DNA from: Patescibacteria group bacterium
Lineage (GTDB): Bacteria > Patescibacteriota > Patescibacteriia > 2-01-FULL-39-33
Reading direction: 5' to 3'
Assembly (NCBI GenBank): GCA_041650895.1
Contig: JBAZKF010000001.1
Span: 509,006 to 573,005, forward strand
DNA length: 64,000 bases
Part shown: piece after piece, positions 1-64,000 of the stretch
Layout of the letters: each line of letters opens with the position of its first letter
Position numbering within the stretch: position 1 is the first letter of the stretch
The notes under the pieces: generated by a model
Told to the model about the DNA's origin: nothing
Seen by the model: only the letters and a program-made list of their open reading frames with translations
Database searches by the model: none
Position numbers and translations under genes: made by a program

Positions 1-16
1 GTGCAATTTATCAAAA

Positions 17-775
17 TTATTTTTTAATCGCTTGCCAATTAAATTCAAAAACCTGCTTTTGCATTTGATAGATTGACTCATTCTCCACTACCACGCCAAG
101 GGAATTGCCAGAATCATCCAAACCGATATGAGCGATCTTACCGCCGTAAATCAATTCGTGCGTCATTTTCAGATTATCGCCAGCCGCGGGGATTTGCCGT
201 CTTTCATCCAACCCGAATATTCCGCCGACTTCACCCAACGAAATTACACGCACGATAACTTTCTTAGCGGTTCGTTTTTTATTGAAATCAGGCATGGCCG
301 CATAAAGATGTTTGCGGTCTTCGGCGGTGCCGGAAGAATAAACAAAATAAGTCTTATCTTCGCGGTTTCTCATAGTTTCCAACACGTCCTGCAAAATCTG
401 CTTCATACCTTGATCGCCTTCATAAAATTTAACCGCCGGCCGATTGCCGCTACGCTCAAAAATCGCTTGCAGACGAGGCAGATTTTCTTTGATGTCTTTT
501 TTAACCAAAGCCAATTTCTCTTCACGGTCCTCCAATGCGCCCAGAAGCTTTTCCGGCGGTTCCGCCACAAAAAACTGCTTAGTCTGCTTGTGGTAATAAG
601 TGACTAATCCGGCAGTAATCAAAGCTTTCAAGATATCGTAAGTTGTCCCCCGATTAATGCCGGCCTTATCAGCCACCACGCGGACGGAAGATGGCCCTAA
701 CTCAATTAAAGCGAGATAAACCGAGGTTTCTTTATCGCTCAGACCGAAATTCCTTAGTAATGTTTGTATTTCCAT
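17..775 (-). CDS. TrmB-family HTH transcriptional regulator
   Basis: 252-aa ORF. N-terminal HTH (ETSVYLALIELGPSSVRVVADKAGINRGTTYDIL) typical of TrmB-like sugar-type regulators, then a long C-terminal domain. Confidence 0.55.
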   Translation of the reverse strand: MEIQTLLRNFGLSDKETSVYLALIELGPSSVRVVADKAGINRGTTYDILKALITAGLVTYYHKQTKQFFVAEPPEKLLGALEDREEKLALVKKDIKENLPRLQAIFERSGNRPAVKFYEGDQGMKQILQDVLETMRNREDKTYFVYSSGTAEDRKHLYAAMPDFNKKRTAKKVIVRVISLGEVGGIFGLDERRQIPAAGDNLKMTHELIYGGKIAHIGLDDSGNSLGVVVENESIYQMQKQVFEFNWQAIKK

Positions 776-991
776 ATATTTATCTTAAAGTACTGTTATC
801 TTAACTCGTTGATTTTTATTTGTCAATACTTTTTCTACATTATTTATTATTTTATTATATTTTGTTTAAATTTACAATATTTTATATACTTATTTTATTA
901 ACTTTTTTTCTACATTTTTATAGTTATCCACAGGACAAAAACGTACAACGAACTGATAATAACATCAGTTAACAATGCGTAGTTAATAAAA

Positions 992-1022
992 AAACCGCCG
1001 AGGCTAAGCCGAAGCGGTTTCA
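992..1022 (-). terminator. hairpin + A/T run downstream of small Cys-rich gene
   Basis: aaccgc..gcggtt stem flanked by a poly-A run on the plus strand (a T-run on the minus strand), immediately 3' of the 1039-1242 minus-strand ORF. Confidence 0.35.
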
Positions 1023-1038
1023 TCAATGAACGTAATAA

Positions 1039-1242
1039 TCAGGGCCCCCAGCCATCGGGAACAGCTGATGGTGCTAGAGGGTCATTGGCCATTTCCTCTT
1101 GCGACTTTCTTAATTGTTCAGCGTACCCTTTGTCACTCATATATTGTTTCTGACCGCACATGCAAGGATTATAATCACAAACTCTGCAATTTGGAGTTAC
1201 AACGTCTTCTTCAGGATCATAAGGTCCGCCGCACATAGCCAT
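1039..1242 (-). CDS. small cysteine-rich hypothetical protein (67 aa)
   Basis: Strong SD (AAAAGGAG) 5 nt before the ATG and a terminator downstream. Six Cys in the first 30 aa (CGGPYD..CRVCDYNPCMCG). The overlapping plus-strand ORF has no RBS. Confidence 0.45.
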   Translation of the reverse strand: MAMCGGPYDPEEDVVTPNCRVCDYNPCMCGQKQYMSDKGYAEQLRKSQEEMANDPLAPSAVPDGWGP

Positions 1243-1455
1243 TACTCCTTTTTCTTTTTTGGTTGGTCAATATCAAAGAACATATAACACTGAACTATTT
1301 CTATCACTAATAATCAAAAAAGTCAAGGGTTGTTCTTTGGACATAAATAAGCTAAAATTATCTCGTATCAATTGCAAACCATCTGTAATGGAGTTGGCCC
1401 TGTCGGCCAAGCGGATGGGGTATTAGAGGGATTTATAATAAACTACCCGCCAACC

Positions 1456-2433
1456 ATGATATTTTTCGTTTACGGCACGGAAGCGCACTTATGCCGCCAA
1501 AAAATCTCTGAACTGCAAGCTGGTTTTATCCAAAAAAGGGATAAAAGCAGTCTTAATGTCGTCCGCTTAAAAGATGATGAACTGGACTTTGATCGCTTAT
1601 CCCAGGAAGCCCTCACTACGCCCTTTCTGGGAGAACGCAAGTTGATCATCATTGAACAACTGATAGCCGACATGTCGGCCGGCAAGAAAAAGTTGCGCGA
1701 TCAAATCTTGGATTTCCTTAAAGCCAAGGAATCGGTAATTGACAATAATCTGATGTTTGTTGATTTGTTTGAAGAAGAAAAAAAAATACCGGAGAAAGAT
1801 GCGCTCTTCAACTTCTTAGCCAAACAGAAATTCGCCTACAGGTTATTCCGTCTCAAAGACCGCGAGCTAAGCGGTTGGATCAAAAAATACTGCGAAAGCA
1901 AAAAAATAAAAATAGCTCCGGCAGCCGTCAGTGAGTTATTGCTTTTGGTCGGCAATGATCTGACCCAACTTACCAATGAACTGGACAAGCTCGGGTCGTA
2001 CAAAGCCGGAGAAATAATCGCCACTGCCGATGTTAAGCTTTTAGTCAAAGCCAAAATTGACGACGACGTTTTCGTTCTAACCGACGCGCTGGGCGACAAA
2101 AATCGCGAACGCGCTCTGGAACTCCTAAGCCGGCAGTTCCTCTCCGGTGCCGAACCGCTGGCACTGCTGGGGTCAATTAATTGGCAATTCAAACTGATTT
2201 TAAAAGCCAAAACGCTATTGGAAAATAATCCCCGCTTGACGCCGGAGGGAGCGGCCAAAGAAATCGGCGTCCACGCCTACCCCGCCCGCAAAAGCCTGGG
2301 TTTCGCCAAAAGCTTCAGCCTGAAACAGCTGATTAATATTCAGAATGATTTATTGAAACTGGAACGCCAACTCAAATCCGGCGCCAAAAACCCAGAATTG
2401 CTGTTTGACCTGTTTGTAATAAAACATTGCTAA
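1456..2433 (+). CDS. holA: DNA polymerase III delta subunit
   Basis: Delta-subunit-like layout (MIFFVYGTE...LLLVGNDLTQLTNELDKL). The ATG at 1456 is preferred over the alternative start at 1372. Confidence 0.65.
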   Translation: MIFFVYGTEAHLCRQKISELQAGFIQKRDKSSLNVVRLKDDELDFDRLSQEALTTPFLGERKLIIIEQLIADMSAGKKKLRDQILDFLKAKESVIDNNLMFVDLFEEEKKIPEKDALFNFLAKQKFAYRLFRLKDRELSGWIKKYCESKKIKIAPAAVSELLLLVGNDLTQLTNELDKLGSYKAGEIIATADVKLLVKAKIDDDVFVLTDALGDKNRERALELLSRQFLSGAEPLALLGSINWQFKLILKAKTLLENNPRLTPEGAAKEIGVHAYPARKSLGFAKSFSLKQLINIQNDLLKLERQLKSGAKNPELLFDLFVIKHC

Positions 2434-2440
2434 AAATAAA

Positions 2441-2478
2441 GACCGCTCGCAAAGTTCGCGAGCGGTCTTTATTTTTTT
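2441..2478. terminator. bidirectional rho-independent terminator (holA / rlmN convergent)
   Basis: gaccgctcgc-aaagtt-cgcgagcggtc perfect 11-bp stem flanked by A-run and T-run. Confidence 0.7.
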
Positions 2479-2486
2479 CTCTTTGA

Positions 2487-3512
2487 TTATTTTTTTCTTC
2501 CCGCCAATTGCCCGCAGGCGCCGGCAATATCGCCGCCGAGCGATTTGCGGATAGTCGTTTCAATGCCGGAACGGTTTAAAATCATCTTAAAACGCTTGAG
2601 CTGCTCCATGGGTGAAGCCTTAAATCGGCGACTAATCGCCCCGGAACGGGAAATAATCGGGTTATAGGGAATCAAGTTGACCATTACTAGTTTTTTGGGC
2701 AATTGCTCCAAAAGCCTGATCAACTCGTTTGCTTGTTCCGCATCATCATTAACGCCGTCGATCATAACGTACTCAAACATTAACTTGCGACCCCTCTCCT
2801 TCAAATAAGATTTAAGCTGTTGAAACAACTCTGACAGCTTGTAGCTGGAAGAAATCGGCATCAGTTCCCGCCGCAATTCATCGTTGGGCGCATGCAAAGA
2901 AATCGCCAAATTGATCTGTAACGGATAACGAGTAACGTTTTTGAGGCCCTCAATCAGACCGCAAGTAGAAATTGATATGGAACGAGCCGCTAAACCAAAA
3001 CCATCCTTATCGTTAATCAGGTTAATCGCCTCAGCGACATTCGGCCAATTCAAAAGCGGCTCTCCCATGCCCATAAAAACGACATTGTCTATTTTTTTAC
3101 CCTCGGTCTTGAGTTGACGGGCAAAATAAATAACCTGTTCCGCGATCTCTCCGGCTGTCAGGTTGCGTTCAAAACCGTTTTGACCGGTAGCGCAGAACAA
3201 ACAGCCCAAAGGGCAACCGACCTGGGAAGAAACGCAAACCGTATAACGGCCATCGGCATTTTCCAACAGCACCGCTTCAATTACGGCACTGTCAGCCAAT
3301 TTAATCAGTGCTTTGCGGCTTGAATCACTAGCTGTCTCTGTAGCATTAACTTCCAAAGGACAACCGGCTTTGAGTTTCCGCTTTAAATCGGCAGGCAGAG
3401 TGGTGACTTCATCCCAATCACTGATTAATTTCAAATATATCGCCTGTTTGACTTGTTTCAGACGATAAGCGGGCTGACCGGCTAATATTTTATTTAAAGC
3501 TGATAAATCCAT
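2487..3512 (-). CDS. rlmN: 23S rRNA/tRNA (adenine-C2)-methyltransferase, radical SAM
   Basis: CPLGCLFCATG radical-SAM motif and an RlmN-like N-terminus (MDLSALNKILAGQPAYRLKQV). The ATG at 3512 is preferred over the TTG at 3536. Confidence 0.85.
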   Translation of the reverse strand: MDLSALNKILAGQPAYRLKQVKQAIYLKLISDWDEVTTLPADLKRKLKAGCPLEVNATETASDSSRKALIKLADSAVIEAVLLENADGRYTVCVSSQVGCPLGCLFCATGQNGFERNLTAGEIAEQVIYFARQLKTEGKKIDNVVFMGMGEPLLNWPNVAEAINLINDKDGFGLAARSISISTCGLIEGLKNVTRYPLQINLAISLHAPNDELRRELMPISSSYKLSELFQQLKSYLKERGRKLMFEYVMIDGVNDDAEQANELIRLLEQLPKKLVMVNLIPYNPIISRSGAISRRFKASPMEQLKRFKMILNRSGIETTIRKSLGGDIAGACGQLAGRKK

Positions 3513-3549
3513 AGCGATGCAAAAAGTCCCGCGCAAGGCGGGAGCTTTT

Positions 3550-3813
3550 TTATTTCATTAAAGAATTTAACTTTTTCATCAGTCTTGATTTTTTTCGAGC
3601 GGCGGCATTTTTTGCGATAATTTTTTTGCCGGCGGCCTTGTCAATCACCTTAATGGCTGCCCTGACTTTTTCTGCGGCCTGTTTTTCTTTAGCGGCTATC
3701 ATCTTTTGCGAATCCTTAACCAAGTCCTTGATGGCATGTTTGACTTTATAATTCCTTAAGGCGCGTTTGGCACTTTGGCGCAGGGCCTTGGCGGCGCTTT
3801 TTTTATTAGGCAT
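3550..3813 (-). CDS. rpsT: 30S ribosomal protein S20
   Basis: MPNKKSAAKALRQSAKRALRN... is a classic S20 N-terminus. The ATG at 3811-3813 is preferred over the longer ORF. Confidence 0.85.
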   Translation of the reverse strand: MPNKKSAAKALRQSAKRALRNYKVKHAIKDLVKDSQKMIAAKEKQAAEKVRAAIKVIDKAAGKKIIAKNAAARKKSRLMKKLNSLMK

Positions 3814-3920
3814 AAATTTAAATTCGTAATTCCGCCAATCGGCGGATAGCTTATGATTTGTAGTTAATGTGTGAGAGCTTGTTAGAATAATAACAAATAC
3901 TTTGACCTTTGTCAATCAAA

Positions 3921-4003
3921 TGCCGAAGGGGAGACTCGAACTCCCACGGGACAAGCCCACATGCTCCTAAGGCATGCGTGTATACCAATTTCACCACTTC
4001 GGC
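3921..4003 (-). tRNA. tRNA-Leu (anticodon UAG)
   Basis: Reverse complement reads GCCGAAGTGGTGAAATTGGTA...CATGC-CTTAGGA-GCATG with a long variable arm (TGGGCTTGTCCCG) and a T-arm GGGAG-TTCGAGT-CTCCC. Type II tRNA with anticodon TAG; CCA is not encoded. Confidence 0.85.
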
Positions 4004-4234
4004 GGAAATTGATTACATTATAGCATTTAAATCAGTAAAAATCAAGTCTCCAATTGAACGACTTGACAAAAAACGCTAAAAAGGTAAAATAATAAATTAA
4101 TTTGCAGTAATCATTATTAAACTTTGGAAATAGCCGATAAAACAATCTATATAATATTGACTCAGATACTGCTTTCAGTTAAACTTCAATTATTCTTAGT
4201 TTTAGTTAAAACCTGACATAAAACACCTAAAAAT

Positions 4235-5326
4235 ATGAAAAAAATCATCCTCGCAATCATCTGTAGCGCCGGCTTACTCGCTATCTCCCAGCCAGCCCTG
4301 GCCTACACTGCCGTCGAAGGCAACCTAATTAAAACCAGCAGCAACTCGGCCGTCTATTACATTGACGGTTCAGGTTATCGGCACCTTTTTCCCAATCAAG
4401 AAGTTTTCTTCAGTTGGTATAAAGGTTCATGGAACGATCAAATCATCACTACCGTGGCTGATTATGAACTATTGCAAATTCCAACGGGAAAGAACGTTAC
4501 CGTCAAACCGGGCTACGCTTTGATTCATTTTGACAACAGTTTGAGGATGTATGCCGTTCTGCCGGGTGGCAAGCTTTGCCGCGCTCCGGCTCATTACAAT
4601 AATTACCAGTACAACCGCGCTTTGATTATCCCGGCGAGTTTTGAGAGCGACTATTACAATGATGGCGTTTGTGACATTACCGAGAATCAAAAATTGCCCG
4701 ATGGCACGCTCCTGAGATATGCCGGATCCAATGACATCTACTATATTCAAAATAGCCAAAAAAGACATATAACCGAAGCCGGATTCAATGCCAATAATTT
4801 CCGCTGGGACTCAGTAATTGAAAATATTGATTCTTCCATGTACTATCCTGACGGCGGGGATATTGTCGCCCGCGAAGACAACCTCTACAGCATCAGCTAC
4901 AGTTTTGGCAACAGTTACTACAGCGGTTATAACTACACTTGCGCTGAAAACTGGACCTGCTATTCCTGGAGCGCTTGCGCTAACGGCTCCCAATACCGCA
5001 CTTGCCGAGATAGCAATGGTTGCGGTACCTCCTACAACAAGCCAATCACCGCTCAGGCCTGTTACAGTTGCAGTGAAAGCTGGGCTTGCAGTTCTTGGTC
5101 CGCCTGCTCCTACGGCAAACAATACCGCACTTGCTGGGATAACAACAGTTGCGGCACGACTGCCAGCAAACCTATTACTTCTCAAGCGTGTTACAATTGC
5201 AATGAGAATTGGAGTTGTACTTCTTGGAGCATCTGTTCTAGTGGAGTGAAATACAGGGAATGCCTGGACACCAACCGTTGCGGCACCACTATCGGCAAAC
5301 CGGCCGGATCCCAAACCTGCAATTAA
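4235..5326 (+). CDS. secreted protein with C-terminal TSP1-like cysteine-rich tandem repeats
   Basis: Signal peptide MKKIILAIICSAGLLAISQPALA. The C-terminus has 3x ~43-aa repeats: C-x3-W-x-C-x2-WS-x-C-x2-G-x-QYRTC-x-D-x-N-x-CGT-x3-KP-x3-Q-x-C. Confidence 0.6.
   Translation: MKKIILAIICSAGLLAISQPALAYTAVEGNLIKTSSNSAVYYIDGSGYRHLFPNQEVFFSWYKGSWNDQIITTVADYELLQIPTGKNVTVKPGYALIHFDNSLRMYAVLPGGKLCRAPAHYNNYQYNRALIIPASFESDYYNDGVCDITENQKLPDGTLLRYAGSNDIYYIQNSQKRHITEAGFNANNFRWDSVIENIDSSMYYPDGGDIVAREDNLYSISYSFGNSYYSGYNYTCAENWTCYSWSACANGSQYRTCRDSNGCGTSYNKPITAQACYSCSESWACSSWSACSYGKQYRTCWDNNSCGTTASKPITSQACYNCNENWSCTSWSICSSGVKYRECLDTNRCGTTIGKPAGSQTCN
4940..5323 (+). repeat. 3 tandem ~129-bp coding repeats (6-Cys module, thrombospondin type-1-like WSxC..G.Q.R.C)
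   Basis: CAENWTCYSWSACANGSQYRTCRDSNGCGTSYNKPITAQACYS / CSESWACSSWSACSYGKQYRTCWDNNSCGTTASKPITSQACYN / CNENWSCTSWSICSSGVKYRECLDTNRCGTTIGKPAGSQTCN. Confidence 0.65.
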
Positions 5327-5372
5327 TTTAATGCTTTCAATAATCCATAAAAGACCAGACCAGAAAAGAAAA

Positions 5373-5400
5373 GCCCGGCGACCCGCCGGGACTTTTTCTT
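5373..5400 (+). terminator. rho-independent terminator
   Basis: cccggcg-acc-cgccggg stem followed by a T-run. Confidence 0.6.
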
Positions 5401-5434
5401 TTGGCGGTTTTAATGTTAAAATGAAGTCACTGAT

Positions 5435-6529
5435 ATGAAATATATATTTATTTTAGGCAATAACCCGGAACTATCAACGGCCGAAATCTCGACTGTACTG
5501 CCCCAAGCCAAAATCATCAAAAAAAGCCAGTCCTTCTTGGTAGTTGATAGCTCTGAAATCGACTGCCAACAATTAATGAAACGCCTGGGCGGAGTAATTA
5601 AAATCGGTTTAGTATTGGGTGAACGTCCGGAAGCCCAACCGATTATCGCTTCAGCCATATCCAAGAAAGACGGTCGCTTTAATTTCGGTTTGAGTTTTTA
5701 TGAACAAAAAACCAGCAACTGGGGGTTGAACATCAAAAAGCAATTAAAAGAACAAGGTATCGCTTCCCGCTTGGTAACTAGCCGCGAGTCGGCCTTGTCT
5801 TCAGTTATTATCACCAAAGAAAAATGCCAGGACTACATTATAGCTCCGGGCTTTTTTGCCCAGACCTGCGCCGTACAGGATTTTAAGGAATTTGGCAGGC
5901 GGGACTTCGGCCGACCGGCCGCCGACGCTTACTCCGGCATGTTACCGCCCAAAGCCGCCAAAATGATGATCAACTTAAGCGGCGCTAAGCTAACCGATAC
6001 CATCCTTGACCCATTCTGTGGCTCCGGCACAATCATTTCCGAAGCGCTGGCCATGGGCTACACCAATTTAATCGGCACCGATCTGTCGGCCAAAGCTGTG
6101 GCCGATAGCCAAAAAAATCTGGAATGGCTGGCGAAAGAACTATCAATTACCGATTACCGGCTGTCAATCGATCAGATTGATGTCAAGGAGTTAGCCGACA
6201 AGATTAAATCCGCTTCAATCGACGCTATTATCACCGAACCATATCTGGGTAAACCGATAAGGGGCCAGGAAAGCTCGGAACAAATTAAAAAAACTATTGC
6301 AGAATTATCGGACTTATACCTAATCGCATTCCAGCAATTCAAGAAAGTCCTGGCCAAGAACGGCCGGATTGTCATGGTTTTTCCCGAGTGGCATCTGCAT
6401 GATAAGATTTATCGCCTCAATATTAACCAACCCATCGGCCGATTAGGTTTCAAGCACCTGGACAATGGCAACCTATACTATAAGCGCGAAGACCAAAAAG
6501 TTTGGCGCAACATTACTGTCTGGCAATGA
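5435..6529 (+). CDS. putative RNA (guanine-N2) methyltransferase, UPF0020/Trm11-like
   Basis: Motif I DPFCGSGTIISEALAMG and motif IV-like ITEPYLG (a DPPY variant). The N-terminal ~150 aa looks THUMP-like. Confidence 0.5.
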   Translation: MKYIFILGNNPELSTAEISTVLPQAKIIKKSQSFLVVDSSEIDCQQLMKRLGGVIKIGLVLGERPEAQPIIASAISKKDGRFNFGLSFYEQKTSNWGLNIKKQLKEQGIASRLVTSRESALSSVIITKEKCQDYIIAPGFFAQTCAVQDFKEFGRRDFGRPAADAYSGMLPPKAAKMMINLSGAKLTDTILDPFCGSGTIISEALAMGYTNLIGTDLSAKAVADSQKNLEWLAKELSITDYRLSIDQIDVKELADKIKSASIDAIITEPYLGKPIRGQESSEQIKKTIAELSDLYLIAFQQFKKVLAKNGRIVMVFPEWHLHDKIYRLNINQPIGRLGFKHLDNGNLYYKREDQKVWRNITVWQ

Positions 6530-7005
6530 TAAAAATGTTCAACAAATTAAATTACCTGCGTAGCAACAGAATCACGCAAGTAAAACTGCCCATCTCCGCC
6601 GCGGCTCAAGAATTGTCCGCGGCGCTTTTGGTCGCCACTGATTATAGACAACGGCAAGAACTGGGCGAATCATTGTTGGATGAACTTTGCGATGGGGCCA
6701 ATATGGATATTGTACATTTAACAGTCAACGACGCCAACCAAAAGCATCGCCGACGCAACGGCCGAATTGTTATGAAACGCTACGGCTTATATAAAATCCG
6801 CGACCGCGCCATTCATATAGAAAACCGTACGGCCGCTCGGGGACAAATCATTTCTGCCAAAAGCTTTTTGGATACTTTGCTTCACGAGTGGCTGCACCAC
6901 TACGATACCCTGAAACTCAAACTTAACTCCATACATTCCAAGGGTTTCTACGACCGCTTTAATGATTTGAAAGAGAAGCTCCGCATACCGAAAAAAAACC
7001 GGTAA
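6526..7005 (+). CDS. HExxH zinc metallohydrolase-like protein (YgjP/DUF45-like)
   Basis: LLHEWLHH...HSKGFYDRF resembles the HExxH(x~10)HSxxFW signature of the DUF45/YgjP family. The ATG overlaps the upstream stop as ATGA. Confidence 0.4.
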   Translation: MIKMFNKLNYLRSNRITQVKLPISAAAQELSAALLVATDYRQRQELGESLLDELCDGANMDIVHLTVNDANQKHRRRNGRIVMKRYGLYKIRDRAIHIENRTAARGQIISAKSFLDTLLHEWLHHYDTLKLKLNSIHSKGFYDRFNDLKEKLRIPKKNR

Positions 7006-7174
7006 CGGTTATTTTTTGTTCAATCTTAATATTATACATTTATTCACATTTATTCATAATTAAACGCTTGACGAAACCATTTATATCTGCTATAATTACT
7101 TATTGATTTAAAATGGTTTTAAATCATAACGGACCTTACAAAAACATTAACACCAAAACAAGGAAGGGTAAATC

Positions 7175-8050
7175 ATGGAAAACATCAGGGTGATTTTGGG
7201 ATTTTCGGCAGGAATGCTGTTTATCATCGGACTTATTCCTTATGGCATCGCCATTATCGGCTACAACACCGTAACAAATTTCCTAACCTCAGCCAAAAAG
7301 AAAATTCAACCGTTTAAGCTATTATGGCTGATAGAACGATTTATCAATCTTCTTATTTGGATTTTAAATTTCAAAAAAAACAAGAAGCGGATTAAACCGT
7401 CAAAGGTTTCCTGGGTCATCTGGTTTTCCATCGATCTGCTGACTTTTAGCGGCATGGTAGCTGCCGGCACCCTTAACGGACAGATGACCGGGGTTATTTT
7501 CGGTGCTGGGATTATCTTACTGTTGGCCCTGATTTACGGTGAGAGTACTTGGACTAAACTGGATAAGTTGTGCCTATTGGGCGCGGCTGCGGGGCTGTCT
7601 CTATGGCTGTTATTTGACAACCCGCTTATGGCGATTATCGCCAGCGCCAGTGTTGGTTTTATCGGTTCCATCCCCACCCTCATTTCCGCCTGGCGCGATC
7701 CAGACAGAGAAGACAAATTGGCTTGGACAATCTTCTGGTTATCCTGCGCTTGCGCCGTACTGGCCATACCGCGTTTAACCGCCGCCGATGCCATTCAACC
7801 ACTTGATTTTTTCTTGATTGAGTCAATAATGATGCTTATCTTGTACTTCAACCCCACCGCTACAGGAGAATTAACTGCCATGAAATTATTCAACATCATA
7901 ACGATTCTAGCCATTGCCGTTTTAAGCAGTGCCTTATTCCTTGCTTTTGGGTTGTCATATATTCCGTCGTTGGGGATTGCTATCTTGATAATGATAGCTG
8001 GATTTGGTATGCTTCACTACCTGAACCGAAAATCTCCAAGGCGGAGATAG
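7175..8050 (+). CDS. polytopic integral membrane protein, hypothetical
   Basis: 291 aa with about 8 predicted hydrophobic helices. A good SD (AAGGAAGGG) precedes the ATG. Confidence 0.55.
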   Translation: MENIRVILGFSAGMLFIIGLIPYGIAIIGYNTVTNFLTSAKKKIQPFKLLWLIERFINLLIWILNFKKNKKRIKPSKVSWVIWFSIDLLTFSGMVAAGTLNGQMTGVIFGAGIILLLALIYGESTWTKLDKLCLLGAAAGLSLWLLFDNPLMAIIASASVGFIGSIPTLISAWRDPDREDKLAWTIFWLSCACAVLAIPRLTAADAIQPLDFFLIESIMMLILYFNPTATGELTAMKLFNIITILAIAVLSSALFLAFGLSYIPSLGIAILIMIAGFGMLHYLNRKSPRRR

Positions 8051-8222
8051 ATAAATTCAGCGGGGAAGATTTCTGGTTTAATTTATTGCGAAACGAATCA
8101 GGGAGCAATCCCCCGATTAAGCAAAACAACGATGGCACCTTCTCATTCACCCACCAATTTATTGTCGCCTGCTTTCTGGCGTCGCCGGCCGATAATCAGG
8201 TGATTTAATTAATGCACAAACA

Positions 8223-8264
8223 CGCCCCCGCGAGGTTTTTCCTTGCGGGGGCGATTTATTTTAC
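8223..8264 (+). terminator. rho-independent terminator
   Basis: cgcccccgc...gcgggggcg 9-bp GC stem followed by atttatttt. Confidence 0.55.
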
Positions 8265-8282
8265 AAAATAATAAATATAAAA

Positions 8283-8312
8283 TAAAAAAAACCGGCCTTA
8301 CGCCGGAATTTT
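8283..8312 (-). terminator. terminator for tyrS
   Basis: ccggc-cttac-gccgg hairpin flanked by A8 and T6 runs, directly after the tyrS stop. Confidence 0.45.
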
Positions 8313-9551
8313 TTATTTGCTTTTTACCCTCACAAACTGCCTTCGACCTCGCTGTAACAATAACCCGTCAATCGGTATGACTGTCTCCAACTCATGATGC
8401 GCTACTATTTGATCATCAATTTTCAACGCCTTCTCCTTAATCAGCCGTCTAGCCTCACTGGATGAAGCCACTAGTCCGGCTTGCAAGAACAAATCAGTTA
8501 CGCCGATCTTATCACTTACTGCCACTATCACTTCTGACACTTCGGTCGGCTTTTCTTTTTCTTGTACTACCCGCTTAAAGTATTCCCGCCCCTGATCGGC
8601 CGCCTGCTTACCCAAATAAATCTCTACCACATCATAGGCCAAATCCATTTTGGCATCACGGGGATTAAGCGCGCCCGACTTCAATTTATTCGCCACTTCC
8701 GTAACTAATTCCATGGGCACATCGGTTAGAATCTCCAAGGCCGGCACGATCATTTCGTCGGTCCAACTCATCACCTTGCCAAACATATCTTCAGGACTAT
8801 CGGTCAGGGCAATCATATTGCCCTCGGTCTTGCCCATCTTCTTGCCTGTCGGATCAGCCAACAGCTTTAACGTCAAAACGCATTTCTCTTTATTCTTCAT
8901 CTTTTTCATCAGCGTGCGCCCGGCCAACATATTGAACATCTGATCATTGCCGCCGATTTCCAAATCCACGTCCATAGCCACCGAATCGTACGCCTGCATC
9001 AGGGGATACATAAACTCATTCAAATACAAATCTTTGCCCTCGGCTATTCTCTTTTGGAACATGTCGCGCGCCAGCATTTGTTGAGCGGTAAAATAAGAAG
9101 TCAACTTAAGGATATGAGAGAAATTAAGCCGTGACAGCCAGGAATGATTGTTTTTAAACAAAGTTTTTCTAGCATCAATCAAGTTAACGATCTGCTTCCT
9201 CCACCCCTTCATATTGTTCCGAACCTGCGCCGCTGTCAGTGTTTTGCGCGCCTGAGCTTTATCCGTCGGATCGCCAATCATAGCCGTAAAACCGCCGAAC
9301 AAAAAAATCACTTCATGACCCAGACGCTGAAATTGCGCCAGTTTGCGAACGGTCATGCCATGACCTAAATGCAAAGAGGTGGCGGTAGGATCAAAACCGC
9401 AATACAAACGGATTTTTTTTCCGGATAAAAGCAATTTCCGCAAGGTTTCCTTATCAGGAAAAACCTGCTCTACACCACGTGTCAAAACATCATCAATTAT
9501 CTTTTTATCGGTGATGACTTTATGATTTTTAATCTTAGTTAAATGTCTCAT
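8313..9551 (-). CDS. tyrS: tyrosine--tRNA ligase
   Basis: HLGH motif (SLHLGHGM), KMGKT (KMSKS-like) motif and a C-terminal S4-like domain. Confidence 0.9.
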   Translation of the reverse strand: MRHLTKIKNHKVITDKKIIDDVLTRGVEQVFPDKETLRKLLLSGKKIRLYCGFDPTATSLHLGHGMTVRKLAQFQRLGHEVIFLFGGFTAMIGDPTDKAQARKTLTAAQVRNNMKGWRKQIVNLIDARKTLFKNNHSWLSRLNFSHILKLTSYFTAQQMLARDMFQKRIAEGKDLYLNEFMYPLMQAYDSVAMDVDLEIGGNDQMFNMLAGRTLMKKMKNKEKCVLTLKLLADPTGKKMGKTEGNMIALTDSPEDMFGKVMSWTDEMIVPALEILTDVPMELVTEVANKLKSGALNPRDAKMDLAYDVVEIYLGKQAADQGREYFKRVVQEKEKPTEVSEVIVAVSDKIGVTDLFLQAGLVASSSEARRLIKEKALKIDDQIVAHHELETVIPIDGLLLQRGRRQFVRVKSK

Positions 9552-9552
9552 A

Positions 9553-10500
9553 TTACTTTTTTTCTCCCCAATCAGGCCGAGCCGTTTGACCCTTATTAGC
9601 GGCTAAATATTTGTAAGCTGAGAGAGCGGCCTTAGCGCCTTCGCCGGCGGCAATTACTATTTGTTTGAACCCGACGTCGGTGCAATCGCCAGCGGCAAAA
9701 ATCCCCTTAACACTGGTCAACCCTGCCTTATCAGCCTGAACCTCCCCCCGCTCATTCAAATCAACCACACCCTTAAGCCAGGCGGTCTTCGGACTATAGC
9801 CGATTTCTATAAAAACACCGTCCAGTGATAACTTCTTATTTTCGTTATTCTTTAAATCCGTATATTTAATACTGGCAACTTGGCCCTCGCCCTCAATCGA
9901 AACAACCTTCAGACCGCAAGTAACGCTAATATTTTTAATTGCTTTGACCTTATCCACTAATGTGGCTTCGGCTGCAGCATCACAAGTATCAGAGAGTAAA
10001 AAAACTTGCTTAGCCAATCGAGAGAGATACTCGGCCGCTTCCGAAGCGGCATTGCCGCCGCCAACCACTGCTACGCTTTTATTCTTGAACAAGGGTCCGT
10101 CGCAAGTGGCGCAATAAGACACGCCTCGTCCGGTAAACTCCTTTTCTCCGGGCACGCCCAAATCACGCGGCGTCAAACCAAAAGCCAAGATTACCGCTTC
10201 AGTCTGATATTCTCCTTGTGTAGTTTTAACCAAAATTTTCTCACCTTCAGCAACAGCCAAAACCTCATCAGAGATAAACTCGGCACCCCACTTATCGGCC
10301 TGCGCTTTCATTTGTTGCGTTAGTTCAAAGCCACTGATAGATTCCGTACCGGGCCAATTCTGAACTTCATGCGCCAGAGCGGCTTGGCCGCCTACGGCTT
10401 TGGCGATTACTAACGTTTTGAGTTCGCGACGACGGCAATAAACAGCCGCCGTCAGACCGGCTGGGCCTCCGCCGATTATAATAACATCGTAATTAGACAT
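9553..10500 (-). CDS. trxB: thioredoxin-disulfide reductase
   Basis: GGGPAG FAD motif, redox-active CATC, and an NADPH-binding GGGNAASE motif. Confidence 0.9.
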   Translation of the reverse strand: MSNYDVIIIGGGPAGLTAAVYCRRRELKTLVIAKAVGGQAALAHEVQNWPGTESISGFELTQQMKAQADKWGAEFISDEVLAVAEGEKILVKTTQGEYQTEAVILAFGLTPRDLGVPGEKEFTGRGVSYCATCDGPLFKNKSVAVVGGGNAASEAAEYLSRLAKQVFLLSDTCDAAAEATLVDKVKAIKNISVTCGLKVVSIEGEGQVASIKYTDLKNNENKKLSLDGVFIEIGYSPKTAWLKGVVDLNERGEVQADKAGLTSVKGIFAAGDCTDVGFKQIVIAAGEGAKAALSAYKYLAANKGQTARPDWGEKK

Positions 10501-10813
10501 ATTTTTCTATTTCCGCCTTTAGTTGTTCCTTGCCCTGTAAACCCATCATGGTATTCTTCACTTCACCATTCTTAAAAACAATCAAAGTCGGTATGGACAT
10601 TACATTATATTTTCCGGCGGTCGCGGGGTTAACATCAACGTCCATAGCACCCACCTTGGCCTTATCGCCTATTTCCTTAGCTAACTCCTCAATAATCGGC
10701 CCCTGCATCTTGCATGGGCCGCACCAAGTGGCAAAAAAATCAACCAATACGACTTTATCGCTTTTCAATACCTCGGCCTCAAAGTTAGCGTCGGTAAAAA
10801 TTATTTCTGACAT
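10493..10813 (-). CDS. trxA: thioredoxin
   Basis: WCGPCK active site in a 106-aa protein. It overlaps trxB by 8 nt, consistent with an operon. Confidence 0.9.
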   Translation of the reverse strand: MSEIIFTDANFEAEVLKSDKVVLVDFFATWCGPCKMQGPIIEELAKEIGDKAKVGAMDVDVNPATAGKYNVMSIPTLIVFKNGEVKNTMMGLQGKEQLKAEIEKYV

Positions 10814-10900
10814 AAAATTATAATTAATAATAAGTAGATCCTATCAAATAACCATATTTAAGAAGCATCTAGCCCAATAGCTTTAACAGGCTGAATCTTA

Positions 10901-13900
10901 TCATTCTTCGTTTCCTAGGTCAATCTGAGGAGCGGCGGCAACCGTTACTGTTGTTGATCCATTGCCTATTTGACCCGATCCCGTAGCAGTCAATTCACCG
11001 ATCACCGACATTATCTCCGGATTAGACGGTTCTCCGGCCATGGGATTTGCTGGTTGGATTGTTCCCATACCTTTAGAACCAGCCGTTCCATTTGCTCCCA
11101 AAACGACCGGTGGACCGATAACCCCAGTAACCGACAACGGGGTAGAACTAACAAAAAACGGATCGCTACCGGAAGAGTCAGCTGTTGTTGAGGAGTTATT
11201 TTGTAAAAAAATCGGCGAACTACTGCTTAAAACAATATTCATTTCATCATTAACAACTATATCACCCAAGTCGTCGGTATTATTATCTGAAGTCTCATCA
11301 TCGCTTTTAACCGCCAGAGCATGCCAATTAAATCTCATCTCCTCTGTAAACGGCAGATCGACTGCAACAATAAAGCCGGTGGAGCTTTGCGCTTCTATCC
11401 AATAATCATGCCCGGAAACATTAAGTAAGGGGGTCAGCGTGATTATCGGATCAACATCATAGGGCTTAGCAAAATGAACAGCGGTAGAGGTTGCACCGGC
11501 AGACAACTTAACTGTGCCAGCCGCATCCTTATCCAAATAAATATGATCCTTAAACACCACCTTTGATTCAAATCCTGCTTCGCCGATAACTGTGATGGTA
11601 CCGTAAAAAGTGGCTGAAGAATTTACCGCTAATGAATCCAATACTTCTAAATCATCAAGCGGAGAGTCGTCAACAACTAAGGCCGACTCAGTGCTGGAAG
11701 CGATAATTCCGGATAATTGAGCGGACAGAACCCCAAGTTCTTGCTCCTGACGCTGAGCAACCTGCAATAAATAAAATGGCAGATGGTCGGCGCGATAGCC
11801 CTTGGTTCGGCCGTCATCAAGATATAATTCCGGCAAAGCATCTCTGATTTCTTCGGCGATCAAACCAAAGTCAGTCTGCCCGGTCTGTTTCCAGATAAAC
11901 GATTTGACTTGCAATCCCAATAAAGCGTCGATATTCAAGCTAGTATCAATGATATCATCTTTATACTCTCGAGATGACGGATTAACATTAGTCAAAGTTC
12001 CGTTATTGGAATAAACAGCGCCATTGGTATCTAAGGTGGAAATATTTACGGTTTTAGCTTCAGCATCAAAGGTAACAAAAGGCAGACCGTCATTATAATC
12101 AAGCCATTGATAACTTTTAGCGCTATCAAAAGACAATAACTCAGTTGAGGTAGTAAAATAAATATCCGCAGCCGACGAAAAATCTGAGGCAAAAAAGCTA
12201 ACATGAGCATCACGATTAGTTGAGAAAACTGCGAGATGATCTTTTATACCCACTAAATCCATATCGGATCCAAAAACAGCAGAAGTAGAAGCATGACCGG
12301 AAATCATTGGAACATCCATGAGGCCTTTATTTATATAGAACTTGAGCCCATAATTGCCATCATTTGTGAGTTGGAGCCAATCATTAGGCGATGTAACGGT
12401 TAATTTATGAGTTGGGGTAGTGGTGACAACACCAATGGTCGTAGTAGAATTTAGATTCGTCTCACCGGCAACCTTAAGCCCGCCACTGCCGATTATCACT
12501 CCGAAAAACTTGCCCAAACCGACGGTTATCAAATCCCTTAACACCTGTAAACCGCCAGACACTAACGAGCCAACCCTGGCGGTCGGCGTATCCAATCCCG
12601 GAAGCTTTATAATCACTAACCTATTGGGGCTTACAGACAATGGCAAATAAGCCCTGTTCCCGGAGACTTCCACTCCCCAAGGATTGCCCAAGGTGCTGAT
12701 TGAATCAACAAAATACGGATTATACGGGTCAGAAATGTTAATAATTTTCAAAGCTGCACCCTTATTATCAACAACATAAGCATAATCACCTTGAACCGAT
12801 AAGCCGGTAGATCCTGAAAAATCATTTATATCCTTGTAAAATTCCAACTGAGACCCTCCAACAATTACCGGATTAGTGGAAGAAGAAATGTCAATAATCC
12901 TAAATACCTCGGTAGAAGTGACCCCAATGTCTATAGGCGGTCCAAAGCAGTCATGAGTGGTATAAGCATAACTACCCTTAACAACCACATCCCGGCCTAA
13001 CGGCGGCATATCCAATAAATCACCGCCAACAACAATCGGATTAACCGGATCAGAAATATCAACGATCCTGAATACATTAGTTGAAGTAGCAACATAACTG
13101 ACGGTGTAGGCGTATTTTCCCTGAACATCAATGCCCCGAGTCTCACCGGGGAAATTAGTAACGGGATTACTGATTCTCCTTGGCTTGGAAGGATTAGACA
13201 CATTGATGATTTGCAAACCATCTTCACCGGTTAAGAGACTGGAGTAATAAGCGGTATAAAGCAAACCGTCTATGACTTTTAATTTTCTTAAAGCATAATT
13301 AGCGATATAATCTTCTCCAACCTTTTCCACTGGATTAGTCGGATCGGAAATATCCAAAATAGATAAAGTATTAGTGCTTTGATAAGAGTACTCCTCAAAT
13401 CCGATATAAGCGTATTTCCCATCAATATCAATGCATCTGGCTCCCAAACCGGCACCCGGCCTCAAAGCAAAACTATCATTTACTATAATCGGATTATCAG
13501 GATTGGAAATATCAAAAATTCTTAACTTGTTAGTAGAGGTCGGAGATTGTAATACTACATAGAGATAATCGCCATAAACCATGGAGTTAGATGCCCCGCC
13601 ATGAACTTCTGGCAAAGAAGTAGTAACATAACTTGGAGCTGAATAAAGCAAAGTGGAAGTAGCAATTTTTAGGTTAGAAAGATAAGGCGAAGAAGTCACA
13701 CCGACCAAGCCATTAGTTGCCTGTAAAACTCCGTTTAAACTGCCAATGGTAAGGTCGCCAGAAAGATAAGGCGAAGAAGTCACACCGACCAAGCCATTAG
13801 TAGCTTGCAGGATGCCGTTTAGACTGCCAACGACTAAATTAGTAGTAGTAGTGATTCCCGCTACCTGCAAATCTCCACCAAAGTAATTCTTGCCATTTGT

Positions 13901-16900
13901 AGAGTAAATGGCATAGTTATTGGTTGCTCCCATTGAATCAACGTCGTCAATTCTTAAAGCTGAGTAATCACCTGTAATTGTTCCGCCGTCATTAGTGCTG
14001 ATAATATGCACATTGTCTAATATGCCAGTGAATATTCCGTCATTCTCCAATTCAAAGTTGGCGTTATCAACATAGCCGTTAGTGGATATATTTGAATCAA
14101 CATCAAAAACAGTTCTAAATCTATTAGAATCAGCTACAAGAAACCCAGAATTATTGGCGTAAGTCGTTTCCCAGTTATTACCGTAATAAACTGAAGCATC
14201 ATTAGTTGAAGAAGAGTTAACAGTAACCGAGGAATAAATACTTCCAAGACCAAGACTTAATCCACCGCCAATATCAGCCCAATTATTTTCTTCTACTGTT
14301 CTTACAAAAGCATTTAGACCTCCAAAGATAGAAGCTAATACATTATAAAAAGGAAAGGCACTAATGACTGAACCTGCTCCGACTAACGTCTGGTCGCCTA
14401 CTAATAACTGATTGATAGTGGTAGTGGCCAGAGTGGAAGTTTCCGAAGCTCGGAAACTCTTGGCATAGATACTGGCTGAACTGCTGGCATTGCCATTAAT
14501 TGTTAAGAGAGTGGTGGAAACCGTGCCATAAACATCCAAAGCCGTTTCGGGCAATGATTTACCGATACCCACCTTGCCAGCAAAATAATTTTGAGTGTTG
14601 GAACCTCCCGACCAGATATTGTAATTAAGATTTGATGCTGAAGTGATGCCTTCGGTATAAAAACCATACGCATTCTCTGCTCCATCATTTCCAACATTCC
14701 TTATATTAATACCCTTATAATTTATAGGATGAAAATTTACATCGCTAATAATATCCAAATCAAGTCCGATGGCGTCGGTTACGGTTATTGTCGTATTTGA
14801 GGCATTAATAACATCAAAAAAGTTATTTCTGCCATGAAAGGCAGAAAATTCACTAATCGTCAAAGTCTGGCCACCGTTTGATACCCCCGCCTCTCCATAA
14901 CTGCCCCAGATTTGGTCGACAATTCCAGCTCCGTTGTCATAAACATAATTTCTACTACCAATCAGGCGATTATCGGTTGTTGTTCCGTCATTAATTACTC
15001 CAATTTCAGCTCCGTGAACTCGGTATAAATCACCGTTGAAATCACTGGGTATTCTTGTTGTCATACCCATGGTAGCGACAATTATTGAATCAGTCGGTGT
15101 ATTAAGGTAAGATTCAAATTCAATTTGATGAGAACCGTACTGGTAATAATCCTGGTTGGTAACAACTCTTAAAACCTGATTGCTCCCTTTAAGGGTAGTG
15201 GTTCCATTGACATTCAACCCCCGATCAAAGTTATAATTGGTTGCTCCGGTGATACCAAGTGCCCCAGCATTCGAATTTCCCCAGGGGTCGGTTGAAGTTT
15301 CTTGTATAGTCGCTATGTCATCTAAAATTGAAATCCTATCAGCATACAAATCAGATGTCGTAACTACCCCCACCACCCGTAAATCTCCGCCAAAATAGTT
15401 CTTGCCATTTGTAGAGTAAATGGCATAGTTATTGGTGGCACCCATTAACAGAACATCGTCAATTCTTAATGCCGAGTAATCACCTGTAATTGTTCCGCCG
15501 TCATTAGTATTAATAATATGCACATTGTCTAATCTGCCAGTGAATATTCCGTCATTCTCTAACTCAAAATTGACGTTATCAATATAACCGTTAGTAGATA
15601 TATTGGAGCCTGCATCAAAGAGTGTTTTGAATCTGTTAGAGTCGGCAACCGTAAACCCAGAATTATTGGCGTAAGTCGTTTCCCAGTTATTACCGTAATA
15701 AATTGAACTATCGTTAGTTGAAGAAGAATTGACATTGACTGAAGAGTAAACACTGCCAAGACCGATGCTAGTACCACCCCCATAATCAAGCCAGCTGCTT
15801 TCTTCTATGTTGTTTAATAAACCGGTTATACCGCCAAAAAGCGAAGAAAATAAATTATATAATGCTGAAACACTAAATGCCGAACCTGCTCCGACTAACG
15901 TCTGGTCGCCTGATAACAATCGATTGATGGTAGTAGTAGCCAGAGTAGAAGTGCCGGAAACGGATAATTCCCCGGTCAAGTCCAAACCGGCAAAAGTCGG
16001 GGTATTGGTTGTATCCAGCCATTGGTCAAAAGGGTTCTTGGCTGTAGCCACTAAATAAGAAGCGTCAAAATTGCTTTGGAACCCCGCCCACGTCGTCGTA
16101 GTGTTCCAAAAATACTGTTCGGAAGTGGTAGACCATCTAATTTGCTGAGTCTCCCAATAATCAGCAGATGTAGTGGAAAAAAAGTTGGTTATTGACTTCC
16201 AATAGTCACTGGAACTGGTAGACCAATTGCCGGCTAAAGTGGAAATATCCGACCAATCATTGATATAAACTCCATTCAAACCGGCGACGGTCCCCAAGTA
16301 AGAAGAGTTAGTGGTCGTGGCTGATCCGGTCACCGAAAGATTGCCATTAATGGTAGTAGCGGCTAATTGGGTATTGCCCAAAACACCTAGATTACCGGTA
16401 GTAGTAACGTGATTATCAAAGTAATAGCCGCCGGAGGCGTTTTCAAAAATCAATCTATCAGTGGAAGAATTCAAGTAAATATCAGAAGTAGTGACACTAT
16501 TGGCACTAAAAGTCAGTTTAGGATTCTGGGATATAGAAACATTAATTAGGTTACCACTAGCTAAAGAAATTTTTTCAAAGTCCTTGGCCGCGCCGACACT
16601 GTTATTAGAAACAAAAATCAAATGTTGAGTGGTGGTCTGGTAGCCTATTGTGGCTATACTATCATTATCATAAGAGCCAAATAATATCATGGGACTTTGA
16701 TCGGGCTGAGTATTCCAAATATAGGACGAGTCTTTAAAGCCAAAAACGTCAGTCAGAATAACGTTGGTGCCACTAGCAAAAGCCCCTGACGGGATGGTAT
16801 AACCGTAGATTTTGCCTTGAACAGTATCATTAAAAAAGGAAAAGGTGGTTGTTGCCAGGGTAGTAATACCCTGAGAAGCAAAACTTTCAGTAGAAGTTGC

Positions 16901-17806
16901 CCGAGTTGCGGTCAAATCTGTGATACTGGCAATGGTGGCGACCAAATTAGTGAATAAACCGGAGATAGCATTAAAGACGGAAGTGTAAAAATCAGTCGTG
17001 GTGGCTTGAGTTATAGAAGCGTAAGTAGAAAACAAATTAGTGGAAGTAGCATTTATCGCCAAGGTGGAGGAGGCGCTTAAATTCTTGATATTGGCAGTTG
17101 AAGTAACCGATAAATCGGTAACAGCCAAAGTACCGCCTGTCGCATCACCAAAAACCAAAGTAGAAATATTGGCTATAGTAGCCGTTAAACTACTGATAAT
17201 GGAAGATATGGCGCTAAGAGCCGCGGCGAAAAAATTAGTGCTGGTGGCATTAGTAATTGAGGCGTTGCTGGCAAAAAAATTGGTGGAAGTCAAATTAGTT
17301 ATGGTGGCGCGATCATTAGCCATGTCCGCCCTTAAAAAAGAGGTGGTAGCCAAGCCGTCAAATTCCAAGGTGTTAAGGGCGTTCGGCACAGCGCCCAGAC
17401 GTTTTCTGGGGGTAAGGGTTTCCCCGTCAACGGCTACTTCTAAATATATGTCTTGATTAAAATCCACCGAAGACAAAGAAGTAACCGACCCTAACATAAC
17501 TGAAAACAAACCATTGGCAACCGCCACTTGATCAGCGCCGGTTCGCGTTTCCGTCCAAAGCACCGAAGAACAAGATGAATCGGCACATAATCTAAACACC
17601 ATATCGTAATCACCATCAGCCACTGGACTATCGCTATGGTCAGTTAGCTTGCCTTGATAATTTATTTGCTGATTAAATGAAGCATTGGCTTGGGAGACAA
17701 CAAAAAACAGGGAAAACACAGCAAAACAAGCCATGATAACCCTAATCATCAGGTACTTAAAAGAATTTTGGTGTGTTTTTGTCACCATGCCAAAATGTTT
17801 ACGCAT
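10901..17806 (-). CDS. giant secreted/surface protein (2301 aa) with LVIVD-type beta-propeller repeats and a tail-fibre-like intramolecular chaperone (Peptidase_S74-like) motif
   Basis: N-terminal signal/TM segment (MACFAVFSLFFVVSQANA). Thr/Ser/Asn-rich beta-type sequence with internal duplications. Repeated G[KD]YAY...ID(I)SxPxNP units, and an SSREYKDDI...GLIAEEIRDALPELY motif. Confidence 0.75.
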   Translation of the reverse strand: MRKHFGMVTKTHQNSFKYLMIRVIMACFAVFSLFFVVSQANASFNQQINYQGKLTDHSDSPVADGDYDMVFRLCADSSCSSVLWTETRTGADQVAVANGLFSVMLGSVTSLSSVDFNQDIYLEVAVDGETLTPRKRLGAVPNALNTLEFDGLATTSFLRADMANDRATITNLTSTNFFASNASITNATSTNFFAAALSAISSIISSLTATIANISTLVFGDATGGTLAVTDLSVTSTANIKNLSASSTLAINATSTNLFSTYASITQATTTDFYTSVFNAISGLFTNLVATIASITDLTATRATSTESFASQGITTLATTTFSFFNDTVQGKIYGYTIPSGAFASGTNVILTDVFGFKDSSYIWNTQPDQSPMILFGSYDNDSIATIGYQTTTQHLIFVSNNSVGAAKDFEKISLASGNLINVSISQNPKLTFSANSVTTSDIYLNSSTDRLIFENASGGYYFDNHVTTTGNLGVLGNTQLAATTINGNLSVTGSATTTNSSYLGTVAGLNGVYINDWSDISTLAGNWSTSSSDYWKSITNFFSTTSADYWETQQIRWSTTSEQYFWNTTTTWAGFQSNFDASYLVATAKNPFDQWLDTTNTPTFAGLDLTGELSVSGTSTLATTTINRLLSGDQTLVGAGSAFSVSALYNLFSSLFGGITGLLNNIEESSWLDYGGGTSIGLGSVYSSVNVNSSSTNDSSIYYGNNWETTYANNSGFTVADSNRFKTLFDAGSNISTNGYIDNVNFELENDGIFTGRLDNVHIINTNDGGTITGDYSALRIDDVLLMGATNNYAIYSTNGKNYFGGDLRVVGVVTTSDLYADRISILDDIATIQETSTDPWGNSNAGALGITGATNYNFDRGLNVNGTTTLKGSNQVLRVVTNQDYYQYGSHQIEFESYLNTPTDSIIVATMGMTTRIPSDFNGDLYRVHGAEIGVINDGTTTDNRLIGSRNYVYDNGAGIVDQIWGSYGEAGVSNGGQTLTISEFSAFHGRNNFFDVINASNTTITVTDAIGLDLDIISDVNFHPINYKGINIRNVGNDGAENAYGFYTEGITSASNLNYNIWSGGSNTQNYFAGKVGIGKSLPETALDVYGTVSTTLLTINGNASSSASIYAKSFRASETSTLATTTINQLLVGDQTLVGAGSVISAFPFYNVLASIFGGLNAFVRTVEENNWADIGGGLSLGLGSIYSSVTVNSSSTNDASVYYGNNWETTYANNSGFLVADSNRFRTVFDVDSNISTNGYVDNANFELENDGIFTGILDNVHIISTNDGGTITGDYSALRIDDVDSMGATNNYAIYSTNGKNYFGGDLQVAGITTTTNLVVGSLNGILQATNGLVGVTSSPYLSGDLTIGSLNGVLQATNGLVGVTSSPYLSNLKIATSTLLYSAPSYVTTSLPEVHGGASNSMVYGDYLYVVLQSPTSTNKLRIFDISNPDNPIIVNDSFALRPGAGLGARCIDIDGKYAYIGFEEYSYQSTNTLSILDISDPTNPVEKVGEDYIANYALRKLKVIDGLLYTAYYSSLLTGEDGLQIINVSNPSKPRRISNPVTNFPGETRGIDVQGKYAYTVSYVATSTNVFRIVDISDPVNPIVVGGDLLDMPPLGRDVVVKGSYAYTTHDCFGPPIDIGVTSTEVFRIIDISSSTNPVIVGGSQLEFYKDINDFSGSTGLSVQGDYAYVVDNKGAALKIINISDPYNPYFVDSISTLGNPWGVEVSGNRAYLPLSVSPNRLVIIKLPGLDTPTARVGSLVSGGLQVLRDLITVGLGKFFGVIIGSGGLKVAGETNLNSTTTIGVVTTTPTHKLTVTSPNDWLQLTNDGNYGLKFYINKGLMDVPMISGHASTSAVFGSDMDLVGIKDHLAVFSTNRDAHVSFFASDFSSAADIYFTTSTELLSFDSAKSYQWLDYNDGLPFVTFDAEAKTVNISTLDTNGAVYSNNGTLTNVNPSSREYKDDIIDTSLNIDALLGLQVKSFIWKQTGQTDFGLIAEEIRDALPELYLDDGRTKGYRADHLPFYLLQVAQRQEQELGVLSAQLSGIIASSTESALVVDDSPLDDLEVLDSLAVNSSATFYGTITVIGEAGFESKVVFKDHIYLDKDAAGTVKLSAGATSTAVHFAKPYDVDPIITLTPLLNVSGHDYWIEAQSSTGFIVAVDLPFTEEMRFNWHALAVKSDDETSDNNTDDLGDIVVNDEMNIVLSSSSPIFLQNNSSTTADSSGSDPFFVSSTPLSVTGVIGPPVVLGANGTAGSKGMGTIQPANPMAGEPSNPEIMSVIGELTATGSGQIGNGSTTVTVAAAPQIDLGNEE
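11800..11980 (-). other. Peptidase_S74 / intramolecular chaperone auto-processing-like motif inside the giant protein
   Basis: SSREYKDDIIDT...FGLIAEEIRDALPELY matches the SD(R/K)xLKxNI ... GxIAQEV..xxPExV signature of endosialidase/tail-spike C-terminal chaperone domains. Confidence 0.5.
12560..13650 (-). repeat. LVIVD-like beta-propeller repeat region (protein level)
   Basis: At least six blades: GKYAYIG/ILDISDPTNP, GKYAYTVS/IVDISDPVNP, GSYAYTTHD/IIDISSSTNP, GDYAYVVDN/INISDPYNP, GNRAYLPL. Confidence 0.5.
13676..13838 (-). repeat. in-frame tandem duplication, 2 x ~84 bp (28 aa: IGSLNGvLQATNGLVGVTSSPYLS..)
   Basis: agaaagataaggcgaagaagtcacaccgaccaagccattagt... occurs twice back to back with a few substitutions. 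Confidence 0.7.
13861..14470 (-). repeat. intragenic ~610-bp direct repeat, copy 2
   Basis: About 85-90% nt identity to 15364-15990 by eye. Encodes TSTLATTTINQLLVGDQTLVGAGS...YAIYSTNGKNYFGGDL. Confidence 0.65.
15364..15990 (-). repeat. intragenic ~610-bp direct repeat, copy 1
   Basis: Encodes SVSGTSTLATTTINRLLSGDQTLVGAGS...YAIYSTNGKNYFGGDL. Paralogous to 13861-14470, about 0.9 kb away in the same ORF. Confidence 0.65.
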
Positions 17807-17968
17807 TAAACCTAATAGAAAAAGTAATAAAATTACTCTTACTTTTGGTAATGCCTTTATAAATTATAACACAAAACGAGTCAGAAAACGAAATTGTTAT
17901 CCACAGATTTATAAAAAAATGCTCCGTAAACTGCGGAACATCTTTTTAGTTAATATTTTAGTTGGGTT

Positions 17969-20701
17969 TTAGCCGAATAATCCTTCTTTATCTTCTGGTT
18001 CTTTTGACTGCGTCGGCTGATTATCAGCGATCGGCGGAACATTGGTAAATTGACTCTCATTAACCGGCCTTGTTTCTTCTGAGACTTCTTTAATAAGCGT
18101 ATTTTCTGAGGGCACGGCCGATTGATCGGTTTCTTGAGTCTCAACTGCTTCCATTATTTGTTCCTTTCCCTGTTTTAAACCGATATTCTGTTTAACCACG
18201 GCTTCGGCCGCGGTCTGGCCGGTTAAATCGATTATTGGGGTCTTAGCTTGGGCATAGCCGTCCTTGCTGGCAGTCAAATAATACTTATTATTTTCCGCCA
18301 AAAACCCATATTCACCGCGATTATTAGTCACATAGAACTCCAACATACGGCCGTATTCGGGAGAGAAAATCCTAATCACCGCTTTGGCCAAAGATTTCTT
18401 ATTGGTCAAGTCATAAACCCTGCCCCAACTGCGTTTTCCTTTGGGTTTATCGGCTAGACGCTTAAAAATCAAAAGTAGCGATAGATGTAAAGCTAAAATC
18501 AAAGCGGAAAAAATAGAAGGATAAATAAAAGCATAGATAAAGGCCAAAATGGGACCGATTAAACTAAGACTGGCCGCCCAATACCCCTTGCGAAACTTCG
18601 CTATAGCCTGTTTATCTGTTATCGCCAAATTCTTATCCGAATCCAACGGAATATTCGGAGCTATCGTACCCATTGAACCGGCGGGAATATTGATGGTTTC
18701 ACCAAAATACAAGTCCAGATACTGGCCATCTGACTTTTTGCCGGCTAAAATCTCCGAGGGATAAATAAAACCAGACTTTTCAACCCTAATGACGTACTGG
18801 CCTTCCGGAGCAAAGAAAATAAATCTTCCGAATTTATCAGTTACCCGAGAAGTCACTAAGCGGTCAGTCGCCTTGTTGTATAAGCGGACCAGCGCCAAAT
18901 CAACTGGTTTCTTGGTGATAGAATTGAACACTACACCCCAATCCTTACGACGTCGCCGAAACAAGAAAAGCCAAGGTTGGGTAAATAAGAATTGCAAAAT
19001 AGAGAAACTCCAAAAAGGCACAACTAAACTGACATTAATCAAGGCTAAGCCCACGGTTACCTGAGCGATTATTTTGCCCATCGGCGACTGGGCGATATCT
19101 CTGATCGGCGTTAAAAATTCCGCCATTGCCCTTAGTAAAGCGACGCCTGGCAGTTGTTCTATGATTTCTAACGGCCTAACCAAAGCGACTGACACTAACC
19201 AACCAGATACTTCCGCCAACTGAGCTCCAATGGAATCTTGCGCGGAAAATCTTAAATCATAACGGCCGGCCGGTATGGGAGAAAATTGAGCGGCATAAGT
19301 ATTACTGACGGCATCATAGGTTAAAAAATAAACATAATTATTGACGGCCGAGGATAAATCCATCTTGATCCTATCCGTACCCCCGGGAACTTTATCGGCG
19401 GCGATATAAACAGTGATCATCCCACCGTCAGCAGAAACAGTGACCGTACCATCGGCGGAAAAAACACTAATTGACTCATCTTGGCTAAAAATAAAATCGC
19501 CTAAATTGATCTGTGGCGGAATGATTGGCGGAGTCGTCGTCGGTGTGGTGGTCGGAATAATCGGCGGAGTAGTGGTCACAGTGAAGGGCACGCCATTGAT
19601 GCCGACACCACTGGAATAAAAACCAAAAGAATTAAAAGAAAAAATCGAATAGTAATATCTGGTACCGTTAACCAAGCCGGGATTAGCCAGACTGACTCGC
19701 CCGTCCGGAACTGACTCGCCCAAACCGCTGTATATGGCTATACCGGAAGTTAACGAGGGGTAACCCAAGGTAGAGCGACGGATGTACGCGCCGGTAAAAT
19801 CCGGCTCCGCTGGGTTGCGCCAAAATAAAGTCAAGATACTGTCACCCTCAACTATGCTCAAATCAGTCACATTGGATGGTGTGGTTGTCGGAGTGGTAGT
19901 AGGAGAGCTTATGGGCACACCGCTAATACTGGCGCCGGAAGCAAAATTACCGATAGAATCATAAGCAAAAGCAGTATAATAGTATCTCGTGCCATTAATC
20001 AAGCCGGTGTTTAAAAAGCTGATTTCCGGACTGACGGCCGGCTCGCCCCAGCCGTCATAAACCAATACGCCCGAAGCTAAAGCGGGATAATCAACGGTGG
20101 AACGCCTAATAGTGACGCCGGCAAAGTCAGTACTGGTGGGGTTCTGCCAGAATAGGGTTAATCGGCTATCCCCGGCTACCAAACGCAAGCCGTCAACGTT
20201 GGCAATCAAAGCCGGCGTCGAAGCGCTCTTAGTGGTAAAATCATAATCACCCGTCTGAGCCGATCCGCCGGTTGTATTCTGGCAAGCAAGATAGAAATGA
20301 TATAGGGTTGCTTGACTAAGAGAGGTTATGGATGATGAATGGGCTGTTACGGGTGATACCTCAGCGGCTTGACCAGTCAAATAATCGGTGGTGGTACCCC
20401 AATGCAACTGACAATAAGCGGAACTATTAGTCTGCCAAGTAATCGTGGCTCCGCTAATCGTAGTCGTGGCCACTCTAACATCAGAAATTACAAAACCACC
20501 GCCGCAATCAGTGCAGGGAGGCGGGCAATCACTGGGACAATTATCATTAGTTTCTCCGGTTTCGCAAACGCCGTTATTATTACAGACGGAGGCAACGACC
20601 GACACGTCAACGCTAAAACTGTCACTGGAGGTTACAGCCGAAACCGTCAGCGGTAAAAGAGCAAGAAAAAGGATAAAAGCTATTTTTTTAACCGCTGGCA
20701 T
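17969..20701 (-). CDS. large surface/membrane protein (910 aa): FN3-like domains, T/P-rich linker, TM segments interleaved with CarboxypepD_reg-like domains, acidic C-terminal tail
   Basis: Signal peptide MPAVKKIAFILFLALLPLTVSA. Three FN3-like modules (TLFW(Q/R)NP...GTRYYY). TTTPPIIPTTTPTTTPPIIPP linker. Hydrophobic helices, and KFGRFIFFAPEGQYVIRVEKSGF / NNRGEYGFL...YYLTASKDGY beta-sandwich motifs. Confidence 0.7.
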   Translation of the reverse strand: MPAVKKIAFILFLALLPLTVSAVTSSDSFSVDVSVVASVCNNNGVCETGETNDNCPSDCPPPCTDCGGGFVISDVRVATTTISGATITWQTNSSAYCQLHWGTTTDYLTGQAAEVSPVTAHSSSITSLSQATLYHFYLACQNTTGGSAQTGDYDFTTKSASTPALIANVDGLRLVAGDSRLTLFWQNPTSTDFAGVTIRRSTVDYPALASGVLVYDGWGEPAVSPEISFLNTGLINGTRYYYTAFAYDSIGNFASGASISGVPISSPTTTPTTTPSNVTDLSIVEGDSILTLFWRNPAEPDFTGAYIRRSTLGYPSLTSGIAIYSGLGESVPDGRVSLANPGLVNGTRYYYSIFSFNSFGFYSSGVGINGVPFTVTTTPPIIPTTTPTTTPPIIPPQINLGDFIFSQDESISVFSADGTVTVSADGGMITVYIAADKVPGGTDRIKMDLSSAVNNYVYFLTYDAVSNTYAAQFSPIPAGRYDLRFSAQDSIGAQLAEVSGWLVSVALVRPLEIIEQLPGVALLRAMAEFLTPIRDIAQSPMGKIIAQVTVGLALINVSLVVPFWSFSILQFLFTQPWLFLFRRRRKDWGVVFNSITKKPVDLALVRLYNKATDRLVTSRVTDKFGRFIFFAPEGQYVIRVEKSGFIYPSEILAGKKSDGQYLDLYFGETINIPAGSMGTIAPNIPLDSDKNLAITDKQAIAKFRKGYWAASLSLIGPILAFIYAFIYPSIFSALILALHLSLLLIFKRLADKPKGKRSWGRVYDLTNKKSLAKAVIRIFSPEYGRMLEFYVTNNRGEYGFLAENNKYYLTASKDGYAQAKTPIIDLTGQTAAEAVVKQNIGLKQGKEQIMEAVETQETDQSAVPSENTLIKEVSEETRPVNESQFTNVPPIADNQPTQSKEPEDKEGLFG

Positions 20702-20703
20702 AA

Positions 20704-21459
20704 TTAATTGGTATAGGCGGTAAGAGTAACAGTGGCGCTGTAACTGCCTGCCGATTGATTGACGTCAGCGCCAGCCTCGGCACGCAATTTAATGGTTGTG
20801 GCAGTACCGACAACATCAGCCGCCGCTGATTGAGCAATGGTTTTATCGCTGGTTGTCAATTCATCCCAACAGGCATTGGGATTATCCGCTACTCCGCCGA
20901 TATTGCACGTCGCTCCGTCATCCCGATAGGTGGAAGTAATATCTGATCCTTCGGGAGTAAAACCAAAACCCGAAGCGGCAGATGTTACCGACCAGGTATA
21001 ATCAGGATCAGCGCCGGCCTTAACGTAGTCAGCAAAGCTGTTTATCCCAGAAACCAAGGCGGGGGCTGACCCGGCTTTAATCTGCAAAGTATAACCAAGC
21101 GCGCCGCTGGTCCTAACCGTCGCTATAGTGGAGCCATTGGCTATACCGCCTAAAGTTGAATTAATTGAAGGCGAAAGCGAAACGCTGGAATCAGCAACAG
21201 TTAAAGCGACATAAGTTGTTTCATCCAACTGCTGGAAGCCGGCGTTAGTTTGGTAAGTGGTGCTGGTGGAAAGACCGGTACCGATTTCACCGCCGGTTTG
21301 CTCTAAATCATAAGTGGTGGAGGTACTTAATCCGCCGATAAAATTAAGAGAATCACGTTGCAACTCATAATTGGTTGACGACATAACATAAGCCCAAACC
21401 GGCGAAGCGAAAGTAATTAAAAAAACAGCGATAATTAAAAAAAATATTTTATTTTTCAT
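20704..21459 (-). CDS. secreted Thr/Ser-rich protein, possible degenerate WxL-like surface domain
   Basis: Signal peptide MKNKIFFLIIAVFLITFASPVWA. YTWSV and SATVTLTAY segments sit where WxL motifs would be. Overlaps the downstream gene by 4 nt (ATGA). Confidence 0.45.
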   Translation of the reverse strand: MKNKIFFLIIAVFLITFASPVWAYVMSSTNYELQRDSLNFIGGLSTSTTYDLEQTGGEIGTGLSTSTTYQTNAGFQQLDETTYVALTVADSSVSLSPSINSTLGGIANGSTIATVRTSGALGYTLQIKAGSAPALVSGINSFADYVKAGADPDYTWSVTSAASGFGFTPEGSDITSTYRDDGATCNIGGVADNPNACWDELTTSDKTIAQSAAADVVGTATTIKLRAEAGADVNQSAGSYSATVTLTAYTN

Positions 21460-22397
21460 ATCGTTTTACTCTTACTCCGGCGTCGTTTCAGCCAAAAGAT
21501 AGCGCTGATTACCGCAATAACCGCGACAACAATTAGAATCGTAAAAATCCAAGACGGTAAAACCCAGAAACCAGCATAACTCTCGGTATAACTCTGGCCA
21601 TAACCGGGATTCAATAATAATTTGACGCGATACCAGCCGAATTTCGGCTGAGTGAACTCTAATGTCTGCGTTCGTGTCGTTTCCGGCATGACAAAGTAAG
21701 CGGGAATCTTTATTTTCTCTTTAGTCTGTCCTAAAAAATTCAATAAGGATATTTCTCCGGAGGGGTTTAAATAAATATTTCCGGTATTCTTAAAAGAAAA
21801 ACCGACTTTAACCGGGGCGGAGCTATTAAGGTTTTTCTCTGCTTTAAGGCCGGTTAATTCTCCTGATTCCTCAACCGCACCGCTGACTCGGACAAAATAG
21901 AGCGAGGCTAAGCGCGAAACCGGCTTGACCCGTCCGGCGCTATCTTCCGAATCCGCCACAGTAGGGGCGACTACACTGATTAGGACTGCGCCATAAAGCC
22001 CGCCAGGCGGGGCATCAATAGGCACCTTCACTTCTACTGGCAGTTCCATTCGTTCGCCATGCAGCAAGGAAAAGCTCATTACCTCTGGGTGTAAAAAATC
22101 CTTTAGGGAATATTGCCCTTTCTGCGCGCCCAGGAATTCCAAATCAACACCACTTTGAGCGGTAAAATCCTCCACAGCCACAGAAAAATTCAAGGGTTGG
22201 CCAGAACGATTGATGACCGCCACTAAGGTTTTCTCGTTTTGTCCCGGGTTCAGACGTAATTCTTTTTTTCCACCTTCCAGAACAAAATCATTAAAATTTC
22301 CTACGTTGGTTAGCGGAGTGACTGTATAAGCGGTAGAGCAAAGCGGAGCCAAAACCAGCAAACAAAAAGTTGCCAGCCAAATTGTTCGTTTAGGCAT
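21456..22397 (-). CDS. cell-surface protein with C-terminal TM anchor and basic tail (CscA / DUF916-DUF3324-like)
   Basis: Signal peptide, beta-rich ectodomain, then C-terminal LPSWIFTILIVVAVIAVISAIFWLKRRRSKSKTI (a TM helix plus a cationic tail). Confidence 0.5.
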   Translation of the reverse strand: MPKRTIWLATFCLLVLAPLCSTAYTVTPLTNVGNFNDFVLEGGKKELRLNPGQNEKTLVAVINRSGQPLNFSVAVEDFTAQSGVDLEFLGAQKGQYSLKDFLHPEVMSFSLLHGERMELPVEVKVPIDAPPGGLYGAVLISVVAPTVADSEDSAGRVKPVSRLASLYFVRVSGAVEESGELTGLKAEKNLNSSAPVKVGFSFKNTGNIYLNPSGEISLLNFLGQTKEKIKIPAYFVMPETTRTQTLEFTQPKFGWYRVKLLLNPGYGQSYTESYAGFWVLPSWIFTILIVVAVIAVISAIFWLKRRRSKSKTI

Positions 22398-22452
22398 AGA
22401 TATTATTTAACTTTCAATTATATTATAACACAGAAGCCGTGAGATGAGAAAA

Positions 22453-22905
22453 TTATTCAGCTTCTTGTCGATATGCTGACCAAACCAAGAAAATCAAACC
22501 GCCGACAATAGCGCAGTCAGCTAAATTGAAAATAGAAAAATATCGCACATCGATATAATCAATCACGCGGGCGTAATACAAACGATCAAGAAAATTAGAC
22601 CAAGCGCCGACCCAAACCAAAAGCAAAGACAACAATTGCCCACTGTTTTTACGACAAAAAAGTATTAGTCCGTAATAAGACAGTGCCCCAAAAGCCAACA
22701 GATATAAAATGATTATCAGCCAATAGTTAACCGGTAAGCCGAAAGCTACGCCAGAGTTAAAGGCCAAACGTAAACTTAACCATTGGCCAAGAGGAAAAAT
22801 GACCTCGGACCAAGAGTGAATAAACAGCCATTTAAGGCCGCGATCAAATATAAAAACCGCAATCGGCGCCAAAAGGGTAATTGCGGTTTTGAGATCTTTC
22901 ATCAT
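22453..22905 (-). CDS. lspA: lipoprotein signal peptidase II
   Basis: Conserved AFNSGVAFGL and FNLADCAIVGG motifs in four TM helices. The start is trimmed to the internal Met (M16 of the longest ORF, 22903-22905) so it does not overlap the DksA-like gene. Confidence 0.8.
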   Translation of the reverse strand: MMKDLKTAITLLAPIAVFIFDRGLKWLFIHSWSEVIFPLGQWLSLRLAFNSGVAFGLPVNYWLIIILYLLAFGALSYYGLILFCRKNSGQLLSLLLVWVGAWSNFLDRLYYARVIDYIDVRYFSIFNLADCAIVGGLIFLVWSAYRQEAE

Positions 22906-22910
22906 AAATC

Positions 22911-23288
22911 TTAACTTTGGCCTTTGAGCGATTTCTTGCAGGAAACGCAAGAAGTGGATTCGGGACGGATGGCTAGACGCCCGGCCTCAATTTCTTTGCC
23001 GCAATGCTTGCACTTGCCGTAAGTGCCTTCGACAATCTTCTTTAAGGCCTTCTCTACATCATGAAGATTATCCTCCAATTCATGTTCCAATGAAAGATTA
23101 GTGGCGTAATCAGAAACCTCAGAAGCGTTATCTTCAATTGACTGGCTATTGCCATAATCAGGAAAATCAGCGTTAAAATTGACTTCATCGCCTTCAGCGC
23201 GAGTGCCAATAGCATCCAAATGCTTGATGATCTCCGCTTTTTTGGCCTCGAGTTGTAATTTGAATTGTTGCAGTTGCTGATCATTCAT
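22911..23288 (-). CDS. DksA/TraR-family C4 zinc-finger protein
   Basis: Coiled-coil N-terminus and a C-terminal CKHCGKEIEAGRLAIRPESTSCVSC (CxxC-x17-CxxC) motif. Confidence 0.7.
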   Translation of the reverse strand: MNDQQLQQFKLQLEAKKAEIIKHLDAIGTRAEGDEVNFNADFPDYGNSQSIEDNASEVSDYATNLSLEHELEDNLHDVEKALKKIVEGTYGKCKHCGKEIEAGRLAIRPESTSCVSCKKSLKGQS

Positions 23289-23344
23289 AACATTATAAAT
23301 AATACTTAAAGATAGCATAATTATATTATGCCTGGAGAATTATG

Positions 23345-24052
23345 TCAATCTTGGATTAAACGCACCAAGGCGGCAAGCGCTGCCGTTTCGGCGCGCAAAA
23401 TTCTGCGTCCCAAAGTGACAGTCAGACAGCCAGCTTCCTGAGCCAACATAATCTCTTCCGTTGACCAACCACCCTCCGGACCGACGAACAGGTTAATTTT
23501 TTCTTCCAAATGATCTTCCAAAAGACGATTTTCTTCACCCTCGTAAGCGATTAGGCGAATACCACCCTCACGACCCAATCCTTGCAGGGCCTGGCTAAAA
23601 GTCAAAGCCGGCGCCACTTCGGTTAATACGACGGCTCCGCACTGTTCCGAAGCTTCTCGTACTATTTCCCTAAAACGCTGTAATTTAGGCAGGCGCACTT
23701 CACGAACAATAGAGCGCTCGCTAATAATCGGCACGATTTTGGCTGCGCCTATTTCCGTGGCTTTCTGCAACACCCATTCAAATTTATCAGTCTTAAGTAA
23801 TGATTGGTACAATGTTATCCGCCGTTCCGGTTCGCGTAAGCCCGGTTTCTGGTCAATCAACAAAAACCTGGCCTCATTCTTGGTCAACTTAATCAACTGA
23901 CCCAGATATTCCCAGCCGGAATTATTAAACAGTAAAAACTTATCGCCTTCTTTGGCGCGCAACACATTGGCTAATTGCCTGATCAAGATTTCATTGTCGC
24001 TAATCGCGTAATTGTCGCGAAAATCTTGTAGCGGTATATAAAAACGCTGCAT
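23345..24052 (-). CDS. rsmE: 16S rRNA (uracil1498-N3)-methyltransferase
   Basis: 235 aa with an MQRFYIP N-terminus and a C-terminal SPOUT-type LGRRILRAETAALAAL motif typical of RsmE. Confidence 0.8.
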   Translation of the reverse strand: MQRFYIPLQDFRDNYAISDNEILIRQLANVLRAKEGDKFLLFNNSGWEYLGQLIKLTKNEARFLLIDQKPGLREPERRITLYQSLLKTDKFEWVLQKATEIGAAKIVPIISERSIVREVRLPKLQRFREIVREASEQCGAVVLTEVAPALTFSQALQGLGREGGIRLIAYEGEENRLLEDHLEEKINLFVGPEGGWSTEEIMLAQEAGCLTVTLGRRILRAETAALAALVRLIQD

Positions 24053-24109
24053 AGGCGAATAACAATTGAATAAAAATACTTAATTTGCTATGGTTAATTA
24101 TAGCAAAAT

Positions 24110-25339
24110 ATGACAAAATCTAAAATCCCCCAACTAATCAAACAAGAAATAGAACGCCAGAAGAACGGACTGGTAATGATTGCTTCGGAAAATTACTGCC
24201 CGCAAAACATTCTAGATGCCATGGGTACGCCCTTATCCAATAAATACGCCGAGGGCTATCCGGGCAAGCGTTATTATTCCGGAAATAAATACATTGATGG
24301 AATAGAAACAGAAACGCAAAGATTGTGTCTGAAAATATTCAATCTCAAACCGGAAAACTGGTACGCCAATGTCCAGCCTCATTCAGGATCATCAGCTAAT
24401 CTGGCATGTTATTTGGGTTTGCTTCAGCCGGGCGATAAAATCATGGCTATGGATCTCTCTGCCGGCGGGCATCTAACGCACGGCTCACCGGTCAATTTCT
24501 CCGGTCAACTGTTTAAATTCATCCATTACGGCGTAAATAAAAAAACAGAGCGATTAGATTATAACACTATCGCCGAATTGGCCAAAAAAGAACGGCCCAA
24601 AATGATTGTCTGCGGGGCCACCGCTTACCCGCGTTTAATTGATTTCAAAAAATTCCGCCGAATCGCCGATGCCTGCGGGGCGTTGCTCTTAGCTGATATC
24701 GCTCATATTGCCGGATTAATTGTCGCCGGAGAACATCCTTCACCCTTTCCTTATGCCGATATTGTCACCTCCACCACCCACAAAACTTTAGGCGGACCGC
24801 GCAGCGCCTTTATTGTTTGTCGCGCCGATTTGGCCAAGGCGATTGACAAGGCTGTCTTCCCTGGCTTGCAAGGCGGACCGCTGGAGAATATCATAGCGGC
24901 TAAAGCTCTATGCTTTGAGCGGGCGTTGTCAAAAAATTTCAGCAAGATACAAAAGCAAACCATAACTAATGCTCGGATGTTGGCAGAAACCCTAAAGGAT
25001 TCCGGCTTGCGCCTCGTTTCCGGAGGCAGTGATAACCATTTGCTTCTGGCAGATATGCGCTCGACCGGCCTGACCGGAAAAACCACTGCCGACGCCTTGG
25101 AACGCGCTGAGATTTATGCCAATGCCAATATGATTCCTTATGATCCGGCCAAACCGCTTAATCCTTCCGGTTTACGTCTGGGTACAGCCGCTCTTACGAC
25201 GCGCGGAATGAAAGAAAAGGAGATGAGGCTGATCGGACTTTGGATCGCCGAAATCATCAAACGGCCGAATGATGAAAAACTGACAGCGAGAATAAAAAAA
25301 GAAGTCCGTCAACTGACGAAAAAATTTCCGATTTATTAA
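24110..25339 (+). CDS. glyA: serine hydroxymethyltransferase
   Basis: HLTHGSPVNFSG and TTHKTLGGPR (PLP-lysine) signatures over the full 409 aa. Confidence 0.95.
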   Translation: MTKSKIPQLIKQEIERQKNGLVMIASENYCPQNILDAMGTPLSNKYAEGYPGKRYYSGNKYIDGIETETQRLCLKIFNLKPENWYANVQPHSGSSANLACYLGLLQPGDKIMAMDLSAGGHLTHGSPVNFSGQLFKFIHYGVNKKTERLDYNTIAELAKKERPKMIVCGATAYPRLIDFKKFRRIADACGALLLADIAHIAGLIVAGEHPSPFPYADIVTSTTHKTLGGPRSAFIVCRADLAKAIDKAVFPGLQGGPLENIIAAKALCFERALSKNFSKIQKQTITNARMLAETLKDSGLRLVSGGSDNHLLLADMRSTGLTGKTTADALERAEIYANANMIPYDPAKPLNPSGLRLGTAALTTRGMKEKEMRLIGLWIAEIIKRPNDEKLTARIKKEVRQLTKKFPIY

Positions 25340-25360
25340 AAAATTGTAACAAATAAAAAC

Positions 25361-25394
25361 GAGCCGTAACTCACGCGAGTTACGGCTCTTTATT
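25361..25394. terminator. bidirectional terminator (glyA / nadE convergent)
   Basis: gagccgtaactc-acgc-gagttacggctc 12-bp stem followed by tttatt. Confidence 0.7.
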
Positions 25395-25472
25395 AATGTG
25401 CTATTTTAATCTTAGGCCTCTATTCTCTTCAATCGCCGAAAAATTATCTTCCGGCGCGGCAACTATCTGTTC

Positions 25473-27563
25473 TTACGCTTTTTCTGCAGCTAACGCTTTA
25501 GCCATATCATCAAGAAATTTACGCCAGCTGCTGGGGAAAGCCATATCCGAGGGCAAACGCAAATCAGCCCGGGGACTGGCGGATAATGTTCCCACTTTGG
25601 GTCCGTTAGGACTGGCATCGCGTTTGAACTGATTTTTCAACAACTGATGTAAAAAAGTTTCCAACCACTTAAGTAAATCTTCTGGTTCATAAACACCCTT
25701 AAAAGCTTCACAAACCAACTGAAATAAACGTCTCGGCGAATTGCCGGCGCGAATAAAATGATACATATCAAAATCAAGCGCCGGATATTGACCGATTATT
25801 TCTTCCGTAATTTGAGAGATATGTATTCCATCTGACTTAACCAACTCAGCCGAGGCTTCTTTGTCTAAGATATGATAGATGATTGACGAAACTTCGGGGC
25901 CGAATAACTGCTTATCGGCAATCCATTTCAACAACTTATTAACCAAAGTTTTGGGGATGCCGCAATTGGGGTTGTACATGCTCATCTGATCACCGTTATA
26001 GGTGCAATAACCCAAAATGCTTTCCGACAAATTGCCGGTACCGATAGTAAAGCCCAAATCCATGACAGTCTGCGTTCGTTCGCGCGCCTGAGCATTCTCG
26101 CATTGCAGACAATTCCAGCAGGGCTCATGGCCAATAGCGCGCAAATGAGCGGTAACTTGTTCTTCAATCCCGACTTCCTTAAAGGTCGCGCCTAAGGCGT
26201 TAATCAAGTCAACGGCATCCTGGTAGGTTCCAGTAGGTCCGAAGGTCGTCCCTGGTCCAGGCATGGTTACGGCTGTGATTTTTTTCATATCCCAACCGCC
26301 GTAACGGCAAGCCAAAGCCAAATTAAGAAAAGCTAAGGTTGAATCGCGACCGCCGGAAATGGCAATCGCCGCCTTAAGCTTCTCCGGGTCAGGGAAGACT
26401 CGCCGCAACCGCTCAAACAAACCGATTGACGCGATTATGAGAATGCGTTCGCAACGTTTATCCAGAGTATCGGGATCACCGGGCACAAACGGATAGGAAT
26501 CGATTTTCCTCAGCCAATTCTTATCACCGCAAATACTCAATAAATCAATGGGCACCGTCCGCGCCTTATGCTTCCAACCCCTTAGCGTATTAGAATTACT
26601 CTTATTGCGCAAACGCTCGTTATTTAAACGATGAATATCCACATCTGCTACCAATAATTCAGCTTCTTCTGCCTTATATTGTCCGCCAAACAGCGGATTG
26701 CTGTTGCCGGAATTAAACGGTTGGCGTTCCGCCAGAATACTGCCGTTCTCGGCAATCAGGCAGTGCCCGCCAAAAACCGTTTCAGCGGTGGACTCGCCTT
26801 GGCCGGCCGAGCAATAAATATAAGCGCAGACCGAATTGCCGGAAATCGCCTTAGCCAAAATATCACACCGATAATCCTCCTTGCCCACCAATTCATTAGA
26901 GGCCGACAAATTAAAAATAATATTAGCTCCGTTATCGGCATGAAACAGCGAGGGTCGCAAATTAGCCCAGCTATCCTCACAAATTTCCCCGGCTAACACG
27001 CCCAAACAACCCCCCCCGGACGTAAGCAAAGGAAAAATCAAATCGTTGCCTATAGGCACAAGGGCAGTTTTATCACCCCAAGCTGTAGGCATGGAGATTT
27101 CCGTGTCATCACCCAACAAGGAAGCTGAATTAAACCAACGATTTTCGTAAAATTCACCGTAATTCGGTAAGAACGTTTTGGCAATCACCCCTATAACTCG
27201 CCCATAATGGCAAACCGCCGCCACATTAAACAGCTTATCTTGAAAATACACAGGCAAACCGATAAGACTGATCAAATTAAATTCGGATGTTGCTGTCAGA
27301 TAAATCTGTAATGCCTTCAGGGCATCGCTAAGCAGTCCGGCATTAAGGAAACCGTCACCCAAAGAATATCCTGTCAAATTCAATTCCGGAAAACACAGCA
27401 CATCAACGTGTCGCGCGATCGCCTGATGAGCGTAAGAAACGGCGATTTGGGAATTCTTTATCGCATCGCCGATAAACACCCTGGGTACAGCCGTAGCGAC
27501 GCGCAAAAACCCCATTTGCCGATGATCCAATTTCAAACTAAGAGGCAAGTTTCTTACTGGCAT
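25473..27563 (-). CDS. nadE: glutamine-dependent NAD+ synthetase (CN-hydrolase + synthetase domains)
   Basis: N-terminal nitrilase-like domain (CFPELNLTGY, catalytic C in EICED) and a C-terminal SGGRDS P-loop. The 696 aa length matches the long NadE type. Confidence 0.9.
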   Translation of the reverse strand: MPVRNLPLSLKLDHRQMGFLRVATAVPRVFIGDAIKNSQIAVSYAHQAIARHVDVLCFPELNLTGYSLGDGFLNAGLLSDALKALQIYLTATSEFNLISLIGLPVYFQDKLFNVAAVCHYGRVIGVIAKTFLPNYGEFYENRWFNSASLLGDDTEISMPTAWGDKTALVPIGNDLIFPLLTSGGGCLGVLAGEICEDSWANLRPSLFHADNGANIIFNLSASNELVGKEDYRCDILAKAISGNSVCAYIYCSAGQGESTAETVFGGHCLIAENGSILAERQPFNSGNSNPLFGGQYKAEEAELLVADVDIHRLNNERLRNKSNSNTLRGWKHKARTVPIDLLSICGDKNWLRKIDSYPFVPGDPDTLDKRCERILIIASIGLFERLRRVFPDPEKLKAAIAISGGRDSTLAFLNLALACRYGGWDMKKITAVTMPGPGTTFGPTGTYQDAVDLINALGATFKEVGIEEQVTAHLRAIGHEPCWNCLQCENAQARERTQTVMDLGFTIGTGNLSESILGYCTYNGDQMSMYNPNCGIPKTLVNKLLKWIADKQLFGPEVSSIIYHILDKEASAELVKSDGIHISQITEEIIGQYPALDFDMYHFIRAGNSPRRLFQLVCEAFKGVYEPEDLLKWLETFLHQLLKNQFKRDASPNGPKVGTLSASPRADLRLPSDMAFPSSWRKFLDDMAKALAAEKA

Positions 27564-27582
27564 TCTTTTATTCTCCTTCCAC

Positions 27583-28515
27583 TCAAAATTCTTCTTTCAA
27601 GATTATTTCTACTATCGGATTGCATAACGATTTGATAAAAACGAAATCCGACCCGATCAGCAGTTTAATGGCCGCGGGACAGGAGTCTGTGGTGTAAAGA
27701 CGGTTAATCAATCCTTGTTCGTGAGCTTCAACCAGCCTGCTAACGGCTTGGGCATTAACAGCGGCGTGAGGCACGACCAGATTGATCGTTGCCGCTCCCT
27801 GGGATTCCAAAATCTTGGCACATTCAATCAAAGTGCCTCCAGTCCGAGTCAAATCATCAACAATCAATATATTCCGCCCTTGCACTTCGCCCTCTTTTAT
27901 GGTGACGATGCGCTTATCGTCTTGCCTAATCTTCTGGCAAGTGATTTGCCGAAAATTACCCAATGTCTTGCCGAAACGCTTTTGCGCCCCCTCGTCGGGA
28001 AATGCCACTGACCAATCATAAAAGTTTTTTGATAGATAGGGAATGGCTGATTGCAAGAAAATCAAAACATTATCGGAAAAATAAAATTCCTCGCGCAAAT
28101 CATGAATGTCAAAAATAAAAATCCGGGGTGTTCCGGCATTGCCCGGTATAGCGTCAAACATTCGAGCCAAACTCTTGGCCGTAACAATGTCGCCGGGGCT
28201 CATTTTCCGTTCCATGGTGCCGGTGGGGTAAAAAGGTAAAACCACGTTGAGTGACCTGGCGCCATAGCGCGGCAAAGCCCATAAAACGGAAAACTGGCGG
28301 AAAATTTCCAGCGGATTTTCCAAGGAAGCAAAAAACCAAACGTGTTTGTTTTTCACCGCTTCAGCGTCTATGGACGTATCGGGGAAACCATCGGGAAACT
28401 CACCCCACCTGATGGGAGAATACCCAACCGGATAATGCTCAAGGGCTTTTGCTACAGCACAAGCGAACCCTTCCATGATCGGACAACTCAAAATAACAAT
28501 ATTTTTAGTAGGCAT
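27583..28515 (-). CDS. prs: ribose-phosphate pyrophosphokinase (PRPP synthetase)
   Basis: NILIVDDLTRTGGTL PRPP-binding motif and an FSVLWALPRYGARSLNVVLPFYP N-domain. Confidence 0.7.
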   Translation of the reverse strand: MPTKNIVILSCPIMEGFACAVAKALEHYPVGYSPIRWGEFPDGFPDTSIDAEAVKNKHVWFFASLENPLEIFRQFSVLWALPRYGARSLNVVLPFYPTGTMERKMSPGDIVTAKSLARMFDAIPGNAGTPRIFIFDIHDLREEFYFSDNVLIFLQSAIPYLSKNFYDWSVAFPDEGAQKRFGKTLGNFRQITCQKIRQDDKRIVTIKEGEVQGRNILIVDDLTRTGGTLIECAKILESQGAATINLVVPHAAVNAQAVSRLVEAHEQGLINRLYTTDSCPAAIKLLIGSDFVFIKSLCNPIVEIILKEEF

Positions 28516-28680
28516 GGTTTCTATTCCTTTCTGGTTGCGTTGTTACTGCTCACATTAAGTTGTAATGTTCTCAGACTTTCTAAGAACAATCAATTTTTAA
28601 TTGCTCTAGTGAAAGGCAGAGGCGAAGCAAATCGCCTCTGCGTAAAATTAACTCAATCTAACTAATAGCGCCTATTGCCT

Positions 28681-29463
28681 TTAGAATAAAACCTCGGGGA
28701 AAATGGTATCGTCGTCTTCTGGCAGATAATACAAATTCGAACAAGCGCTGGATCGTCCTGCAACTAACTCCGCGCCCTTGATCTGATTTTCCTCTGGCAC
28801 ATACACTTGCGGGCGAATCAGCCAAATCGGCTTATGTTTGGCAAAAAAATTATTATAAAGCACCCGGCAACCGCGCAACTCATTACCCGCCCTTTTTCGC
28901 AAATGATACCAATACTGAAAAGCTTTGGTCTGCCAAATATGCAACGGCACCTGGCATTCGCCGCCAGTTCTTAAAGCGCCTCGGCCCAACATGCCCAAAG
29001 CCAACTCAATGGTCTTTTTCAAAGTATTCGCCGTAGGAATTTTATATTTTACCGCTTTCTCTAACAAATACTTCATGCGGGCGGCATTTTCAGGCGCGCC
29101 CAAAACAACTTTGCCCGATTTCATCCACTCGCCAAATTCCACGTTGGTGGTCAAGGCCGGCATATGTTTAAGCTCTCGCGGTATCCAGAACAGGATTACA
29201 TCGGCGCGATTGAGCCCCTCGTCTTCCCAATCGATTTGAGCCTGACGATTGACGTCTTTGCGGAAACCGCCGCCTTTCTTTTCCGGATCGTAAACCGTGC
29301 CGGAAAAACCTAATGACTCCAGAATGGCGAAAGCGCCGAATTTCCAAGACAACCCCTTCTCGTCTCGCGGGATTGGTCCGGCCAAAAACACCGACTTAAT
29401 CACCTGCTCAGGAAACGATTCTTGGCCGTGCACGATAGTAAAACCGTATTTTTCAGACATCAA
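28681..29463 (-). CDS. nucleoside 2-deoxyribosyltransferase-like (N-glycosidase fold) protein with extra C-terminal domain
   Basis: SVFLAGPI..., DWEDEGLNRADVILFWI and TTNVEFGEWM resemble the NDT/Rcl signatures (FLAGP...D..ADxVVA...GTAFExG). About 110 further residues are of unknown fold. Confidence 0.45.
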   Translation of the reverse strand: MMSEKYGFTIVHGQESFPEQVIKSVFLAGPIPRDEKGLSWKFGAFAILESLGFSGTVYDPEKKGGGFRKDVNRQAQIDWEDEGLNRADVILFWIPRELKHMPALTTNVEFGEWMKSGKVVLGAPENAARMKYLLEKAVKYKIPTANTLKKTIELALGMLGRGALRTGGECQVPLHIWQTKAFQYWYHLRKRAGNELRGCRVLYNNFFAKHKPIWLIRPQVYVPEENQIKGAELVAGRSSACSNLYYLPEDDDTIFPEVLF

Positions 29464-30024
29464 TTATTTCTCCTCTTCGGTCGATGGCGAAAACTGCTGA
29501 TACTGATTAGCCAGAGCCAGCAAATCACTGTCGGAATAGATTGTTCTAATGATTTTCTCCCACTCATTACGCGATTTGGGCAGACACCAAGGGCAGACAG
29601 AACGCCGCCAAACATAATAAGGAGTAATCTGCCCCGTAAACGGATCTTGGCGCGTGTAATGAATAACCTGGCAATTATGGATACGATCAAGCGGATCTCT
29701 GGAACCGTCCAATTCAACATATTGAAAAGGAGTAAGCCGTTCTAGACGAACTATAAAACACCACATCACTTCACCATGATTAACCACGACTACGTTACTC
29801 TCCGAACATTCGCGATGGAACGTCCCCAAAACCCGATCAGCTCGCATACAGGCATTAGCCATGGATTCTCCGCCAAGAGGCGACCAATAAAAACCATTGC
29901 CATTGCGATTAAGTAGAATCGGACCATACTTCTCACGCCGTTCATCATCAGGCAAAACACTTAATTCTCCCCATTCACGCTCGCGCAGATTATAGTCTAT
30001 TTTCCAATGGCCGTTTAAACCCAA
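29464..30024 (-). pseudogene. histidine-phosphatase (PGAM) family-like ORF lacking the N-terminal RHG region; possible remnant or non-ATG start
   Basis: SPLGGESMANACMRADRV and VVVVNHGEVMWCF match PGAM-family middle and C-terminal motifs. The ORF starts at TTG, and the in-frame upstream 150 nt has no ATG and no RHG motif. Confidence 0.3.
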
Positions 30025-30299
30025 TAAAGCAGCGGACTCGCCGGCGCCAAACTGGGAGCAGTCGGAGCCGAATACCTTAGCGGGAAAAAAGGTTGGGGAG
30101 AAAAAATTAACACTGAAAAATATATTATTGATCAGGAGGCAGAGGCTAATGATATTTTTGAAAGATTCAAAGAGTTAGAATCAGAAAAAACAAATTCATC
30201 GGCATAGGCATGATCTATTCCTCCTTATTGTTAGATTGATTTTAAAGTGCTGCTTCCTTCAAACCAAGACGCCTACTAAGTAAGCGGCTCAGGCAAAGG

Positions 30300-30332
30300 G
30301 CGGAACTGTCAAAATTTTTGACAGTTCCGCCG
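30300..30332. terminator. perfect 16-bp-stem palindrome 3' of pncB (no U-tract)
   Basis: ggcggaactgtcaaaa-t-ttttgacagttccgcc. Confidence 0.4.
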
Positions 30333-30362
30333 GTTAAAATTAAAAAGTGCTTTTACGACGAC

Positions 30363-31994
30363 CTACGACAATACCGGGATTGGCGCTTCCGAAGCCATCA
30401 GTAAGTGCATCTGCTGATAAACCCTTTCAGTCACCGCCACCTTGAAAGGCGTTGGATTTTCCGGCCGCAGATGGTCTTCGCGCATTTCCATTTCAAACTG
30501 CTGCCTGATATACGCTTGAACGGCCAAAACGCCTGGGGCAAGAGAATCAAAACGTCGGCCATTAAAAAACACGAGCTGATGCAATTCCTTACAAGTGGCC
30601 GGCTTAACTTTGCAACGAACCGTCTCATTGATCGGATCGCGGCAAAGAATCTCATTAGACGCGCGGATCGACTGGAGCACTTCATCATATTCTTCATCAG
30701 CCACCAAAAGATCTAAAATGGCTTTCCCGTCCGCGCCATACAAACGAATCGCTCGTTTGGCGCCGGGAATCGTCATCTTGTCGATATTCATTGACAGTTT
30801 AATGACCGGGCGATTGCCGATCTGCACCAGCTTATACACGCCGCCCAGAGCAGGACAATTTGCCAAGCGGGTACCGATGCCAAAATGGGTGATGTGATGC
30901 TTCTGTCTGCGAAAACTCCATAAAATGGCTTCGTCAATATCATTAGACACTACAATCGCCTGTTTGGTGAAGTCACAATGTGCGGCTGGCCGATATTTCT
31001 TAATAAGCTCATAACCGCCGTAAACAATATTGGACAGATATGCCAAGTCGCCGGAATCCAGACGAACACCCAACGGGGTGTAACCGCATTCAGCCAAAGC
31101 CAGGGCGACCGCCAGATAATTGGGCAAACCCGAAGTCTCCACGTTATACGTGTCAATTAAAGCCAAAAACCTATCGGGATTAGCCCAGGCGTAATCAATG
31201 AATGCCGCCAATTCTCCCTGATTGGTTTCGCTGGGAAAATAACCCTTTAAGCAATCCTGGCGATCTAGGGCAAGGACGGTAAAGTTATAAGTACGCTTTC
31301 CGTCCTTAGTGGTTAATATTCTTTGGCATTTCAAGTCTTCCGCTGAATAGCTGGTAACAAAGGAATGAGCGTGCGTTCCGCCGACCGGCAAATGATGAAG
31401 CAAACCAGCCAAAACATTGGAGGTGGAATCAAATCCGCCCATCACCGCATAATGCGAAGCGGAAATGGCGCCGTCCGGACCGGGGGCCCGGCGCAGAGCG
31501 AATTCCATCAATGTCGCCTCCCAACCGGCCGCATAACGCATGCGCGCCGCGTTCGTAATAATTTGTGTCGGATAATTCGTCGAGTTCAGAAGGGTCGTTT
31601 CAATCAATTGAGCCACGCAGACCGGTCCCGCCACACTCACTAACGGCTCTCGTGGAAACACCAAAGTCCCTTCTTCCGGCGCCCACACTTTGATTTTCAT
31701 CTTCAATGAATTGAACCAGTCAAAAAATTCCGGTTCATAGTGACTGCAAACGGGCAAACTCTTCAGATAACTGATTTCTTCCGGCGTCAAATAAAACTCG
31801 GACAAATAATCAAGAATGCGGCCCAAACCGGCAAATACGGCGTATTGGCCGCCAAATGGAGCGGTGCGGTAAAACAGATCAAACACCGCATACCGTTCTT
31901 CCCGGCTGGTTTTCCAATACGTGTAGAGCATGGAAATCTGATAAAAATCGGTCAAAAGCGGGGAAATTCTTAATGGCGATCCTTGTTCATTCAT
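30363..31994 (-). CDS. pncB: nicotinate phosphoribosyltransferase, long (eukaryote-like) form
   Basis: N-terminal LLTDFYQISM (the PncB TDxYQxTM motif), 543 aa. Confidence 0.75.
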   Translation of the reverse strand: MNEQGSPLRISPLLTDFYQISMLYTYWKTSREERYAVFDLFYRTAPFGGQYAVFAGLGRILDYLSEFYLTPEEISYLKSLPVCSHYEPEFFDWFNSLKMKIKVWAPEEGTLVFPREPLVSVAGPVCVAQLIETTLLNSTNYPTQIITNAARMRYAAGWEATLMEFALRRAPGPDGAISASHYAVMGGFDSTSNVLAGLLHHLPVGGTHAHSFVTSYSAEDLKCQRILTTKDGKRTYNFTVLALDRQDCLKGYFPSETNQGELAAFIDYAWANPDRFLALIDTYNVETSGLPNYLAVALALAECGYTPLGVRLDSGDLAYLSNIVYGGYELIKKYRPAAHCDFTKQAIVVSNDIDEAILWSFRRQKHHITHFGIGTRLANCPALGGVYKLVQIGNRPVIKLSMNIDKMTIPGAKRAIRLYGADGKAILDLLVADEEYDEVLQSIRASNEILCRDPINETVRCKVKPATCKELHQLVFFNGRRFDSLAPGVLAVQAYIRQQFEMEMREDHLRPENPTPFKVAVTERVYQQMHLLMASEAPIPVLS

Positions 31995-32665
31995 TACTCA
32001 TTCTCCTTTTCTGCTGTTAATTGCGGATAGATTTTCAGCATAAACCATTGCACCAAAGTAAAAGTTTTCAAGTCGGGATAAGGCATACAACTCAATTCCT
32101 TAATGGAGATCCAACGAACTTCCGTACTTTCCCCTTCCGCGTCTAAACCAAAACTCGTCCGGCTGTGATCAAATTCATCATCATTGAACTTACCATAACC
32201 CAAATGAAGGCGCTCGGTAATAATTCCCGGCGAGGTGAAAAGAGGAGTGCCGAAATTAATCAACTCAAAACGCCCGGCGACTGTCTCCAAGTCAACCAAT
32301 AAGCCCAACTCTTCCCGAGCTTCACGAGCCATTGCCCAGACCACCGTTTCGCCTTGATCAATGTGGCCGGCTGGAACCTCCAGTATGGGCGCAATATGAT
32401 TCGTGGCAAATATTGTTGCCGGACGATCTTGCATAACCATAGCTACGGCGCGCCGATCGCGATTGTAAACCAGAAACGCCACGGCGTCTTTCTTTTCCAC
32501 AACCTCCTGCTTTCTCCCGGTACCACGCCAGACCCTGATCCAACCATTATAAACCAAATCATAGGCCTCACTCAAAACGCTCTTCACTCCGCTTTGATCG
32601 CTGTTGCCATTGTCCATAATTTGTTCTCCTTCTTTTGTTCGGTTAATGTTTCTATTGCTAATCAA
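31994..32665 (-). CDS. NUDIX hydrolase
   Basis: Nudix box GHIDQGETVVWAMAREAREELGL (Gx5Ex7REUxEExGU). Overlaps nadD and pncB at their start and stop codons. Confidence 0.75.
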   Translation of the reverse strand: MISNRNINRTKEGEQIMDNGNSDQSGVKSVLSEAYDLVYNGWIRVWRGTGRKQEVVEKKDAVAFLVYNRDRRAVAMVMQDRPATIFATNHIAPILEVPAGHIDQGETVVWAMAREAREELGLLVDLETVAGRFELINFGTPLFTSPGIITERLHLGYGKFNDDEFDHSRTSFGLDAEGESTEVRWISIKELSCMPYPDLKTFTLVQWFMLKIYPQLTAEKENE

Positions 32666-33360
32666 ATTTGATAACCGTAAAGTCCGTTAATCTTGATATA
32701 CTTGGCGATGTTGGGAGGAACTGACTTCTCCCAATCACAACAATTCCCGGCAATTGAAGCGCGAATTTGCGACGAAGAAATATCTATTCCCGTATTCAAT
32801 GAAGCTATTTTAAATTGCCAAGGCAGTGGCAAGTCGCCTAATTCATAACCGGGCCGGGGATAAACCAGCCAATGCCATCTCTGGCAGGCAAACAGCCATT
32901 CGCCTCGCTTCCAACGCGCTTGAATCTCATTCAAACCGCCGAACTCCGGACGCGGTATTACCGAGTCTGAGCCGGTCAGCCAAGTCAGCTTAGCTTGCGG
33001 ATATTTTCTTACCAAAAGTTCCAGCCAATCTATAGTCGCCGTATTACGGCCGAAGATATCATCATACCAGACTTGAAAATTAATCGGACTGCTTGACATT
33101 TGACGAAAATCATTAACCATCATCTCGGTCATGGCAATCCTGTGATTAATACAATCGGAACAGAACCCTGCCGAGCTGTCGGCGCACTTTGTGCAAACCG
33201 CCAAATGCTTATCCGGCCGTTCACCGCAAGGAATCCAAATCATCAAGTCATAATCAGCTTTTCTTTCACCTCGCAAGACATCAGCCAAAATAGCCTGATG
33301 CCCGTAGTGGGGCGGATTAGCAGAACTGCCACCGATAATTATGCTTTTGGGATTTAGCAT
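32662..33360 (-). CDS. nadD: nicotinate/nicotinamide mononucleotide adenylyltransferase with Cys4 insertion
   Basis: GGSSANPPHYGHQ matches the (H/T)xGH cytidylyltransferase motif of NadD/NadM. Insert: CGERPDKHLAVCTKCADSSAGFCSDC. Confidence 0.75.
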   Translation of the reverse strand: MLNPKSIIIGGSSANPPHYGHQAILADVLRGERKADYDLMIWIPCGERPDKHLAVCTKCADSSAGFCSDCINHRIAMTEMMVNDFRQMSSSPINFQVWYDDIFGRNTATIDWLELLVRKYPQAKLTWLTGSDSVIPRPEFGGLNEIQARWKRGEWLFACQRWHWLVYPRPGYELGDLPLPWQFKIASLNTGIDISSSQIRASIAGNCCDWEKSVPPNIAKYIKINGLYGYQI

Positions 33361-33619
33361 CGCTATCTCCTTCTTTAGCCCGTCAAGACCTTACGTAGAC
33401 GGGTTGTTTCTAAGATTTAAAGTGCCAGTCTCCGACTATTACGAGTCAGAAACGAAAAACAGCGTTCATCTTAATCATCTTAATCAACGCTAATTTTCAA
33501 ATTTATCTAATTTTAGACAAAAAACTAATCATAAAGGCAATCACGAACATTACGGTTAATATCATCAATAGATAACTGCCTAATTTATCACAAATTAAGC
33601 CAAAAGTCAAGTTTTAAGC

Positions 33620-33650
33620 AAAAACTAAAAAGGCCCAAAATTGGGGCCTC
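33620..33650 (-). terminator. terminator for DHH-like gene
   Basis: aggccc-caaaatt-gggcct hairpin. On the minus strand it is followed by ttttagttttt. Confidence 0.45.
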
Positions 33651-33705
33651 AATGAGTCTGAAAAACTACGATATTTACTAGCCGGACTACCTCCCGCATC
33701 AATGA

Positions 33706-34845
33706 CTAAACCAGCTGTTTTTTAACTTCCTCTATTACACTTCTTTCCGCTTCGGCCAGGGTTGTGCCGGTTAAAACGAACTTAGCCACATCCTTATTGC
33801 CGGACGGGTTGAATTTACGCGCCAGAAAGATCGCATCATGATTTTTGATCGCATACACCAACGCTTGCACCACCGGGACTTCACCTCGCTTATCCTCATA
33901 CATCAACACTACGGCCTCGGTACGCGGCATAGAAACAATTAATTCGTCAATCACGTCAGACAACTCTTCGGGATTAGTGGCGGTCTCCAAAAAATCCTGC
34001 GTAGACAAAACCGACCAAACAATCCGATCATCCAAATCATTATTCAATCGCGACAAGACGCGCCCCCACAACTTTAAAGTGGACAAAAATCTGCTTTGAT
34101 ATAAATTCTGCACAATCTGATCGCGACGCGCGCCCTTGGCAATAAGCTCACCGGCCAAAGTCAAGGTCTTAGGCGTTACCTCCGCCGTCTTAAAATTCTT
34201 AGTCGCCATAATAATGCCGGAAAGAATGTAAGTCGCCAAATTATCATCAATCAGCGTCGCATCATAACCATTAACCAAATCATAAATTATTTCTGAGCTG
34301 GAAGCGGCGGCAATATTGACTAAATTAATGTTGCCGTAATATTCATTGCTGGTGGCATGATCAATATTGATCTTGGGCACGGAATAAAAAAAATCGGTAT
34401 TCTTCAAGTACAACTCACCCAGCGACTCCAAATCCGGCGTATTAATCAAAAAAATCAAGTCATATTTATAACCGGAAACCGAAGAAGCGATGTTTTCCGG
34501 AGTCAGTTGGCCTTCCTGCGGCGTAATATAAAAATTCAACCGGCCTTCTTTATGATCGTACTGAAACTCCGCCAGACCGGTAGAAGTCAAGTCCACTGAG
34601 ACGATAAACTTTTGCAGATTACTCAAACTCTTCTTGACCTCGCCGGCCGGCAAGTGCGCCAAGTTAGCCGATTGCTTGAAATCATGGCAGACAATATCCG
34701 CTTTCTGACCCAGCTTGCGTAAAAAATCAGCCAAAGCCAAAGCGCCGGACAAAGCGTCTCCGGTCCAATCCTTCCTGAATACGATTAGTGTCTGCCGAGA
34801 CTTTTTGACAAGCTCAAAAACCTGCTGTTGTTCATTTAGGGCCAT
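33706..34845 (-). CDS. DHH/DHHA1-family phosphoesterase-like protein (NrnA-like, degenerate DHH)
   Basis: N-terminal DWTGDALSGALALADFL resembles the NrnA HxxPDGDAxGS motif. A NIDHATSN segment sits where the DHH motif would be. Confidence 0.4.
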   Translation of the reverse strand: MALNEQQQVFELVKKSRQTLIVFRKDWTGDALSGALALADFLRKLGQKADIVCHDFKQSANLAHLPAGEVKKSLSNLQKFIVSVDLTSTGLAEFQYDHKEGRLNFYITPQEGQLTPENIASSVSGYKYDLIFLINTPDLESLGELYLKNTDFFYSVPKINIDHATSNEYYGNINLVNIAAASSSEIIYDLVNGYDATLIDDNLATYILSGIIMATKNFKTAEVTPKTLTLAGELIAKGARRDQIVQNLYQSRFLSTLKLWGRVLSRLNNDLDDRIVWSVLSTQDFLETATNPEELSDVIDELIVSMPRTEAVVLMYEDKRGEVPVVQALVYAIKNHDAIFLARKFNPSGNKDVAKFVLTGTTLAEAERSVIEEVKKQLV

Positions 34846-34992
34846 TTTCTGCTGTCTAACGTTTAAGTCGCATTAATCTCGTGTCAATTGCACAATACTT
34901 CATTGTAGACAAATTACCGGCCATTGTCAATAGACGCATATTAAAAAATAAAACCCTTGATTCGGTCAAGGGTGGTTATTTTTAGTTATCGC

Positions 34993-36033
34993 TTATTCAA
35001 TCATCATCCCGTCGCCGAAAGAAAAAAATTTATACTTCTTTCTAATCGCTTCATGATAGGCGGACAGAATCTTCTCTCGGCCGGCAAAGGCGGAAACTAA
35101 AACCAATAAGGTTGATTTGGGCAAATGAAAATTGGTAATCATGGCGTCTGTAAACTTGAACTTGTAACCGGGATAAATAAAAATATCAGTTAGGCGGTTG
35201 CCGGCACGCAACTGGCCGGAGGAATTAACCGAGGATTCCAGAGTCCTAACCGCGGTCGTACCTACGGCAATGATTCTGCGACCATCGGCCTTAGCCCGAT
35301 TTAATCGTTTGGCCGTAATGGCGTCAATCTCCGCCCACTCCGTATGCATTTTATGTTCCAATAGATTATCAACCTTGACTGGTGCAAAAGTCCCAAGCCC
35401 CACGTGCAAAGTCACATACTCGATTCCCACGCCGCGCTTTTTCAATTGCCCTAGAAGCTTTTTAGTAAAATGCAGACCGGCGGTCGGCGCAGCCACCGAC
35501 CCCGCTTCTTTAGCATAGACCGTCTGATAATCCTCTAACTTAGCAACTGTCTTGATATAAGGTGGCAAGGGCGTTTCACCCAAAGCGAACAGTTGCTGGT
35601 CATTGGCATTGAATTCCATCAGCCAAGTCTGATCGCTATCCTTCTTTGTTGCCAAAGCTGAAATATCTTCAGTCAGGACAATTTTCTGCCCCGGTTTAAC
35701 TTTACCTCCCACCAAACACTGCCAAATATTTTTTTGTTTGTTAACTCCTCTTATTCTTTTCAATAAGAATATCTCCACCCGACCACCCGTATCTTTTGTA
35801 CCACGCAGACGCGCCGGAATAACCTTGGAATCATTAAAAACCAAAACATCATCGGGCCGAAGCAAACTGGGCAAATCAAAAAAGTGCCGATGCTTGATCT
35901 GGCCCGTGATTTTATCCAAAATCAAAAGCCGCGCGGCATCACGCGGTTTTATGGGTTTCTGGCCGATTAATTGCCGAGGTAAACGGAAATCAAATTTATT
36001 CAGTGGTATTGTGGCTGTTTTTGGCGGTTTCAT
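34993..36033 (-). CDS. queA: S-adenosylmethionine:tRNA ribosyltransferase-isomerase
   Basis: Full-length QueA-like sequence (LPRQLIGQKPIKPRDAARLLIL..., VFNDSKVIPARL, GTTAVRTLES). Confidence 0.9.
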   Translation of the reverse strand: MKPPKTATIPLNKFDFRLPRQLIGQKPIKPRDAARLLILDKITGQIKHRHFFDLPSLLRPDDVLVFNDSKVIPARLRGTKDTGGRVEIFLLKRIRGVNKQKNIWQCLVGGKVKPGQKIVLTEDISALATKKDSDQTWLMEFNANDQQLFALGETPLPPYIKTVAKLEDYQTVYAKEAGSVAAPTAGLHFTKKLLGQLKKRGVGIEYVTLHVGLGTFAPVKVDNLLEHKMHTEWAEIDAITAKRLNRAKADGRRIIAVGTTAVRTLESSVNSSGQLRAGNRLTDIFIYPGYKFKFTDAMITNFHLPKSTLLVLVSAFAGREKILSAYHEAIRKKYKFFSFGDGMMIE

Positions 36034-36541
36034 CTAAACGTTGAATTAAACGGGAAATTTTGATCGGGTTGTTAATGCTCACCAAAACAAAACCGGGATC
36101 CTCGCCGGCCGTTTCCACTTTAACATCGCCGTAATTAAAGATGGTCTTAAGCAACCCTTTTTGATTAACGGAAACGTTCTGGATGCGGTAAAGCTCAATG
36201 TCCGAAACAGTGCGATTAAACAAACCTTTTTGCGTCCGCAAAATCAACCGTTCGTTAGTCAGGGTATCCACGTCCAAATAGTTATCCATCCACACTGTCA
36301 GCATGAATACCATGATTAAAAGGTAATAAGCGAACATTAAAGCCAAAAGCACAGGCATGATTACCAAGTTATCAAAAACTCCTGGAGTAACAAAATTAAT
36401 GAAAGCATAAATTACCGGCGGGATGACGAACAGTATTAAATAGGACAAAAGTATACCGATAAAAACAATCGGATGTGGCCAGAGATGAGCCAACACCAAT
36501 TCATTTTGACGTTTATTGGGAACAGCGTTTAAATTTATCAT
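35996..36541 (-). CDS. membrane protein with bacterial PH (YdbS/YdbT-like) domain
   Basis: Two TM helices followed by ERLILRTQKGLFNRTVSDIELYRIQNVSVNQKGLLKTIFNYGDVKVETAG. Overlaps the queA start. Confidence 0.6.
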   Translation of the reverse strand: MINLNAVPNKRQNELVLAHLWPHPIVFIGILLSYLILFVIPPVIYAFINFVTPGVFDNLVIMPVLLALMFAYYLLIMVFMLTVWMDNYLDVDTLTNERLILRTQKGLFNRTVSDIELYRIQNVSVNQKGLLKTIFNYGDVKVETAGEDPGFVLVSINNPIKISRLIQRLDETAKNSHNTTE

Positions 36542-36625
36542 ACTTTCTTTATTGTAGTTTTATTGTGATGTTCCAAGCGATCCGTCGCTTTTGATTAATA
36601 AGCGACCAAAACAGCAGGGAGTCAG

Positions 36626-36916
36626 TTATTTGACTTTAATGGAGCCGAAAATATCAGTCAGGCCGGCAAGCCAACTGGCATCAAACAGGGAACGGCTCCA
36701 ATCCAGAGTGGCTAAAGTGGTCAACGAGAACCAAACCAGCCAAACAGCAACCACGGCATAAACAACCATAACAACGATGTTAAGGGAAGAAAAAAATCCG
36801 AATCTGATCAAGTGGTAATAGTTAATCAGGGTGTATAAGATAAAAATCGCCACTACGATCAAGTAGAGCCAATAAAAAACTCCGATGGTTAAAGAAAAAT
36901 CTAATTGTGAAAACAT
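36626..36916 (-). CDS. small membrane protein, hypothetical
   Basis: 96 aa with three hydrophobic helices, starting 17 nt after the ruvB stop. Confidence 0.4.
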   Translation of the reverse strand: MFSQLDFSLTIGVFYWLYLIVVAIFILYTLINYYHLIRFGFFSSLNIVVMVVYAVVAVWLVWFSLTTLATLDWSRSLFDASWLAGLTDIFGSIKVK

Positions 36917-36933
36917 AAAATCTTTATTTCTTT

Positions 36934-37965
36934 TTATATAAATTTCTCCTGAAGATTAACCGGCGGGGTAGCGCCCAAATGCCGATAAGCCTCTTCAGCT
37001 AAAACACGTCCGCGGGAAGTGCGGTTAATGAACCCCAATTGCAACAAAAACGGTTCAATCACATCTTCAATCGTATCCATATCCTCGGACAAGGCCGCGG
37101 AAATAGTGTTCAAACCGACCGGACCGCCATTAAACTTTTCTAATAACAATTTCAAATACAAATGATCGACATGATCCAATCCTAATTCATCAACCTCTAA
37201 AAGCTTCAAGGCCTCATTGGCCGTCTCTTCATTAATTTTACCATCTTTCTTGACTTGGGCAAAATCACGAACGCGCTTGAGCAACCGATTGGCGATACGC
37301 GGAGTCTGACGAGCGCGGCCGGCAATAATCCCTCTGGCTGTTTCATCCATTTCAATTGACAATATCTTGGCGGCCCGGGAAATGATTTCGCCGATTTCTT
37401 GTTTGTTATAAAAATTCAAACGGAAAACATTACCGAAGCGATCGCGCAAAGGCGAAGACAGACCACTGATCTTGGTGGTTGCTCCGACCAAAGTGAATTT
37501 AGGCAGATTAAGCCGCAAAGTCCGAGCCGACGGTCCTTTGCCGATGACAATATCCAAGGCGTAATCCTCCATAGCCGGATACAACACTTCTTCAATGGAC
37601 TTGTTTAGACGATGAATTTCATCCACAAACAGAATATCACCTTCATTAAGATTGGTCAGAATCGCCGCCAAATCACCGGTACGCTCAATCGCCGGACCGG
37701 AAGTTATTTTGATGTTGGCGTCCATCTCATTGGCGATAATATGCGCCAAAGTCGTCTTGCCCAACCCCGGAGGACCAAAAATCAAAACATGCTCCAGGGG
37801 TTCCTCCCTGGTTTTGGCCGCCTCCATAAAAATCTGTAAATTATCTTTGACCGCCTGCTGGCCGACATATTCGCCCAACGATTTAGGGCGCAAAGTCAAG
37901 TCCAAAACAGTGTCATTGCCGTCGTCTTGAGCGGCAATTACGCGGTCCTCCGCTATTTCTGCCAT
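36934..37965 (-). CDS. ruvB: Holliday junction branch migration ATPase
   Basis: Walker [19 protein letters not shown], Walker [11 protein letters not shown], and a RuvB C-terminal winged helix. Confidence 0.95.
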
Positions 37966-38137
37966 ATGGCATTATCTTAACACAAATAACCTAAAAGCCA
38001 AAACTTCATATTAGTCTCTTGACAGAAGAATTAAAGTATGATAAGATGATGAATCATCAATTATGATGAGTCGCACATTGATTTATCGGCAGTTGGCCAA
38101 AACCAAAACCGCCCCAAGGGGCAAGAAAGGAAAAACG

Positions 38138-38704
38138 ATGACCATTAAAGACCTGAAGAATAAAGCTCTACTGCAAGAACTACTGAACAATCCGGAGCTT
38201 TTGGATAATTTAATAACCGATTTGTCACGGTTAATCAGACGCGAGATCTTGAACCTGACCCCGATAATGGAAAAAGTTGGTTCTTTGGTTGGAGAAGCAT
38301 CTGATGATATTGTTCCGCCTATTACGGACATACTGAATGAACTATTGCCAGCAATTTGCGGTATCGGTGGCACAGCCATAGTAAAAATGAATCCCAGCAT
38401 CATCGCCTTGATTGAGTTCTTCCTGAACGAAATGGTTGATGTCAGCGAGGGCATTGAAGAAGCGCAAGGACGACTCTTCAATGCGCGGGCGCGCCTGAGG
38501 AAAGCACAACTTTACGCATACCTGCATACCGGCGACTTCAATCGTTCCGAAGCTATGGCGCTGGTTCTGGCGGATATGGGCTCAGGCAGTATCATGCCTT
38601 CCGCCAACGAATTCATGCAGGGAGCCAAACAGGGAGCCGAAGCGATCAAAGGCATAGGCGGCAAGGTTAGAGCCGCACACCGTGGCCTATCCCAAAAAGA
38701 GTAA
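38138..38704 (+). CDS. hypothetical protein
   Basis: SD AAAGGAAAAACG precedes the ATG at 38138. 188 aa with no recognisable motif. Confidence 0.45.
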   Translation: MTIKDLKNKALLQELLNNPELLDNLITDLSRLIRREILNLTPIMEKVGSLVGEASDDIVPPITDILNELLPAICGIGGTAIVKMNPSIIALIEFFLNEMVDVSEGIEEAQGRLFNARARLRKAQLYAYLHTGDFNRSEAMALVLADMGSGSIMPSANEFMQGAKQGAEAIKGIGGKVRAAHRGLSQKE

Positions 38705-38728
38705 AAAAGTAACTATAAATCAAACGCA

Positions 38729-38910
38729 CCATACGGAAGCCGCTGGCTTCCGTTTTTATTTTTCAAGCTTTTTACTCCAAATTGCACCAAGTACTTGACA
38801 AAAAGTCAAAAATAACATACCATACGGAAGCCGCTGGCTTCCGTTTTTATTTTTCAAGCTTTTTACTCCAAATTGCACCAAGTACTTGACAAAAAGTCAA
38901 AAATAACATA
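38729..38910 (+). repeat. perfect tandem duplication, 2 x 91 bp, each = terminator hairpin + promoter-like module
   Basis: CCATACGGAAGCCGCTGGCTTCCGTTTTTATTTTTCAAGC...TTGACAAAAAGTCAAAAATAACATA is repeated exactly (38729-38819 and 38820-38910). Confidence 0.85.
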
Positions 38911-38914
38911 TGAT
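38886..38914 (+). promoter_or_regulatory. sigma70-type promoter (TTGACA-17-TATGAT), created at the junction of the second repeat copy
   Basis: ttgaca aaaagtcaaaaataaca tatgat. The first copy has TACCAT instead of a -10 box. Confidence 0.5.
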
Positions 38915-39136
38915 TAACTGATTTAGAACTTTAAAAATTTAAAGGAAACTAAAGGAACACAAAAATCCAAAAGGTAAGGAGCGCGGAATAATGGATAAAA
39001 AGGGAAGAAAAGGAGAAGGAAGAAAGAGAGAATGGATTTCGGCTAAACGGAAAAATAAAAGACCCAAACCAAAGCACCCGGCGGCGGCCATGAAAAAAGC
39101 CAAACGCTACCAACCAAGATAGGGAGAATAACAACT

Positions 39137-39376
39137 ATGCCGAAAGACCAGTCGCCCCAAGAGACCGACCCGATCAGGCAGATCATGGCCGATATGAATA
39201 AAGAAAGATGCCCGGCTTGCGGTGGCACCGGCAGAAAACGCAACTTGGAAGACCCTTATAACCGCAATCAGGCCGACAGCGTATGCCCGACCTGCGGCGG
39301 TAGTGGCAGTAAAGCCACAATCAAAGCCAAACTGGTCAGACCGGTGGCGACGAGACCCCACAAAACACCGGGCTGA
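39137..39376 (+). CDS. small zinc-ribbon protein with two DnaJ-type CxxCxGxG motifs
   Basis: CPACGGTGRK and CPTCGGSGSK motifs. SD AGGGAG upstream. 79 aa. Confidence 0.5.
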   Translation: MPKDQSPQETDPIRQIMADMNKERCPACGGTGRKRNLEDPYNRNQADSVCPTCGGSGSKATIKAKLVRPVATRPHKTPG

Positions 39377-39400
39377 AATCCGGCCGAATAGTACTTTATA

Positions 39401-39430
39401 CCCCAACCGACGAGTTGGGGTTTTATTTTT
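39401..39430 (+). terminator. rho-independent terminator
   Basis: ccccaac-cgacga-gttgggg stem followed by ttttattttt. Confidence 0.65.
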
Positions 39431-39448
39431 GTTACAAAAAAAACAGCC

Positions 39449-39477
39449 TTGACAGCTTTTTATCATTACGCTATATT
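39449..39477 (+). promoter_or_regulatory. sigma70-type promoter of the hrcA operon (TTGACA-17-TATATT)
   Basis: ttgaca gctttttatcattacgc tatatt, immediately 5' of the CIRCE element. Confidence 0.6.
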
Positions 39478-39481
39478 TAAA

Positions 39482-39508
39482 TTAGCACTCTCGCTATTAG
39501 AGTGCTAA
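39482..39508 (+). promoter_or_regulatory. CIRCE operator (HrcA binding site)
   Basis: TTAGCACTC-tcgctatta-GAGTGCTAA is a perfect match to the CIRCE consensus TTAGCACTC-N9-GAGTGCTAA. Confidence 0.9.
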
Positions 39509-39536
39509 TAGCGAAAATACCTAATTTTAGCCACTT

Positions 39537-40229
39537 ATGGAGGCCAGACAGGAACAATTACTCAAAGCCATAGTTGATGAATACGTCAAAACCGCCCAGC
39601 CGGTCGGCTCTTCTCATTTGGTAGAAAAATATTTCCCTGATTTAAGCCCGGCCACCATTCGCAATGAATTGGCAGAACTGGAGAGCCAGGGCCTGATTTA
39701 TCAGCCCCACACCTCCGCCGGCCGAATCCCCACTATTCTGGGTTACCAGTACTATATCAATTATTTCGTCATTGACAGCCATATTTCCGCCAAGGACCGG
39801 CAAGAGTTAAGCGGCCTTAATCTAACCAAAAACCATGAAAGCATCAAAACCTTGGCTAAACAGCTTGCAGGCTTATCCGAACAGACTATTATAATCGCCT
39901 TCTCAGCTAATGATCTGTACTACACCGGCTTATCGCACTTGTTCCGTCAGCCGGAGTTCACCAACCTGTCCCTGGTTTGCACTATGTCCGACATTATTGA
40001 TAACCTGGATCGGGTGATCAATTGGTACTTTCCGCAGGCCGACGAAATGCCGCAAATATTAATCGGCGATACCTGTCCTTTCGGCCGCGACGCTTCAGCT
40101 ATTATCGCTTTGGCCGAATTATCAGGACAACCCTTAGTCATCAGTGTTCTAGGGCCCCTGCGCATGGATTATAAAAGAAACCTGGGACTGATAAAACACG
40201 CGCAAGAATTAATCAATAAAATTAATTAG
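39537..40229 (+). CDS. hrcA: heat-inducible transcription repressor HrcA (short form, 230 aa)
   Basis: N-terminal wHTH (RQEQLLKAIVDEYVKTAQPVGSSHL...ATIRNELAELE..G). It lies downstream of CIRCE and is followed by grpE. Confidence 0.85.
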   Translation: MEARQEQLLKAIVDEYVKTAQPVGSSHLVEKYFPDLSPATIRNELAELESQGLIYQPHTSAGRIPTILGYQYYINYFVIDSHISAKDRQELSGLNLTKNHESIKTLAKQLAGLSEQTIIIAFSANDLYYTGLSHLFRQPEFTNLSLVCTMSDIIDNLDRVINWYFPQADEMPQILIGDTCPFGRDASAIIALAELSGQPLVISVLGPLRMDYKRNLGLIKHAQELINKIN

Positions 40230-40239
40230 CACCTAACCT

Positions 40240-40719
40240 ATGTCCGAAGAACAATCCATTGAGCAGTTGCAAGAAGAACTGCTGAAAGAAAAGGAAAAAA
40301 ACGGCGAACTCCTGGCTGGCTGGCAAAGAGCCAAAGCCGATTACTTGAATCTGAAAAAAGATGAAGAAAAAAAGGCCAAAGAAACTTACGAGTGGGCCAA
40401 CGCCGCGTTTATGTCCGAGGTTCTGCCTGTTTATTCCCATTTCAAGCTGGCCTTGCAACATATTCCTGAAGATCAGAAAAAGGTACCTTGGGTGGAAGGC
40501 GTGATTTTTATCCAAAAAACTTTCCAGGATTTTTTTAAAAAATATCAAATAGAAGAAATCAAAACTAACGGCGAAAAATTCGATCCGAATCTGCATGAAG
40601 CCCTGACGCATGAAAAAAAAGACGGCTATGAACCGGATATGATTTTTGAGGAAGTGGCGCCGGGCTATCTCTTAGACGGCAAAGTGCTTCTGCCGGCCAA
40701 AGTTAAAGTAGCCAAATAA
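40240..40719 (+). CDS. grpE: nucleotide exchange factor GrpE
   Basis: Coiled-coil N-terminus with RAKADYLNLKK and a C-terminal beta-domain (LLDGKVLLPAKVKV). Confidence 0.9.
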   Translation: MSEEQSIEQLQEELLKEKEKNGELLAGWQRAKADYLNLKKDEEKKAKETYEWANAAFMSEVLPVYSHFKLALQHIPEDQKKVPWVEGVIFIQKTFQDFFKKYQIEEIKTNGEKFDPNLHEALTHEKKDGYEPDMIFEEVAPGYLLDGKVLLPAKVKVAK

Positions 40720-40747
40720 AATTATCAATAAATTAACCATTAAACAT

Positions 40748-41170
40748 ATGTCAATCATCAAATGGACACCTTTTCCCTTCGTCGATTCCTTTGACGAAGC
40801 GGAAAAACTAATGGGCGATTGGCCCATCACGGCCGGCTCTTTTACCCCGGCCATAGACGTTTACGAAGACAAAGACAACGTCGTAGTGGAAGCGCCACTG
40901 GCCGGCATTGACCCGGACAAAGTGGAAATCGCCATTGAAAACAACATCTTAACCATTAAAGGAGAAAACGAAAAGAAAACCGAAGTGGAAGACAAGAATT
41001 ACTACCGCAAAGAAGTGCGTACCGGATCTTTCTACCGTTCGGTGGCTCTGCCCTCCAAAGTGGAAAGCGATAAAGCCGAAGCCTCTTATGACAAGGGTAT
41101 CTTAAAAATCACTTTGCCCAAATTACCGGAAGCCAAACCCAAAACCATTAAGGTAAATATCGCCAAATAA
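40748..41170 (+). CDS. Hsp20/alpha-crystallin family small heat-shock protein
   Basis: ACD signature FTPAIDVYEDKDNVVVEAPLAGIDPDKVEIAIENNILTIKGE...FYRSVALP. Confidence 0.9.
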   Translation: MSIIKWTPFPFVDSFDEAEKLMGDWPITAGSFTPAIDVYEDKDNVVVEAPLAGIDPDKVEIAIENNILTIKGENEKKTEVEDKNYYRKEVRTGSFYRSVALPSKVESDKAEASYDKGILKITLPKLPEAKPKTIKVNIAK

Positions 41171-41283
41171 TTTTTTCTGCTTGAGGCGGGAAATTGTTCC
41201 CGCTTCGCTGGAGGAAAAATTAAAAATAAAAAAAGCCGGAACCAAGGTTCCGGCAATAAAGAGCTTCAAGAGCAATAACCCGA

Positions 41284-41640
41284 TCAGGAAAAGCTGGCGA
41301 GCAATATGAGCAATAATCGGCCGAGCAACAAGCCGATTAAAAGCGGCGGCAGAATGTAAAGACATTTCCGAGTCAGTATTTCTTTCGGATACTCAAATCC
41401 GGTAAGACCCGAGAATATTCCTTCTGCAAAAAACCAGCCGAAGGCGATGATTATTACAGCCAGCAGACCATTAAAGAACATACAGAGAAATCCCGCGATC
41501 ATCGCAGGAATGCCGTACAAGCTTTGCCAGGTCCCAAATTTAGGTTGTTGGAACCCGATGTTCTCTAATAAGAAATACTTCCCGAAAACATAAACGATGG
41601 CTATCGTAACGACGATTTGCAATATCTGCAAGATCTGCAT
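41284..41640 (-). CDS. small membrane protein, hypothetical
   Basis: 118 aa with 3-4 TM helices. Confidence 0.4.
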   Translation of the reverse strand: MQILQILQIVVTIAIVYVFGKYFLLENIGFQQPKFGTWQSLYGIPAMIAGFLCMFFNGLLAVIIIAFGWFFAEGIFSGLTGFEYPKEILTRKCLYILPPLLIGLLLGRLLLILLASFS

Positions 41641-41652
41641 AAAACAGTCCTC

Positions 41653-41859
41653 CTAAAAGATCTTCTTGTAAGACTCATCGCCAATATCAAAGATGAATGA
41701 AAAGCCGATTGCAAAGATGAAGAAAATAATCGTAAAAAATCCATTAAAACAGGTCATGTTCGTCGTTACCACCGCCAGCAGTATCGTTCCGACGGTGCGA
41801 GGGAAAAAGGACCCAATAAACATTACTGCCAAAACTCCCATAAACGTAAACAGCGGCAT
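41653..41859 (-). CDS. small membrane protein, hypothetical
   Basis: 68 aa with 2 TM helices. SD AAGGAG 7 nt before the ATG. Confidence 0.4.
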   Translation of the reverse strand: MPLFTFMGVLAVMFIGSFFPRTVGTILLAVVTTNMTCFNGFFTIIFFIFAIGFSFIFDIGDESYKKIF

Positions 41860-42010
41860 AATTTTCTCCTTCTTGCGGGTTTAACCCTTTTAGAAAATCG
41901 TTTTAAGGAACACTTGATAATTCTCGGCCACATAACCGATATGCCATTATAGCAAAAATAATTGAAAAAGTCAAGAATAAATAAAAAAATAAGTAAAATT
42001 AAGCAAAAAT

Positions 42011-43927
42011 ATGTCAAAAATCCTAGGAATTGATTTGGGCACGACCAACTCGTGCATGGCTGTAATCGAAGGGGGACAGCCGAAAGTATTAGAAAACAAA
42101 GAGGGCGCGCGCACTACGCCATCCATTATCGCGCAAACTAAAGCCGGCGAACGCCTGGTAGGCATCGCCGCCAAGCGCCAAGCAGTTACCAACCCAACCA
42201 GCACTCTTTTCTCCATTAAGCGCTTGATTGGACGAGCTTTCACCGACAGCGAGGTGCAACGCGATATCACCCTGATGCCTTTTAAGATCGTTAAAGCCGG
42301 CAACGGCGTCAAGATTGAAATGGGCGATAAGGAATACAGCCCGCAAGAAATCTCGGCTATGACTTTAACCAAACTCAAAGAAGACGCTGAAGCCAAACTG
42401 GGAGAAAAAATCACCGAAGCGGTCATTACCGTACCGGCTTATTTTGACGACGCCCAGCGCCAAGCCACCAAGGACGCCGGTGAAATCGCGGGCTTAAAAG
42501 TCTTGCGCATCATCAATGAACCGACCGCGGCGGCTTTGGCTTACGGTTTTGAAAAGAAAAAGGGCCAGCAGATCGCCGTTTACGATTTGGGCGGCGGCAC
42601 TTTTGATATTTCCATCCTTGATGTCTCCGCCGACACCGTAGAAGTCAAATCCACTAACGGCGACACTCATTTAGGCGGTGATGATTTTGATTTGAAAATC
42701 ATGAATTGGATTATTGATGAATTCAAAAAACAAGAAGGCATTGATTTATCCAAGGATGTTACGGCTTTGCAACGCGTCAAGGAAGCGGCCGAAAAAGCCA
42801 AGATTGAACTTTCCACGCAAATGGAAACGGAAATCAATCAGCCCTTCATCACTATGGGCGCTGACAGCTCTCCCAAACACTTGAACATCCGCGTCAGCCG
42901 TTCCCAATTGGAATCCCTGGTCGGCGGTTTAGTTGAACAGACCTTTGAACCGGTCAAAAAAGCTTTAGCCGACGCCAATATGTCCGCTAAGGATATAGAA
43001 GAAATCGTCATGGTCGGCGGCATGACCCGCATGCCCTTAGTTCAGAAAAAGGTTGAGGAATTCTTCGGCAAAAAACCCAATATCTCCGTCAATCCTGATG
43101 AGGTTGTGGCCTTGGGCGCGGCCGTACAAGCCGGCGTATTGCAAGGTGATGTCAAAGACGTCTTACTGCTTGATGTTACTCCTTTGACTCTGGGACTGGA
43201 AACTTTAGGCGGCGTTATGACGCCGTTAATTGATAGAAATACTACCATCCCGACTTCCAAAAGCCAGATATTCTCCACTGCGGCCGATAATCAGCCGGGC
43301 GTGGAAATCCATGTCTTGCAAGGCGAGCGCCCTATGGCTACTGATAACAAGACTTTGGGCAGATTCATGTTGGATGGTATTCCGCCGGCGCCTCGCGGCG
43401 TGCCACAGATTGAAGTAACTTTTGATATTGACGCCAATGGTATCTTGAATGTCAAAGCGCAGGACAAGGCCACCAGCCGCGAACAAAAGATCACCATTAC
43501 CGCCTCTTCCGCCCTATCTAAAGAGGATATTGAGAAGATGAAAAAAGATGCGGAACTCAACGCTGAAGCTGATAAACAGAAACGCGAATTGATTGATTTG
43601 AAAAACCAAGCCGAATCCTTGGTCTTCACCTGCGAAAAAACCCTGAGAGACGCGGGTGATAAAGTATCGGCCGATGACAGGAAGAATGTAATGGATAAAG
43701 TTGAAGACTTAAAGAAGGCCAAAGACGGAACAGATAAGGATTTGATCAAAAAAAACTATGACGCCTTATCCGAGACTATCCAAAAAATCGGCGCGGCCAT
43801 GTACCAGCAACAAGCCGGGCCGTCCAACGGTACCAGAGCCACCGAGGCAGAATCGCCCCAAGGCGCTGCCGAAGCCGGAACTGCGGGTGAACCGGTAGAA
43901 GCGCAATATGAGGAAGTCAAGAAATAA
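42011..43927 (+). CDS. dnaK: molecular chaperone DnaK (Hsp70)
   Basis: [16 protein letters not shown] and a full Hsp70 NBD and SBD with EEVKK-type C-terminus. Confidence 0.97.
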
Positions 43928-43947
43928 CAGATAGTTTTATAACGTTA

Positions 43948-43971
43948 AGCTGTCGAAAATTTTCGACAGCT
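43948..43971 (+). terminator. hairpin after dnaK
   Basis: agctgtcgaaaa-ttttcgacagct perfect palindrome. Confidence 0.5.
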
Positions 43972-44027
43972 TTCGTGATGAAAGTATTAAAAAACCCCGA
44001 ACGAGTCGGGGGTACGAGTAATTTTAT

Positions 44028-44255
44028 TTAGCCGGTATCATTACTTTTCTTCTGCTGATTGATCTGACTGAAAAACTGTCCGACGGCGTTTTCGCTATAA
44101 TCAAGAGCGAAAGCGGGAATCAGCAGAATAATGAACAACGCCGGCAACCATCCTGGGGTGATGAAAGCCAGGCAAAGGCAAGCAATTGTCCGAGGCAACA
44201 GCGCCCCCAAGCCAAGCAACAGCAACAACCCTAAGACTTGCAGTAAGTACAACAT
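44028..44255 (-). CDS. small membrane protein, hypothetical
   Basis: SD GGAAAGGAGGGAG precedes the ATG. 75 aa with two TM helices. Confidence 0.4.
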   Translation of the reverse strand: MLYLLQVLGLLLLLGLGALLPRTIACLCLAFITPGWLPALFIILLIPAFALDYSENAVGQFFSQINQQKKSNDTG

Positions 44256-44283
44256 AACTCCCTCCTTTCCTGAGTCAGCCGTT

Positions 44284-44586
44284 TTAATTCTTCACTGCCG
44301 ACAAACTCTGCTTGTGATCCCTGGAGCCATTTTTATAACCCAACAGAAACTGAGGATTCCTCAGCTTTACTCTTAGGTAAAATCTGTCTATTCCCTTATA
44401 GCCGAATACCCAACCTTGACTGTAATCATCTATTTTCTTTCCTCTGTCTTTCGCCCAAAATAGGGTCTTGCCTCCTCCATCTGGATCAATATACTCGGGA
44501 CAATCCTGGTGGTGTCCATTTTTATCCGCTGTACCGCAAAAATAACACTTAACAACAGCCCCTGCTTCGACATTCTGTTCCGGCAT
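44284..44586 (-). CDS. hypothetical protein with CxxC...HHxxC motif
   Basis: Strong SD AAAAAGGAGGAAAACG before the ATG. 100 aa, no family recognised. Confidence 0.5.
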   Translation of the reverse strand: MPEQNVEAGAVVKCYFCGTADKNGHHQDCPEYIDPDGGGKTLFWAKDRGKKIDDYSQGWVFGYKGIDRFYLRVKLRNPQFLLGYKNGSRDHKQSLSAVKN

Positions 44587-44686
44587 CGTTTTCCTCCTTT
44601 TTATTATTGCCTATGGTAATCTTTAATGTGCTTGGTATAATACCAAACATTATACTAAAAAAATAAAAAAGTCAAAATAATAATCT

Positions 44687-45997
44687 ATGGGTCATATTAC
44701 CGCCAAAGAATATCTGGATTTGCAAAAACGCCTGGATGAAAGCGTGCAAGGCGCACCGCCGTCAGATGCCTTGTATCGCATTTTAGAATTGATTTTTACC
44801 AAACAGGAAGCCGAGCTGGCTTCAGTTTTGCCATTACAGCTGTTCACTTCAAAAGAAGCGGCCAAGCGTTGGCAGATGACTGCCGAAGAAGCCGAGAAAA
44901 TCCTCGGGCAACTGGCGGAAAAGGGCGTGATTTTTGATTCTCAAAAAGGCGATAAAACCCTTTACTGCCTAGCGCCGACCATGGCTGGCTTTTTTGAATT
45001 CTCCCTTATGCGCAATGACGGTAAATTCGATCGCGAAGCGCTCTCCAAAGCTTTCTATGAATACATTAATGTCAAAGACGATTTCGTCAAGCAGGTTTTG
45101 GGCATTAGCCCGGCCATCGCCCGGGTCTTTGTCCATGAAACAGCCCTGCCTCCGGAGAGTCACAAAGAAATTTTGGATTATGAGCGGGCCTCGGCTGTCA
45201 TTAAAACCGCCAGCTGTATCACTGTCGGCACCTGCTATTGCCGGCATAAAATGGAACACGTCGGCAAGGCCTGTGATATGCCTCAGGACGTCTGCCTGAC
45301 TTTTAATTCTTGCGCGGAGAATTTGTCCAAACGCGGCATCGCCAAAAAAATCTCTACCGAGGAAGGTTTAGCCATATTGGATAAATGTATTGGCTTGGGC
45401 TTAGTGCAAATAGGCGATAACATCCAGGCCGGAGTCAGTTTTATTTGCAATTGTTGCGGCTGTTGCTGTGAGGCCATTCTGGCCGCCAAACGCTTGGGCA
45501 ATTATGACGACTTCAGAAGCAACTACTTGGCCGTTAATGAACATGAAAACTGCAACGGTTGCGGTGTTTGCGTCAAGCACTGCCCCTTTGAAGCGATAAC
45601 ACTGGTAGAGAAAAACGGCAAAAAAGTGGCTGAAGTTGATCCGACCAAATGCGTCGGTTGCGGCGTTTGCACCAGATTTTGCGGTAAGAAAAGCTTATCG
45701 CTCAAACGACGTGAAGATTTGAAGTATGTGCCGTTTAATACCGTGGAACGGGTAGTGGTAGCGGCTATAGAGGAGGGCAAACTGCAAAACTATATTTTTG
45801 ACAACGCCACTCTTTGGACTCATCGCTCCTTAAGAAAATTCCTCGGCATAATCTTTGCCTTGCCACCGGCCAAGCGCGCCTTGGCCAACCGCCAATTGCA
45901 ATCAAAATTCTTCAGAGCGATCAACAAAAAAGCAATGAGAGAGAGCTACAAAAAACTATACCGAGAAGGCGAGCAATCCGCCGCTTCAAAAAAATAA
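44687..45997 (+). CDS. iron-sulfur protein: Cys-cluster regions (CxCCGCCC) + 2x[4Fe-4S] ferredoxin motifs, function unknown
   Basis: CNGCGVCVKHCP and CVGCGVCTRFCG ferredoxin motifs, plus TVGTCYCRHK..C and CNCCGCCCE clusters. 436 aa. Confidence 0.6.
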   Translation: MGHITAKEYLDLQKRLDESVQGAPPSDALYRILELIFTKQEAELASVLPLQLFTSKEAAKRWQMTAEEAEKILGQLAEKGVIFDSQKGDKTLYCLAPTMAGFFEFSLMRNDGKFDREALSKAFYEYINVKDDFVKQVLGISPAIARVFVHETALPPESHKEILDYERASAVIKTASCITVGTCYCRHKMEHVGKACDMPQDVCLTFNSCAENLSKRGIAKKISTEEGLAILDKCIGLGLVQIGDNIQAGVSFICNCCGCCCEAILAAKRLGNYDDFRSNYLAVNEHENCNGCGVCVKHCPFEAITLVEKNGKKVAEVDPTKCVGCGVCTRFCGKKSLSLKRREDLKYVPFNTVERVVVAAIEEGKLQNYIFDNATLWTHRSLRKFLGIIFALPPAKRALANRQLQSKFFRAINKKAMRESYKKLYREGEQSAASKK

Positions 45998-46073
45998 TTG
46001 ACATAACTGTTATTCTCGGCTTAATTAAGAATTCAAAACACAATTATTTTCATGATTAATTTAACCAACCAAT

Positions 46074-46358
46074 ATGTCCGAACAAAACCAGCCATTAGAA
46101 ATCAAAATAGCTGACAACTCAGCCGGCGGAGAATATGCTAACGCCATGCAAGTGGTGCATAGCAAAGACGAATTCATCCTGACTTTCTTAAACATCGTCC
46201 CGCCCAGCGGCCGCGTCTGCGCCAAAATCATCTCCAGTCCCGGCCATTGCAAACGCATGATCGCCGCCTTGAATGACAACCTAAAAAAGTACGAGGAAAA
46301 ATTCGGTGCCATCACTGAAGCGGAAAGTCCCAAAGAAGAAATCGGCTTTAAGGCTTAA
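46074..46358 (+). CDS. DUF3467-like small protein
   Basis: LEIKIADNSAGGEYANAMQVVHSKDEFILTFLNIVPP...KIISSPGHCKRMIAALNDNLKKYEEKFG matches my memory of the DUF3467 pattern. Confidence 0.5.
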   Translation: MSEQNQPLEIKIADNSAGGEYANAMQVVHSKDEFILTFLNIVPPSGRVCAKIISSPGHCKRMIAALNDNLKKYEEKFGAITEAESPKEEIGFKA

Positions 46359-46383
46359 GTTCTAAATAGATAATTCTAAAAAC

Positions 46384-47478
46384 ATGGCTCAAGACTATTA
46401 TAAAACTCTCGGCATAGACAAATCCGCCTCGGCGGATGAGATTAAGCGCGCCTTCCGCAAGCTGGCTCATGAGTATCATCCCGATAAAAAAACCGGCAAC
46501 GCAGAAAAGTTTAAAGAGATCAATGAAGCCTACCAGACGCTTAGCAATGAAGGCAAACGCCGGCAATACGATCAATTCGGCCAAGCCTTCACCGGCGCCG
46601 GCCCCCGGCCTGGTAGCGGGCATTATGGCGGTAATCCTTTCGGCCAGGGTTTTAACGGCTTCAATCAAGGCAATGTCAATTTTGATTTCGGCGATGTCGG
46701 CGATTTAGGCGACATCTTTGGCAGTTTTTTCGGTGGCGCGACTGGCGGTCGCCAAACTCCCCGACGCGGCGCCGATTTGCAAACTGAACTGATCATTGAT
46801 TTCAAAGAAGCCGTTTTCGGCGCAGAAAAAACCATTGAACTCAATAAACAAGTTGTCTGCGATACTTGCAACGGCACCGGCGCTGAACCGGACAGCAAAG
46901 TCAATGCTTGTAAAACCTGTAACGGCCACGGCCGCGTCATCCGGGCGCAACAGACTTTCCTGGGAACAATCCAAACAGAAGCGACTTGTCCTGATTGCCA
47001 AGGTGCCGGCCAAGTGCCGGAAAAAAAATGCCATAAATGCCATGGCAACGGGCATATTAGGGGCAATGAAAAAATAAAAATAACTATTCCGGCAGGCATT
47101 GATGATGGCCAATCCTTACGCCTCTCGGGCCAAGGCGAGGCCGGAGAAAAAGGCCAGTCCGGCGACTTGCTGGTTCGCATTCGCGTCCGGCCTCATCCTA
47201 AATTCCACCGCGACGGCTTTAATATTTATTCCTCCCATCACCTCTCAATCAAGCAAGCTGTTTTGGGCGATAAAGTAGAGATAGAAACCATTGACGGCTT
47301 AATCAATTTAAGAATACCCGAGGGAACCCAAGGTCAAACCAAATTCAAACTGCCGGGCAAAGGCGTGACACATCTCAATTCCCGCGGACGCGGCGATCAG
47401 ATAGTTGAAGTCATAGTGGACATCCCCAAAAACCTCGGACGTCAGCAGAAAAAAATACTAGAACAATTAGACATATAA
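46384..47478 (+). CDS. dnaJ: chaperone DnaJ
   Basis: J-domain with HPD (YHPDKK), G/F region, and four CxxCxGxG zinc-finger repeats. Confidence 0.95.
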   Translation: MAQDYYKTLGIDKSASADEIKRAFRKLAHEYHPDKKTGNAEKFKEINEAYQTLSNEGKRRQYDQFGQAFTGAGPRPGSGHYGGNPFGQGFNGFNQGNVNFDFGDVGDLGDIFGSFFGGATGGRQTPRRGADLQTELIIDFKEAVFGAEKTIELNKQVVCDTCNGTGAEPDSKVNACKTCNGHGRVIRAQQTFLGTIQTEATCPDCQGAGQVPEKKCHKCHGNGHIRGNEKIKITIPAGIDDGQSLRLSGQGEAGEKGQSGDLLVRIRVRPHPKFHRDGFNIYSSHHLSIKQAVLGDKVEIETIDGLINLRIPEGTQGQTKFKLPGKGVTHLNSRGRGDQIVEVIVDIPKNLGRQQKKILEQLDI

Positions 47479-47480
47479 TT

Positions 47481-48050
47481 ATGCTTATCTATTTACTACT
47501 TTTCGTTTACCTTATTTTTCTCGCGGCTTGCGCCGTTTTCGGTATCTCCATCCTGATCGGCCTAGTTATGACCAAGGGCGTGCCATTTGTTTCCACTCCA
47601 TGCTACGACCTAGAAAAAATCTGCGAGGTCGCAGAGCTTAAGCCGGGAGAAAAGATTTTTGACTTGGGTTGTGGCAAAGCCAACCTGTTGACGATCGCCG
47701 CCAAAAAATTCGGCGCCCAAGGCACGGGTTACGAATTATCGCTCTGGCCTTACTTTTGGGGTTGGTGGCGCATCAAGATTATCCGCGCCGATGTCACTTT
47801 AAAGATGCAAGATTTTCTCAAAGCCGACTTATCCCAAGCCGATGTAATCTTCTGCTATCTCTTCCCTGAAGTGATGGACAAATTGGAAGAAAAATTCAAA
47901 ACCGGATTAAAACCGGGAGCACGCGTCGTCTCCTACACCTTCAAACTGCCCAATATCCAACCGGCTAAAACGGTTATGGGGCAAGAAAGAAATAATTGGT
48001 TTGATCGTCATTTGAGAACCAGCGGAAAAATTTATCTTTATCAATTTTAA
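47481..48050 (+). CDS. membrane-anchored class I SAM-dependent methyltransferase-like protein
   Basis: N-terminal TM helix, then FDLGCGKANLL (motif I) and DVIFCYLFP (motif II-like). Confidence 0.5.
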   Translation: MLIYLLLFVYLIFLAACAVFGISILIGLVMTKGVPFVSTPCYDLEKICEVAELKPGEKIFDLGCGKANLLTIAAKKFGAQGTGYELSLWPYFWGWWRIKIIRADVTLKMQDFLKADLSQADVIFCYLFPEVMDKLEEKFKTGLKPGARVVSYTFKLPNIQPAKTVMGQERNNWFDRHLRTSGKIYLYQF

Positions 48051-48143
48051 TCCAGAAAATGTAAGCGATTAAAAAACTAATTAATGATTGACAAAAGGCA
48101 AAATATTTATTAAACTGATTTAACTTAAATTAAATTAAAACAC

Positions 48144-49436
48144 ATGATAGTCAACATCGCTAAACAGCCGAAATCACAAGTAGAAATCTCCGTTGAACTG
48201 ACACCGGCGGAACTTTTGCCATACCTGAAAAAAGCGGCGGAAAAAATCTCTGCAGACAAGCCAGTTGAAGGCTTCCGCCCCGGTAAAGCCCCCTACGAAG
48301 TCATTATCAAAAAGTATGGCGAGATGGCCGTCCTGTCTGAAGCTGTTGACGATATAATCTCCAAAACCTATTATCAGGCGATTAAAGACAACAATCTGAC
48401 AACTATCGGCCAACCTCAAATTGATTTGGAAAAAATGGCGCCGGAAAATCCTTTCAGTTATAAAGCTACGGTAGCGATCCTGCCGCAAGTGAAAATCGGC
48501 GACCTGACAAAAATCAAACTAAAAAAAGAACCGATCGTTATCACCGATGAACAGGTGCAAAAAATCATTGAAGAAATCCGCAAAATGCGCGGGCAAGAAG
48601 AAAAAACCGCTAAAGTGGCCGAGAAGGGCGATTTGGTAAAACTTGATTTTGATGTTTTCCGCGACGGCGTACCCATTAACCAGGGGAGCGCCAAAAATTA
48701 CCCGCTGACATTAGGTGAGGATAAATTCATTCCCGGCTTTGAAGCTAACGTCATCGGTCTGAAGGCCGGCGAGAAGAAAGAATTCACTCTAAATTTTCCG
48801 GAAAAGTATTTTGAAAAGTCCTTAGCCGGAAAACCGGCGGAATTTAAAATTAAAATCAACGAGGTGGCAAAAATTATCCTGCCCGAAGCCAATGACGAAC
48901 TGGCCAAAATGGTCTCCGGCGGAAAATTCGGCACTTTGGAAGAATTGAAAAAAAATATCAAAGAGAATCTACAACTGGAAGAACAAGCCAAGCAGGATCG
49001 CCGATTGGAGATCGAACTGTTGGAAGAAGCGGTCAAGTTGAGTGAGTTTGATGAACTGCCGGAAATCCTGGTTCACGAAGAAATCCATCGGATGTTGCAT
49101 GAGTTGGAAGATAGCCTGAGTCGCCAAGGCTTGGATCTTAACAATTACTTGCAGTCCCTGAAAAAAACCGAGGAAGAAATGGAAAGAGAAATGGAACCGC
49201 AGGCAGTCATTAGAGTCAAGACGGCCGTCTTATCCCGCGAAATTTACCAACAACATAAATTTGAGGTTACGCCCGATGAAGTGGACAAGGAAATTGAAGA
49301 ACTGCTTAAGAATTACCCGCCCAATCCCGACGTAAAAAAGCAATTGACAAGCGAGACCTACCGCGATTATCTCAAGAATTCCTTAGGCAACCGCAAAGTG
49401 ATGGAATACTTAAAAAAAATAGTTATTAAAGATTAA
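48144..49436 (+). CDS. tig: trigger factor
   Basis: N-terminal ribosome-binding domain with GFRPGKAP signature, then PPIase-like and C-terminal arm domains. 430 aa. Confidence 0.9.
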   Translation: MIVNIAKQPKSQVEISVELTPAELLPYLKKAAEKISADKPVEGFRPGKAPYEVIIKKYGEMAVLSEAVDDIISKTYYQAIKDNNLTTIGQPQIDLEKMAPENPFSYKATVAILPQVKIGDLTKIKLKKEPIVITDEQVQKIIEEIRKMRGQEEKTAKVAEKGDLVKLDFDVFRDGVPINQGSAKNYPLTLGEDKFIPGFEANVIGLKAGEKKEFTLNFPEKYFEKSLAGKPAEFKIKINEVAKIILPEANDELAKMVSGGKFGTLEELKKNIKENLQLEEQAKQDRRLEIELLEEAVKLSEFDELPEILVHEEIHRMLHELEDSLSRQGLDLNNYLQSLKKTEEEMEREMEPQAVIRVKTAVLSREIYQQHKFEVTPDEVDKEIEELLKNYPPNPDVKKQLTSETYRDYLKNSLGNRKVMEYLKKIVIKD

Positions 49437-49451
49437 ATTCACCCCGTTAAA

Positions 49452-49479
49452 TAATCATAAATTTTAAAATTTATGATTA
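49452..49479. other. 28-bp perfect A/T-only palindrome 3' of tig
   Basis: taatcataaatttt|aaaatttatgatta. Confidence 0.5.
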
Positions 49480-49577
49480 AGATTTGATCTCGATTGAATC
49501 TTCAGGGGCAAACGATGAAATAAATAATATAATAAGATTAGTGATTAACCATTCAAATCTTATTTAACAGGGTAAAT

Positions 49578-50081
49578 ATGATCAATGCCATCAAAAAACG
49601 CCGGGCCGTCCGCGACTATCTTAATAAATCAGTCGGCGACGACAAGATTCAGGAGTTATTGAACGCCGCCGCTTGCGCGCCCTCGGCCAACGCCCTCTAC
49701 CCCTGGGAACTGGTTATTGTTGAGGATCACGCCGTTAAGGAAATGTTATCCAAAACCACGCCCTGGGCTACTTTTGCCAAAGAGGCGGCGGTGATTATTG
49801 CGGTTGTCGGGCACAAAAACGAAAGCCCGGAATGGATTGAGGATTGTTCTATTGTCGCCGAACACTTATGGCTGGAAGCGACGGAGCAGGGTCTGGGCGC
49901 CTGTTGGATCCAAATCCGCAATCAAGGCAAGGCTGATGATAACGTCAAATCAATCCTAAATATTCCCGGCCAACATAGCGTCTTATGCTTAATGGCTATC
50001 GGCGTGCCGGCCAAGACTTTAACCGCTCACGACACATCAGCCGTGGACAAAGACAAATTTAAATTTGAAAAATATAAATGA
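49578..50081 (+). CDS. nitroreductase-family protein
   Basis: RRAVRDY...APSANALYPWELVIV and a C-terminal GLGACWI motif. Confidence 0.8.
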   Translation: MINAIKKRRAVRDYLNKSVGDDKIQELLNAAACAPSANALYPWELVIVEDHAVKEMLSKTTPWATFAKEAAVIIAVVGHKNESPEWIEDCSIVAEHLWLEATEQGLGACWIQIRNQGKADDNVKSILNIPGQHSVLCLMAIGVPAKTLTAHDTSAVDKDKFKFEKYK

Positions 50082-50090
50082 AAATAAAAA

Positions 50091-50122
50091 TACTCCCGAT
50101 TAACAAGTTGGGAGTATTTTTA
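50091..50122 (+). terminator. rho-independent terminator
   Basis: tactccc-gattaacaagtt-gggagta stem followed by a T5 run. Confidence 0.65.
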
Positions 50123-50181
50123 TGTAAAATTAAATAAAAAAATTTTGGTATAATAAAGCAGTTATCCTGTGGACAAAGGTA

Positions 50182-50210
50182 TTGACAAAATATTAATCAT
50201 GTGCTATAAT
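50182..50210 (+). promoter_or_regulatory. consensus sigma70 promoter TTGACA-17-TATAAT
   Basis: ttgaca aaatattaatcatgtgc tataat, about 60 nt upstream of the 50275 start. Confidence 0.6.
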
Positions 50211-50274
50211 GACATATTGGATTAGAAATGTCTCTAAACCATAAAAGCACTTAACATAAACGGAGGATAGAGAA

Positions 50275-50838
50275 ATGGCTTATTTTCTACTGCTATTGCT
50301 CGTACTGTTGATGGCGTTTGCAATGGTTATGGTATTATTGGGAGTAATTTGCGGCGTCGCCTTGTTTTTAACAGGAGTAACAATATTATTCACTTGCGGA
50401 AAAAGTTACATAGGCAGTTTCTTATGGTACACGAAAAATTCAGCGATATCATTGGCTATTGCCTTAGCGGGATTAATGATAATTCAGACGAGCGGCTGGA
50501 TAATAAATAAACATCAAGAACGCCTACAAAGAACGCCGGAATACCAAGCGGCGGTAAAAAGCAACGCAGAAGCATTAGATCGTTTTCTTTCCTGCGAACC
50601 AATGAAAAAGGAGGAAATGTGGTGGGTTGAGCAATACAACACCTACCCTAACCGTGACTCGACTATGGCTTGCCTTAGGACATACCGGGAAACGCTTGAG
50701 AAGCACTTCGGCCCCTGCCCTGATACCAACCAGGATTGGGAAAAATATTTTGACGAGAGGGTGTGGCCGGTGTTGTACAATGACGTCAAAATGGTGTATT
50801 GTCCGCAATCGCCTCCGGTCGCCGAAGCAGTCCCGTAA
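50275..50838 (+). CDS. membrane protein, hypothetical
   Basis: SD ACGGAGG precedes the ATG. Three N-terminal TM helices, then a soluble domain with several Trp/Cys. Confidence 0.5.
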   Translation: MAYFLLLLLVLLMAFAMVMVLLGVICGVALFLTGVTILFTCGKSYIGSFLWYTKNSAISLAIALAGLMIIQTSGWIINKHQERLQRTPEYQAAVKSNAEALDRFLSCEPMKKEEMWWVEQYNTYPNRDSTMACLRTYRETLEKHFGPCPDTNQDWEKYFDERVWPVLYNDVKMVYCPQSPPVAEAVP

Positions 50839-50860
50839 TCCCGTTTACTTCGTACAAAAA

Positions 50861-50900
50861 CGCCCCGCCAGGATCATCCTCGCGGGGCGCATTATTTTCT
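50861..50900. terminator. bidirectional terminator
   Basis: cgccccgc-caggatcatcct-gcggggcg stem with a flanking T-run. Confidence 0.6.
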
Positions 50901-53286
50901 ATGTTTTTTTCCGTCTTTTTTTCTTTTTCTCCTCCTTCAATATTGCCATGGTGGTCTTCACTACCGTATCGGGGTTTAAGGAAATACTGTCAATACCCAA
51001 CCCGACCAAAAATCTGGCAAAATCCGGATAATCTGATGGCGCTTGGCCACAGATACCGATTTTCCGTCCCGAGGCCTTGGCTACTTTGATTACAATAGCT
51101 AATAATCGTTTGACTGCTTCATTATTCTCATCATAAACATCAGCCACTAATTGTGAATCGCGATCCACGCCCAAAGTCAACTGAGTCAGATCATTGGAAC
51201 CGATGGAAAAGCCATCAAAAATCTCAGCGAACTCCTCAGCCAGAATCACGTTAGAAGGAATTTCACACATCACATAAATTTCCAATCCGTTATGGCCTTG
51301 CTTAAGGCCGTTTTTTTCCATTATTTTAATCACCTTTTTCCCTTCTTCCACGGTACGACAGAAAGGCACCATTATCTTAATGTTTTTCAACCCGAACTCT
51401 TCGCGCGCTTTCTTAAATGCCAGACACTCCAACACAAAGGCCTTCTCATACTGCGGAGCATAATACCGGGAAGCTCCGCGCCAGCCGATCATCGGGTTGC
51501 TTTCTTCTGGCTCAAATTGCTTGCCGCCGATCAGGGTGGCATATTCGTTTGATTTAAAATCAGACAAGCGGATAATCACATCTTTAGGATAAAAAGCGGC
51601 GGCGATCATACCGATACCTTCGGCCAGCTTGTCAACAAAAAATTGCGGCTTCTTCGGATAATTGACGGTTATTTCGGCGATCTCGGCTTTGGCCTTCTGG
51701 TCTTTGATTTTGGAATAATTTAGAAGTGCCAAAGGATGGACCTTGATGTAATTGGCGATGATAAATTCTTCGCGCGCCAGGCCTACGCCGTCATTGGGTA
51801 AGAAAGAAAATGACAAAGCGGCGTAAGGATTGCCGACATTCATCATGATTTTCGTCTTGGGGCGAGACAAGTGTTTCAAATTGGTGCGCCTAACCTTAAA
51901 CGGCACCAAACCGGCATACACTTTGCCGATTTCTCCCTCGGCGCAAGACACGGTTACGGCTTGGCCGGTTTTTATTTTCTTGGTCGCTACGCTGGCGCCC
52001 ACTACGCACGGCACGCCCAGTTCCCGCGAAACAATCGCGGCATGGCAAGTCCTACCGCCTTCGTTAGTAACAATAGCGGCGGCGCTTTTCATAAATGGTT
52101 CCCAATCCGGATCGGTCATATCGGCCACCAACACCTCACCGGCCTTAAAATCATTCAACTCCGACACCTTTTTGATTACGCGCGCCTGGCCACTGCCGAT
52201 CTTCACCCCGACGCTGGAACCGGTAAATAATAACTTGCCATTGCCGGCCATTACATATTCTTCCAATAAATTCGGATTCTTATTGCTGGCAATAGTCTCG
52301 GGCCGAGCCTGAACGATATATAATTTGCCGGTACGTCCGTCTAAAGCCCATTCAATGTCCATGGGTCGCTTGTAATGCTTTTCTATTACCACTGCCCATT
52401 TAGCCAATTGCAGGATTTCCTCATCTGTCAAAACGTATTTCTCCTGTTGAAGCAAAGGCACAGCCACCGAGCGTGTCGGCCGGATGGGATTATCGGAATA
52501 AACCAATTTTTTGTTCTTATCGCCGACCTGCTTGGAAACAATCGGCTTGAAACCCTGAGCCAAAGTATTCTTGAATATATAGTATTCGTCCGGATTGACT
52601 GTTCCCTTAACTACAAATTCACCTAAACCATAGGCGGCATTGATCAAAATAACATTAGGATTGCCGCTTTCCGTATCAATGGTAAACATTACGCCGGCGG
52701 AGCCCAAATCGGAACGCACCATCTTCTGCACTCCGACTGAAAGCAAAACCGCCTCGTGTTTGAATTTATAGTCAAGACGATAAGAAATGGCGCGTTCAGA
52801 AAACAGCGAAGCGAAACAGCGTTTGATCGCCAAATATAATTCTTGCTCACCCCTGATATTCAAATATGATTCTTGTTGGCCGGCAAAAGAAGCATTGGGC
52901 ATATCCTCGGCTGTGGCCGAAGAACGCACTGCTACGTCAGTATTGGCAACACCATACTGCTTGGATAATTTTTTGTATGCTTGAGAAATTTCCGTTTTTA
53001 ATTCTTGAGGCAAATCAGCAGTCAAAATCATTTTCTTGACTGTAGCTGATTTCTTGGCCAAATTCCTATCAGTCGCCCCCTTAAGCTCGGCATAAATCGC
53101 CCGCTTGATTTTGGCGCCGGCTAAAAACTTATTATAAGCCTGGGCCGTAACGGCAAAACCATTCGGTATGGTAACACCACGGCCAGACAAATTACGATAC
53201 ATTTCGCCTAAGCTGGCGTTCTTACCACCGACTTTGCCGACGTCTTTCATCGTCAGCTCCTTAAACCAAAGGATGTTTTTTTGCAT
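50899..53286 (-). CDS. ppsA: phosphoenolpyruvate synthase (pyruvate, water dikinase)
   Basis: N-terminal VGGKNASLGEM and the mobile phospho-His domain GGRTCHAAIVSRELGVPCVVG, plus a C-terminal PEP-utilising TIM barrel. Start taken at the ATG at 53286 (MQKNILWF), 9 nt after an AGGAGG SD; the longer ORF looks like an artefact. Confidence 0.85.
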   Translation of the reverse strand: MQKNILWFKELTMKDVGKVGGKNASLGEMYRNLSGRGVTIPNGFAVTAQAYNKFLAGAKIKRAIYAELKGATDRNLAKKSATVKKMILTADLPQELKTEISQAYKKLSKQYGVANTDVAVRSSATAEDMPNASFAGQQESYLNIRGEQELYLAIKRCFASLFSERAISYRLDYKFKHEAVLLSVGVQKMVRSDLGSAGVMFTIDTESGNPNVILINAAYGLGEFVVKGTVNPDEYYIFKNTLAQGFKPIVSKQVGDKNKKLVYSDNPIRPTRSVAVPLLQQEKYVLTDEEILQLAKWAVVIEKHYKRPMDIEWALDGRTGKLYIVQARPETIASNKNPNLLEEYVMAGNGKLLFTGSSVGVKIGSGQARVIKKVSELNDFKAGEVLVADMTDPDWEPFMKSAAAIVTNEGGRTCHAAIVSRELGVPCVVGASVATKKIKTGQAVTVSCAEGEIGKVYAGLVPFKVRRTNLKHLSRPKTKIMMNVGNPYAALSFSFLPNDGVGLAREEFIIANYIKVHPLALLNYSKIKDQKAKAEIAEITVNYPKKPQFFVDKLAEGIGMIAAAFYPKDVIIRLSDFKSNEYATLIGGKQFEPEESNPMIGWRGASRYYAPQYEKAFVLECLAFKKAREEFGLKNIKIMVPFCRTVEEGKKVIKIMEKNGLKQGHNGLEIYVMCEIPSNVILAEEFAEIFDGFSIGSNDLTQLTLGVDRDSQLVADVYDENNEAVKRLLAIVIKVAKASGRKIGICGQAPSDYPDFARFLVGLGIDSISLNPDTVVKTTMAILKEEKKKKRRKKT

Positions 53287-53379
53287 TTTCATACCTCCTA
53301 ATTTTTGATTTGATACTTTAATTATACTCCCAAAAAAATAATTACGCATTATCTCTGGCAATATTCTAATCTTAACGTC

Positions 53380-53408
53380 TTGACTACTACGATTTTTTAT
53401 GATATGAT
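53380..53408 (+). promoter_or_regulatory. sigma70-like promoter TTGACT-17-TATGAT
   Basis: ttgact actacgattttttatga tatgat, about 80 nt upstream of the 53490 start. Confidence 0.45.
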
Positions 53409-53489
53409 CAATTATCAAAGTTCTTTGACAAAAGATAATATGCAGAATCATACGCATCGCCGAATAATCGGCAAAAGGAGAAAAATGCC

Positions 53490-54443
53490 ATGTTTATTGA
53501 GTACTGCTTGGCTTATCTGGTCCCATTAATCGCCCTATCCAGCTATCTGCTTATCGGTTGTGCCAGCCACTTCAGCGTCTTCATGCCGGCGGGAACGGCG
53601 CTTAATGATAACTATCATTCATTGACGCGTTGGGAAAGGATTATTTACACTCTGGCTTGGCCAGTCTATTTTTCCATCGACCGTGTCGGCCAAAGATTAT
53701 CATTTATGGCTCGAGCCGTCTCCTGCATCATTATTATGGTAATTATCCTTGATCTGACTCAGTGGAAGATAGCGTCCTTGGATCCAAGCCAAATCGAGCA
53801 GACTTCCTTAGCAACCGATCCGCAATTGAATGAAGTGCAAAAAATCATTAACGACCTGTCAATCATTTATACTGATTGGGATAAAATTGCCATGGCTTCC
53901 TTAGGAAAAAATCAGGAGGCCTCCGTGATCATGCCGGAACACATACTGGCTCCATCGGCCGAACAGATCGCCGCCACTGTCCATCATCCTCTGCAAGCGC
54001 GTACTATTGTTTTCTGCTACCAACTGCAAAACGGCTTGATAGCCGACAATTCACCGCCCAGTTTCAGCCAAATTCATTATTCCCGACGGCCGTTAGATGA
54101 TTACGGTGCCGCAGTTGTTGCCGCTTATGTTCTAAAACACTGCGGTTATGAACCGTATATCCTATGCCTTAAAACCTCTTGGAAAACTTTCTTATTCCGA
54201 CCGCTGAAAAGCTCCATCACTAAAGTCTACCTATACAAACAAGATGGAAAGTTCGGCTACATCTCCTTGCTGGGCATCAGCGAACCGAAGTTCTCCACCA
54301 TTAAAGAACTGGCTCGCGAGTTGTCAAAAAAAATGCAGGTGAACTACACTCAATACTTTTTGTTTGATCTTAATGTCGCTTGTCCGGGATGGGAAAGACA
54401 TAATCCGGGCATCCGAGGCTGTGAAATTTGGCGAAATTTGTAA
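53490..54443 (+). CDS. hypothetical membrane-associated protein
   Basis: 317 aa with N-terminal hydrophobic segments (possible lipobox LIGC). No family recognised. Confidence 0.45.
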   Translation: MFIEYCLAYLVPLIALSSYLLIGCASHFSVFMPAGTALNDNYHSLTRWERIIYTLAWPVYFSIDRVGQRLSFMARAVSCIIIMVIILDLTQWKIASLDPSQIEQTSLATDPQLNEVQKIINDLSIIYTDWDKIAMASLGKNQEASVIMPEHILAPSAEQIAATVHHPLQARTIVFCYQLQNGLIADNSPPSFSQIHYSRRPLDDYGAAVVAAYVLKHCGYEPYILCLKTSWKTFLFRPLKSSITKVYLYKQDGKFGYISLLGISEPKFSTIKELARELSKKMQVNYTQYFLFDLNVACPGWERHNPGIRGCEIWRNL

Positions 54444-54467
54444 ACCTTAACCAAAAGGAGAAAAACT

Positions 54468-54860
54468 ATGTCGGAAGATGCGCATCCAACCCCTGATCTG
54501 ACCCCTTATGAACCGTTACCGGAACCACTAAAAAAAGCCGAGGAAGAGGAAAAAGAAATAATAGTGGTATTTGAATATACTGAAAAAGTTTCTCCCGCCG
54601 CTTATTGCGGGACGCGTTTTATGAGAAGTTTTAGCTCAGAAGGGCAATTGAAAGAATTTGAACGGACCATGGAGGCCGATGGTAATTCGCAAGAAAAAAT
54701 CTACAAGGCGGGCGTGACGCAGCAAGAAGGCGAACGTTTGTGCGACGAGGCGTTAACGGACGATAAAATAATAGAGATTGCGTTAGCAAACTCTAATGGA
54801 AATCGGTTTATTTATGAAATGGAAGTGCAGAAAATGCTACTTGCGAAGACATTTCTTTAA
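54468..54860 (+). CDS. hypothetical acidic protein
   Basis: SD AAAAGGAG precedes the ATG. 130 aa. Confidence 0.45.
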   Translation: MSEDAHPTPDLTPYEPLPEPLKKAEEEEKEIIVVFEYTEKVSPAAYCGTRFMRSFSSEGQLKEFERTMEADGNSQEKIYKAGVTQQEGERLCDEALTDDKIIEIALANSNGNRFIYEMEVQKMLLAKTFL

Positions 54861-54876
54861 TAAATAACAGCACACA

Positions 54877-54910
54877 AAAGCCGCGAGCACTTGTTCGCGG
54901 CTTTTAAAAT
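54877..54910 (+). terminator. rho-independent terminator
   Basis: aagccgcgagcac-ttgt-tcgcggctt stem followed by ttaaaattgttatttttt. Confidence 0.65.
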
Positions 54911-54949
54911 TGTTATTTTTTTATTCTAATTTGTTTTTGTATTTTGAAT

Positions 54950-55140
54950 CAAAAAATGCGAGCATAACAAAATCTTGTGCGACTTTATGCGAGAACGACC
55001 AGAAAAGTTTTGCAAGCGGAGCGTCAGAAACTTTTCGGGAGCCTGCCTGCCGGCAGGCAGGTGGAGCATAAAGTTTAGCCATGATTTATGCTTCGCTCGC
55101 GACTCTTTGGTGATACTTTTCTCTAGAGAAAAGTATCGTG
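54950..55140. ncRNA. candidate structured non-coding RNA or MITE-like element (four consecutive strong hairpins)
   Basis: Hairpins at 55002-55036 (gaaaagttt..aaacttttc), 55042-55061 (cctgcctgccggcaggcagg), 55066-55091 (gcataaa..tttatgc) and 55112-55137 (a 26-bp perfect palindrome), plus long-range complementarity between 54957-54966 and 55087-55100. It sits in a convergent intergenic region with no ORF. Confidence 0.3.
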
Positions 55141-55207
55141 AAAATTGATTTGAATTTAATTCAGGGTTTCCGGATAATTTGCTTGCAGATTTTCAGAATG
55201 ACAAAAA

Positions 55208-56710
55208 CTATATCACCTCCACCTTAATTAAATTGCTCTGCCCCTTGTAACCGAAAGGATGGCCAGCCACCACTACTACTGTATCTCCGCGTTTAGCCAA
55301 ACGTTTAGTGAGCAGCAACCTTTTAATATCGGCCAAGAGCTTATTAAAAGAATCAGTAAAGTGCGCTATCTGCGCATCTACGCCCCAACTCAGGGCTAAT
55401 TGCCGTTGCGTCAATGCCGACGGCGTAACCGCTATAATCTGCACAGCCGGCCGAAAACGGCAGATATTACGCGCCGTAAAGCCGGAAGTAGTGGCGCAAA
55501 CAATCAACCTGGCTGATGCGCTGTCCTCAGCCAAATCCTGAGCCATAAAAGAAATCACCTGGGTGATGGATTGATTATTCTTAAAATTGTTCTCCCGCGC
55601 TTCTTCGCGGACAATCTCTTCCTGCTCCATGTGATTGGCGATGCGCGTCATGTATTGCACAGCCTTAAGCGGATATTTGCCGGTAGCGCTTTCGCCTGAA
55701 AGCATGATGGCGTCGGTACCATCCAAAACGGCATTAGCTACATCGGACACTTCTGCGCGAGTGGGAATGGGATTCTTAATCATTGACTCCAACATTTGAG
55801 TGGCCACAATCACCGGCTTGCCGGCTTGCCGGCATTTTTCAATCATGGATTTTTGCAACATGGGCAAATCTTCGATCGGCGTTTCAATACCCAAATCGCC
55901 ACGCGCCACCATAATACCATCAGCCGCTTCCAAAATCCGATCAAAGTTGTTAATAGCTTCGCGCCGTTCAATCTTGGCGATAATCCTGATATGCTCACCG
56001 GAAATCTTACCCCTCATTTCCGGTTTGTCCATTCTCTTGGCGTTGCCGATGTTCAACTTCAAATATTTATTCTCCAGAGCAAAAACCTTCTTACGTAGGT
56101 TAAAAATATCTTTCTCATCCTTAACGAAAGACAAAGCGATCCAATCCACCCCGCTTTTGACACCAAACTCCACATCAGCCACGTCCTTTTTGGTTACAGC
56201 CGGACAATTAATGGATGATTTGGGAAAATTCATGCCCTTATGCGTCTTGATAATGCCATTATTTAGAGCCAGACAGCGAATGGCTCGCTGATCAACTTCC
56301 TTAACCCTCAATTCAATCGTCGCATCATCAATCAAGACCGAATCGCCCTTTTTTAAGTCGCGATATAATCCAGGATATTGTATGGGAATAAGCAAATGAG
56401 CGGTTTTTTTGTCAATTGAGGAATATCTCTCCGGCACCAGATACAATTCCTGCCCCGCTTTTATTTCCACGCCACCGCCCACTTCGCCGATTCTGATGCG
56501 CGGTCCTTGCAAATCCTGCAAGATGGCAATATTAGTATTGATTGCTTTGGCCGCGGAACGCAAATTACGAATCAATTTGGCATGATGGCTATGAGTATTA
56601 TGGGAAAAATTAAGCCGGGCCACATTCAGGCCGGACTTAATCATTTTTTTCATCATTATTTTGGTTTCCGAAGCTGGTCCGATAGTCGCAACAATCTTGG
56701 TTCGTTTCAT
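55208..56710 (-). CDS. pyk: pyruvate kinase
   Basis: MKRTKIVATIGPAS N-terminus with the full PK barrel and C-terminal domain. The ATG at 56708-56710 is preferred over the longer ORF. Confidence 0.9.
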   Translation of the reverse strand: MKRTKIVATIGPASETKIMMKKMIKSGLNVARLNFSHNTHSHHAKLIRNLRSAAKAINTNIAILQDLQGPRIRIGEVGGGVEIKAGQELYLVPERYSSIDKKTAHLLIPIQYPGLYRDLKKGDSVLIDDATIELRVKEVDQRAIRCLALNNGIIKTHKGMNFPKSSINCPAVTKKDVADVEFGVKSGVDWIALSFVKDEKDIFNLRKKVFALENKYLKLNIGNAKRMDKPEMRGKISGEHIRIIAKIERREAINNFDRILEAADGIMVARGDLGIETPIEDLPMLQKSMIEKCRQAGKPVIVATQMLESMIKNPIPTRAEVSDVANAVLDGTDAIMLSGESATGKYPLKAVQYMTRIANHMEQEEIVREEARENNFKNNQSITQVISFMAQDLAEDSASARLIVCATTSGFTARNICRFRPAVQIIAVTPSALTQRQLALSWGVDAQIAHFTDSFNKLLADIKRLLLTKRLAKRGDTVVVVAGHPFGYKGQSNLIKVEVI

Positions 56711-57024
56711 AAGTTTAATGTTTTCTCCAGCCAAGCACCAAACTGTTTGGCCGGTCCGGCTAATAACGGCAATTGCCATTTCTCACCTTCGTAAGCTTTG
56801 ATTATGGCAATAATCGCCACAATAGCAATGATTAAATTAATCAGCCAGCCCAAAACAGGAATAAAACCGACAAAAGAAATTACAAACAACAACACGCCCT
56901 GATTGGCATGGAAACGCACATAACTGTCGTTTTTTTTGACGGCTAAGGCCACCAAACTCAAAACCCAAAGGTAAGAAATAGCTCCCCAAATTTTTTGATC
57001 TGATGTTAATGTTTTATCCGACAT
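56707..57024 (-). CDS. DUF4870-like small membrane protein
   Basis: YLWVLSLVALAVKKNDSYVRFHANQG (an FHANQ motif) with 3 TM helices. Its stop overlaps the pyk start as ATGA. Confidence 0.5.
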   Translation of the reverse strand: MSDKTLTSDQKIWGAISYLWVLSLVALAVKKNDSYVRFHANQGVLLFVISFVGFIPVLGWLINLIIAIVAIIAIIKAYEGEKWQLPLLAGPAKQFGAWLEKTLNL

Positions 57025-57053
57025 AGATTTATTTTTAAATTAATAATTTATTT

Positions 57054-57485
57054 TTAAATTTTTAATCTTTTTGGTAAATTGTCCCATAATAATACCATCA
57101 GATAAACCAGCAAGCAACCGGCCAAAGCGGTCAAAACGCTTTCTGTCGCCAAATTAAAAACCTTCCAAATTCTAAAGCCGCCCGAAAAACGGGAAACAGC
57201 AATAATTAGCCCAATCACTAATCCGGCAATCGCTCCGGAAAGAGCGCCGATAGCGTTAATCTGGCCATAAGATTTGACTACTTGCCGACCGATCCAAATA
57301 AAAGCCGCTAAACGCACCAACCACATCAATAAATCAATCATACCGACAGACAGGTCCGGCCAAAGCCAAATCAATAACCAGCGCAAAAAAATTTCCGCCG
57401 CTCCGGCGATGATTACCGGGATCAATACGAACTGGAAATAAAAGACAAAATTAATCGACTCCCATTCTTTCTTTGCTTTGTTCAT
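57054..57485 (-). CDS. membrane protein, hypothetical
   Basis: 143 aa with 4 TM helices. Confidence 0.45.
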   Translation of the reverse strand: MNKAKKEWESINFVFYFQFVLIPVIIAGAAEIFLRWLLIWLWPDLSVGMIDLLMWLVRLAAFIWIGRQVVKSYGQINAIGALSGAIAGLVIGLIIAVSRFSGGFRIWKVFNLATESVLTALAGCLLVYLMVLLWDNLPKRLKI

Positions 57486-57578
57486 ACAGGATTAATTATA
57501 ACAAAATTTACCCAAAAGAAAAAATTATCCTGAATTTCTAAAAATTTGAATAAATAACAATAACAGCCAAAGAGGCGA

Positions 57579-57607
57579 TTGACACAGACATCTGTATGTG
57601 CTATATT
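57579..57607 (+). promoter_or_regulatory. sigma70 promoter TTGACA-17-TATATT
   Basis: ttgaca cagacatctgtatgtgc tatatt, upstream of the 57693 start. Confidence 0.5.
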
Positions 57608-57692
57608 AATACGATAGCTAAAAACTACCGGGAAAAGGCTATTTGAACATTCCAAACAAACTGGCAAAATCAACCGTCAAAGGAGGAATTAG

Positions 57693-58439
57693 ATGAAGTT
57701 AGCGCCCTGGCATTTGGATAGCCTGATTGAGCTTCTGCAAGGATTGAACCATAGTATGCAATATTTCCTGTTCTCTTACTTCTTTACTATGACCGGGGCG
57801 GCTCTGGTCGCTATATTGATTTGCCTGGGCGTCTGGCAGATGTATAAACATCAAAAGCGCTGGCGTCGGGGTTTGGGTTTGGCTGTAATCTTCGTGGGAT
57901 TGGGCATTGCTGCTTCCAGCTATGTTGCTGCTAAAAACATCACCCAAGAACGACTCCGAGCGCTTGATTCGGCTAATTACGAAGTCAAAAAAACAGCGGT
58001 TAAAATGTTTATTATTGACAGATTGCCCTTGCCGATAGATCAGGCCTGGTGGTTATTCCATAATGCAGAATTTGAATTCGCTCTGCAATGCAAACAAACC
58101 TCCAAATCATTATGGGTGGCGGGCGATGACATCTTCAATATTCTGATTCGGGAGCGACTGGAAGAATTATGTTCCCGCATCGCTAAAGACCTAAAAGTTG
58201 ACCCTGAATGGTTGATTGATCAACTGACTGACACCAAACACCAAGTGCTTCTGCCATCTGGCAGTCAGATCAGAATAATTGAAGTTAAATACGTCAATCA
58301 AGATGATGAGATATTCCCGCTAGAGCATCACTTACCAGAGCACTACCCGCCATTGGTCAATTTTGATACCCCCAAGTTGCTAACCCCCGACCCGGCAGTA
58401 CAAAGCATTATCCCGTTTTCGATGATTGCGCCCGAATAA
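57693..58439 (+). CDS. hypothetical protein with N-terminal TM helix
   Basis: SD AAAGGAGG precedes the ATG. 248 aa. Confidence 0.5.
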   Translation: MKLAPWHLDSLIELLQGLNHSMQYFLFSYFFTMTGAALVAILICLGVWQMYKHQKRWRRGLGLAVIFVGLGIAASSYVAAKNITQERLRALDSANYEVKKTAVKMFIIDRLPLPIDQAWWLFHNAEFEFALQCKQTSKSLWVAGDDIFNILIRERLEELCSRIAKDLKVDPEWLIDQLTDTKHQVLLPSGSQIRIIEVKYVNQDDEIFPLEHHLPEHYPPLVNFDTPKLLTPDPAVQSIIPFSMIAPE

Positions 58440-58527
58440 CCGAACCTTAATCCGCTTGAAACACTCAAGTGGATTTTATTTTTAGATTATGGCGAGGCGC
58501 CTCGGGAAATGGCTTTAACAATATTTT

Positions 58528-58557
58528 TTGTCAATAATTAGAAAAATATTGTATAAT
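58528..58557 (+). promoter_or_regulatory. sigma70 promoter with extended -10 (TTGTCA-18-TGTATAAT)
   Basis: ttgtca ataattagaaaaatatt g tataat. Confidence 0.45.
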
Positions 58558-58628
58558 ACTAGTATAGTGATTACCGGGTTATTGCGATTTTTAATTATAA
58601 AACCGGTAATTTGTAATCTTTTACACGT

Positions 58629-59177
58629 ATGGCTAACCTACAAAACGGCAATGAACTAATAAAAGTCGACGTCTTTAAGAAAATCGGCATAGAAGAGAAT
58701 ATGCATATCGGCGATTTAGGTTGCGGCAATCTGGCCTTTTATGCTTTAAGTTCAGCTAAGTTGGTAGGTAAAAACGGCCAAGTTTATGCGGTTGATATCC
58801 TCAAGTCCGCCTTAAACGCCGTGGACACCAGAATTAAACAAGAAGGATTAAAAAACATTAAAACCGTTTGGTCTAATCTGGAGCTGATCGGGGCAACCAA
58901 TATTCCAACAGGCAGTCTAGATATCGCCTTCATCCATAATGTTTTATTCCAGGCTGGTAAACATGACAGTTTTCTCAAAGAAACCGCCCGCCTACTCAAA
59001 GCGGGAGGCAAACTGATGGTTATTGACTGGAAAAAAATCGCCTCGCCCTTCGGCCCGCCGGTCAAGGATCGCCCCGAACCGGAATTAATCAAGAATATGG
59101 CCGCCAAAGCGGGTTTAAAACTGCTTGAAGAATTTGAAGCCGGCCCCTACCATTTCGGACTGATCTTCACCCGCTAA
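58629..59177 (+). CDS. class I SAM-dependent methyltransferase
   Basis: Motif I IGDLGCGNLAF, a post-I acidic residue (YAVDI), and motif II KAGGKLMVIDW. Confidence 0.7.
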   Translation: MANLQNGNELIKVDVFKKIGIEENMHIGDLGCGNLAFYALSSAKLVGKNGQVYAVDILKSALNAVDTRIKQEGLKNIKTVWSNLELIGATNIPTGSLDIAFIHNVLFQAGKHDSFLKETARLLKAGGKLMVIDWKKIASPFGPPVKDRPEPELIKNMAAKAGLKLLEEFEAGPYHFGLIFTR

Positions 59178-59322
59178 TCGACCTTTACATTTTTTTCGAT
59201 TATCGCTAAGATACTACCAAACTATTAATAAATCCCTCTCTGCTGGCTGGCAAATCACCCTACTGACCAGTCTATCCAAAAACTAAGTCAAAGCGAAGAA
59301 GGAAGATTGAATTCAAACTATT

Positions 59323-59733
59323 ATGTTTAACATCATTAAATTTTTCACCCCCAGCTATTTTTTAGAATTGCGCCCCTACACTTACCCCTCAACTATCAAA
59401 ATCATGATCGTTATTGGTGTAATTCTACTTATTGTCGCTGTGGTATTTAAGGTTTATGCTATCAAAAAAAAGATGCCAGGCTACCAACTCAGACTGTTTA
59501 ATCAGATCGCCGTTTGGTTTGCCACTTTCGGCGGTTTGGAGTTATTCTGGACTTGGTTGAAATACGAACGGGTATCTTACCTCTCTGCTCGCTTCTGGAG
59601 TGTTATCTTGCTTTTTATAGCTCTCTGGTGGGCTTACCGGATTTTCCTCTACTGGCAAAAGGTTGTACCGCAAGCGCAAAAGCAAGCTCAAACACATCAG
59701 CAATATTTGAAATATTTGCCCAAGAAAAAATAA
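59323..59733 (+). CDS. membrane protein, hypothetical
   Basis: 136 aa with 3-4 TM helices. Confidence 0.45.
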   Translation: MFNIIKFFTPSYFLELRPYTYPSTIKIMIVIGVILLIVAVVFKVYAIKKKMPGYQLRLFNQIAVWFATFGGLELFWTWLKYERVSYLSARFWSVILLFIALWWAYRIFLYWQKVVPQAQKQAQTHQQYLKYLPKKK

Positions 59734-59788
59734 TCCTATTAAACCTGATCCGGCCAAATCAAATTAATGAATTTTAACGGGATAAACT

Positions 59789-60154
59789 ATGTCTGATTAC
59801 CGAGTGCGTCTGGGCAAATACGGCGAGAACCTGGCGGCGCAATTTCTAATCCAGCGCGGTTACCAAGTAATTGAAAAAAATTATTATACCCAATTTGGAG
59901 AAATAGATCTCATCGTCCAGCTCGACGATGAGATTTTATTTGTGGAGGTAAAAACCCGTACAACCGACAGAACCGGCTGGCCCGAAACAGCGGTTGATTA
60001 CCATAAATTACGCCATCTGCAAAAAGCCGCCAGAATATTTCTTAATAACCGTAACTGGAACTGCTTTTGGCATCTAGACATAATCAGCGTGGAACTCAAC
60101 CGAAGCGCCGGCATAGCCAAAATAAAATGGTTCAATAATATTTCTCTCTCTTGA
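59789..60154 (+). CDS. yraN: YraN-family (UPF0102) endonuclease-like protein
   Basis: GENLAAQFLIQRGYQVIEKNYYTQFGEIDLIV...LFVEVKTR is the characteristic UPF0102/PD-(D/E)xK-like motif. Confidence 0.8.
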   Translation: MSDYRVRLGKYGENLAAQFLIQRGYQVIEKNYYTQFGEIDLIVQLDDEILFVEVKTRTTDRTGWPETAVDYHKLRHLQKAARIFLNNRNWNCFWHLDIISVELNRSAGIAKIKWFNNISLS

Positions 60155-60253
60155 CAATTATCTATATTTGCTTTATAATAACCAAAAATACAGCACTTTA
60201 AATTAAGGCAAAATCACCGTGCTAAAAGCGCAATAAAAAAGGAGGGTAAAATA

Positions 60254-61000
60254 ATGTTGTGGTGGAAAAAAGATGGTGATAAAAAAAAGGATATCAAAGC
60301 TAACCCCAGCACATCAATCCATCCGGCTGACCGGCAAAGAAATCGTCCGCCAAAACCAATTGAAGCAGAAAAAGAAAAAAAACCACCTAAACCAGCCAAA
60401 CCAGCAGTCGAGCCAGTCAAGTCAAAAACAATAGAAGAAATAGTCAAGGAAAAACTGACGGCTAAGGATTTGGAAAAATTCTCTCAACTGGGTGTACCCT
60501 TCTTTGAACTTGTACTCTTTTACAGAACGATGAATCAGGTGCCAAAACCGGAAAATCTGGAAACCGACGCTAGGGTACTGACTGAATCCTGCCACGATCA
60601 GGGCTATGAATTTGAAGATATCACGCCACGAGAGCTCCTGGGAATATTTGTAGACTGGTTTAGACATAATCGAACTCAAGCGCAAATCGGTAAGCCGTTA
60701 GCTTCATTGCCCTTTATCGTAGCTATGCGCCATGCTGACAGAGCCGTGAGGCGAGAATTGGGCCTACCGCCTGATATCTTCCCTAAAAATCAACCGGATT
60801 TCGGTCGTCGTTTGCAGGAAAAGCTGAATATCATAGAAGTAATGGCTAAATACAACAAAGCCAAAGAACTGGGACTAACCTTGGAACAATTACTGACTCG
60901 AGAAGCCGCACGGCCGGATGCTGACAAGGATGGTTTGAAAAAAATCTACGCTTTAGCCCAAGAACTGGCTAAGACGGGATTGCTAAAATCCGATAAGTAA
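60254..61000 (+). CDS. hypothetical protein with basic/Pro-rich N-terminal region
   Basis: Strong SD AAAAAAGGAGGG. KKPPKPAKPAVEP low-complexity region followed by a globular domain. Confidence 0.5.
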   Translation: MLWWKKDGDKKKDIKANPSTSIHPADRQRNRPPKPIEAEKEKKPPKPAKPAVEPVKSKTIEEIVKEKLTAKDLEKFSQLGVPFFELVLFYRTMNQVPKPENLETDARVLTESCHDQGYEFEDITPRELLGIFVDWFRHNRTQAQIGKPLASLPFIVAMRHADRAVRRELGLPPDIFPKNQPDFGRRLQEKLNIIEVMAKYNKAKELGLTLEQLLTREAARPDADKDGLKKIYALAQELAKTGLLKSDK

Positions 61001-61024
61001 CAGTAAAATGTCAGAACATTTAAT

Positions 61025-61058
61025 CGCCGCAGAAATACTACTGCGGCGTTTTATTTTA
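61025..61058 (+). terminator. rho-independent terminator
   Basis: cgccgcag-aaatacta-ctgcggcg stem followed by ttttatttta. Confidence 0.65.
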
Positions 61059-61066
61059 TCCGGCTC

Positions 61067-61095
61067 TTGACAAATAAAACCGGCCATGCTATACT
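61067..61095 (+). promoter_or_regulatory. sigma70 promoter TTGACA-17-TATACT (nusA)
   Basis: ttgaca aataaaaccggccatgc tatact. Confidence 0.55.
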
Positions 61096-61111
61096 ACTTA
61101 CAGATGATTGA

Positions 61112-61140
61112 TGACAGCCCTAGCCGGCTGTCATTTTTTA
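61112..61140 (+). promoter_or_regulatory. leader terminator-like hairpin in nusA 5'UTR (possible attenuator)
   Basis: tgacagcc-ctagcc-ggctgtca stem followed by a T7 run, 15-20 nt after the predicted TSS and ~60 nt before the nusA ATG. Confidence 0.4.
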
Positions 61141-61197
61141 CAAGCTGAGCAGTTTAGTTTCATAACCTGCCGGCTACTATAGCTAATAAAATAACTT

Positions 61198-62811
61198 ATG
61201 TCACAATCACCAATTCAGGCAGCCATACAACAAATCTGCCAAGAAAAAAACTTGGACGAAGCGGTCGTGCTTCGCGCCATTGAAGCGGCTCTTGCCGCCG
61301 CCTATCGTAAGGATTTCGGCAACAAATTGCAGAATATTATCACCGAATTCGATCCCAAAACGGGCGAAGTCAAGGCTTTTGACGTTAAAACCGTAGTAGA
61401 AGACGAACCGGAAGAAGGTGCGGAAGGAGAGATAACTGAAACAGAAGATACAGATACTAAAGAAGCTAAAGCGGAGAAAAAGAAAAAAACCAAAGAAGAA
61501 GCCGGAGCGTCGTTTGCCGCCGCTTTTGCCGCCGCCTTAAAAGAAAAACAAGAACGCGAAGAACAAGAAACCGCTATTCCAGAGAAAGAGCAAAAAGAAA
61601 AAGCGGTGATGAAATCATTTTTGGCTGAAGAAGTGGAGTTAACCGATGAAGAAAAGGAAAAAAAGTTCAACCCCAAAACAGAAATTCAACTTAAAGATGC
61701 CTTACTAGAAAAACCTGACGCCAAACTCGGCGAAGAAATTGTCACGCCCCTGGAAGTACCCGGGGAATTCGGCCGTATGGCTGCCCAGACAGCTAAGCAG
61801 GTCATTATCCAAAAATTACGCGAGGAAGAACGCCTAAAAGTCTTTGAAGAGTTTAAGAACTTGGAACATACTATTATTACCGGCACCATTCAGCGCCGCG
61901 AAGGCCAGAATGTTTTTGTGGATTTAGGTCATACTGCCGCCATTATGCCGCCGGAAGAACAGGTTGAACGCGAACGCTATAATATCGGCAATCGCCTGAA
62001 ATTTTATTTAAAGACAGTTGACCAAGGATTAAGAGGATCAATGATGATTGTCTCCCGCGCCGACGTGGCTGTAGTCAAAGGAATTTTTGAAGAGGAAATA
62101 CCGGAAATCGCTACCGGCGCAGTAGAAATAAAATCCCTAGCCCGCGAAGCCGGCAGTCGCACTAAGGTGGCTATTGCTTCCACTGAAGAGAATATTGACC
62201 CGATTGGCGCTTGCGTCGGACAACGCGGATCCAGAATTCAGACGATTATTAGCGAACTGTCCGGTGAGAAAGTTGATATTATCCTGTACGACGCTGATCC
62301 GGCTAAATTTATCACCAACTCCTTATCACCGGCTAAAGTCAATGATGTTACCGTAGATGAAGCCAGTCGCGTAGCCAAAGTCAAAGTCAGAGAAGACCAA
62401 TTATCTCTGGCCATAGGCCGTGGCGGCCAGAACGTCCGCTTAGCTTCAAAATTAACCGGCTGGAAGATAGATATCATCTCTGACGGCGGAGAAAAATATG
62501 ACCCGGAAAAAGCAGTTGAAACAGTTGATGGCGTAGCAACCAATGAGGCAACAGTAGAAACTCCGAAAGAAGAGACTGTTGCTGTGACAGAAGAAAAAAC
62601 TGCAAAAGAAGAAGCTCCGACTGAAAAGAAAAAGAAAACCAGAAAAAAGAAAGATACTGAAGACGATAAAAGAGAAGATACGGCGGAGATAAAACCGGAG
62701 GAGACGCCGTTATTAGAGGAAGCGCCTGTAACTGAGGAACTGACTGAAGTCCAACCAAATGAAGAAATTAGCGAAGAAGCAAGCACGACTGAAGAAAATA
62801 CAGCAGAATAA
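61198..62811 (+). CDS. nusA: transcription termination/antitermination factor NusA with E/K-rich insertion and C-terminal acidic extension
   Basis: N-terminal domain, S1 (IITGTIQRREGQNVFVDLG), KH1 and KH2 (GACVGQRGSRIQ, AIGRGGQNVRLASKLTGWKIDI). A ~130-aa low-complexity insert lies after the N-terminal domain. Confidence 0.85.
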   Translation: MSQSPIQAAIQQICQEKNLDEAVVLRAIEAALAAAYRKDFGNKLQNIITEFDPKTGEVKAFDVKTVVEDEPEEGAEGEITETEDTDTKEAKAEKKKKTKEEAGASFAAAFAAALKEKQEREEQETAIPEKEQKEKAVMKSFLAEEVELTDEEKEKKFNPKTEIQLKDALLEKPDAKLGEEIVTPLEVPGEFGRMAAQTAKQVIIQKLREEERLKVFEEFKNLEHTIITGTIQRREGQNVFVDLGHTAAIMPPEEQVERERYNIGNRLKFYLKTVDQGLRGSMMIVSRADVAVVKGIFEEEIPEIATGAVEIKSLAREAGSRTKVAIASTEENIDPIGACVGQRGSRIQTIISELSGEKVDIILYDADPAKFITNSLSPAKVNDVTVDEASRVAKVKVREDQLSLAIGRGGQNVRLASKLTGWKIDIISDGGEKYDPEKAVETVDGVATNEATVETPKEETVAVTEEKTAKEEAPTEKKKKTRKKKDTEDDKREDTAEIKPEETPLLEEAPVTEELTEVQPNEEISEEASTTEENTAE

Positions 62812-62946
62812 ATATAAAACCGACCCAGATATACAACTTGGTCGGTTTTATATTTAATGGCTTATTGACAAAACTAATTACTTTTGTTAGACTTAATTAT
62901 TCAGTTGATTACGATAGAACCTTAACAAACTAGGAGGGGAAATAAA

Positions 62947-63747
62947 ATGCCAGTCCCTTATATTAGCATTACCGATTTTACCGACTGTCGGCAAACCAAG
63001 GCCATGCTAACAGCAATGAGTCAGGTTTACGCAGAAAAACCACTGTCGCATCGCTTGGGCATAGGGGTTATGATGAGTCATAAAACCCTACGCGATCTGC
63101 CGACTCGCTATGGCAAAGTCTTTCCGACCAAGGATAAGATTACCGACATTTTTATGTCTCATCCCTTAGCTCTCAACACCTTGCACTTCGCCGATTACGA
63201 ATCTCACTCTTGGCATAAGACAGCCATGGATTTTGAGGAAACCGTATTTTGGGGCGAACCGCATATGCAAGCTTTGCAACTTGACATGATTTGGCCTGAC
63301 CATGAAGTGGTTAGAGATTTTAAAAGAATTTATCCTCACATAAGCGTTATCTTGCAAATTAACACCCGCGCTTTTGAGGAAGTAGAGGAACAGCCCGAAA
63401 AATTACTGAAAAAATTAAAATTATACGGCTCAGCTCTTGACTACGTCTTATTAGACAAAAGTATGGGCCAAGGAAAACCGCTCTCTCTACCATTCCTGCA
63501 ACCATTTTTAGATAAGTTATCCGAGCAACGCCCGGATCTGGGGTTAGTGGTGGCCGGCGGTTTGGGACCGGAAACAATAGAGACAATCATCCCCTTGATA
63601 AAAAAATATCCTCAATTAAGCATTGACGCTCAGGGACGATTACGCCCCTCTGGCAGTATAATGGACCCGATTGATTGGCAAATGGCCCAAAAATATCTGG
63701 AAAGAGCCATACGTCTATTTCAACTGTTTCAACTAACAAGCACTTAA
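62947..63747 (+). CDS. TIM-barrel protein, phosphoribosylanthranilate isomerase (TrpF)-like
   Basis: C-terminal VVAGGLGPETIETI...SIDAQGRLRP resembles the TrpF LAGGLNPENV...GVDVSSGVE pattern. 266 aa. Confidence 0.35.
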   Translation: MPVPYISITDFTDCRQTKAMLTAMSQVYAEKPLSHRLGIGVMMSHKTLRDLPTRYGKVFPTKDKITDIFMSHPLALNTLHFADYESHSWHKTAMDFEETVFWGEPHMQALQLDMIWPDHEVVRDFKRIYPHISVILQINTRAFEEVEEQPEKLLKKLKLYGSALDYVLLDKSMGQGKPLSLPFLQPFLDKLSEQRPDLGLVVAGGLGPETIETIIPLIKKYPQLSIDAQGRLRPSGSIMDPIDWQMAQKYLERAIRLFQLFQLTST

Positions 63748-63753
63748 GCAACC

Positions 63754-63790
63754 AGGCCTGTCGAAAAACTTCGACAGGCCTTTAAAATTT
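63754..63790. terminator. bidirectional terminator
   Basis: aggcctgtcgaa-aaac-ttcgacaggcct 12-bp stem followed by ttaaaattt. Confidence 0.65.
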
Positions 63791-63791
63791 A

Positions 63792-64000
63792 TTATTTATA
63801 TTTCAATTTATACCCCAGCCAACCGATTACAGTCGCTAAAAAAACTATCGCGGCAATAGCATAACTCAAAGGTGAACCGACAAACGACGACTGACCTCCG
63901 ACTTCATAAGCGCTCTCAACTTGGCCACTAACCACGGTAATGTCTTTAACGGTGCGTGGCAATAGTCGAACGCCGGAAGCCGTCAAAGAGGCAATGCCGA
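63792..64000 (-). CDS. 3' end of a CDS continuing beyond the window (C-terminal TM segment)
   Basis: The minus-strand ORF stays open to the window edge. The C-terminus has a hydrophobic helix IAAIVFLATVIGWLGY. Confidence 0.3.
   Translation of the reverse strand, partial: GIASLTASGVRLLPRTVKDITVVSGQVESAYEVGGQSSFVGSPLSYAIAAIVFLATVIGWLGYKLKYK

Follow-up and report, generated by a model that had tools for sequence, protein, structure and literature searches.

A conserved chaperone–pilin–anchor gene cassette of Patescibacteria related to the Pam pilus and to WxL/Csc clusters

Introduction

The life of CPR bacteria is spent on the surface of host cells, to which they attach by largely unexplained means. 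Besides type IV pili, a single further fibre system, Pam, has been described, in one cultured species of the Saccharimonadia. The Pam pilus was reported for Ca. Mycosynbacter amalyticus and other CPR bacteria (Troman et al., bioRxiv 10.64898/2026.03.03.709456, version of June 2026), and its parts are a membrane-anchored PapD-like chaperone, the pilin PamT and an anchor with FN3 domains, with a tail-fibre-like protein encoded nearby. In the same preprint, the chaperones PamC and PamD are proposed to carry a transmembrane (TM) helix, and PamR to combine FN3 domains with a TM helix and a strand at its N-terminus. The solved filaments are built of the two-domain major pilins PamA and PamB, which have a nine-strand N-terminal domain, a linker donor strand and a truncated Ig C-terminal domain (bioRxiv 10.64898/2026.03.03.709456).

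The WxL/Csc clusters of Firmicutes comprise a WxLIP (CscA; DUF916, DUF3324 and a TM helix), the WxL proteins CscB and CscC, and the LPXTG protein CscD. Such a cluster has been defined by at least two WxL proteins, each with two Trp-x-Leu motifs, within four genes of a WxLIP (PMC10599100). The clusters are described as surface complexes and have not been shown to make pili; an AF2 prediction in the same work has a strand of the WxLIP completing the beta-sandwich of its partner (PMC10599100).

Here, a 64-kb stretch of DNA (the window) was analysed; it belongs to a Patescibacteria MAG whose nearest affinity is with Ca. Buchananbacteria. In a preliminary description, five consecutive minus-strand genes of the window had been likened to a WxL/Csc locus and considered a system not previously described. 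The latter does not hold, as the related Pam pilus had been reported in the 2026 preprint and the NCBIfam PamT model weakly matches one of the proteins; the CPR origin and a surface or attachment role of the locus are plausible.

Layout and conservation of the locus

All five minus-strand ORFs were found as claimed (Table 1). The 4-nt ATGA overlap of the 313-aa and 251-aa genes was confirmed in the sequence, and through it the 251-aa gene is translationally coupled to the 313-aa gene; the gap from the 251-aa stop to the 910-aa start is 2 nt. Sec-type signal peptides, previously claimed for the surface proteins, were present in all four structural proteins (313, 251, 910 and 2301 aa). No LPXTG motif was found in any locus protein by motif search, there was no sortase among the neighbouring genes, and no usher-like gene was among those scanned with Pfam.

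Table 1. Genes, domains and sequence elements of the locus, with positions in the window
Feature	Position	Strand	Detail or basis
Giant tail-fibre-like protein gene	10901-17806	minus	2301 aa
Peptidase_S74 domain of giant (endosialidase-type intramolecular chaperone)	11825..11977	minus	aa 1944-1994; Pfam
N-terminal domain of giant	17342..17680	minus	aa ~43-155, FNxQINYQGKL...PRKxLGxVP; conservation profile, 41 sequences
Second TGTGTTATAAT copy	17863..17873	minus	57 nt upstream of giant's ATG
FN3 membrane protein gene	17969-20701	minus	910 aa
Mature N-terminal amphipathic strand of 910-aa protein	20588..20632	minus	aa 24-38, SDSFSVDVSVVASV; candidate terminal donor strand
Pilin-like subunit gene (PamT-related family)	20704-21459	minus	251 aa
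Pilin beta-sandwich domain	20707..21219	minus	aa 81-251; pLDDT >95; ends on C-terminal strand
N-terminal extension of pilin	21220..21390	minus	aa 24-80; alignment conservation; candidate donor-strand region
Membrane-anchored chaperone-like protein gene (WxLIP/CscA homologue)	21456-22397	minus	313 aa
C-terminal TM helix of chaperone	21495..21551	minus	aa 283-301; hydropathy 2.96; AF2 helix 282-310
Candidate donor (G1-like) strand of chaperone	21885..21917	minus	aa 161-171, SRLASLYFVRV; AF2 secondary structure and pLDDT profile
Promoter-like site, lspA/chaperone intergenic	22422..22450	minus	TTCTCA, 17 nt, extended -10 (TGTGTTATAAT); 25 nt upstream of chaperone ATG
lspA as called	22453-22950	minus	Pfam Peptidase_A8

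In a set of representative genomes covering 80 species, the gene for the chaperone lay directly upstream of the pilin gene at 76 of 77 loci, and a homologue of the FN3 protein directly downstream of the pilin gene at 56 of 67. The order chaperone–pilin–FN3 was kept while the flanks differed between loci. Given the chaperone–pilin adjacency at 76 of 77 loci, the clustering of these two genes is far beyond chance. The co-localisation of all five genes put forward in the preliminary description stands for these three genes, partly for the giant, with an N-domain homologue no more than 4 kb downstream in 27 of 48 loci, and fails for lspA, which was a direct neighbour at only 4 of the 71 related loci. 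Without lspA, the remaining four genes make up a cell-surface cassette that is conserved in ultrasmall CPR bacteria. The cassette was present in 166 representative genomes of Buchanan-, Magasanik-, Lloyd-, Zambryski-, Vogel-, Kaiser- and Nomurabacteria and, in a close relative, at the equivalent chromosomal position. Pam differs in belonging to Saccharimonadia or Microgenomatia rather than to Buchananbacteria and related lineages of the Parcubacteria group, and its ATP synthase neighbours are absent around the cassette.

In four genomes the chaperone and the pilin were fused into one ORF. It opens with a signal peptide and the chaperone, after which a TM helix and a short basic loop lead to the signal peptide of the pilin, an AXA site and the pilin itself. 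With this topology the pilin would be delivered beside its chaperone. Paralogues of the pilin were encoded upstream in 36 of 71 loci and had the same kind of N-terminal strand as the FN3 protein.

The 313-aa chaperone-like protein

Behind its signal peptide, the 313-aa protein has a pair of beta-sandwich domains, whose arrangement is PapD-like, and then a C-terminal TM helix with a basic tail, so that the C-terminal anchor with a KRRRSKSK tail noted earlier was confirmed. Its AF2 model (pLDDT 91.8) aligned across both domains with CfaA, FimC, SafB, CsuC, PapD and EfmWxLIP1. The two-domain fold is shared with the chaperones of chaperone-usher pili (Pap, Fim, Csu, CFA/I), which are soluble, whereas the 313-aa protein is membrane-anchored; between Pap or Fim proteins and the cassette proteins there was no detectable sequence similarity. 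A PapD/FimC-like chaperone that retains a C-terminal TM helix is also the description of PamC and PamD. The chaperone family matched no Pam chaperone model in NCBIfam, which may hold no such model.

At the sequence level, Pfam DUF916 (WxLIP_PGBD) scored 24.1 bits on the 313-aa protein, just below the gathering score of 27.3, and was matched by 50 of the 54 members of the family. Comparison of the chaperone family with seven Firmicutes WxLIPs by hhalign gave a probability of 98% (E=2.9e-13) over 211 columns covering both domains. The proposed CscA-like (DUF916/DUF3324) anchor was therefore upheld, the 313-aa protein being homologous to WxLIP/CscA over both domains and sharing with it the combination of DUF916, DUF3324 and a C-terminal TM helix, as well as the basic tail. 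This homology is not mentioned in the Pam preprint (bioRxiv 10.64898/2026.03.03.709456). At E<=1e-30, a search with the chaperone profile returned 1,420 clusters (50% identity); with the threshold at E<=1e-3 the number was 10,783.

Within the candidate donor strand, L166 was invariant and R162, F168 and R170 were nearly invariant; the preceding loop (aa 144-161) was modelled with low confidence. The likeness of this segment to the G1 strand of PapD and to the WxLIP hairpin suggests that it acts as the donor strand.

The 251-aa pilin-like protein

The 251-aa protein had been proposed as a WxL-like partner, and this was not borne out. Pfam WxL matched none of the 59 family members, a dual W-x-L motif was lacking, and hhalign against WxL gave a probability of 1%; nor was any W-x-L motif present in the 910-aa or giant proteins. 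The structural model instead had a chaperone-usher-type pilin fold, and the fold matches were polymerising pilins. The order and sizes of the genes recall the cluster on the Lactococcus SK11 plasmid (WxLIP, small partner, large partner), and small WxL proteins, too, have at their N-terminus an amphipathic strand, which is short, and a linker rich in Pro. The partners in the cassette, unlike those of WxL/Csc clusters, combine the pilin fold with N-terminal extensions.

As in the subunits of chaperone-usher pili, the Ig-like fold ends in a C-terminal strand and is probably incomplete, and amphipathic N-terminal strands are found in both systems. The domain differs in being larger (~170 aa) and in following a 55-residue extension. 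It carries a conserved Cys185-Cys197 pair, with C185 and Y240 invariant. The extension was strongly conserved in the alignment, yet had a pLDDT <50 in the monomer model, and contains three conserved repeats (SSTNYELQRDSLNFIGG / STSTTYDLEQTGGEIGTG / STSTTYQTNAGFQQL).

The NCBIfam PamT model NF058579 matched the 251-aa protein with 42.1 bits (E=6.5e-11; cut-off 240) over aa 6-134 only, that is, in its N-terminal half including the extension. The same model matched 54 of 59 members of the family, all under the 240-bit cut-off. Because the scores stay below the cut-off, the 251-aa family is, by sequence, related to PamT and is not the PamT equivalog. NF058581 (CPR_Pam_pilin_C) was matched by only two of the 59 members (E>=0.025). 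Ig-like pilins are common to Pam and the cassette, but the window lacks a two-domain pilin of the PamA/PamB/PamE type; its one pilin-type gene encodes the single-domain 251-aa protein with the triple-repeat extension. A profile of the pilin family gave nothing significant against PDB sequences, and the Pam structures 25PZ and 25QA were absent from the results of the PDB searches.

The FN3 membrane protein and the giant protein

The 910-aa protein starts with a signal peptide, a conserved N-terminal strand and a Cys-rich knot. Next come three FN3-like domains, which have Pro/Thr linkers, and one Ig-like domain; a pair of TM blocks then leads to two CarboxypepD_reg domains and, last, an acidic tail. 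Pfam found both CarboxypepD_reg domains, in agreement with the earlier assignment. For FN3, Pfam gave only a sub-threshold Pur_ac_phosph_N match in this protein, and the assignment gained family-level support from its homologues. The CarboxypepD_reg domains may be cytoplasmic. In the N-terminal strand, the positions aligned to F29, V31, V33 and V36 were hydrophobic in 55, 58, 37 and 58 of 59 homologues, respectively, and the residues between them were polar. The strand is a candidate terminal donor strand, a role also put forward for that of PamR. By description, the conserved N-terminal strand, FN3-like domains and TM segments recall PamR; the latter, however, has two FN3 domains and one TM helix. 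The 910-aa anchor is much larger, with three FN3 domains plus one that is Ig-like, more than one TM segment and two CarboxypepD_reg domains.

The giant protein is secreted. Its N-terminal domain is conserved, its repeat modules vary, and it further contains an LVIVD propeller and a chaperone domain of the Peptidase_S74 type. Both named domains had been recognised previously and were detected by Pfam (LVIVD, 1.7e-27; Peptidase_S74, 1e-5, 26.1 bits vs a gathering score of 22). The S74 domain lies ~300 residues short of the C-terminus and is not extreme C-terminal. An internal duplication in the giant was shown at the DNA level. A pilin-like acceptor domain at its N-terminus was considered and dropped, as hhalign of the N-domain against the pilin family showed no relation.

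The 11-mer TGTGTTATAAT has exactly two copies in the 64 kb (0.09 expected), one in the promoter-like site ahead of the chaperone gene and one ahead of the giant gene, the latter preceded by a weak hairpin and T-run at 17923-17937. From this sequence pattern, the giant is putatively transcribed separately, from its own promoter. Its N-domain also occurred at four loci without a chaperone-family homologue, one of which had a weak pilin-family match. The giant was therefore demoted from a core part to a frequent, not obligate, companion of the cassette, and its own promoter likewise makes the link looser.

A tail-fibre-like protein in the neighbourhood is a further likeness to Pam. The S74 domain, the conserved N-terminal attachment module and the variable distal modules recall phage tail fibres and endosialidases, from which the giant differs in being chromosomal, in having a Sec signal peptide and an LVIVD propeller, and in having no PHROG match.

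Proposed mechanism and alternative readings

The locus is best read as an usher-less donor-strand pilus or surface complex, a variant of Pam without PamA/PamB, described here from genes and models. We consider it probable that the core is a three-gene chaperone–pilin–anchor operon, with an often-linked giant gene, forming an usher-less donor-strand system of a monoderm CPR bacterium; its most likely product is a thin adhesive fibre built by the membrane-anchored chaperone. Sec export in monoderm CPR bacteria is common to Pam and the cassette, and the absence of an usher and of an outer membrane sets the cassette apart from chaperone-usher pili (monoderm status being assumed from the literature in both comparisons).

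The folds, homologies, synteny, gene fusions and motif conservation were observed; that strands complement one another, that subunits polymerise and are anchored, and what the giant does, are inferred in the following steps. The scheme has a precedent in the Pam preprint, which puts forward the same kind of assembly (bioRxiv 10.64898/2026.03.03.709456), and agrees with the AF2 prediction for WxLIP (PMC10599100). Sec would export all the proteins, and signal peptidase I would cleave them. The C-terminal helix would tether the 313-aa protein to the membrane, with the PapD/WxLIP-like two-domain chaperone facing outside, and one of the chaperone's strands would cap freshly exported 251-aa subunits, in which the Ig-like fold is probably incomplete (donor-strand complementation). 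The N-terminal extension of one subunit would then displace the chaperone strand in the next, joining subunits head to tail (donor-strand exchange), until the mature N-terminal strand of the 910-aa protein enters the last subunit, ending growth and anchoring the fibre. The FN3 domains and Pro/Thr stalk of the 910-aa protein would cross the wall, with its TM segments held in the membrane. The separately transcribed giant LVIVD/S74 protein would be a probably trimeric adhesin, with the conserved N-terminal module for docking and the variable distal modules binding the host cell.

The same parts could also form a non-polymerising complex of the WxL/Csc type, in which the 313-aa protein holds one 251-aa subunit permanently at the membrane by strand complementation and, without any fibre, the FN3 protein and the giant adhesin use this pair as their platform or adaptor. 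We regard this as rather unlikely, although several points agree with it. The clearest sequence homologue of the chaperone is the anchor of WxL clusters, which counts against a pilus, since these clusters are described as surface complexes and have not been shown to make pili (PMC10599100). The window also has a single pilin-type gene and no major pilin of the PamA/B type, and the chaperone–pilin fusions would equally fit a fixed 1:1 complex. The conserved 55-residue extension of the pilin, however, would have no role in a 1:1 complex, and donor-strand-like N-termini occur in three protein classes while the acceptor domain is confined to pilin-type proteins, with one such class in the window and two where the upstream paralogue is present. 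The fold matches to polymerising pilins and the sequence similarity to PamT, whose system does form filaments, likewise argue for polymerisation.

Two further readings carry far less weight. A chance neighbourhood of unrelated envelope proteins, lspA included, with no common function would be consistent with the housekeeping genes found on the flanks by Pfam scan and with the separate promoters of lspA and the giant. It is very improbable, and for the three core genes it is contradicted by the synteny kept despite different flanks, to which the overlapping or near-abutting genes and the gene fusions can be added. A degraded prophage or tail-fibre module, with the giant as a phage tail fibre and its neighbours as phage structural or assembly proteins, is suggested by the Peptidase_S74 domain and by the tail-fibre logic of a conserved N-terminus with variable distal modules. 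This reading was rejected because PHROG families gave no match for any of the four structural proteins, and is scarcely credible: there were no phage genes in the window, the composition profile showed no marked shift at the locus, and the cassette is widespread across Patescibacteria and equivalently placed in the close relative.

On the preferred reading of an usher-less donor-strand system, the cassette seems to be a relative of Pam that is simpler in make-up and far more widespread. It offers candidate parts for host attachment, namely the chaperone, the subunit whose extension is conserved, the anchor bearing a donor-like strand and the giant adhesin, which varies. Through the chaperone–WxLIP homology, CPR pili are linked with the WxL clusters that serve virulence and adhesion in enterococci, listeriae and lactobacilli and are poorly understood; for these clusters, strand complementation is suggested as a mechanism. 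More tentatively, the Firmicutes WxL/Csc clusters may belong with the CPR cassettes (Pam and the present variant) to a single ancient superfamily of usher-less monoderm donor-strand systems, all built around a membrane-anchored DUF916/DUF3324 chaperone; we hold this to be possible but doubtful. If it were true, strand complementation would be the way in which WxL 'surface complexes' assemble as well, perhaps to give fibres, and Gram-negative chaperone-usher pili would gain a monoderm counterpart of comparable breadth.

The adjacent lspA gene

The lspA gene had been counted as part of the surface locus. It has a separate promoter, shared with a dksA-like gene, and is linked to the cassette at few of the related loci, as described above. 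The functional link was rejected because a motif search found no lipobox in any of the four structural proteins, and lspA is best read as a neighbour of the cassette by chance adjacency. Its product matched Pfam Peptidase_A8 (2.2e-23), and an ATG at 22905/22902, giving ~150 aa as in homologues, is a more likely start than the TTG at 22950.

Gene layout and genomic context

The preliminary description had placed five consecutive minus-strand genes in the window. All five ORFs were recovered at the same coordinates, and the ATGA overlap between the genes of the 313-aa and 251-aa proteins was present. A spacing of 2 nt separates the stop of the 251-aa gene from the start of the 910-aa gene, and 162 nt lie between the 910-aa gene and the giant gene. 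The closest named relatives, Ca. Buchananbacteria, show 78% identity in the 313-aa protein and an identical gene order, flanks included; the NCBI lineage is Patescibacteria group, Parcubacteria group. Of the genes scanned with Pfam in the flanks and among the window's other large ORFs, all were housekeeping (thioredoxin, TrxB, aminoacyl-tRNA synthetase, RsmE, GlyA, NadE, Prs, PPDK, DnaK/J, pyruvate kinase, NusA, trigger factor, QueA and RuvB), except for one flanking ORF among them that gave no Pfam match.

Coordinates of features in the window and in compared loci from other genomes (prefix L)
Feature	Position	Strand	Remark
Giant gene	10901-17806	-	2301 aa
FN3 protein gene	17969-20701	-	910 aa
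Pilin gene	20704-21459	-	251 aa
Chaperone gene	21456-22397	-	313 aa
lspA	22453-22950	-	listed TTG start, overlaps dksA-like gene
lspA, ATG starts	22905/22902		about 150 aa, as homologues
Flanking ORF	7175-8050	+	291 aa, no Pfam match
84-nt tandem repeat	13676-13830		giant gene
Duplication, copy 1	13836-14135		giant gene
Duplication, copy 2	15348-15647		giant gene
Two CarboxypepD_reg domains	18464-19072		910-aa protein, aa 544-746
TGTGTTATAAT	22422-22432	-	upstream of chaperone gene
TGTGTTATAAT	17863-17873	-	upstream of giant gene
Chaperone-pilin fusion	L018:9005-10675
Chaperone-pilin fusion	L026:9173-10762
Chaperone-pilin fusion	L050:3871-5526
Chaperone-pilin fusion	L058:9131-10717
Upstream pilin paralogue	L003:9298-9981
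Upstream pilin paralogue	L029:8283-8933
Upstream pilin paralogue	L042:8264-8953
ORF after giant-type N-domain protein	L090:9196-9501		101 aa
Shorter giant-N-domain protein	L087:6289-9101
Shorter giant-N-domain protein	L089:6329-9368
Small WxL protein	L094:3513-5789
Small WxL protein	L092:7199-7915

The 313-aa chaperone-like and 251-aa pilin-like proteins

Using 54 homologues as input, AlphaFold2 gave a confident model of the 313-aa protein (pLDDT 91.8, pTM 0.80), in which a C-terminal helix comes after two beta-sandwich domains. The expected Pfam DUF916 (WxLIP_PGBD) match was found in this protein, but below threshold; at the family level, 50 of 54 members matched. The family profile also matched EfmWxLIP1 among PDB sequences (E=3.7e-5), and hhalign against seven WxLIPs from plasmid-borne WxL clusters returned 98% probability (E=2.9e-13, 211 columns) over residues 46-266, which comprise both domains. 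The label 'CscA-like anchor' was therefore right. In a published AlphaFold2 analysis of WxLIP (PMC10599100), the WxL beta-sandwich is predicted to have a gap that a WxLIP hairpin strand fills; this predicted arrangement in effect amounts to donor-strand complementation.

The 251-aa protein, which gave no match in the Pfam scan, had been called WxL-like. This assignment was abandoned because Pfam WxL was matched by 0/59 family members, hhalign against 12 WxL sequences gave 1%, and the protein had no W-x-L motif. An unexpected match was obtained to NCBIfam NF058579, 'CPR-type pilus protein PamT' (E=6.5e-11), limited to aa 6-134 and scoring 42 bits against a 240-bit cut-off. The same model was matched by 54 of the 59 family members, via the N-terminal half and in every case far under the equivalog cut-off. 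The family is large and was found in Patescibacteria only. The AlphaFold2 model shows a C-terminal beta-sandwich at aa 81-251 (pLDDT >95), while aa 24-80 are of low confidence. The latter segment is among the best-conserved regions of the family and contains three repeats with an S-S-x-N-Y-x-I-type motif.

A further pilin paralogue, shorter at 190-240 aa, was present upstream of the chaperone gene at 36 of 71 loci, three of which are tabulated; the window has none. These paralogues exhibit one N-terminal donor-like motif (TDQFTISQTVT, TDNVIVTLDVT) followed by the pilin domain, and the triple repeat is absent.

Conserved gene order and gene fusions

A single scan of GTDB species representatives identified 166 genomes with a relative. 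From these, 80 loci were retained and searched with profiles of the chaperone and pilin families and with the window proteins. The chaperone gene was immediately upstream of the pilin gene at 76 of the 77 loci with enough sequence, and a homologue of the 910-aa protein immediately downstream of the pilin gene at 56/67. A protein with the N-terminal domain of the giant followed within 4 kb at 27/48 loci. The flanking genes varied from lineage to lineage, and lspA was found upstream of the cassette at 4/71 loci, each in the window's own clade.

In four species genomes, chaperone and pilin were fused in a single ORF of 528-556 aa, in which a signal peptide leads the chaperone and its TM helix, and a short basic loop connects these to the pilin with its own signal peptide and A-x-A site in front. 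The pilin signal peptide forms the second TM segment, a topology that would export the pilin beside the chaperone. These fusions provide a Rosetta-stone argument for physical partnership. At E<=1e-30, 1e-10 and 1e-3, an exhaustive search for the chaperone family yielded 1,420, 6,017 and 10,783 clusters (50% identity), respectively; further fusion candidates of 463-577 aa were seen among its representatives (P0337, P0376, P0459, P0460).

The 910-aa protein and its N-terminal strand

From the N-terminus, the 910-aa protein begins with a signal peptide, a short strand and a Cys-rich segment. Three FN3-like domains with Pro/Thr linkers and one Ig-like domain come next. The remainder is made up of a TM block, RRRRK and CarboxypepD_reg, then another TM block, the other CarboxypepD_reg and an acidic tail. 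Pfam bore out the predicted CarboxypepD_reg assignment, with two copies. These transthyretin-like domains may be cytoplasmic, since clusters of basic residues lie behind the TM blocks that precede them; such a location would be unusual for this domain.

The N-terminal FN3 part alone was shared by nearly all homologues. An alternating hydrophobic/polar strand was observed in every homologue right behind the signal-peptide cleavage site (SDSFSVDVSVV in the window; GNQFTIGVTV, EDQFNITATV and TDSFKVFLTV in homologues). Positions aligned to F29, V31, V33 and V36 were hydrophobic in 55, 58, 37 and 58 of 59 sequences, respectively, with polar residues between. Judged from sequence, this N-terminus and the motif of the upstream pilin paralogues are an N-terminal donor-strand signature.

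The giant protein

Pfam upheld both LVIVD and Peptidase_S74 in the giant. Behind its signal peptide (conserved A-x-A site) lies a conserved N-terminal domain at about aa 43-155. Variable modules of repeats come next, and the LVIVD propeller, the S74 domain and about 300 more residues complete the protein. Conservation across loci extended over the first ~250 residues only. The gene contains an 84-nt tandem repeat and an internal duplication with 1,512-nt spacing (at least 300 nt at 83% identity). About 680 residues are missing from the Buchananbacteria orthologue (L001, 1,564-1,588 aa); the modules thus turn over quickly.

The N-terminal domain was unrelated to the pilin family, and at four loci without a chaperone-family homologue it was found in shorter proteins. 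The giant is regarded here as a frequent companion adhesin, possibly co-regulated, rather than a proven structural part. At L090, one of the four, the 101-aa ORF just downstream of a giant-type N-domain protein matched the pilin profile weakly (E=2.8e-9), with no chaperone nearby. At L087 and L089, such proteins were preceded by uncharacterised small genes of 304/245 aa and 289/63/197 aa; none of these was a chaperone- or pilin-family homologue, and they may represent a different partner set.

Promoters and lspA

The giant gene has its own predicted extended -10 promoter. The 11-mer TGTGTTATAAT, comprising this element, occurs exactly twice in 64 kb (0.09 expected). TGnTATAAT overall was enriched in the window (11 copies versus 2.9 expected), and most of the copies compared with the ORF list were just upstream of a gene start.

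The lspA product is a genuine signal peptidase II by Pfam Peptidase_A8 and NCBIfam (TIGR00077 score 68.6, slightly under the 73.95 cut-off). As a component of the locus it was reclassified as a neighbour: a consensus promoter is common to lspA and the upstream dksA-like gene, a separate promoter-like site lies between lspA and the chaperone gene, no lipobox was found in the four surface proteins, and the linkage is confined to one clade.

Comparison with described systems and proposed assembly

Among described systems, the Pam pilus (bioRxiv 10.64898/2026.03.03.709456) comes closest. The cassette has counterparts of PamC/D and PamT and a putative one of PamR, the last an FN3 anchor assigned an extra beta-strand at its N-terminus that parallels the strand of the 910-aa protein, and the giant resembles the 'tail fibre-like protein' central in Pam neighbourhoods. 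However, the cassette lacks PamA/B/E and ATP synthase neighbours, its anchor is larger and different, and it comes from other CPR lineages.

The analysis establishes protein folds and homologies, close coupling and shared order of the genes, their fusions, and conservation of the N-terminal strands. We infer that the membrane-tethered chaperone would cap exported 251-aa subunits via strand complementation, and that the subunits would polymerise as the chaperone strand is swapped for the next subunit's N-terminal extension. The 910-aa protein would end and anchor the fibre through its own N-terminal strand, with the giant supplying variable host binding. The main alternative is a non-polymerising WxL-like complex kept together by the same strand complementation. 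The absence from the cassette of the major pilins PamA/PamB, which compose the solved Pam filaments, speaks for such a complex; we nevertheless regard it as the less likely reading and favour the polymerising fibre.

The Pam preprint makes no mention of WxL or DUF916. A literature search for 'donor strand' with a CPR term returned that preprint alone, and 'WxL' with 'donor strand' only a review of surface-colonisation proteins that is general by its title and abstract. The bridge that the homology between the CPR chaperone and WxLIP builds from CPR pili to Firmicutes WxL/Csc clusters thus seems not to have been reported before. Small WxL proteins of Firmicutes plasmids (L091-L097) have a short amphipathic strand right after the signal peptide (SNGAITF, STGKIGF, STGDVAF, ATIKF), in most followed by a Pro-rich linker; at the level of sequence, this N-terminus is reminiscent of a pilin's N-terminal extension.

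Follow-up and report, generated by a model that had tools for sequence, protein, structure and literature searches.

Surface fibres that are encoded on the chromosome, do not belong to a phage and carry a Peptidase_S74 (S74) domain are known from Bdellovibrio bacteriovorus, where they form the S74 subgroup of the mosaic adhesive trimer (MAT) fibres. One of these bacterial cell-surface fibres, Bd3182, combines a signal peptide, a conserved N-terminal domain and S74, and its self-cleavage at S782 was shown experimentally (PMC10769870). In phages, the same family is represented by the CIMCD of K1F endosialidase, T5 pb1 and S16 gp37 (3gw6, 4uw8, 6f45), which stands last in a virion protein, at its very C-terminus, and is discarded. 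The ICA of MyRF (7dc3) belongs to a membrane protein of the ER whose transmembrane helix follows the ICA, and its cleavage frees a transcription factor; the cut at P586|S587 requires a trimer and is abolished by S-to-A and K-to-A exchanges, and the dyad S587/K592 is equivalent to S911/K916 of endoNF, in which a stalk arginine participates in catalysis as well (PMC8326128). The Peptidase_G2 (G2) module of the phi29 pre-neck appendage protein gp12 (3gqh, 3suc) is unrelated to S74 in fold and chemistry and absent from the protein described here.

Within the 64,000-nt stretch of Patescibacteria DNA analysed here (the window), we identified a giant protein which, among cellular proteins, most resembles the MAT fibres of Bdellovibrio. 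Each starts with a signal peptide and a conserved beta-rich N-terminal domain of ~100–130 aa (likened by layout) and, further on, has a long stalk with VGxGxxxPxxxL-type motifs and S74 with an S-x4-K dyad, and both belong to organisms living by contact with other cells, Bdellovibrio as a predator and the Patescibacterium presumably as an episymbiont. However, the MAT S74 proteins end at S74, whereas the giant protein adds a linker, an H-type-lectin-like domain and a 130-aa acidic tail; it is also about twice as long, contains LVIVD repeats and comes from another phylum with probably another cell envelope. With the phage CIMCD it shares family, dyad, fold, following helix and the presumed role in trimer-dependent folding and self-release, but here the domain lies inside a secreted protein of a cell, with another folded and conserved domain behind it. 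Unlike MyRF, the giant protein has no transmembrane helix, and its setting is extracellular.

Most Patescibacteria (CPR) have not been cultured, and for many of them a life attached to other cells is assumed. To our knowledge, it is not known how they build and display surface structures of very large size in the absence of periplasmic or ATP-driven chaperones. We consider it fairly probable that the protein is a Sec-exported, trimeric, self-cleaving cell-surface fibre of a Candidatus Buchananbacteria-like Patescibacterium, equipped with an S74 chaperone. A self-cleaving chaperone ending a 2,300-residue Sec substrate would offer a concrete, testable assembly mechanism, and the S74 domain ties patescibacterial giant proteins to the experimentally characterised MAT adhesins.

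A chromosomal gene for a giant surface protein

The protein is encoded by an ORF of 2,301 aa plus stop at window positions 10901–17806 on the minus strand, to which all further coordinates refer. The ORF corresponds to NCBI MFA5124683.1, in which the start is called at Met25 and which is named “tail fiber domain-containing protein”. The presence of S74 is thus already captured by automated annotation, and the gain made here is incremental, not fundamental.

The initial annotation had described the motif as phage tail-spike-type. The domain is indeed of the phage type, but the gene context is not that of a phage spike. The ORF lies on a 958-kb Patescibacteria contig next to genes for thioredoxin, thioredoxin reductase, a class I Trp/Tyr-type tRNA synthetase, LspA and an RNA methyltransferase (PF04452), and the gene order around it is syntenic in another Buchananbacteria MAG. 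At least four paralogues reside on different contigs of one MAG, and groundwater sites are the source of the related MAGs. NCBIfam and PHROGs searches with the whole protein gave nothing meaningful, PHROG matches at E<=0.01 being absent, and an IMG/VR scan with an alignment of the C-terminal cassette yielded zero relatives. The NCBI name would fit a tail spike or fibre gene of a phage or prophage present in the window by chance, as would S74, H-lectin-like knobs and G2 modules, all characteristic of phage fibres. Nevertheless, we rejected this very improbable origin because of the housekeeping neighbours, the synteny, the signal peptide and the PHROG and IMG/VR negatives; the distribution of the paralogues speaks against it as well. 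The ORF is a chromosomal gene for a cell-surface protein of the Patescibacterium, cellular and not phage.

Read directly from the sequence, aa 1–42 (17681–17806) resemble a signal peptide, with a basic stretch, the hydrophobic core IMACFAVFSLFFVVS and then QANA|S, where signal peptidase would be expected to cut. A conserved beta-rich domain (INYQGKL...) follows at aa ~43–140 (17387–17680), recognised from homologues and an AF2 model of aa 40–185, in which model residues ~11–100 are all beta with an average pLDDT >=90. Those of its 46 homologues that carry an organism name are mostly Patescibacteria, and Bdellovibrio is absent from these matches. The same domain occupies the N-terminus in 42 of 70 long proteins sharing the C-terminal lectin-like domain.

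Further downstream, local alignment revealed an internal duplication, with copy 1 at aa 617–857 (15236–15958) and copy 2 at aa 1121–1365 (13712–14446); 166 of 245 positions are identical by Smith-Waterman, a repeat that self-BLAST of the protein did not report. In a 1,588-aa orthologue, alignment at 68% begins only at aa ~1311, and over aa 145–495 the match is weak (29%). The region with LVIVD repeats (PF08309; four stretches, 94.9 bits) extends over aa ~1400–1750 with approximate boundaries (12557–13609), and we take these repeats to adopt a beta-propeller fold. The stalk before S74 (aa 1751–1943; 11978–12556) contains, by motif scan, a IGVVTTTPTHKL motif at aa 1791 and ends in ...NGAVYSNNGTLTNVNP. 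It gave a weak profile match (E 0.026) to the Bdellovibrio Bd3182 fibre 8ojn. The 58 residues upstream of S74 have low pLDDT in the monomer model, so that a triple beta-helix is not demonstrated for the stalk.

The Peptidase_S74 domain and its predicted cleavage site

A Peptidase_S74-like motif had been placed at 11800–11980 by the initial annotation. Peptide and domain proved genuine, but the coding strand had to be corrected: SSREYKDD...DALPELY corresponds to residues 1944–1995, running from window position 11977 down to 11822 on the minus strand, whereas all three plus-strand frames of 11800–11980 are stop-ridden and none yields the motif peptide. The estimate that the motif lies ~360 aa before the C-terminus was accurate, as Ser1944 sits 358 residues from the end. 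The S74 core (aa 1944–2003; 11798–11977) is delimited by Pfam, profile and conservation and contains the conserved G1981-x-I-A1984-E-E...P1992. Its predicted nucleophile is Ser1944 (codon TCA, 11975–11977), with Lys1949 (codon AAA, 11960–11962) as the predicted general base of the Ser-Lys dyad. The predicted scissile bond Pro1943|Ser1944 is flanked by ...GTLTNVNP before and SSREYKDDIIDTSLNIDALLGLQVK after the cut, and the proline preceding the serine resembles the mapped P586|S587 site of MyRF.

PF13884 (Peptidase_S74), which the initial annotation had proposed as a check, matches residues 1944–1994 over profile positions 1–56 of 58 with 26.1 bits (E 1e-5), just 4 bits above the curated cut-off of 22 bits for this short, 58-position model. 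Of 12 homologues, 8 carry the same family in precomputed annotation. A profile built from the region and its homologues matched solved S74 proteins (8jov, 1e-8; 6f45, 7e-8; MyRF 7dc3, 5e-6), whereas phmmer with the C-terminal 416 aa as a single sequence found zero matches among PDB sequences, so that the profile was needed. The alignment also bore out the suggested Ser-Lys dyad: S1944 and K1949 (S-x4-K) fall on the SDxxxK dyad of solved S74 proteins, namely SDERLK in 8jov and SDRRIK in 6f45. In 7dc3 the aligned stretch is ADLRAK at the positions of MyRF S587/K592, the chain carrying Ala at the Ser position.

Ser1944 and Lys1949 are invariant in 75 of 75 relatives, and together with Gly1981 and Ala1984 they are invariant or nearly so in 75–79 of 81 aligned relatives. 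Identity to orthologues reaches 83–93% in S74, compared with 70–73% in the fibre, which places S74 among the best-conserved parts of the protein. In fold, the model agrees with the chaperones of MyRF and endosialidase, down to the long C-terminal helix seen in solved ICA domains. This helix (aa 2004–2040; 11687–11797) is a predicted trimeric coiled coil; in the AF2 model it spans residues 121–155 (aa 2006–2040), with block-mean pLDDT of 83–88 over residues 121–150, and the equivalent coiled coil of MyRF drives trimerisation (PMC8326128). We did not identify a counterpart of the catalytic stalk arginine of endoNF in the giant protein. Among viral predicted structures (BFVD), 124 match at E<=1e-3; the named ones among the best 50 are mostly S74/ICA proteins. 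These matches cover S74 only or the knob only, and among the best 50 listed none convincingly covers both domains.

The short Pfam model and its modest score would be in keeping with a chance resemblance of a short motif. We rejected this reading, which is hardly credible, since independent profile, fold and conservation evidence agree. Residues 1944–2040 probably act as a functional Peptidase_S74 intramolecular chaperone and auto-cleavage domain, as one part of the overall explanation.

Another view takes the S74-like domain as a purely structural, non-cleaving trimerisation module, with the lectin-like domain as the distal fibre tip of an intact protein. A tip-like lectin distal to S74 would make most sense if still attached, tailspikes and pyocin fibres end distally in similar folds, and the residue after Ser1944 is Ser instead of the canonical Asp, as in 19 of 75 family members. 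However, a dyad invariant throughout the relatives is hard to explain without catalysis, and in relatives that use G2 the D-x-A-E motif of that module is likewise invariant and aligns with the first residues of 3gqh (PDB). We regard the non-cleaving view as improbable. Because of the PF13884 match and the alignment and invariance of the dyad, a trimeric self-cleaving fibre is the best-supported reading; trimer formation, cleavage at Pro1943|Ser1944 and release of the C-terminal region would follow by homology, in line with the trimeric fibre and the possible auto-processing at the Ser of the motif that the initial annotation had proposed.

According to this preferred reading of a self-cleaving fibre, the C-terminal cassettes (S74, coiled-coil helix and lectin-like beta-sandwich) of three chains would associate after export, set the register and nucleate C-to-N folding of the trimeric stalk. 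The Ser1944/Lys1949 dyad would cut the Pro1943–Ser1944 bond in the trimer only. One product would be a mature fibre of ~1,900 residues comprising the N-terminal beta-rich domain, the duplicated modules, the LVIVD propellers and the stalk; the other would be a trimeric 358-residue fragment with S74, coiled coil, lectin-like domain and acidic tail. The fibre may serve in attachment to a host cell.

The lectin-like domain downstream of the predicted cut

The 358 C-terminal residues consist of S74, the coiled-coil helix and then, unusually, a divergent H-type-lectin domain and an acidic disordered tail, leaving ~260 residues beyond S74 for linker, lectin-like domain and tail. That the C-terminal ~360 aa contain an S74 chaperone was correct, but they are not merely a chaperone, given the strongly conserved lectin-like domain inside. 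The linker (aa 2041–2055; 11642–11686) is poorly conserved, with 33% identity to the orthologue and pLDDT <50. It leads into a divergent H-type-lectin-like beta-sandwich, here called the HL domain (aa 2056–2169; 11300–11641), and a low-complexity, probably disordered tail (aa 2170–2301; 10904–11299; 46–51% identity to orthologues).

H-type lectin domains and fibre knobs are trimeric and often sugar-binding in known cases. Structure comparison assigned the HL fold to the H-type lectin beta-sandwich or receptor-binding knob, with matches to H-type lectins (Helix pomatia agglutinin, discoidin I/II C-domain, SLL-2) and to the C-terminal knobs of tailspikes and R-pyocin fibres. The Pfam family H_lectin (PF09458) matches 5 of 7 close HL homologues (best E 1.5e-5), but the copy in the window is too divergent, with zero match at E<=10. 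At 89% to the orthologue, HL is the best-conserved domain of the giant protein, which is unexpected for a part downstream of the cut that is simply discarded. Its conservation could mean that cleavage is regulated, proceeds without dissociation or does not occur. Since the lectin-like domain follows Ser1944, the postulated release of the C-terminal region would set free a second folded, probably functional, trimeric module.

These properties bear on a MyRF-like release switch, in which the C-terminal cassette would hold the protein to the producer's envelope (e.g., to wall glycan) until a regulated S74 cut frees the fibre or the lectin trimer, giving two functional products and no discarded chaperone. 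The internal position of S74, as in MyRF, would suit such a switch, as would the conservation and fold of HL and its place downstream of a self-cleaving module in most relatives (see below), whatever the protease type. On the other hand, the family tails (129) are rich in E/T/P/S, and a TM-like segment is absent from 126 of them, inspection of 40 tail ends brought no anchoring motif to light, and, by analogy with MAT fibres, the N-terminal domain would be the likelier cell-proximal anchor. In addition, no ligand is known for HL, and the window's copy reaches no Pfam H_lectin score. We therefore consider the switch unlikely, though less so than an S74 domain that does not cleave.

An exhaustive profile search detected HL in 3,051 protein clusters, while a word-indexed homologue search with the HL profile recovered 3 proteins only. 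In 111 of 121 informative relatives, the module in front of HL is a self-cleaving chaperone, S74 or else G2 of the phi29 type, which is unrelated to it, and in 35 of the 121 G2 replaces S74 at the same position. This shared order of fibre, self-cleaving module, coiled coil and HL points to G2 being functionally interchangeable with S74 among these relatives. The occurrence of HL downstream of the cut in ~3,000 clusters, behind two unrelated autoproteases, suggests a reusable assembly or release cassette, which could aid the annotation of many “hypothetical” giant proteins and be usable for engineering trimeric fibres.

A more specific proposal, which we put forward tentatively and rate below an even chance, is a portable patescibacterial C-terminal cassette of autoprotease (S74 or G2), coiled coil, H-type lectin and acidic tail that would leave two functional trimers after the cut, with the lectin always on the released side. 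If true, autoproteolysis would yield the fibre of ~1,900 aa and a separate lectin trimer, which could serve outside the cell, either as a platform for assembly on the wall of the producer or as a host-binding factor, and the system would be the bacterial, extracellular equivalent of the “cleave-to-release” logic of MyRF. In the literature we found no description of an H-type lectin downstream of a self-cleavage site, and nothing relevant on S74 in Patescibacteria/CPR or on an H-type lectin with an intramolecular chaperone. The G2 module escaped Pfam when ten relatives were scanned at full length. Pfam recognised it in 7 of 14 excised modules, and a PDB profile search matched phi29 gp12.

A probable self-cleaving chaperone domain in a giant minus-strand ORF

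A minus-strand ORF of 2,301 codons (window 10901–17806) encodes a giant protein whose translation includes NGAVYSNNGTLTNVNPSSREYKDDIIDTSLNIDALLGLQVKSFIWKQTGQTDFGLIAEEIRDALPELY. An hmmscan search against Pfam assigned PF13884 (Peptidase_S74, "chaperone of endosialidase"; here S74) to residues 1944–1994, scoring 26.1 bits (curated cut-off, 22) over profile positions 1–56 of 58, which bears out the S74-type motif noticed in the initial annotation. The interval given for it, 11800–11980, was right; the strand is minus, as all plus-strand frames there are filled with stop codons, and the quoted segment (residues 1944–1995) runs from window 11977 down to 11822. From Ser1944 to the C-terminus there are 358 residues, in agreement with the ~360 originally estimated.

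The single sequence of the C-terminal region found no match among PDB sequences. The profile A3, an alignment of the S74-containing region and its homologues, matched a phage tail fibre (8jov, 1e-8), a phage long tail fibre distal subunit with chaperone (6f45, 7e-8) and the ICA domain of MyRF (7dc3, 5e-6), and in every alignment its serine and lysine columns fell on the catalytic dyad (SDERLK, SDRRIK, (A)DLRAK). We built an S74 HMM and aligned 81 sequences of the family to it. Wherever the dyad columns are covered (75 sequences), Ser1944 and Lys1949 are both kept; 79 of the 81 have Gly1981 and Ala1984, and 73 have Pro1992. A proline immediately precedes Ser1944. MyRF is cut at P586|S587, its S587 and K592 are the counterparts of endoNF S911 and K916, and its cleavage depends on the trimer (PMC8326128). 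PF13884 matches and the Ser/Lys pair aligns with the dyad, so neither outcome named beforehand as refuting was seen. The original observation and the assignment of the domain hold, and sequence, fold and conservation all support the interpretation first given to it.

A very large surface protein of Patescibacteria

From Met25 on, the sequence is that of NCBI MFA5124683.1, which is encoded on a 957,791-bp contig and recorded as [quoted passage not shown], a product name that probably reflects the presence of the S74 domain. The N terminus reads as signal-peptide-like, with a basic stretch, a hydrophobic core and QANA|S. The start codon is ambiguous (window 17735–17806, minus strand): the NCBI start at Met25 gives 2,277 aa, another source has 2,295 aa, and the basic n-region ahead of the hydrophobic core exists only with a start upstream of Met25. 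Next follows a beta-rich domain (INYQGKL...), modelled with confidence, for which we found 46 homologues, the named ones mostly from Patescibacteria. It also opens 42 of the 70 long proteins that share HL, the divergent H-type-lectin-like domain C-terminal to S74. Two matches to this N-terminal domain, P0205 and P0206, bear Terriglobales and Zixibacteria labels, through either mislabelling or mis-binning, or occurrence outside Patescibacteria.

Besides PF13884, the sole Pfam family in the giant protein was LVIVD, with four repeats mid-protein. A 245-residue segment is duplicated internally at 68% identity (aa 617–857, window 15236–15958, and aa 1121–1365, window 13712–14446, both minus strand). 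Two VGxGxxxPxxxL-type motifs on the minus strand, VGIGKSLPETAL (aa 1079–1090, about window 14539–14572) and IGVVTTTPTHKL (aa 1791–1802, about window 12403–12436), resemble the "capping loop" consensus of Bdellovibrio MAT fibres and MyRF.

The neighbouring genes encode a class I (Trp/Tyr-type) tRNA synthetase, thioredoxin reductase, thioredoxin, signal peptidase II, a PF04452 RNA methyltransferase, a 910-aa CarboxypepD_reg protein and a weakly WxL-interacting-protein-like protein; no phage genes were among the annotated neighbours. In a Buchananbacteria MAG (locus L019), a 1,588-aa orthologue, about 700 residues shorter and 68% identical across the last 1,024 residues, is followed downstream by reductase and synthetase ORFs in the same order. 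Relatives of the C-terminal module in the species-level genome collection were largely Patescibacteria, mostly Candidatus Buchananbacteria. We read the protein as a cellular, exported and very large surface protein rather than a prophage spike.

A single MAG, Ca. Buchananbacteria bin-7222, carries at least four paralogues with the HL cassette, located on different contigs (L007, L008, L010, L014), which suggests a diversified fibre repertoire like that of Bdellovibrio with its 21 MATs. The labels of the 20 loci with the C-terminal module included one "bacterium" and five "uncultured Gammaproteobacteria" (L003, L005, L015 and L020 among them); the latter reflect either mislabelling or mis-binning, or a cassette outside Patescibacteria.

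Directly upstream of the giant gene, window 17969–22950 (minus strand) holds a run of probable envelope genes that includes signal peptidase II and may be a surface-protein gene cluster. Its 910-aa product combines CarboxypepD_reg domains with a weak, sub-threshold match to a purple acid phosphatase N-terminal domain, its 313-aa product weakly resembles a WxL-interacting peptidoglycan-binding domain (24 bits, under the cut-off), and its 251-aa product had no Pfam match. The sole tRNA of the 64-kb window is a tRNA-Leu (anticodon TAG; 3921–4003, minus strand).

The region beyond Ser1944 and a proposed cleavage

The final ~360 residues, treated in the initial annotation simply as the C-terminal region, consist of five parts, all on the minus strand: the S74 core (aa 1944–2003), its long helix (aa 2004–2040), a poorly conserved linker, the compact beta-sandwich HL (aa 2056–2169, window 11300–11641; block-mean pLDDT 85–95) and a low-complexity tail. 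Pfam H_lectin matched five of seven close homologues of HL (best E 1.5e-5) and did not match the window's own copy. Identity between orthologues is 83–93% in the S74 core and 89% in HL, against 70–73% in the fibre and about 50% in the tail; the strongest constraint in the protein thus lies downstream of the predicted cut. If released, the lectin-bearing fragment could be an extended chaperone that is then discarded, a platform for assembly on the wall of the producing cell, or a second product with a function of its own.

Among cellular proteins, the nearest precedent is the Bdellovibrio MAT family, whose members combine a signal peptide and a conserved beta-rich N-domain of ~130 aa with a trimeric fibre; 13 of 21 members carry a terminal S74 with SDxxxK, and experiments have shown that Bd3182 is cut at S782 (PMC10769870). 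The window protein is MAT-like, but its S74 is not terminal. Phage CIMCDs are terminal, and in MyRF an internal S74 is followed by a transmembrane helix. The literature searched, with incomplete coverage, linked S74 neither to Patescibacteria nor to a downstream H-type lectin. What is added here is the cellular setting, an architecture resembling that of MAT fibres, and a conserved chaperone-plus-lectin cassette with exchangeable S74 and G2 (Peptidase_G2, the phi29 gp12-type counterpart).

We consider it fairly probable that the S74 domain is active and cleaves within a trimeric surface fibre. Homology with endoNF, T5 pb1, MyRF and Bd3182 points to the most likely mechanism. Once three chains have been exported by Sec, their C-terminal cassettes would join via S74, the coiled coil and probably an HL trimer, and so template the folding of the trimeric stalk from C to N. 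The Ser1944/Lys1949 dyad, which would be competent in the trimer alone, would then cut Pro1943|Ser1944, leaving a mature fibre of some 1,900 residues and, as a trimer, the 358-residue C-terminal part. From the patescibacterial lifestyle and the likeness to Bdellovibrio, we infer that the fibre may act in host-cell attachment.

Two autoprotease types ahead of the lectin-like domain

At E≤1e-3, an exhaustive search with the HL profile returned 3,051 cluster representatives, of which 790 reached E≤1e-10. Among the 150 proteins listed, 70 are 1,000–3,860 residues long, and HL usually lies about 0–300 residues from the C-terminus. In 121 of those listed, HL is preceded by more than 160 residues, and this stretch was classified with HMMs made here from few seeds, on which the counts depend: S74 of the giant protein's type in 66, typically starting ~105–130 residues before HL, a more divergent S74-like module in 10 (Pfam-confirmed in P0109 and P0152), a GADxAExY...GRVPVKVSxENGxIxxGDxLTSS... 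module in 35 and nothing recognisable in 10. The GADxAExY module matches the auto-chaperone that the phi29 pre-neck appendage protein releases (3gqh, E 1.3e-3), with D-x-A-E falling on the first residues of that chain, and among 14 members tested against Pfam, seven matched Peptidase_G2 ("IMC autoproteolytic cleavage domain"), with E values down to 9e-7. As S74 or G2 precedes HL in most of the 121, HL nearly always lies beyond a self-cleavage site, and these two unrelated self-cleaving modules appear to be interchangeable ahead of it.

A pattern-based scan of IMG/VR, of limited sensitivity, found no relatives of the HL cassette, and none of the best 50 BFVD matches convincingly covered both S74 and HL. 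The 129 tails analysed are rich in E, T, P and S, and all but three lack a transmembrane-like segment; a casual reading of 40 tail ends revealed no LPXTG-type anchor. A cysteine motif absent from the window protein, GC(M/T)D..A.NY(N/D)..A..DDGSC.Y, occurs in at least one copy in the post-HL tails of many relatives (e.g., P0016–P0019, P0023, P0026–P0028 and P0047).

Follow-up and report, generated by a model that had tools for sequence, protein, structure and literature searches.

An old in-frame module duplication in a giant gene of a Patescibacteria bacterium that probably encodes a surface fibre

Size-variable surface proteins, such as alpha C and Rib of group B Streptococcus and Vlp and Vsa of Mycoplasma, classically carry repeats in tandem, with almost the same DNA sequence in every unit and with unit numbers that vary between close strains. 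Duplications of small domains in the adhesin gp37 of phage T4 reportedly expand the host range, and T-even fibres are said to owe their mosaicism to conserved junction motifs (findings ascribed to Tetart et al. 1996, 1998). Other phage tail fibres and tailspikes, including the K1F/endoNF endosialidase and the T5 L-shaped tail fibre, end in a Peptidase_S74 chaperone. CPR bacteria have a pilus type of their own, the Pam pilus, whose small pilins have Ig-like folds and assemble by donor-strand exchange (bioRxiv 10.64898/2026.03.03.709456). Here we compare with these systems a giant gene of a Patescibacteria bacterium, analysed within a stretch of 64,000 nt (the window). With a probability of about 0.72, we favour the reading that the gene product is a secreted surface fibre with a phage-tail-fibre-like build, in which a module of ~205 amino acids (module A) underwent a lineage-specific in-frame duplication, with the copies now flanking an orphan cassette (module B), and that this repeat is old and not an active switch.

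The gene is a single open reading frame on the minus strand (10901–17806), as are all of its parts described below, and encodes 2301 amino acids; the NCBI annotation of the same protein, listed under a Patescibacteria metagenome-assembled genome (MAG), uses a later start (2277 amino acids) and the name ‘tail fiber domain-containing protein’. The contig that carries P0001, a collected entry with 100% identity to the protein, is 957,791 bp long. The gene is chromosomal and sits amid housekeeping genes (its neighbours encode thioredoxin, TrxR, TyrRS, RsmE and SHMT), and gene order is conserved on both flanks in three related loci (L001, L002 and L007), which establishes positional orthology. No PHROG match was obtained for the protein, and two IMG/VR scans returned no relatives; given these results and the syntenic housekeeping neighbours, we rejected a prophage or phage tail-fibre gene.

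The protein starts with a signal peptide or anchor (amino acids ~15–43, ...VSQANA/SF; 17678–17806), recognized from its sequence and as the sole strongly hydrophobic N-terminal segment in a hydropathy scan, and a signal peptide at this position would be cleaved. Comparison with relatives delimits a conserved N-terminal domain (FNQQINYQGKL...) and, after it, fibrous repeats of the TSTNFF type (amino acids 44–310; 16877–17677); this part shares 86–90% identity with P0002 and P0003 and has a motif that recurs in the distant relatives P0004–P0007. There follow cassette X (amino acids 311–470; 16397–16876; identified by phmmer) and the Trp-rich cassette W (amino acids 471–613; 15968–16396; identified by family comparison), which ends in the junction ...LSVSG-TSTLATTT. 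BLASTN and BLASTP self-comparison and a repeat search then define the two copies of module A, A1 (amino acids 614–820; 15347–15967) and A2 (amino acids 1118–1324; 13835–14455), and family comparison and a database search define module B between them (amino acids 821–1117; 14456–15346). Tandem T, found by TRF and the repeat search, comprises two 28-amino-acid units (xGSLNGxLQATNGLVGVTSSPYLS; amino acids 1325–1380; 13667–13834).

Beyond the tandem lies a region of LVIVD repeats, presumably a beta-propeller (amino acids ~1389–1720; 12647–13642), that matches PF08309 in four stretches (94.9 bits; cut-off, 20.2), clearing the Pfam threshold with several LVIVD repeats in a row, and that shows internal self-similarity over amino acids 1389–1720 when the protein is compared with itself by BLASTP. 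A Peptidase_S74 intramolecular-chaperone domain (amino acids 1944–1994; 11825–11977) exceeds the gathering cut-off of PF13884 (26.1 bits versus 22), and in the AF2 model (pLDDT 55–77) it consists of short strands and then a long helix. Its motif SSREYKDDI places Ser1944 and Lys1949 at the i/i+5 spacing of the catalytic dyad, the significance of which we take to be as in endoNF; 22 motif matches from the collected family proteins have this spacing too. Downstream of this site, AF2 predicts a C-terminal beta-sandwich (amino acids ~2089–2169; 11300–11542; pLDDT ~90 over model residues 160–240), for which Foldseek searches of the PDB returned phage tailspike C-terminal domains (Pam1, Sf6 and LKA1), an R-pyocin fibre and H-type lectins (E = 1e-3 to 1e-2; TM ~0.55 to small lectins).

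The protein therefore resembles the phage S74 fibres in having an S74 match above cut-off with a Ser...Lys pair at i/i+5, in being long, beta-rich and modular, and in carrying a C-terminal beta-sandwich like those of tailspikes and pyocin fibres. It differs from them in its conserved chromosomal housekeeping context, its Sec-type signal peptide and its LVIVD propeller; moreover, whereas the chaperone is terminal in the phage proteins, ~358 amino acids that include the confidently folded beta-sandwich follow the putative autocleavage site here. By resemblance to the family, the protein would be trimeric, autocleaved and displayed on the surface. With Pam pili, the gene shares at most a place among CPR-specific surface appendages and a neighbour two genes upstream (20704–21459; 251 amino acids) with a weak NCBIfam PamT match (42 bits; cut-off, 240). 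The giant protein itself is no pilin; neither it nor the 910- and 313-amino-acid proteins gave a Pam NCBIfam match, and PamA, PamB, PamC and PamD were not identified here. A CPR-type Pam pilus locus was rejected, given that none of these four proteins exceeded a Pam NCBIfam cut-off.

A preliminary description of this DNA reported a pair of near-identical direct repeats, 0.9 kb apart, inside the gene. The repeat is real and far beyond chance: BLASTN of the gene against itself pairs 13857–14440 with 15369–15952 (81.6% identity over 587 columns, E = 1e-161), and the repeat search pairs 13836–14135 with 15348–15647 (83%). The coordinates in that description lie within ~25 nt of those given above for A1 and A2, the spacer measures 891 nt and the peptide motifs originally quoted are found in both copies. 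The copies are not near-identical, however, with 78–82% nucleotide and 74% protein identity and longest perfect runs of 50, 38, 35 and 30 nt. They align without gaps and are offset by exactly 1512 nt (504 codons; amino acids 614–820 with 1118–1324), and this exact codon register means that any exchange between A1 and A2 would be in frame. In register, identity is 78.5% over 633 nt, or 80.3% over 594 nt (117 mismatches), and falls from 0.88 and 0.84 at the first and second codon positions to 0.64 at the third. The synonymous difference (pS) is 0.43 (dS ~0.64), dropping to 0.31 in the core (amino acids 734–800), and pN is 0.12 (pN/pS ~0.28, dN/dS ~0.2). Synonymous identity between the copies showed no significant clustering by runs or breakpoints (p = 0.08 and 0.56), indicating that they have long been without sequence exchange, and no significant gene-conversion mosaic was found between them. 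Together with their divergence, this shows that the duplication is old and that both copies have been held by purifying selection, with no detectable exchange since.

Module A is rare: three proteins matched it at E ≤ 1e-3 among 1.84e9 representative proteins, and a further locus (L006) encodes a version with 47% identity, giving a total of about four genes. The AF2 model of the module (pLDDT 36) was unusable. Module B, the 891 nt that part A1 from A2, is unrelated to module A and has no relatives among the 98 collected family proteins; the database search returned one weak match (P0099), restricted to the C-terminal cap motif GA.N.YGFY...NYFAG.VGIG, which is the sole part with relatives. On these sequence comparisons, module B is an orphan.

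Tandem T, originally described as an almost perfect 84-bp repeat, is present (TRF, 13676–13830; period 84, 1.8 copies, 88% matches; 71-nt cores 89% identical in the repeat search), but perfection is confined to a 42-nt block (13676–13717 and 13760–13801, 100% identical), and the remaining 30 nt of the 72-nt unit core contain 9 mismatches. All three syntenic orthologues also have two units, as does the distant relative P0006. The identity of the 3' 42 nt between units occurs only in this genome and not in the orthologues, which indicates a recent short gene-conversion tract. Core identity between the two units is 0.88 here versus 0.62–0.69 within orthologues, and at third codon positions it is 0.79 versus 0.25–0.58 for all other unit pairs. 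Unit 2 retains 0.82 identity to its positional orthologue, whereas unit 1 retains only 0.64 to its own. Judging from these identities, the downstream unit was most likely copied into the upstream unit over at least 42 nt.

The preliminary description proposed that orthologues with an identical arrangement would point to an ancient fixed duplication. The arrangement is not identical: among positional orthologues, module A occurs in zero, one or two copies. In one syntenic gene from three related genomes, the ends are conserved and the middle differs by whole cassettes, yielding proteins of 1564 (no module A), 1892 (one copy) and 2301 amino acids (two copies, this gene). The relatives compared are species-level, with housekeeping genes at 79–84% nucleotide identity; module content was worked out for P0002, P0003/P0098 and P0094. 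The cassette order is X-W-A-B-A here, W-X in P0002 and W-A in P0098, which has W' and M after the propeller; cassette X lies after W in P0002 (390–546), the reverse of the order here, and was also found by phmmer in P0083. Cassette W is itself duplicated in the L001/L007 orthologue (W and W', 81–83% nucleotide identity). Orthologues with zero and one copy of module A indicate that, from one species to another, cassettes are gained, lost and reordered in the region between the conserved N terminus and the LVIVD propeller. Such differences between orthologues are shared with T4 gp37 and T-even fibres, as are an in-frame module duplication in a fibre adhesin and cassettes bounded by conserved junction peptides: the cassettes here open with a G-TSTLATTT-type junction. 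The gene here is cellular, however, its duplicated unit is ~205 amino acids long with the copies parted by another module, and the junction is conserved at the protein level only, not at synonymous sites; in addition, the gp37 duplications are reportedly tied to a phenotype (host range), unlike that of module A.

Synonymous distances bear on when the duplication occurred. Between genomes, calibrated on the window and L001, pS is 0.52–0.62, and A1 or A2 differs from the orthologue's single A by pS of 0.57–0.65, compared with 0.43 between the copies. By these distances, the common ancestor of A1 and A2 postdates the separation of this lineage from its closest sequenced relative, with the dating only rough because the distances are near saturation. 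A duplication that preceded the split of the sequenced relatives, with the single A of P0098/L007 formed by an A1 × A2 crossover that deleted B and the lower A1/A2 distance produced by later partial homogenization, seems unlikely to us. It draws on the chimeric appearance of that single A, the head of which favours A1 (21:6 amino acids, 42:25 nt) and the tail A2 (9:4 amino acids, 29:16 nt; Fisher p = 0.006–0.007). Yet the asymmetry nearly vanishes at third codon positions (head 17:17, tail 11:19), most informative sites join A1 and A2 against the orthologue (80 nt sites), in both halves pS is smaller between A1 and A2 than from them to the orthologue, and faster protein evolution of the halves abutting B would explain the asymmetry equally. 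As a counterpoint, the A1-like head and A2-like tail could mean that a crossover took place in a two-copy ancestor, that is, that deletions happen. The minimal processing segment of Escherichia coli RecA is roughly 25 nt; five identical tracts of 25–50 nt between A1 and A2 exceed it, and exchange between the copies is therefore possible in principle.

In the preliminary description, the repeats were thought to allow in-frame deletion or expansion. This holds as far as the exact codon register goes, and the predicted A1 × A2 deletion product, W-A-T-propeller, is the architecture of the syntenic orthologue P0098/L007; for module A it does not extend to recent events, with copies only ~80% identical and no recent exchange. 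A stronger version, an active contingency-type locus at which frequent A × A or T × T recombination yields, within a population, in-frame fibre variants that differ in length or antigenicity, is improbable, although rare deletion or expansion variants may occur in the population. The register, the natural orthologue with the deletion architecture, stretches of module A identical over as many as 50 nt, the recent conversion tract in T and a RuvB encoded in the window would all suit such a locus, and the gene does resemble those for size-variable surface proteins in having in-frame direct repeats inside the coding sequence, the deletion or expansion of which would alter length. Contingency repeats, however, would be expected to show DNA identity of ~95% or more and a head-to-tail arrangement. 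The A copies (78–82%) differ at ~20% of nucleotides, with the pS given above and no conversion mosaic, and are non-adjacent; the T cores reach 88–89% with one perfect 42-nt block, and T is tandem but has only 1.8–2 units, a number fixed at two across the species examined. Repeats as divergent as A1 and A2, and 1.5 kb apart, would rarely be deleted, whether by a RecA-dependent or a slippage-type route.

The same divergence makes it very improbable that the A copies are alleles of two strains or paralogous genes misjoined during assembly. A single recorded assembly represents this genome (P0001 and P0095 lie on the same contig), and short-read assemblies do break up members of the family: in the NCBI MAG, the orthologue is spread over two contigs, and L005 starts inside a module A copy. 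Against this, the frame is open over 6.9 kb within a long contig, a ~20% difference with pS of 0.43 far exceeds that of strain alleles, a unique 891-nt module lies between the copies, and assemblers with k-mers longer than the exact matches (≤50 nt) would not be misled by them. The assembly-collapse hazard raised previously is thus unlikely at 80% identity and the risk for this gene low, even though genes of the family break short-read assemblies. Diversity-generating retroelements (DGRs) are common in CPR bacteria, whose surface proteins have been reported as frequent targets, but the chance that A1 and A2 form a DGR template/variable repeat pair is negligible. The mismatch spectrum refutes this candidate (27/169 A, 35/107 C, 23/128 G and 32/190 T; no adenine bias, transitions exceeding transversions); both copies are coding and ~620 nt long, and the window ORFs that were scanned include no reverse transcriptase.

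We conclude that the module A repeat and tandem T are most likely ordinary modular evolution of a surface fibre and not an active length-switching device. In the layout proposed, a signal peptide and conserved N-terminal domain would be followed by variable beta-rich cassettes, T, the LVIVD propeller, the S74 domain and the tailspike- or lectin-like beta-sandwich. The cassette region may set fibre length and binding specificity, and homologous or illegitimate recombination between cassettes would reshape it on an evolutionary timescale, comparable to phage tail-fibre mosaicism, rather than as a high-frequency switch within populations. More tentatively, the cassette stretch between the N-terminal domain and T/LVIVD might be a dedicated host- or partner-specificity region, a cellular counterpart of phage tail-fibre mosaicism that drives partner switching in episymbiotic CPR bacteria; if so, the duplication of module A would be one recent step in this cassette process. 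Patescibacteria are believed to need direct contact with other cells, and their giant surface proteins are obvious candidates for mediating it. Modules A and B offer testable candidates for specificity-determining modules, and the repeats most likely document a cassette duplication in the past and not a switch at work today.

The whole repeat region lies within a single minus-strand ORF (10901–17806) that encodes a giant protein of 2,301 amino acids. Two copies of one module of about 205 residues, A1 (15347–15967, minus strand; amino acids 614–820) and A2 (13835–14455, minus strand; amino acids 1118–1324), are separated by the 891 nt of a same-strand spacer, module B. Self-BLASTN of the gene paired 13857–14440 with 15369–15952 at 81.6% identity (E = 1e-161), a repeat search matched 13836–14135 with 15348–15647 (83% identity; spacing of 1,512 nt) and the two protein segments aligned without gaps at an offset of exactly 504 residues, bearing out the long direct repeat inside one ORF that the preliminary description had reported. 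Its coordinates, its 0.9-kb spacing and the peptides that it quoted were also right, but its wording "near-identical" was wrong: in register, the copies share 78.5% nucleotide identity over 633 nt (80.3% over 594 nt, with 117 mismatches) and 74% protein identity, and the longest perfect runs span 50, 38, 35, 30 and 25 nt. Identity at the three codon positions is 0.88, 0.84 and 0.64, respectively. Module B has only a short C-terminal cap motif in common with A, which is not significant as homology, and AlphaFold2 (AF2) modelling of module A from a four-row alignment gave a mean pLDDT of 36.

Nei–Gojobori estimates place the duplication deep in the history of the gene. Synonymous divergence (pS) between A1 and A2 is 0.43 over the whole module (dS ~0.64; pN 0.12), 0.41 in the head (amino acids 619–718), 0.46 in the tail (719–812) and 0.31 in the core (734–800). 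Either copy differs from the single A of the closest orthologue (locus L001) by a pS of 0.57–0.65, and calibration between the window and L001 genomes (five flanking genes and the conserved N terminus of the giant gene) gives 0.52–0.62, with housekeeping genes at ~83% nucleotide identity. Because divergence between the copies lies below that between the genomes, the ancestor of A1 and A2 is somewhat younger than the split of these genomes; even so, the duplication dates far back. Purifying selection acts on both copies (pN/pS ~0.28, dN/dS ~0.2), which have gone without homogenisation for a long time: synonymous differences occur in 44 of the 150 codons that specify the same amino acid, the longest stretch of codons free of change (17) gave no significant gene-conversion mosaic (p = 0.08, permutation of synonymous-capable codons) and maximum chi-square detected no significant breakpoint between the copies (p = 0.56). 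The mismatches show no adenine bias, and transitions exceed transversions; with this unbiased spectrum and no reverse transcriptase found among the scanned ORFs of the window, a template/variable repeat pair of a diversity-generating retroelement was ruled out. Recombination drops steeply as sequence divergence rises, and RecA-independent deletion drops as the distance between repeats grows; copies that are 80% identical and 1.5 kb apart are therefore poor recombination substrates, although exchange through the identical tracts of 25–50 nt is not impossible.

The same figures bear on the warning that the repeats might collapse during assembly. Exact matches of no more than 50 nt and a divergence of ~20% should keep A1 and A2 from collapsing in modern assemblies, and a reading frame that is unbroken over 6.9 kb, together with a unique module B, speaks against a mis-join. 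The fibre family is nevertheless awkward for short-read assembly: in the NCBI metagenome-assembled genome the single-A orthologue is broken into P0003 and P0097 on separate contigs, and the contig of another family member (L005) begins inside module A. The window genome is represented by a single recorded assembly, and exact look-up of the database entry of the giant protein (P0001) returned no further contigs.

Adjacent to A2 lies the 84-bp tandem T (13676–13830 by Tandem Repeats Finder (TRF), period 84, 1.8 copies, 88% matches), which on the minus strand encodes two 28-residue units (amino acids 1325–1380; xGSLNGxLQATNGLVGVTSSPYLS). The preliminary description had its presence and period right but overrated it as "perfect-ish", given that complete identity is confined to the final 42 nt of the two units (13676–13717 = 13760–13801). 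Exactly two units occur in all three syntenic orthologues and in the distant relative P0006; unit number is thus fixed at two. The unit cores in the window are 0.88 identical overall and 0.79 at third codon positions, compared with 0.62–0.69 between the two units of L001 and of L002, and with 0.25–0.58 at third positions for all other pairs of units. Unit 2 of the window matches its positional orthologue at 0.82 and unit 1 matches its own at 0.64. Such a pattern marks a recent gene conversion over a short tract, most likely running from unit 2 into unit 1; intragenic recombination therefore does act in the giant gene, across 84 nt.

Comparison of orthologues, which had been proposed as a way of recognizing an ancient, fixed arrangement, revealed that the arrangement differs. 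Three loci share the gene order NadE–SHMT–RsmE–DksA-like–LspA–313 aa–251 aa–about 910 aa–giant gene–Trx–TrxR–TyrRS, yet the number of A modules among the syntenic orthologues is zero, one or two. The window protein reads N–X–W–A1–B–A2–T–propeller–..., in which N is the conserved N-terminal domain, X and W are cassettes upstream of A1 and the propeller is a region of LVIVD repeats. The orthologue at L002/L003 (P0002; 1,564 amino acids) reads N–W–X–T–propeller and has no module A; in this Buchananbacteria gene (L002 10001–14695) W precedes X, the opposite of the order in the window (15968–16876). The orthologue at L001/L007 (1,892 amino acids in the complete P0098; 1,364 in the partial P0003) reads N–W–A–T–propeller–W′–M–..., with one A and no B, and its two assemblies are identical across the 4,092 nt that they share. 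It carries an internal duplication of its own, W/W′ (amino acids 318–366 and 469–538 versus 1191–1305; 81–83% nucleotide identity), of which one copy precedes module A and the other follows the propeller; cassette duplication therefore recurs within this orthologous group. Between species, then, the middle of the giant gene evolves by gain, loss, duplication and reordering of cassettes, and both ends are conserved. The zero-copy (L002) and one-copy (L007) genes belong to two related genomes from the same metagenome (ENA sample ERZ27249449), so related populations with differing fibre architectures co-occur.

The single A of the L001/L007 gene resembles the two window copies unequally along its length. 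Its first half matches A1 (21:6 amino acid sites, 42:25 nucleotide sites) and its second half A2 (9:4 and 29:16), an asymmetry with Fisher p = 0.006–0.007; the B-facing halves of A1 and A2 are further from the A of L007 than the outer halves, mostly at non-synonymous sites. We prefer the reading that the B-facing halves evolved faster at the protein level. Recombination is an alternative that we keep open, either as a deletion by crossover between A1 and A2 in the lineage of the orthologue or as insertion of a segment comprising an A tail, B and an A head. The asymmetry of the halves would fit such an event, and the W–A–T architecture of L001/L007 is exactly the product expected of an A1 × A2 crossover in the window gene; against it, the effect is weak at third codon positions (head 17:17, tail 11:19), and most informative sites place A1 with A2.

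Module A is a rare cassette, and both A and B are orphan modules. An exhaustive phmmer search of 1.84 billion representatives with A1 matched three proteins: the parent itself, P0003 and P0094. The last of these is a paralogous fibre with a different gene neighbourhood, on a contig that begins inside module A (L005 1–3003: module A tail, LVIVD propeller and S74 domain, with ribonucleotide reductase downstream; same metagenome as L001). A GTDB genome scan returned the L001 contig only, and a first metagenome scan no locus; a second, with a degenerate pattern, added L006 (single A, 47% identity). Module B has no relatives beyond the short cap motif GA.N.YGFY...NYFAG.VGIG, which is common to the end of A and to P0099. 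Cassettes A, X and M all begin after one peptide junction, ...L.V.G-TSTLATTT. No conservation of this junction was seen at the nucleotide level, where synonymous sites differ; it looks like a structural joint and not like a DNA recombination signal.

P0001 (MFA5124683.1), which is 100% identical to the giant protein, is annotated as a "tail fiber domain-containing protein" and comes from a Patescibacteria metagenome-assembled genome, in which its contig measures 957,791 bp. The LVIVD repeats of the giant protein score 94.9 bits (Pfam), and a Peptidase_S74 intramolecular-chaperone domain (amino acids 1944–1994) scores 26.1 bits against a cut-off of 22. The Ser...Lys i/i+5 spacing of the catalytic dyad is kept (S1944-SREY-K1949), likewise in family relatives, and the sole strongly hydrophobic N-terminal segment is signal-peptide-like, ending ANA|SF. 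An AF2 model of amino acids 1930–2200 (15-row alignment) gave moderate confidence for the S74-like part with its long helix, and a pLDDT of ~90 for a β-sandwich at amino acids ~2089–2169 (11300–11542, minus strand). Foldseek matched this sandwich to C-terminal domains of phage tailspikes (Pam1, Sf6 and LKA1), R-pyocin fibres and H-type lectins (E = 1e-3 to 1e-2; TM ~0.55 to small lectins), whereas the whole protein matched no PDB chain by sequence. About 145 residues separate the sandwich from the putative autocleavage site of the S74 domain upstream of it, and a Ser/Thr/Pro-rich tail follows the sandwich. A folded sandwich beyond the site is an unusual arrangement, given that the S74 chaperone of phage fibres itself ends the protein and is discarded. 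We conclude that the giant protein is secreted and has a phage-fibre-like build; we infer its trimerisation, autocleavage and surface display.

The setting is ordinary chromosome, encoding thioredoxin, thioredoxin reductase, TyrRS, RsmE, SHMT, NAD synthase, RuvB, DnaK/DnaJ, trigger factor, pyruvate kinase and NusA, with one tRNA and otherwise no Rfam matches. A prophage tail fibre was ruled out by this housekeeping synteny, the lack of a PHROG match to the giant protein and the lack of relatives in two IMG/VR scans. Promoter, terminator and Rfam scans returned nothing relevant, with promoter-like sites at chance level. Two antisense ORFs opposite the giant gene (11040–11405, 121 amino acids, and 17040–17456, 138 amino acids; both plus strand) are probably spurious and show no sign of being genes. 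Directly upstream on the same strand lie three genes: a 910-aa gene (17969–20701, minus) with CarboxypepD_reg and FN3-like domains, a 251-aa gene (20704–21459, minus) with a weak match to the CPR-type pilus tip protein PamT (NCBIfam; 42 bits versus a cut-off of 240) and a 313-aa gene (21456–22397, minus) with a sub-threshold match to a WxL-interacting peptidoglycan-binding domain. Because this block accompanies the giant gene at L001, L002 and L007 too, it may form one surface-appendage operon. The 910-aa gene also holds a marginal 21-bp tandem (20439–20478; 1.9 copies, 78% matches, TRF score 52).

The observation in the preliminary description is thus real but overstated, and its interpretation, that the repeats allow length or antigenic variation of the fibre, is partly supported: cassette recombination on an evolutionary timescale and the recent conversion in T agree with it, but the A repeat is not demonstrably an active length-variation device. 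Recombination between cassettes probably shaped the giant gene over evolutionary time, and the large A repeat is an old duplication of a rare cassette, maintained by selection. Duplication of a module within a gene for a fibre or adhesin is a known kind of event, of which this locus is a further example; its value lies mainly in how a syntenic CPR fibre gene has diverged cassette by cassette and in the two orphan modules, A and B.
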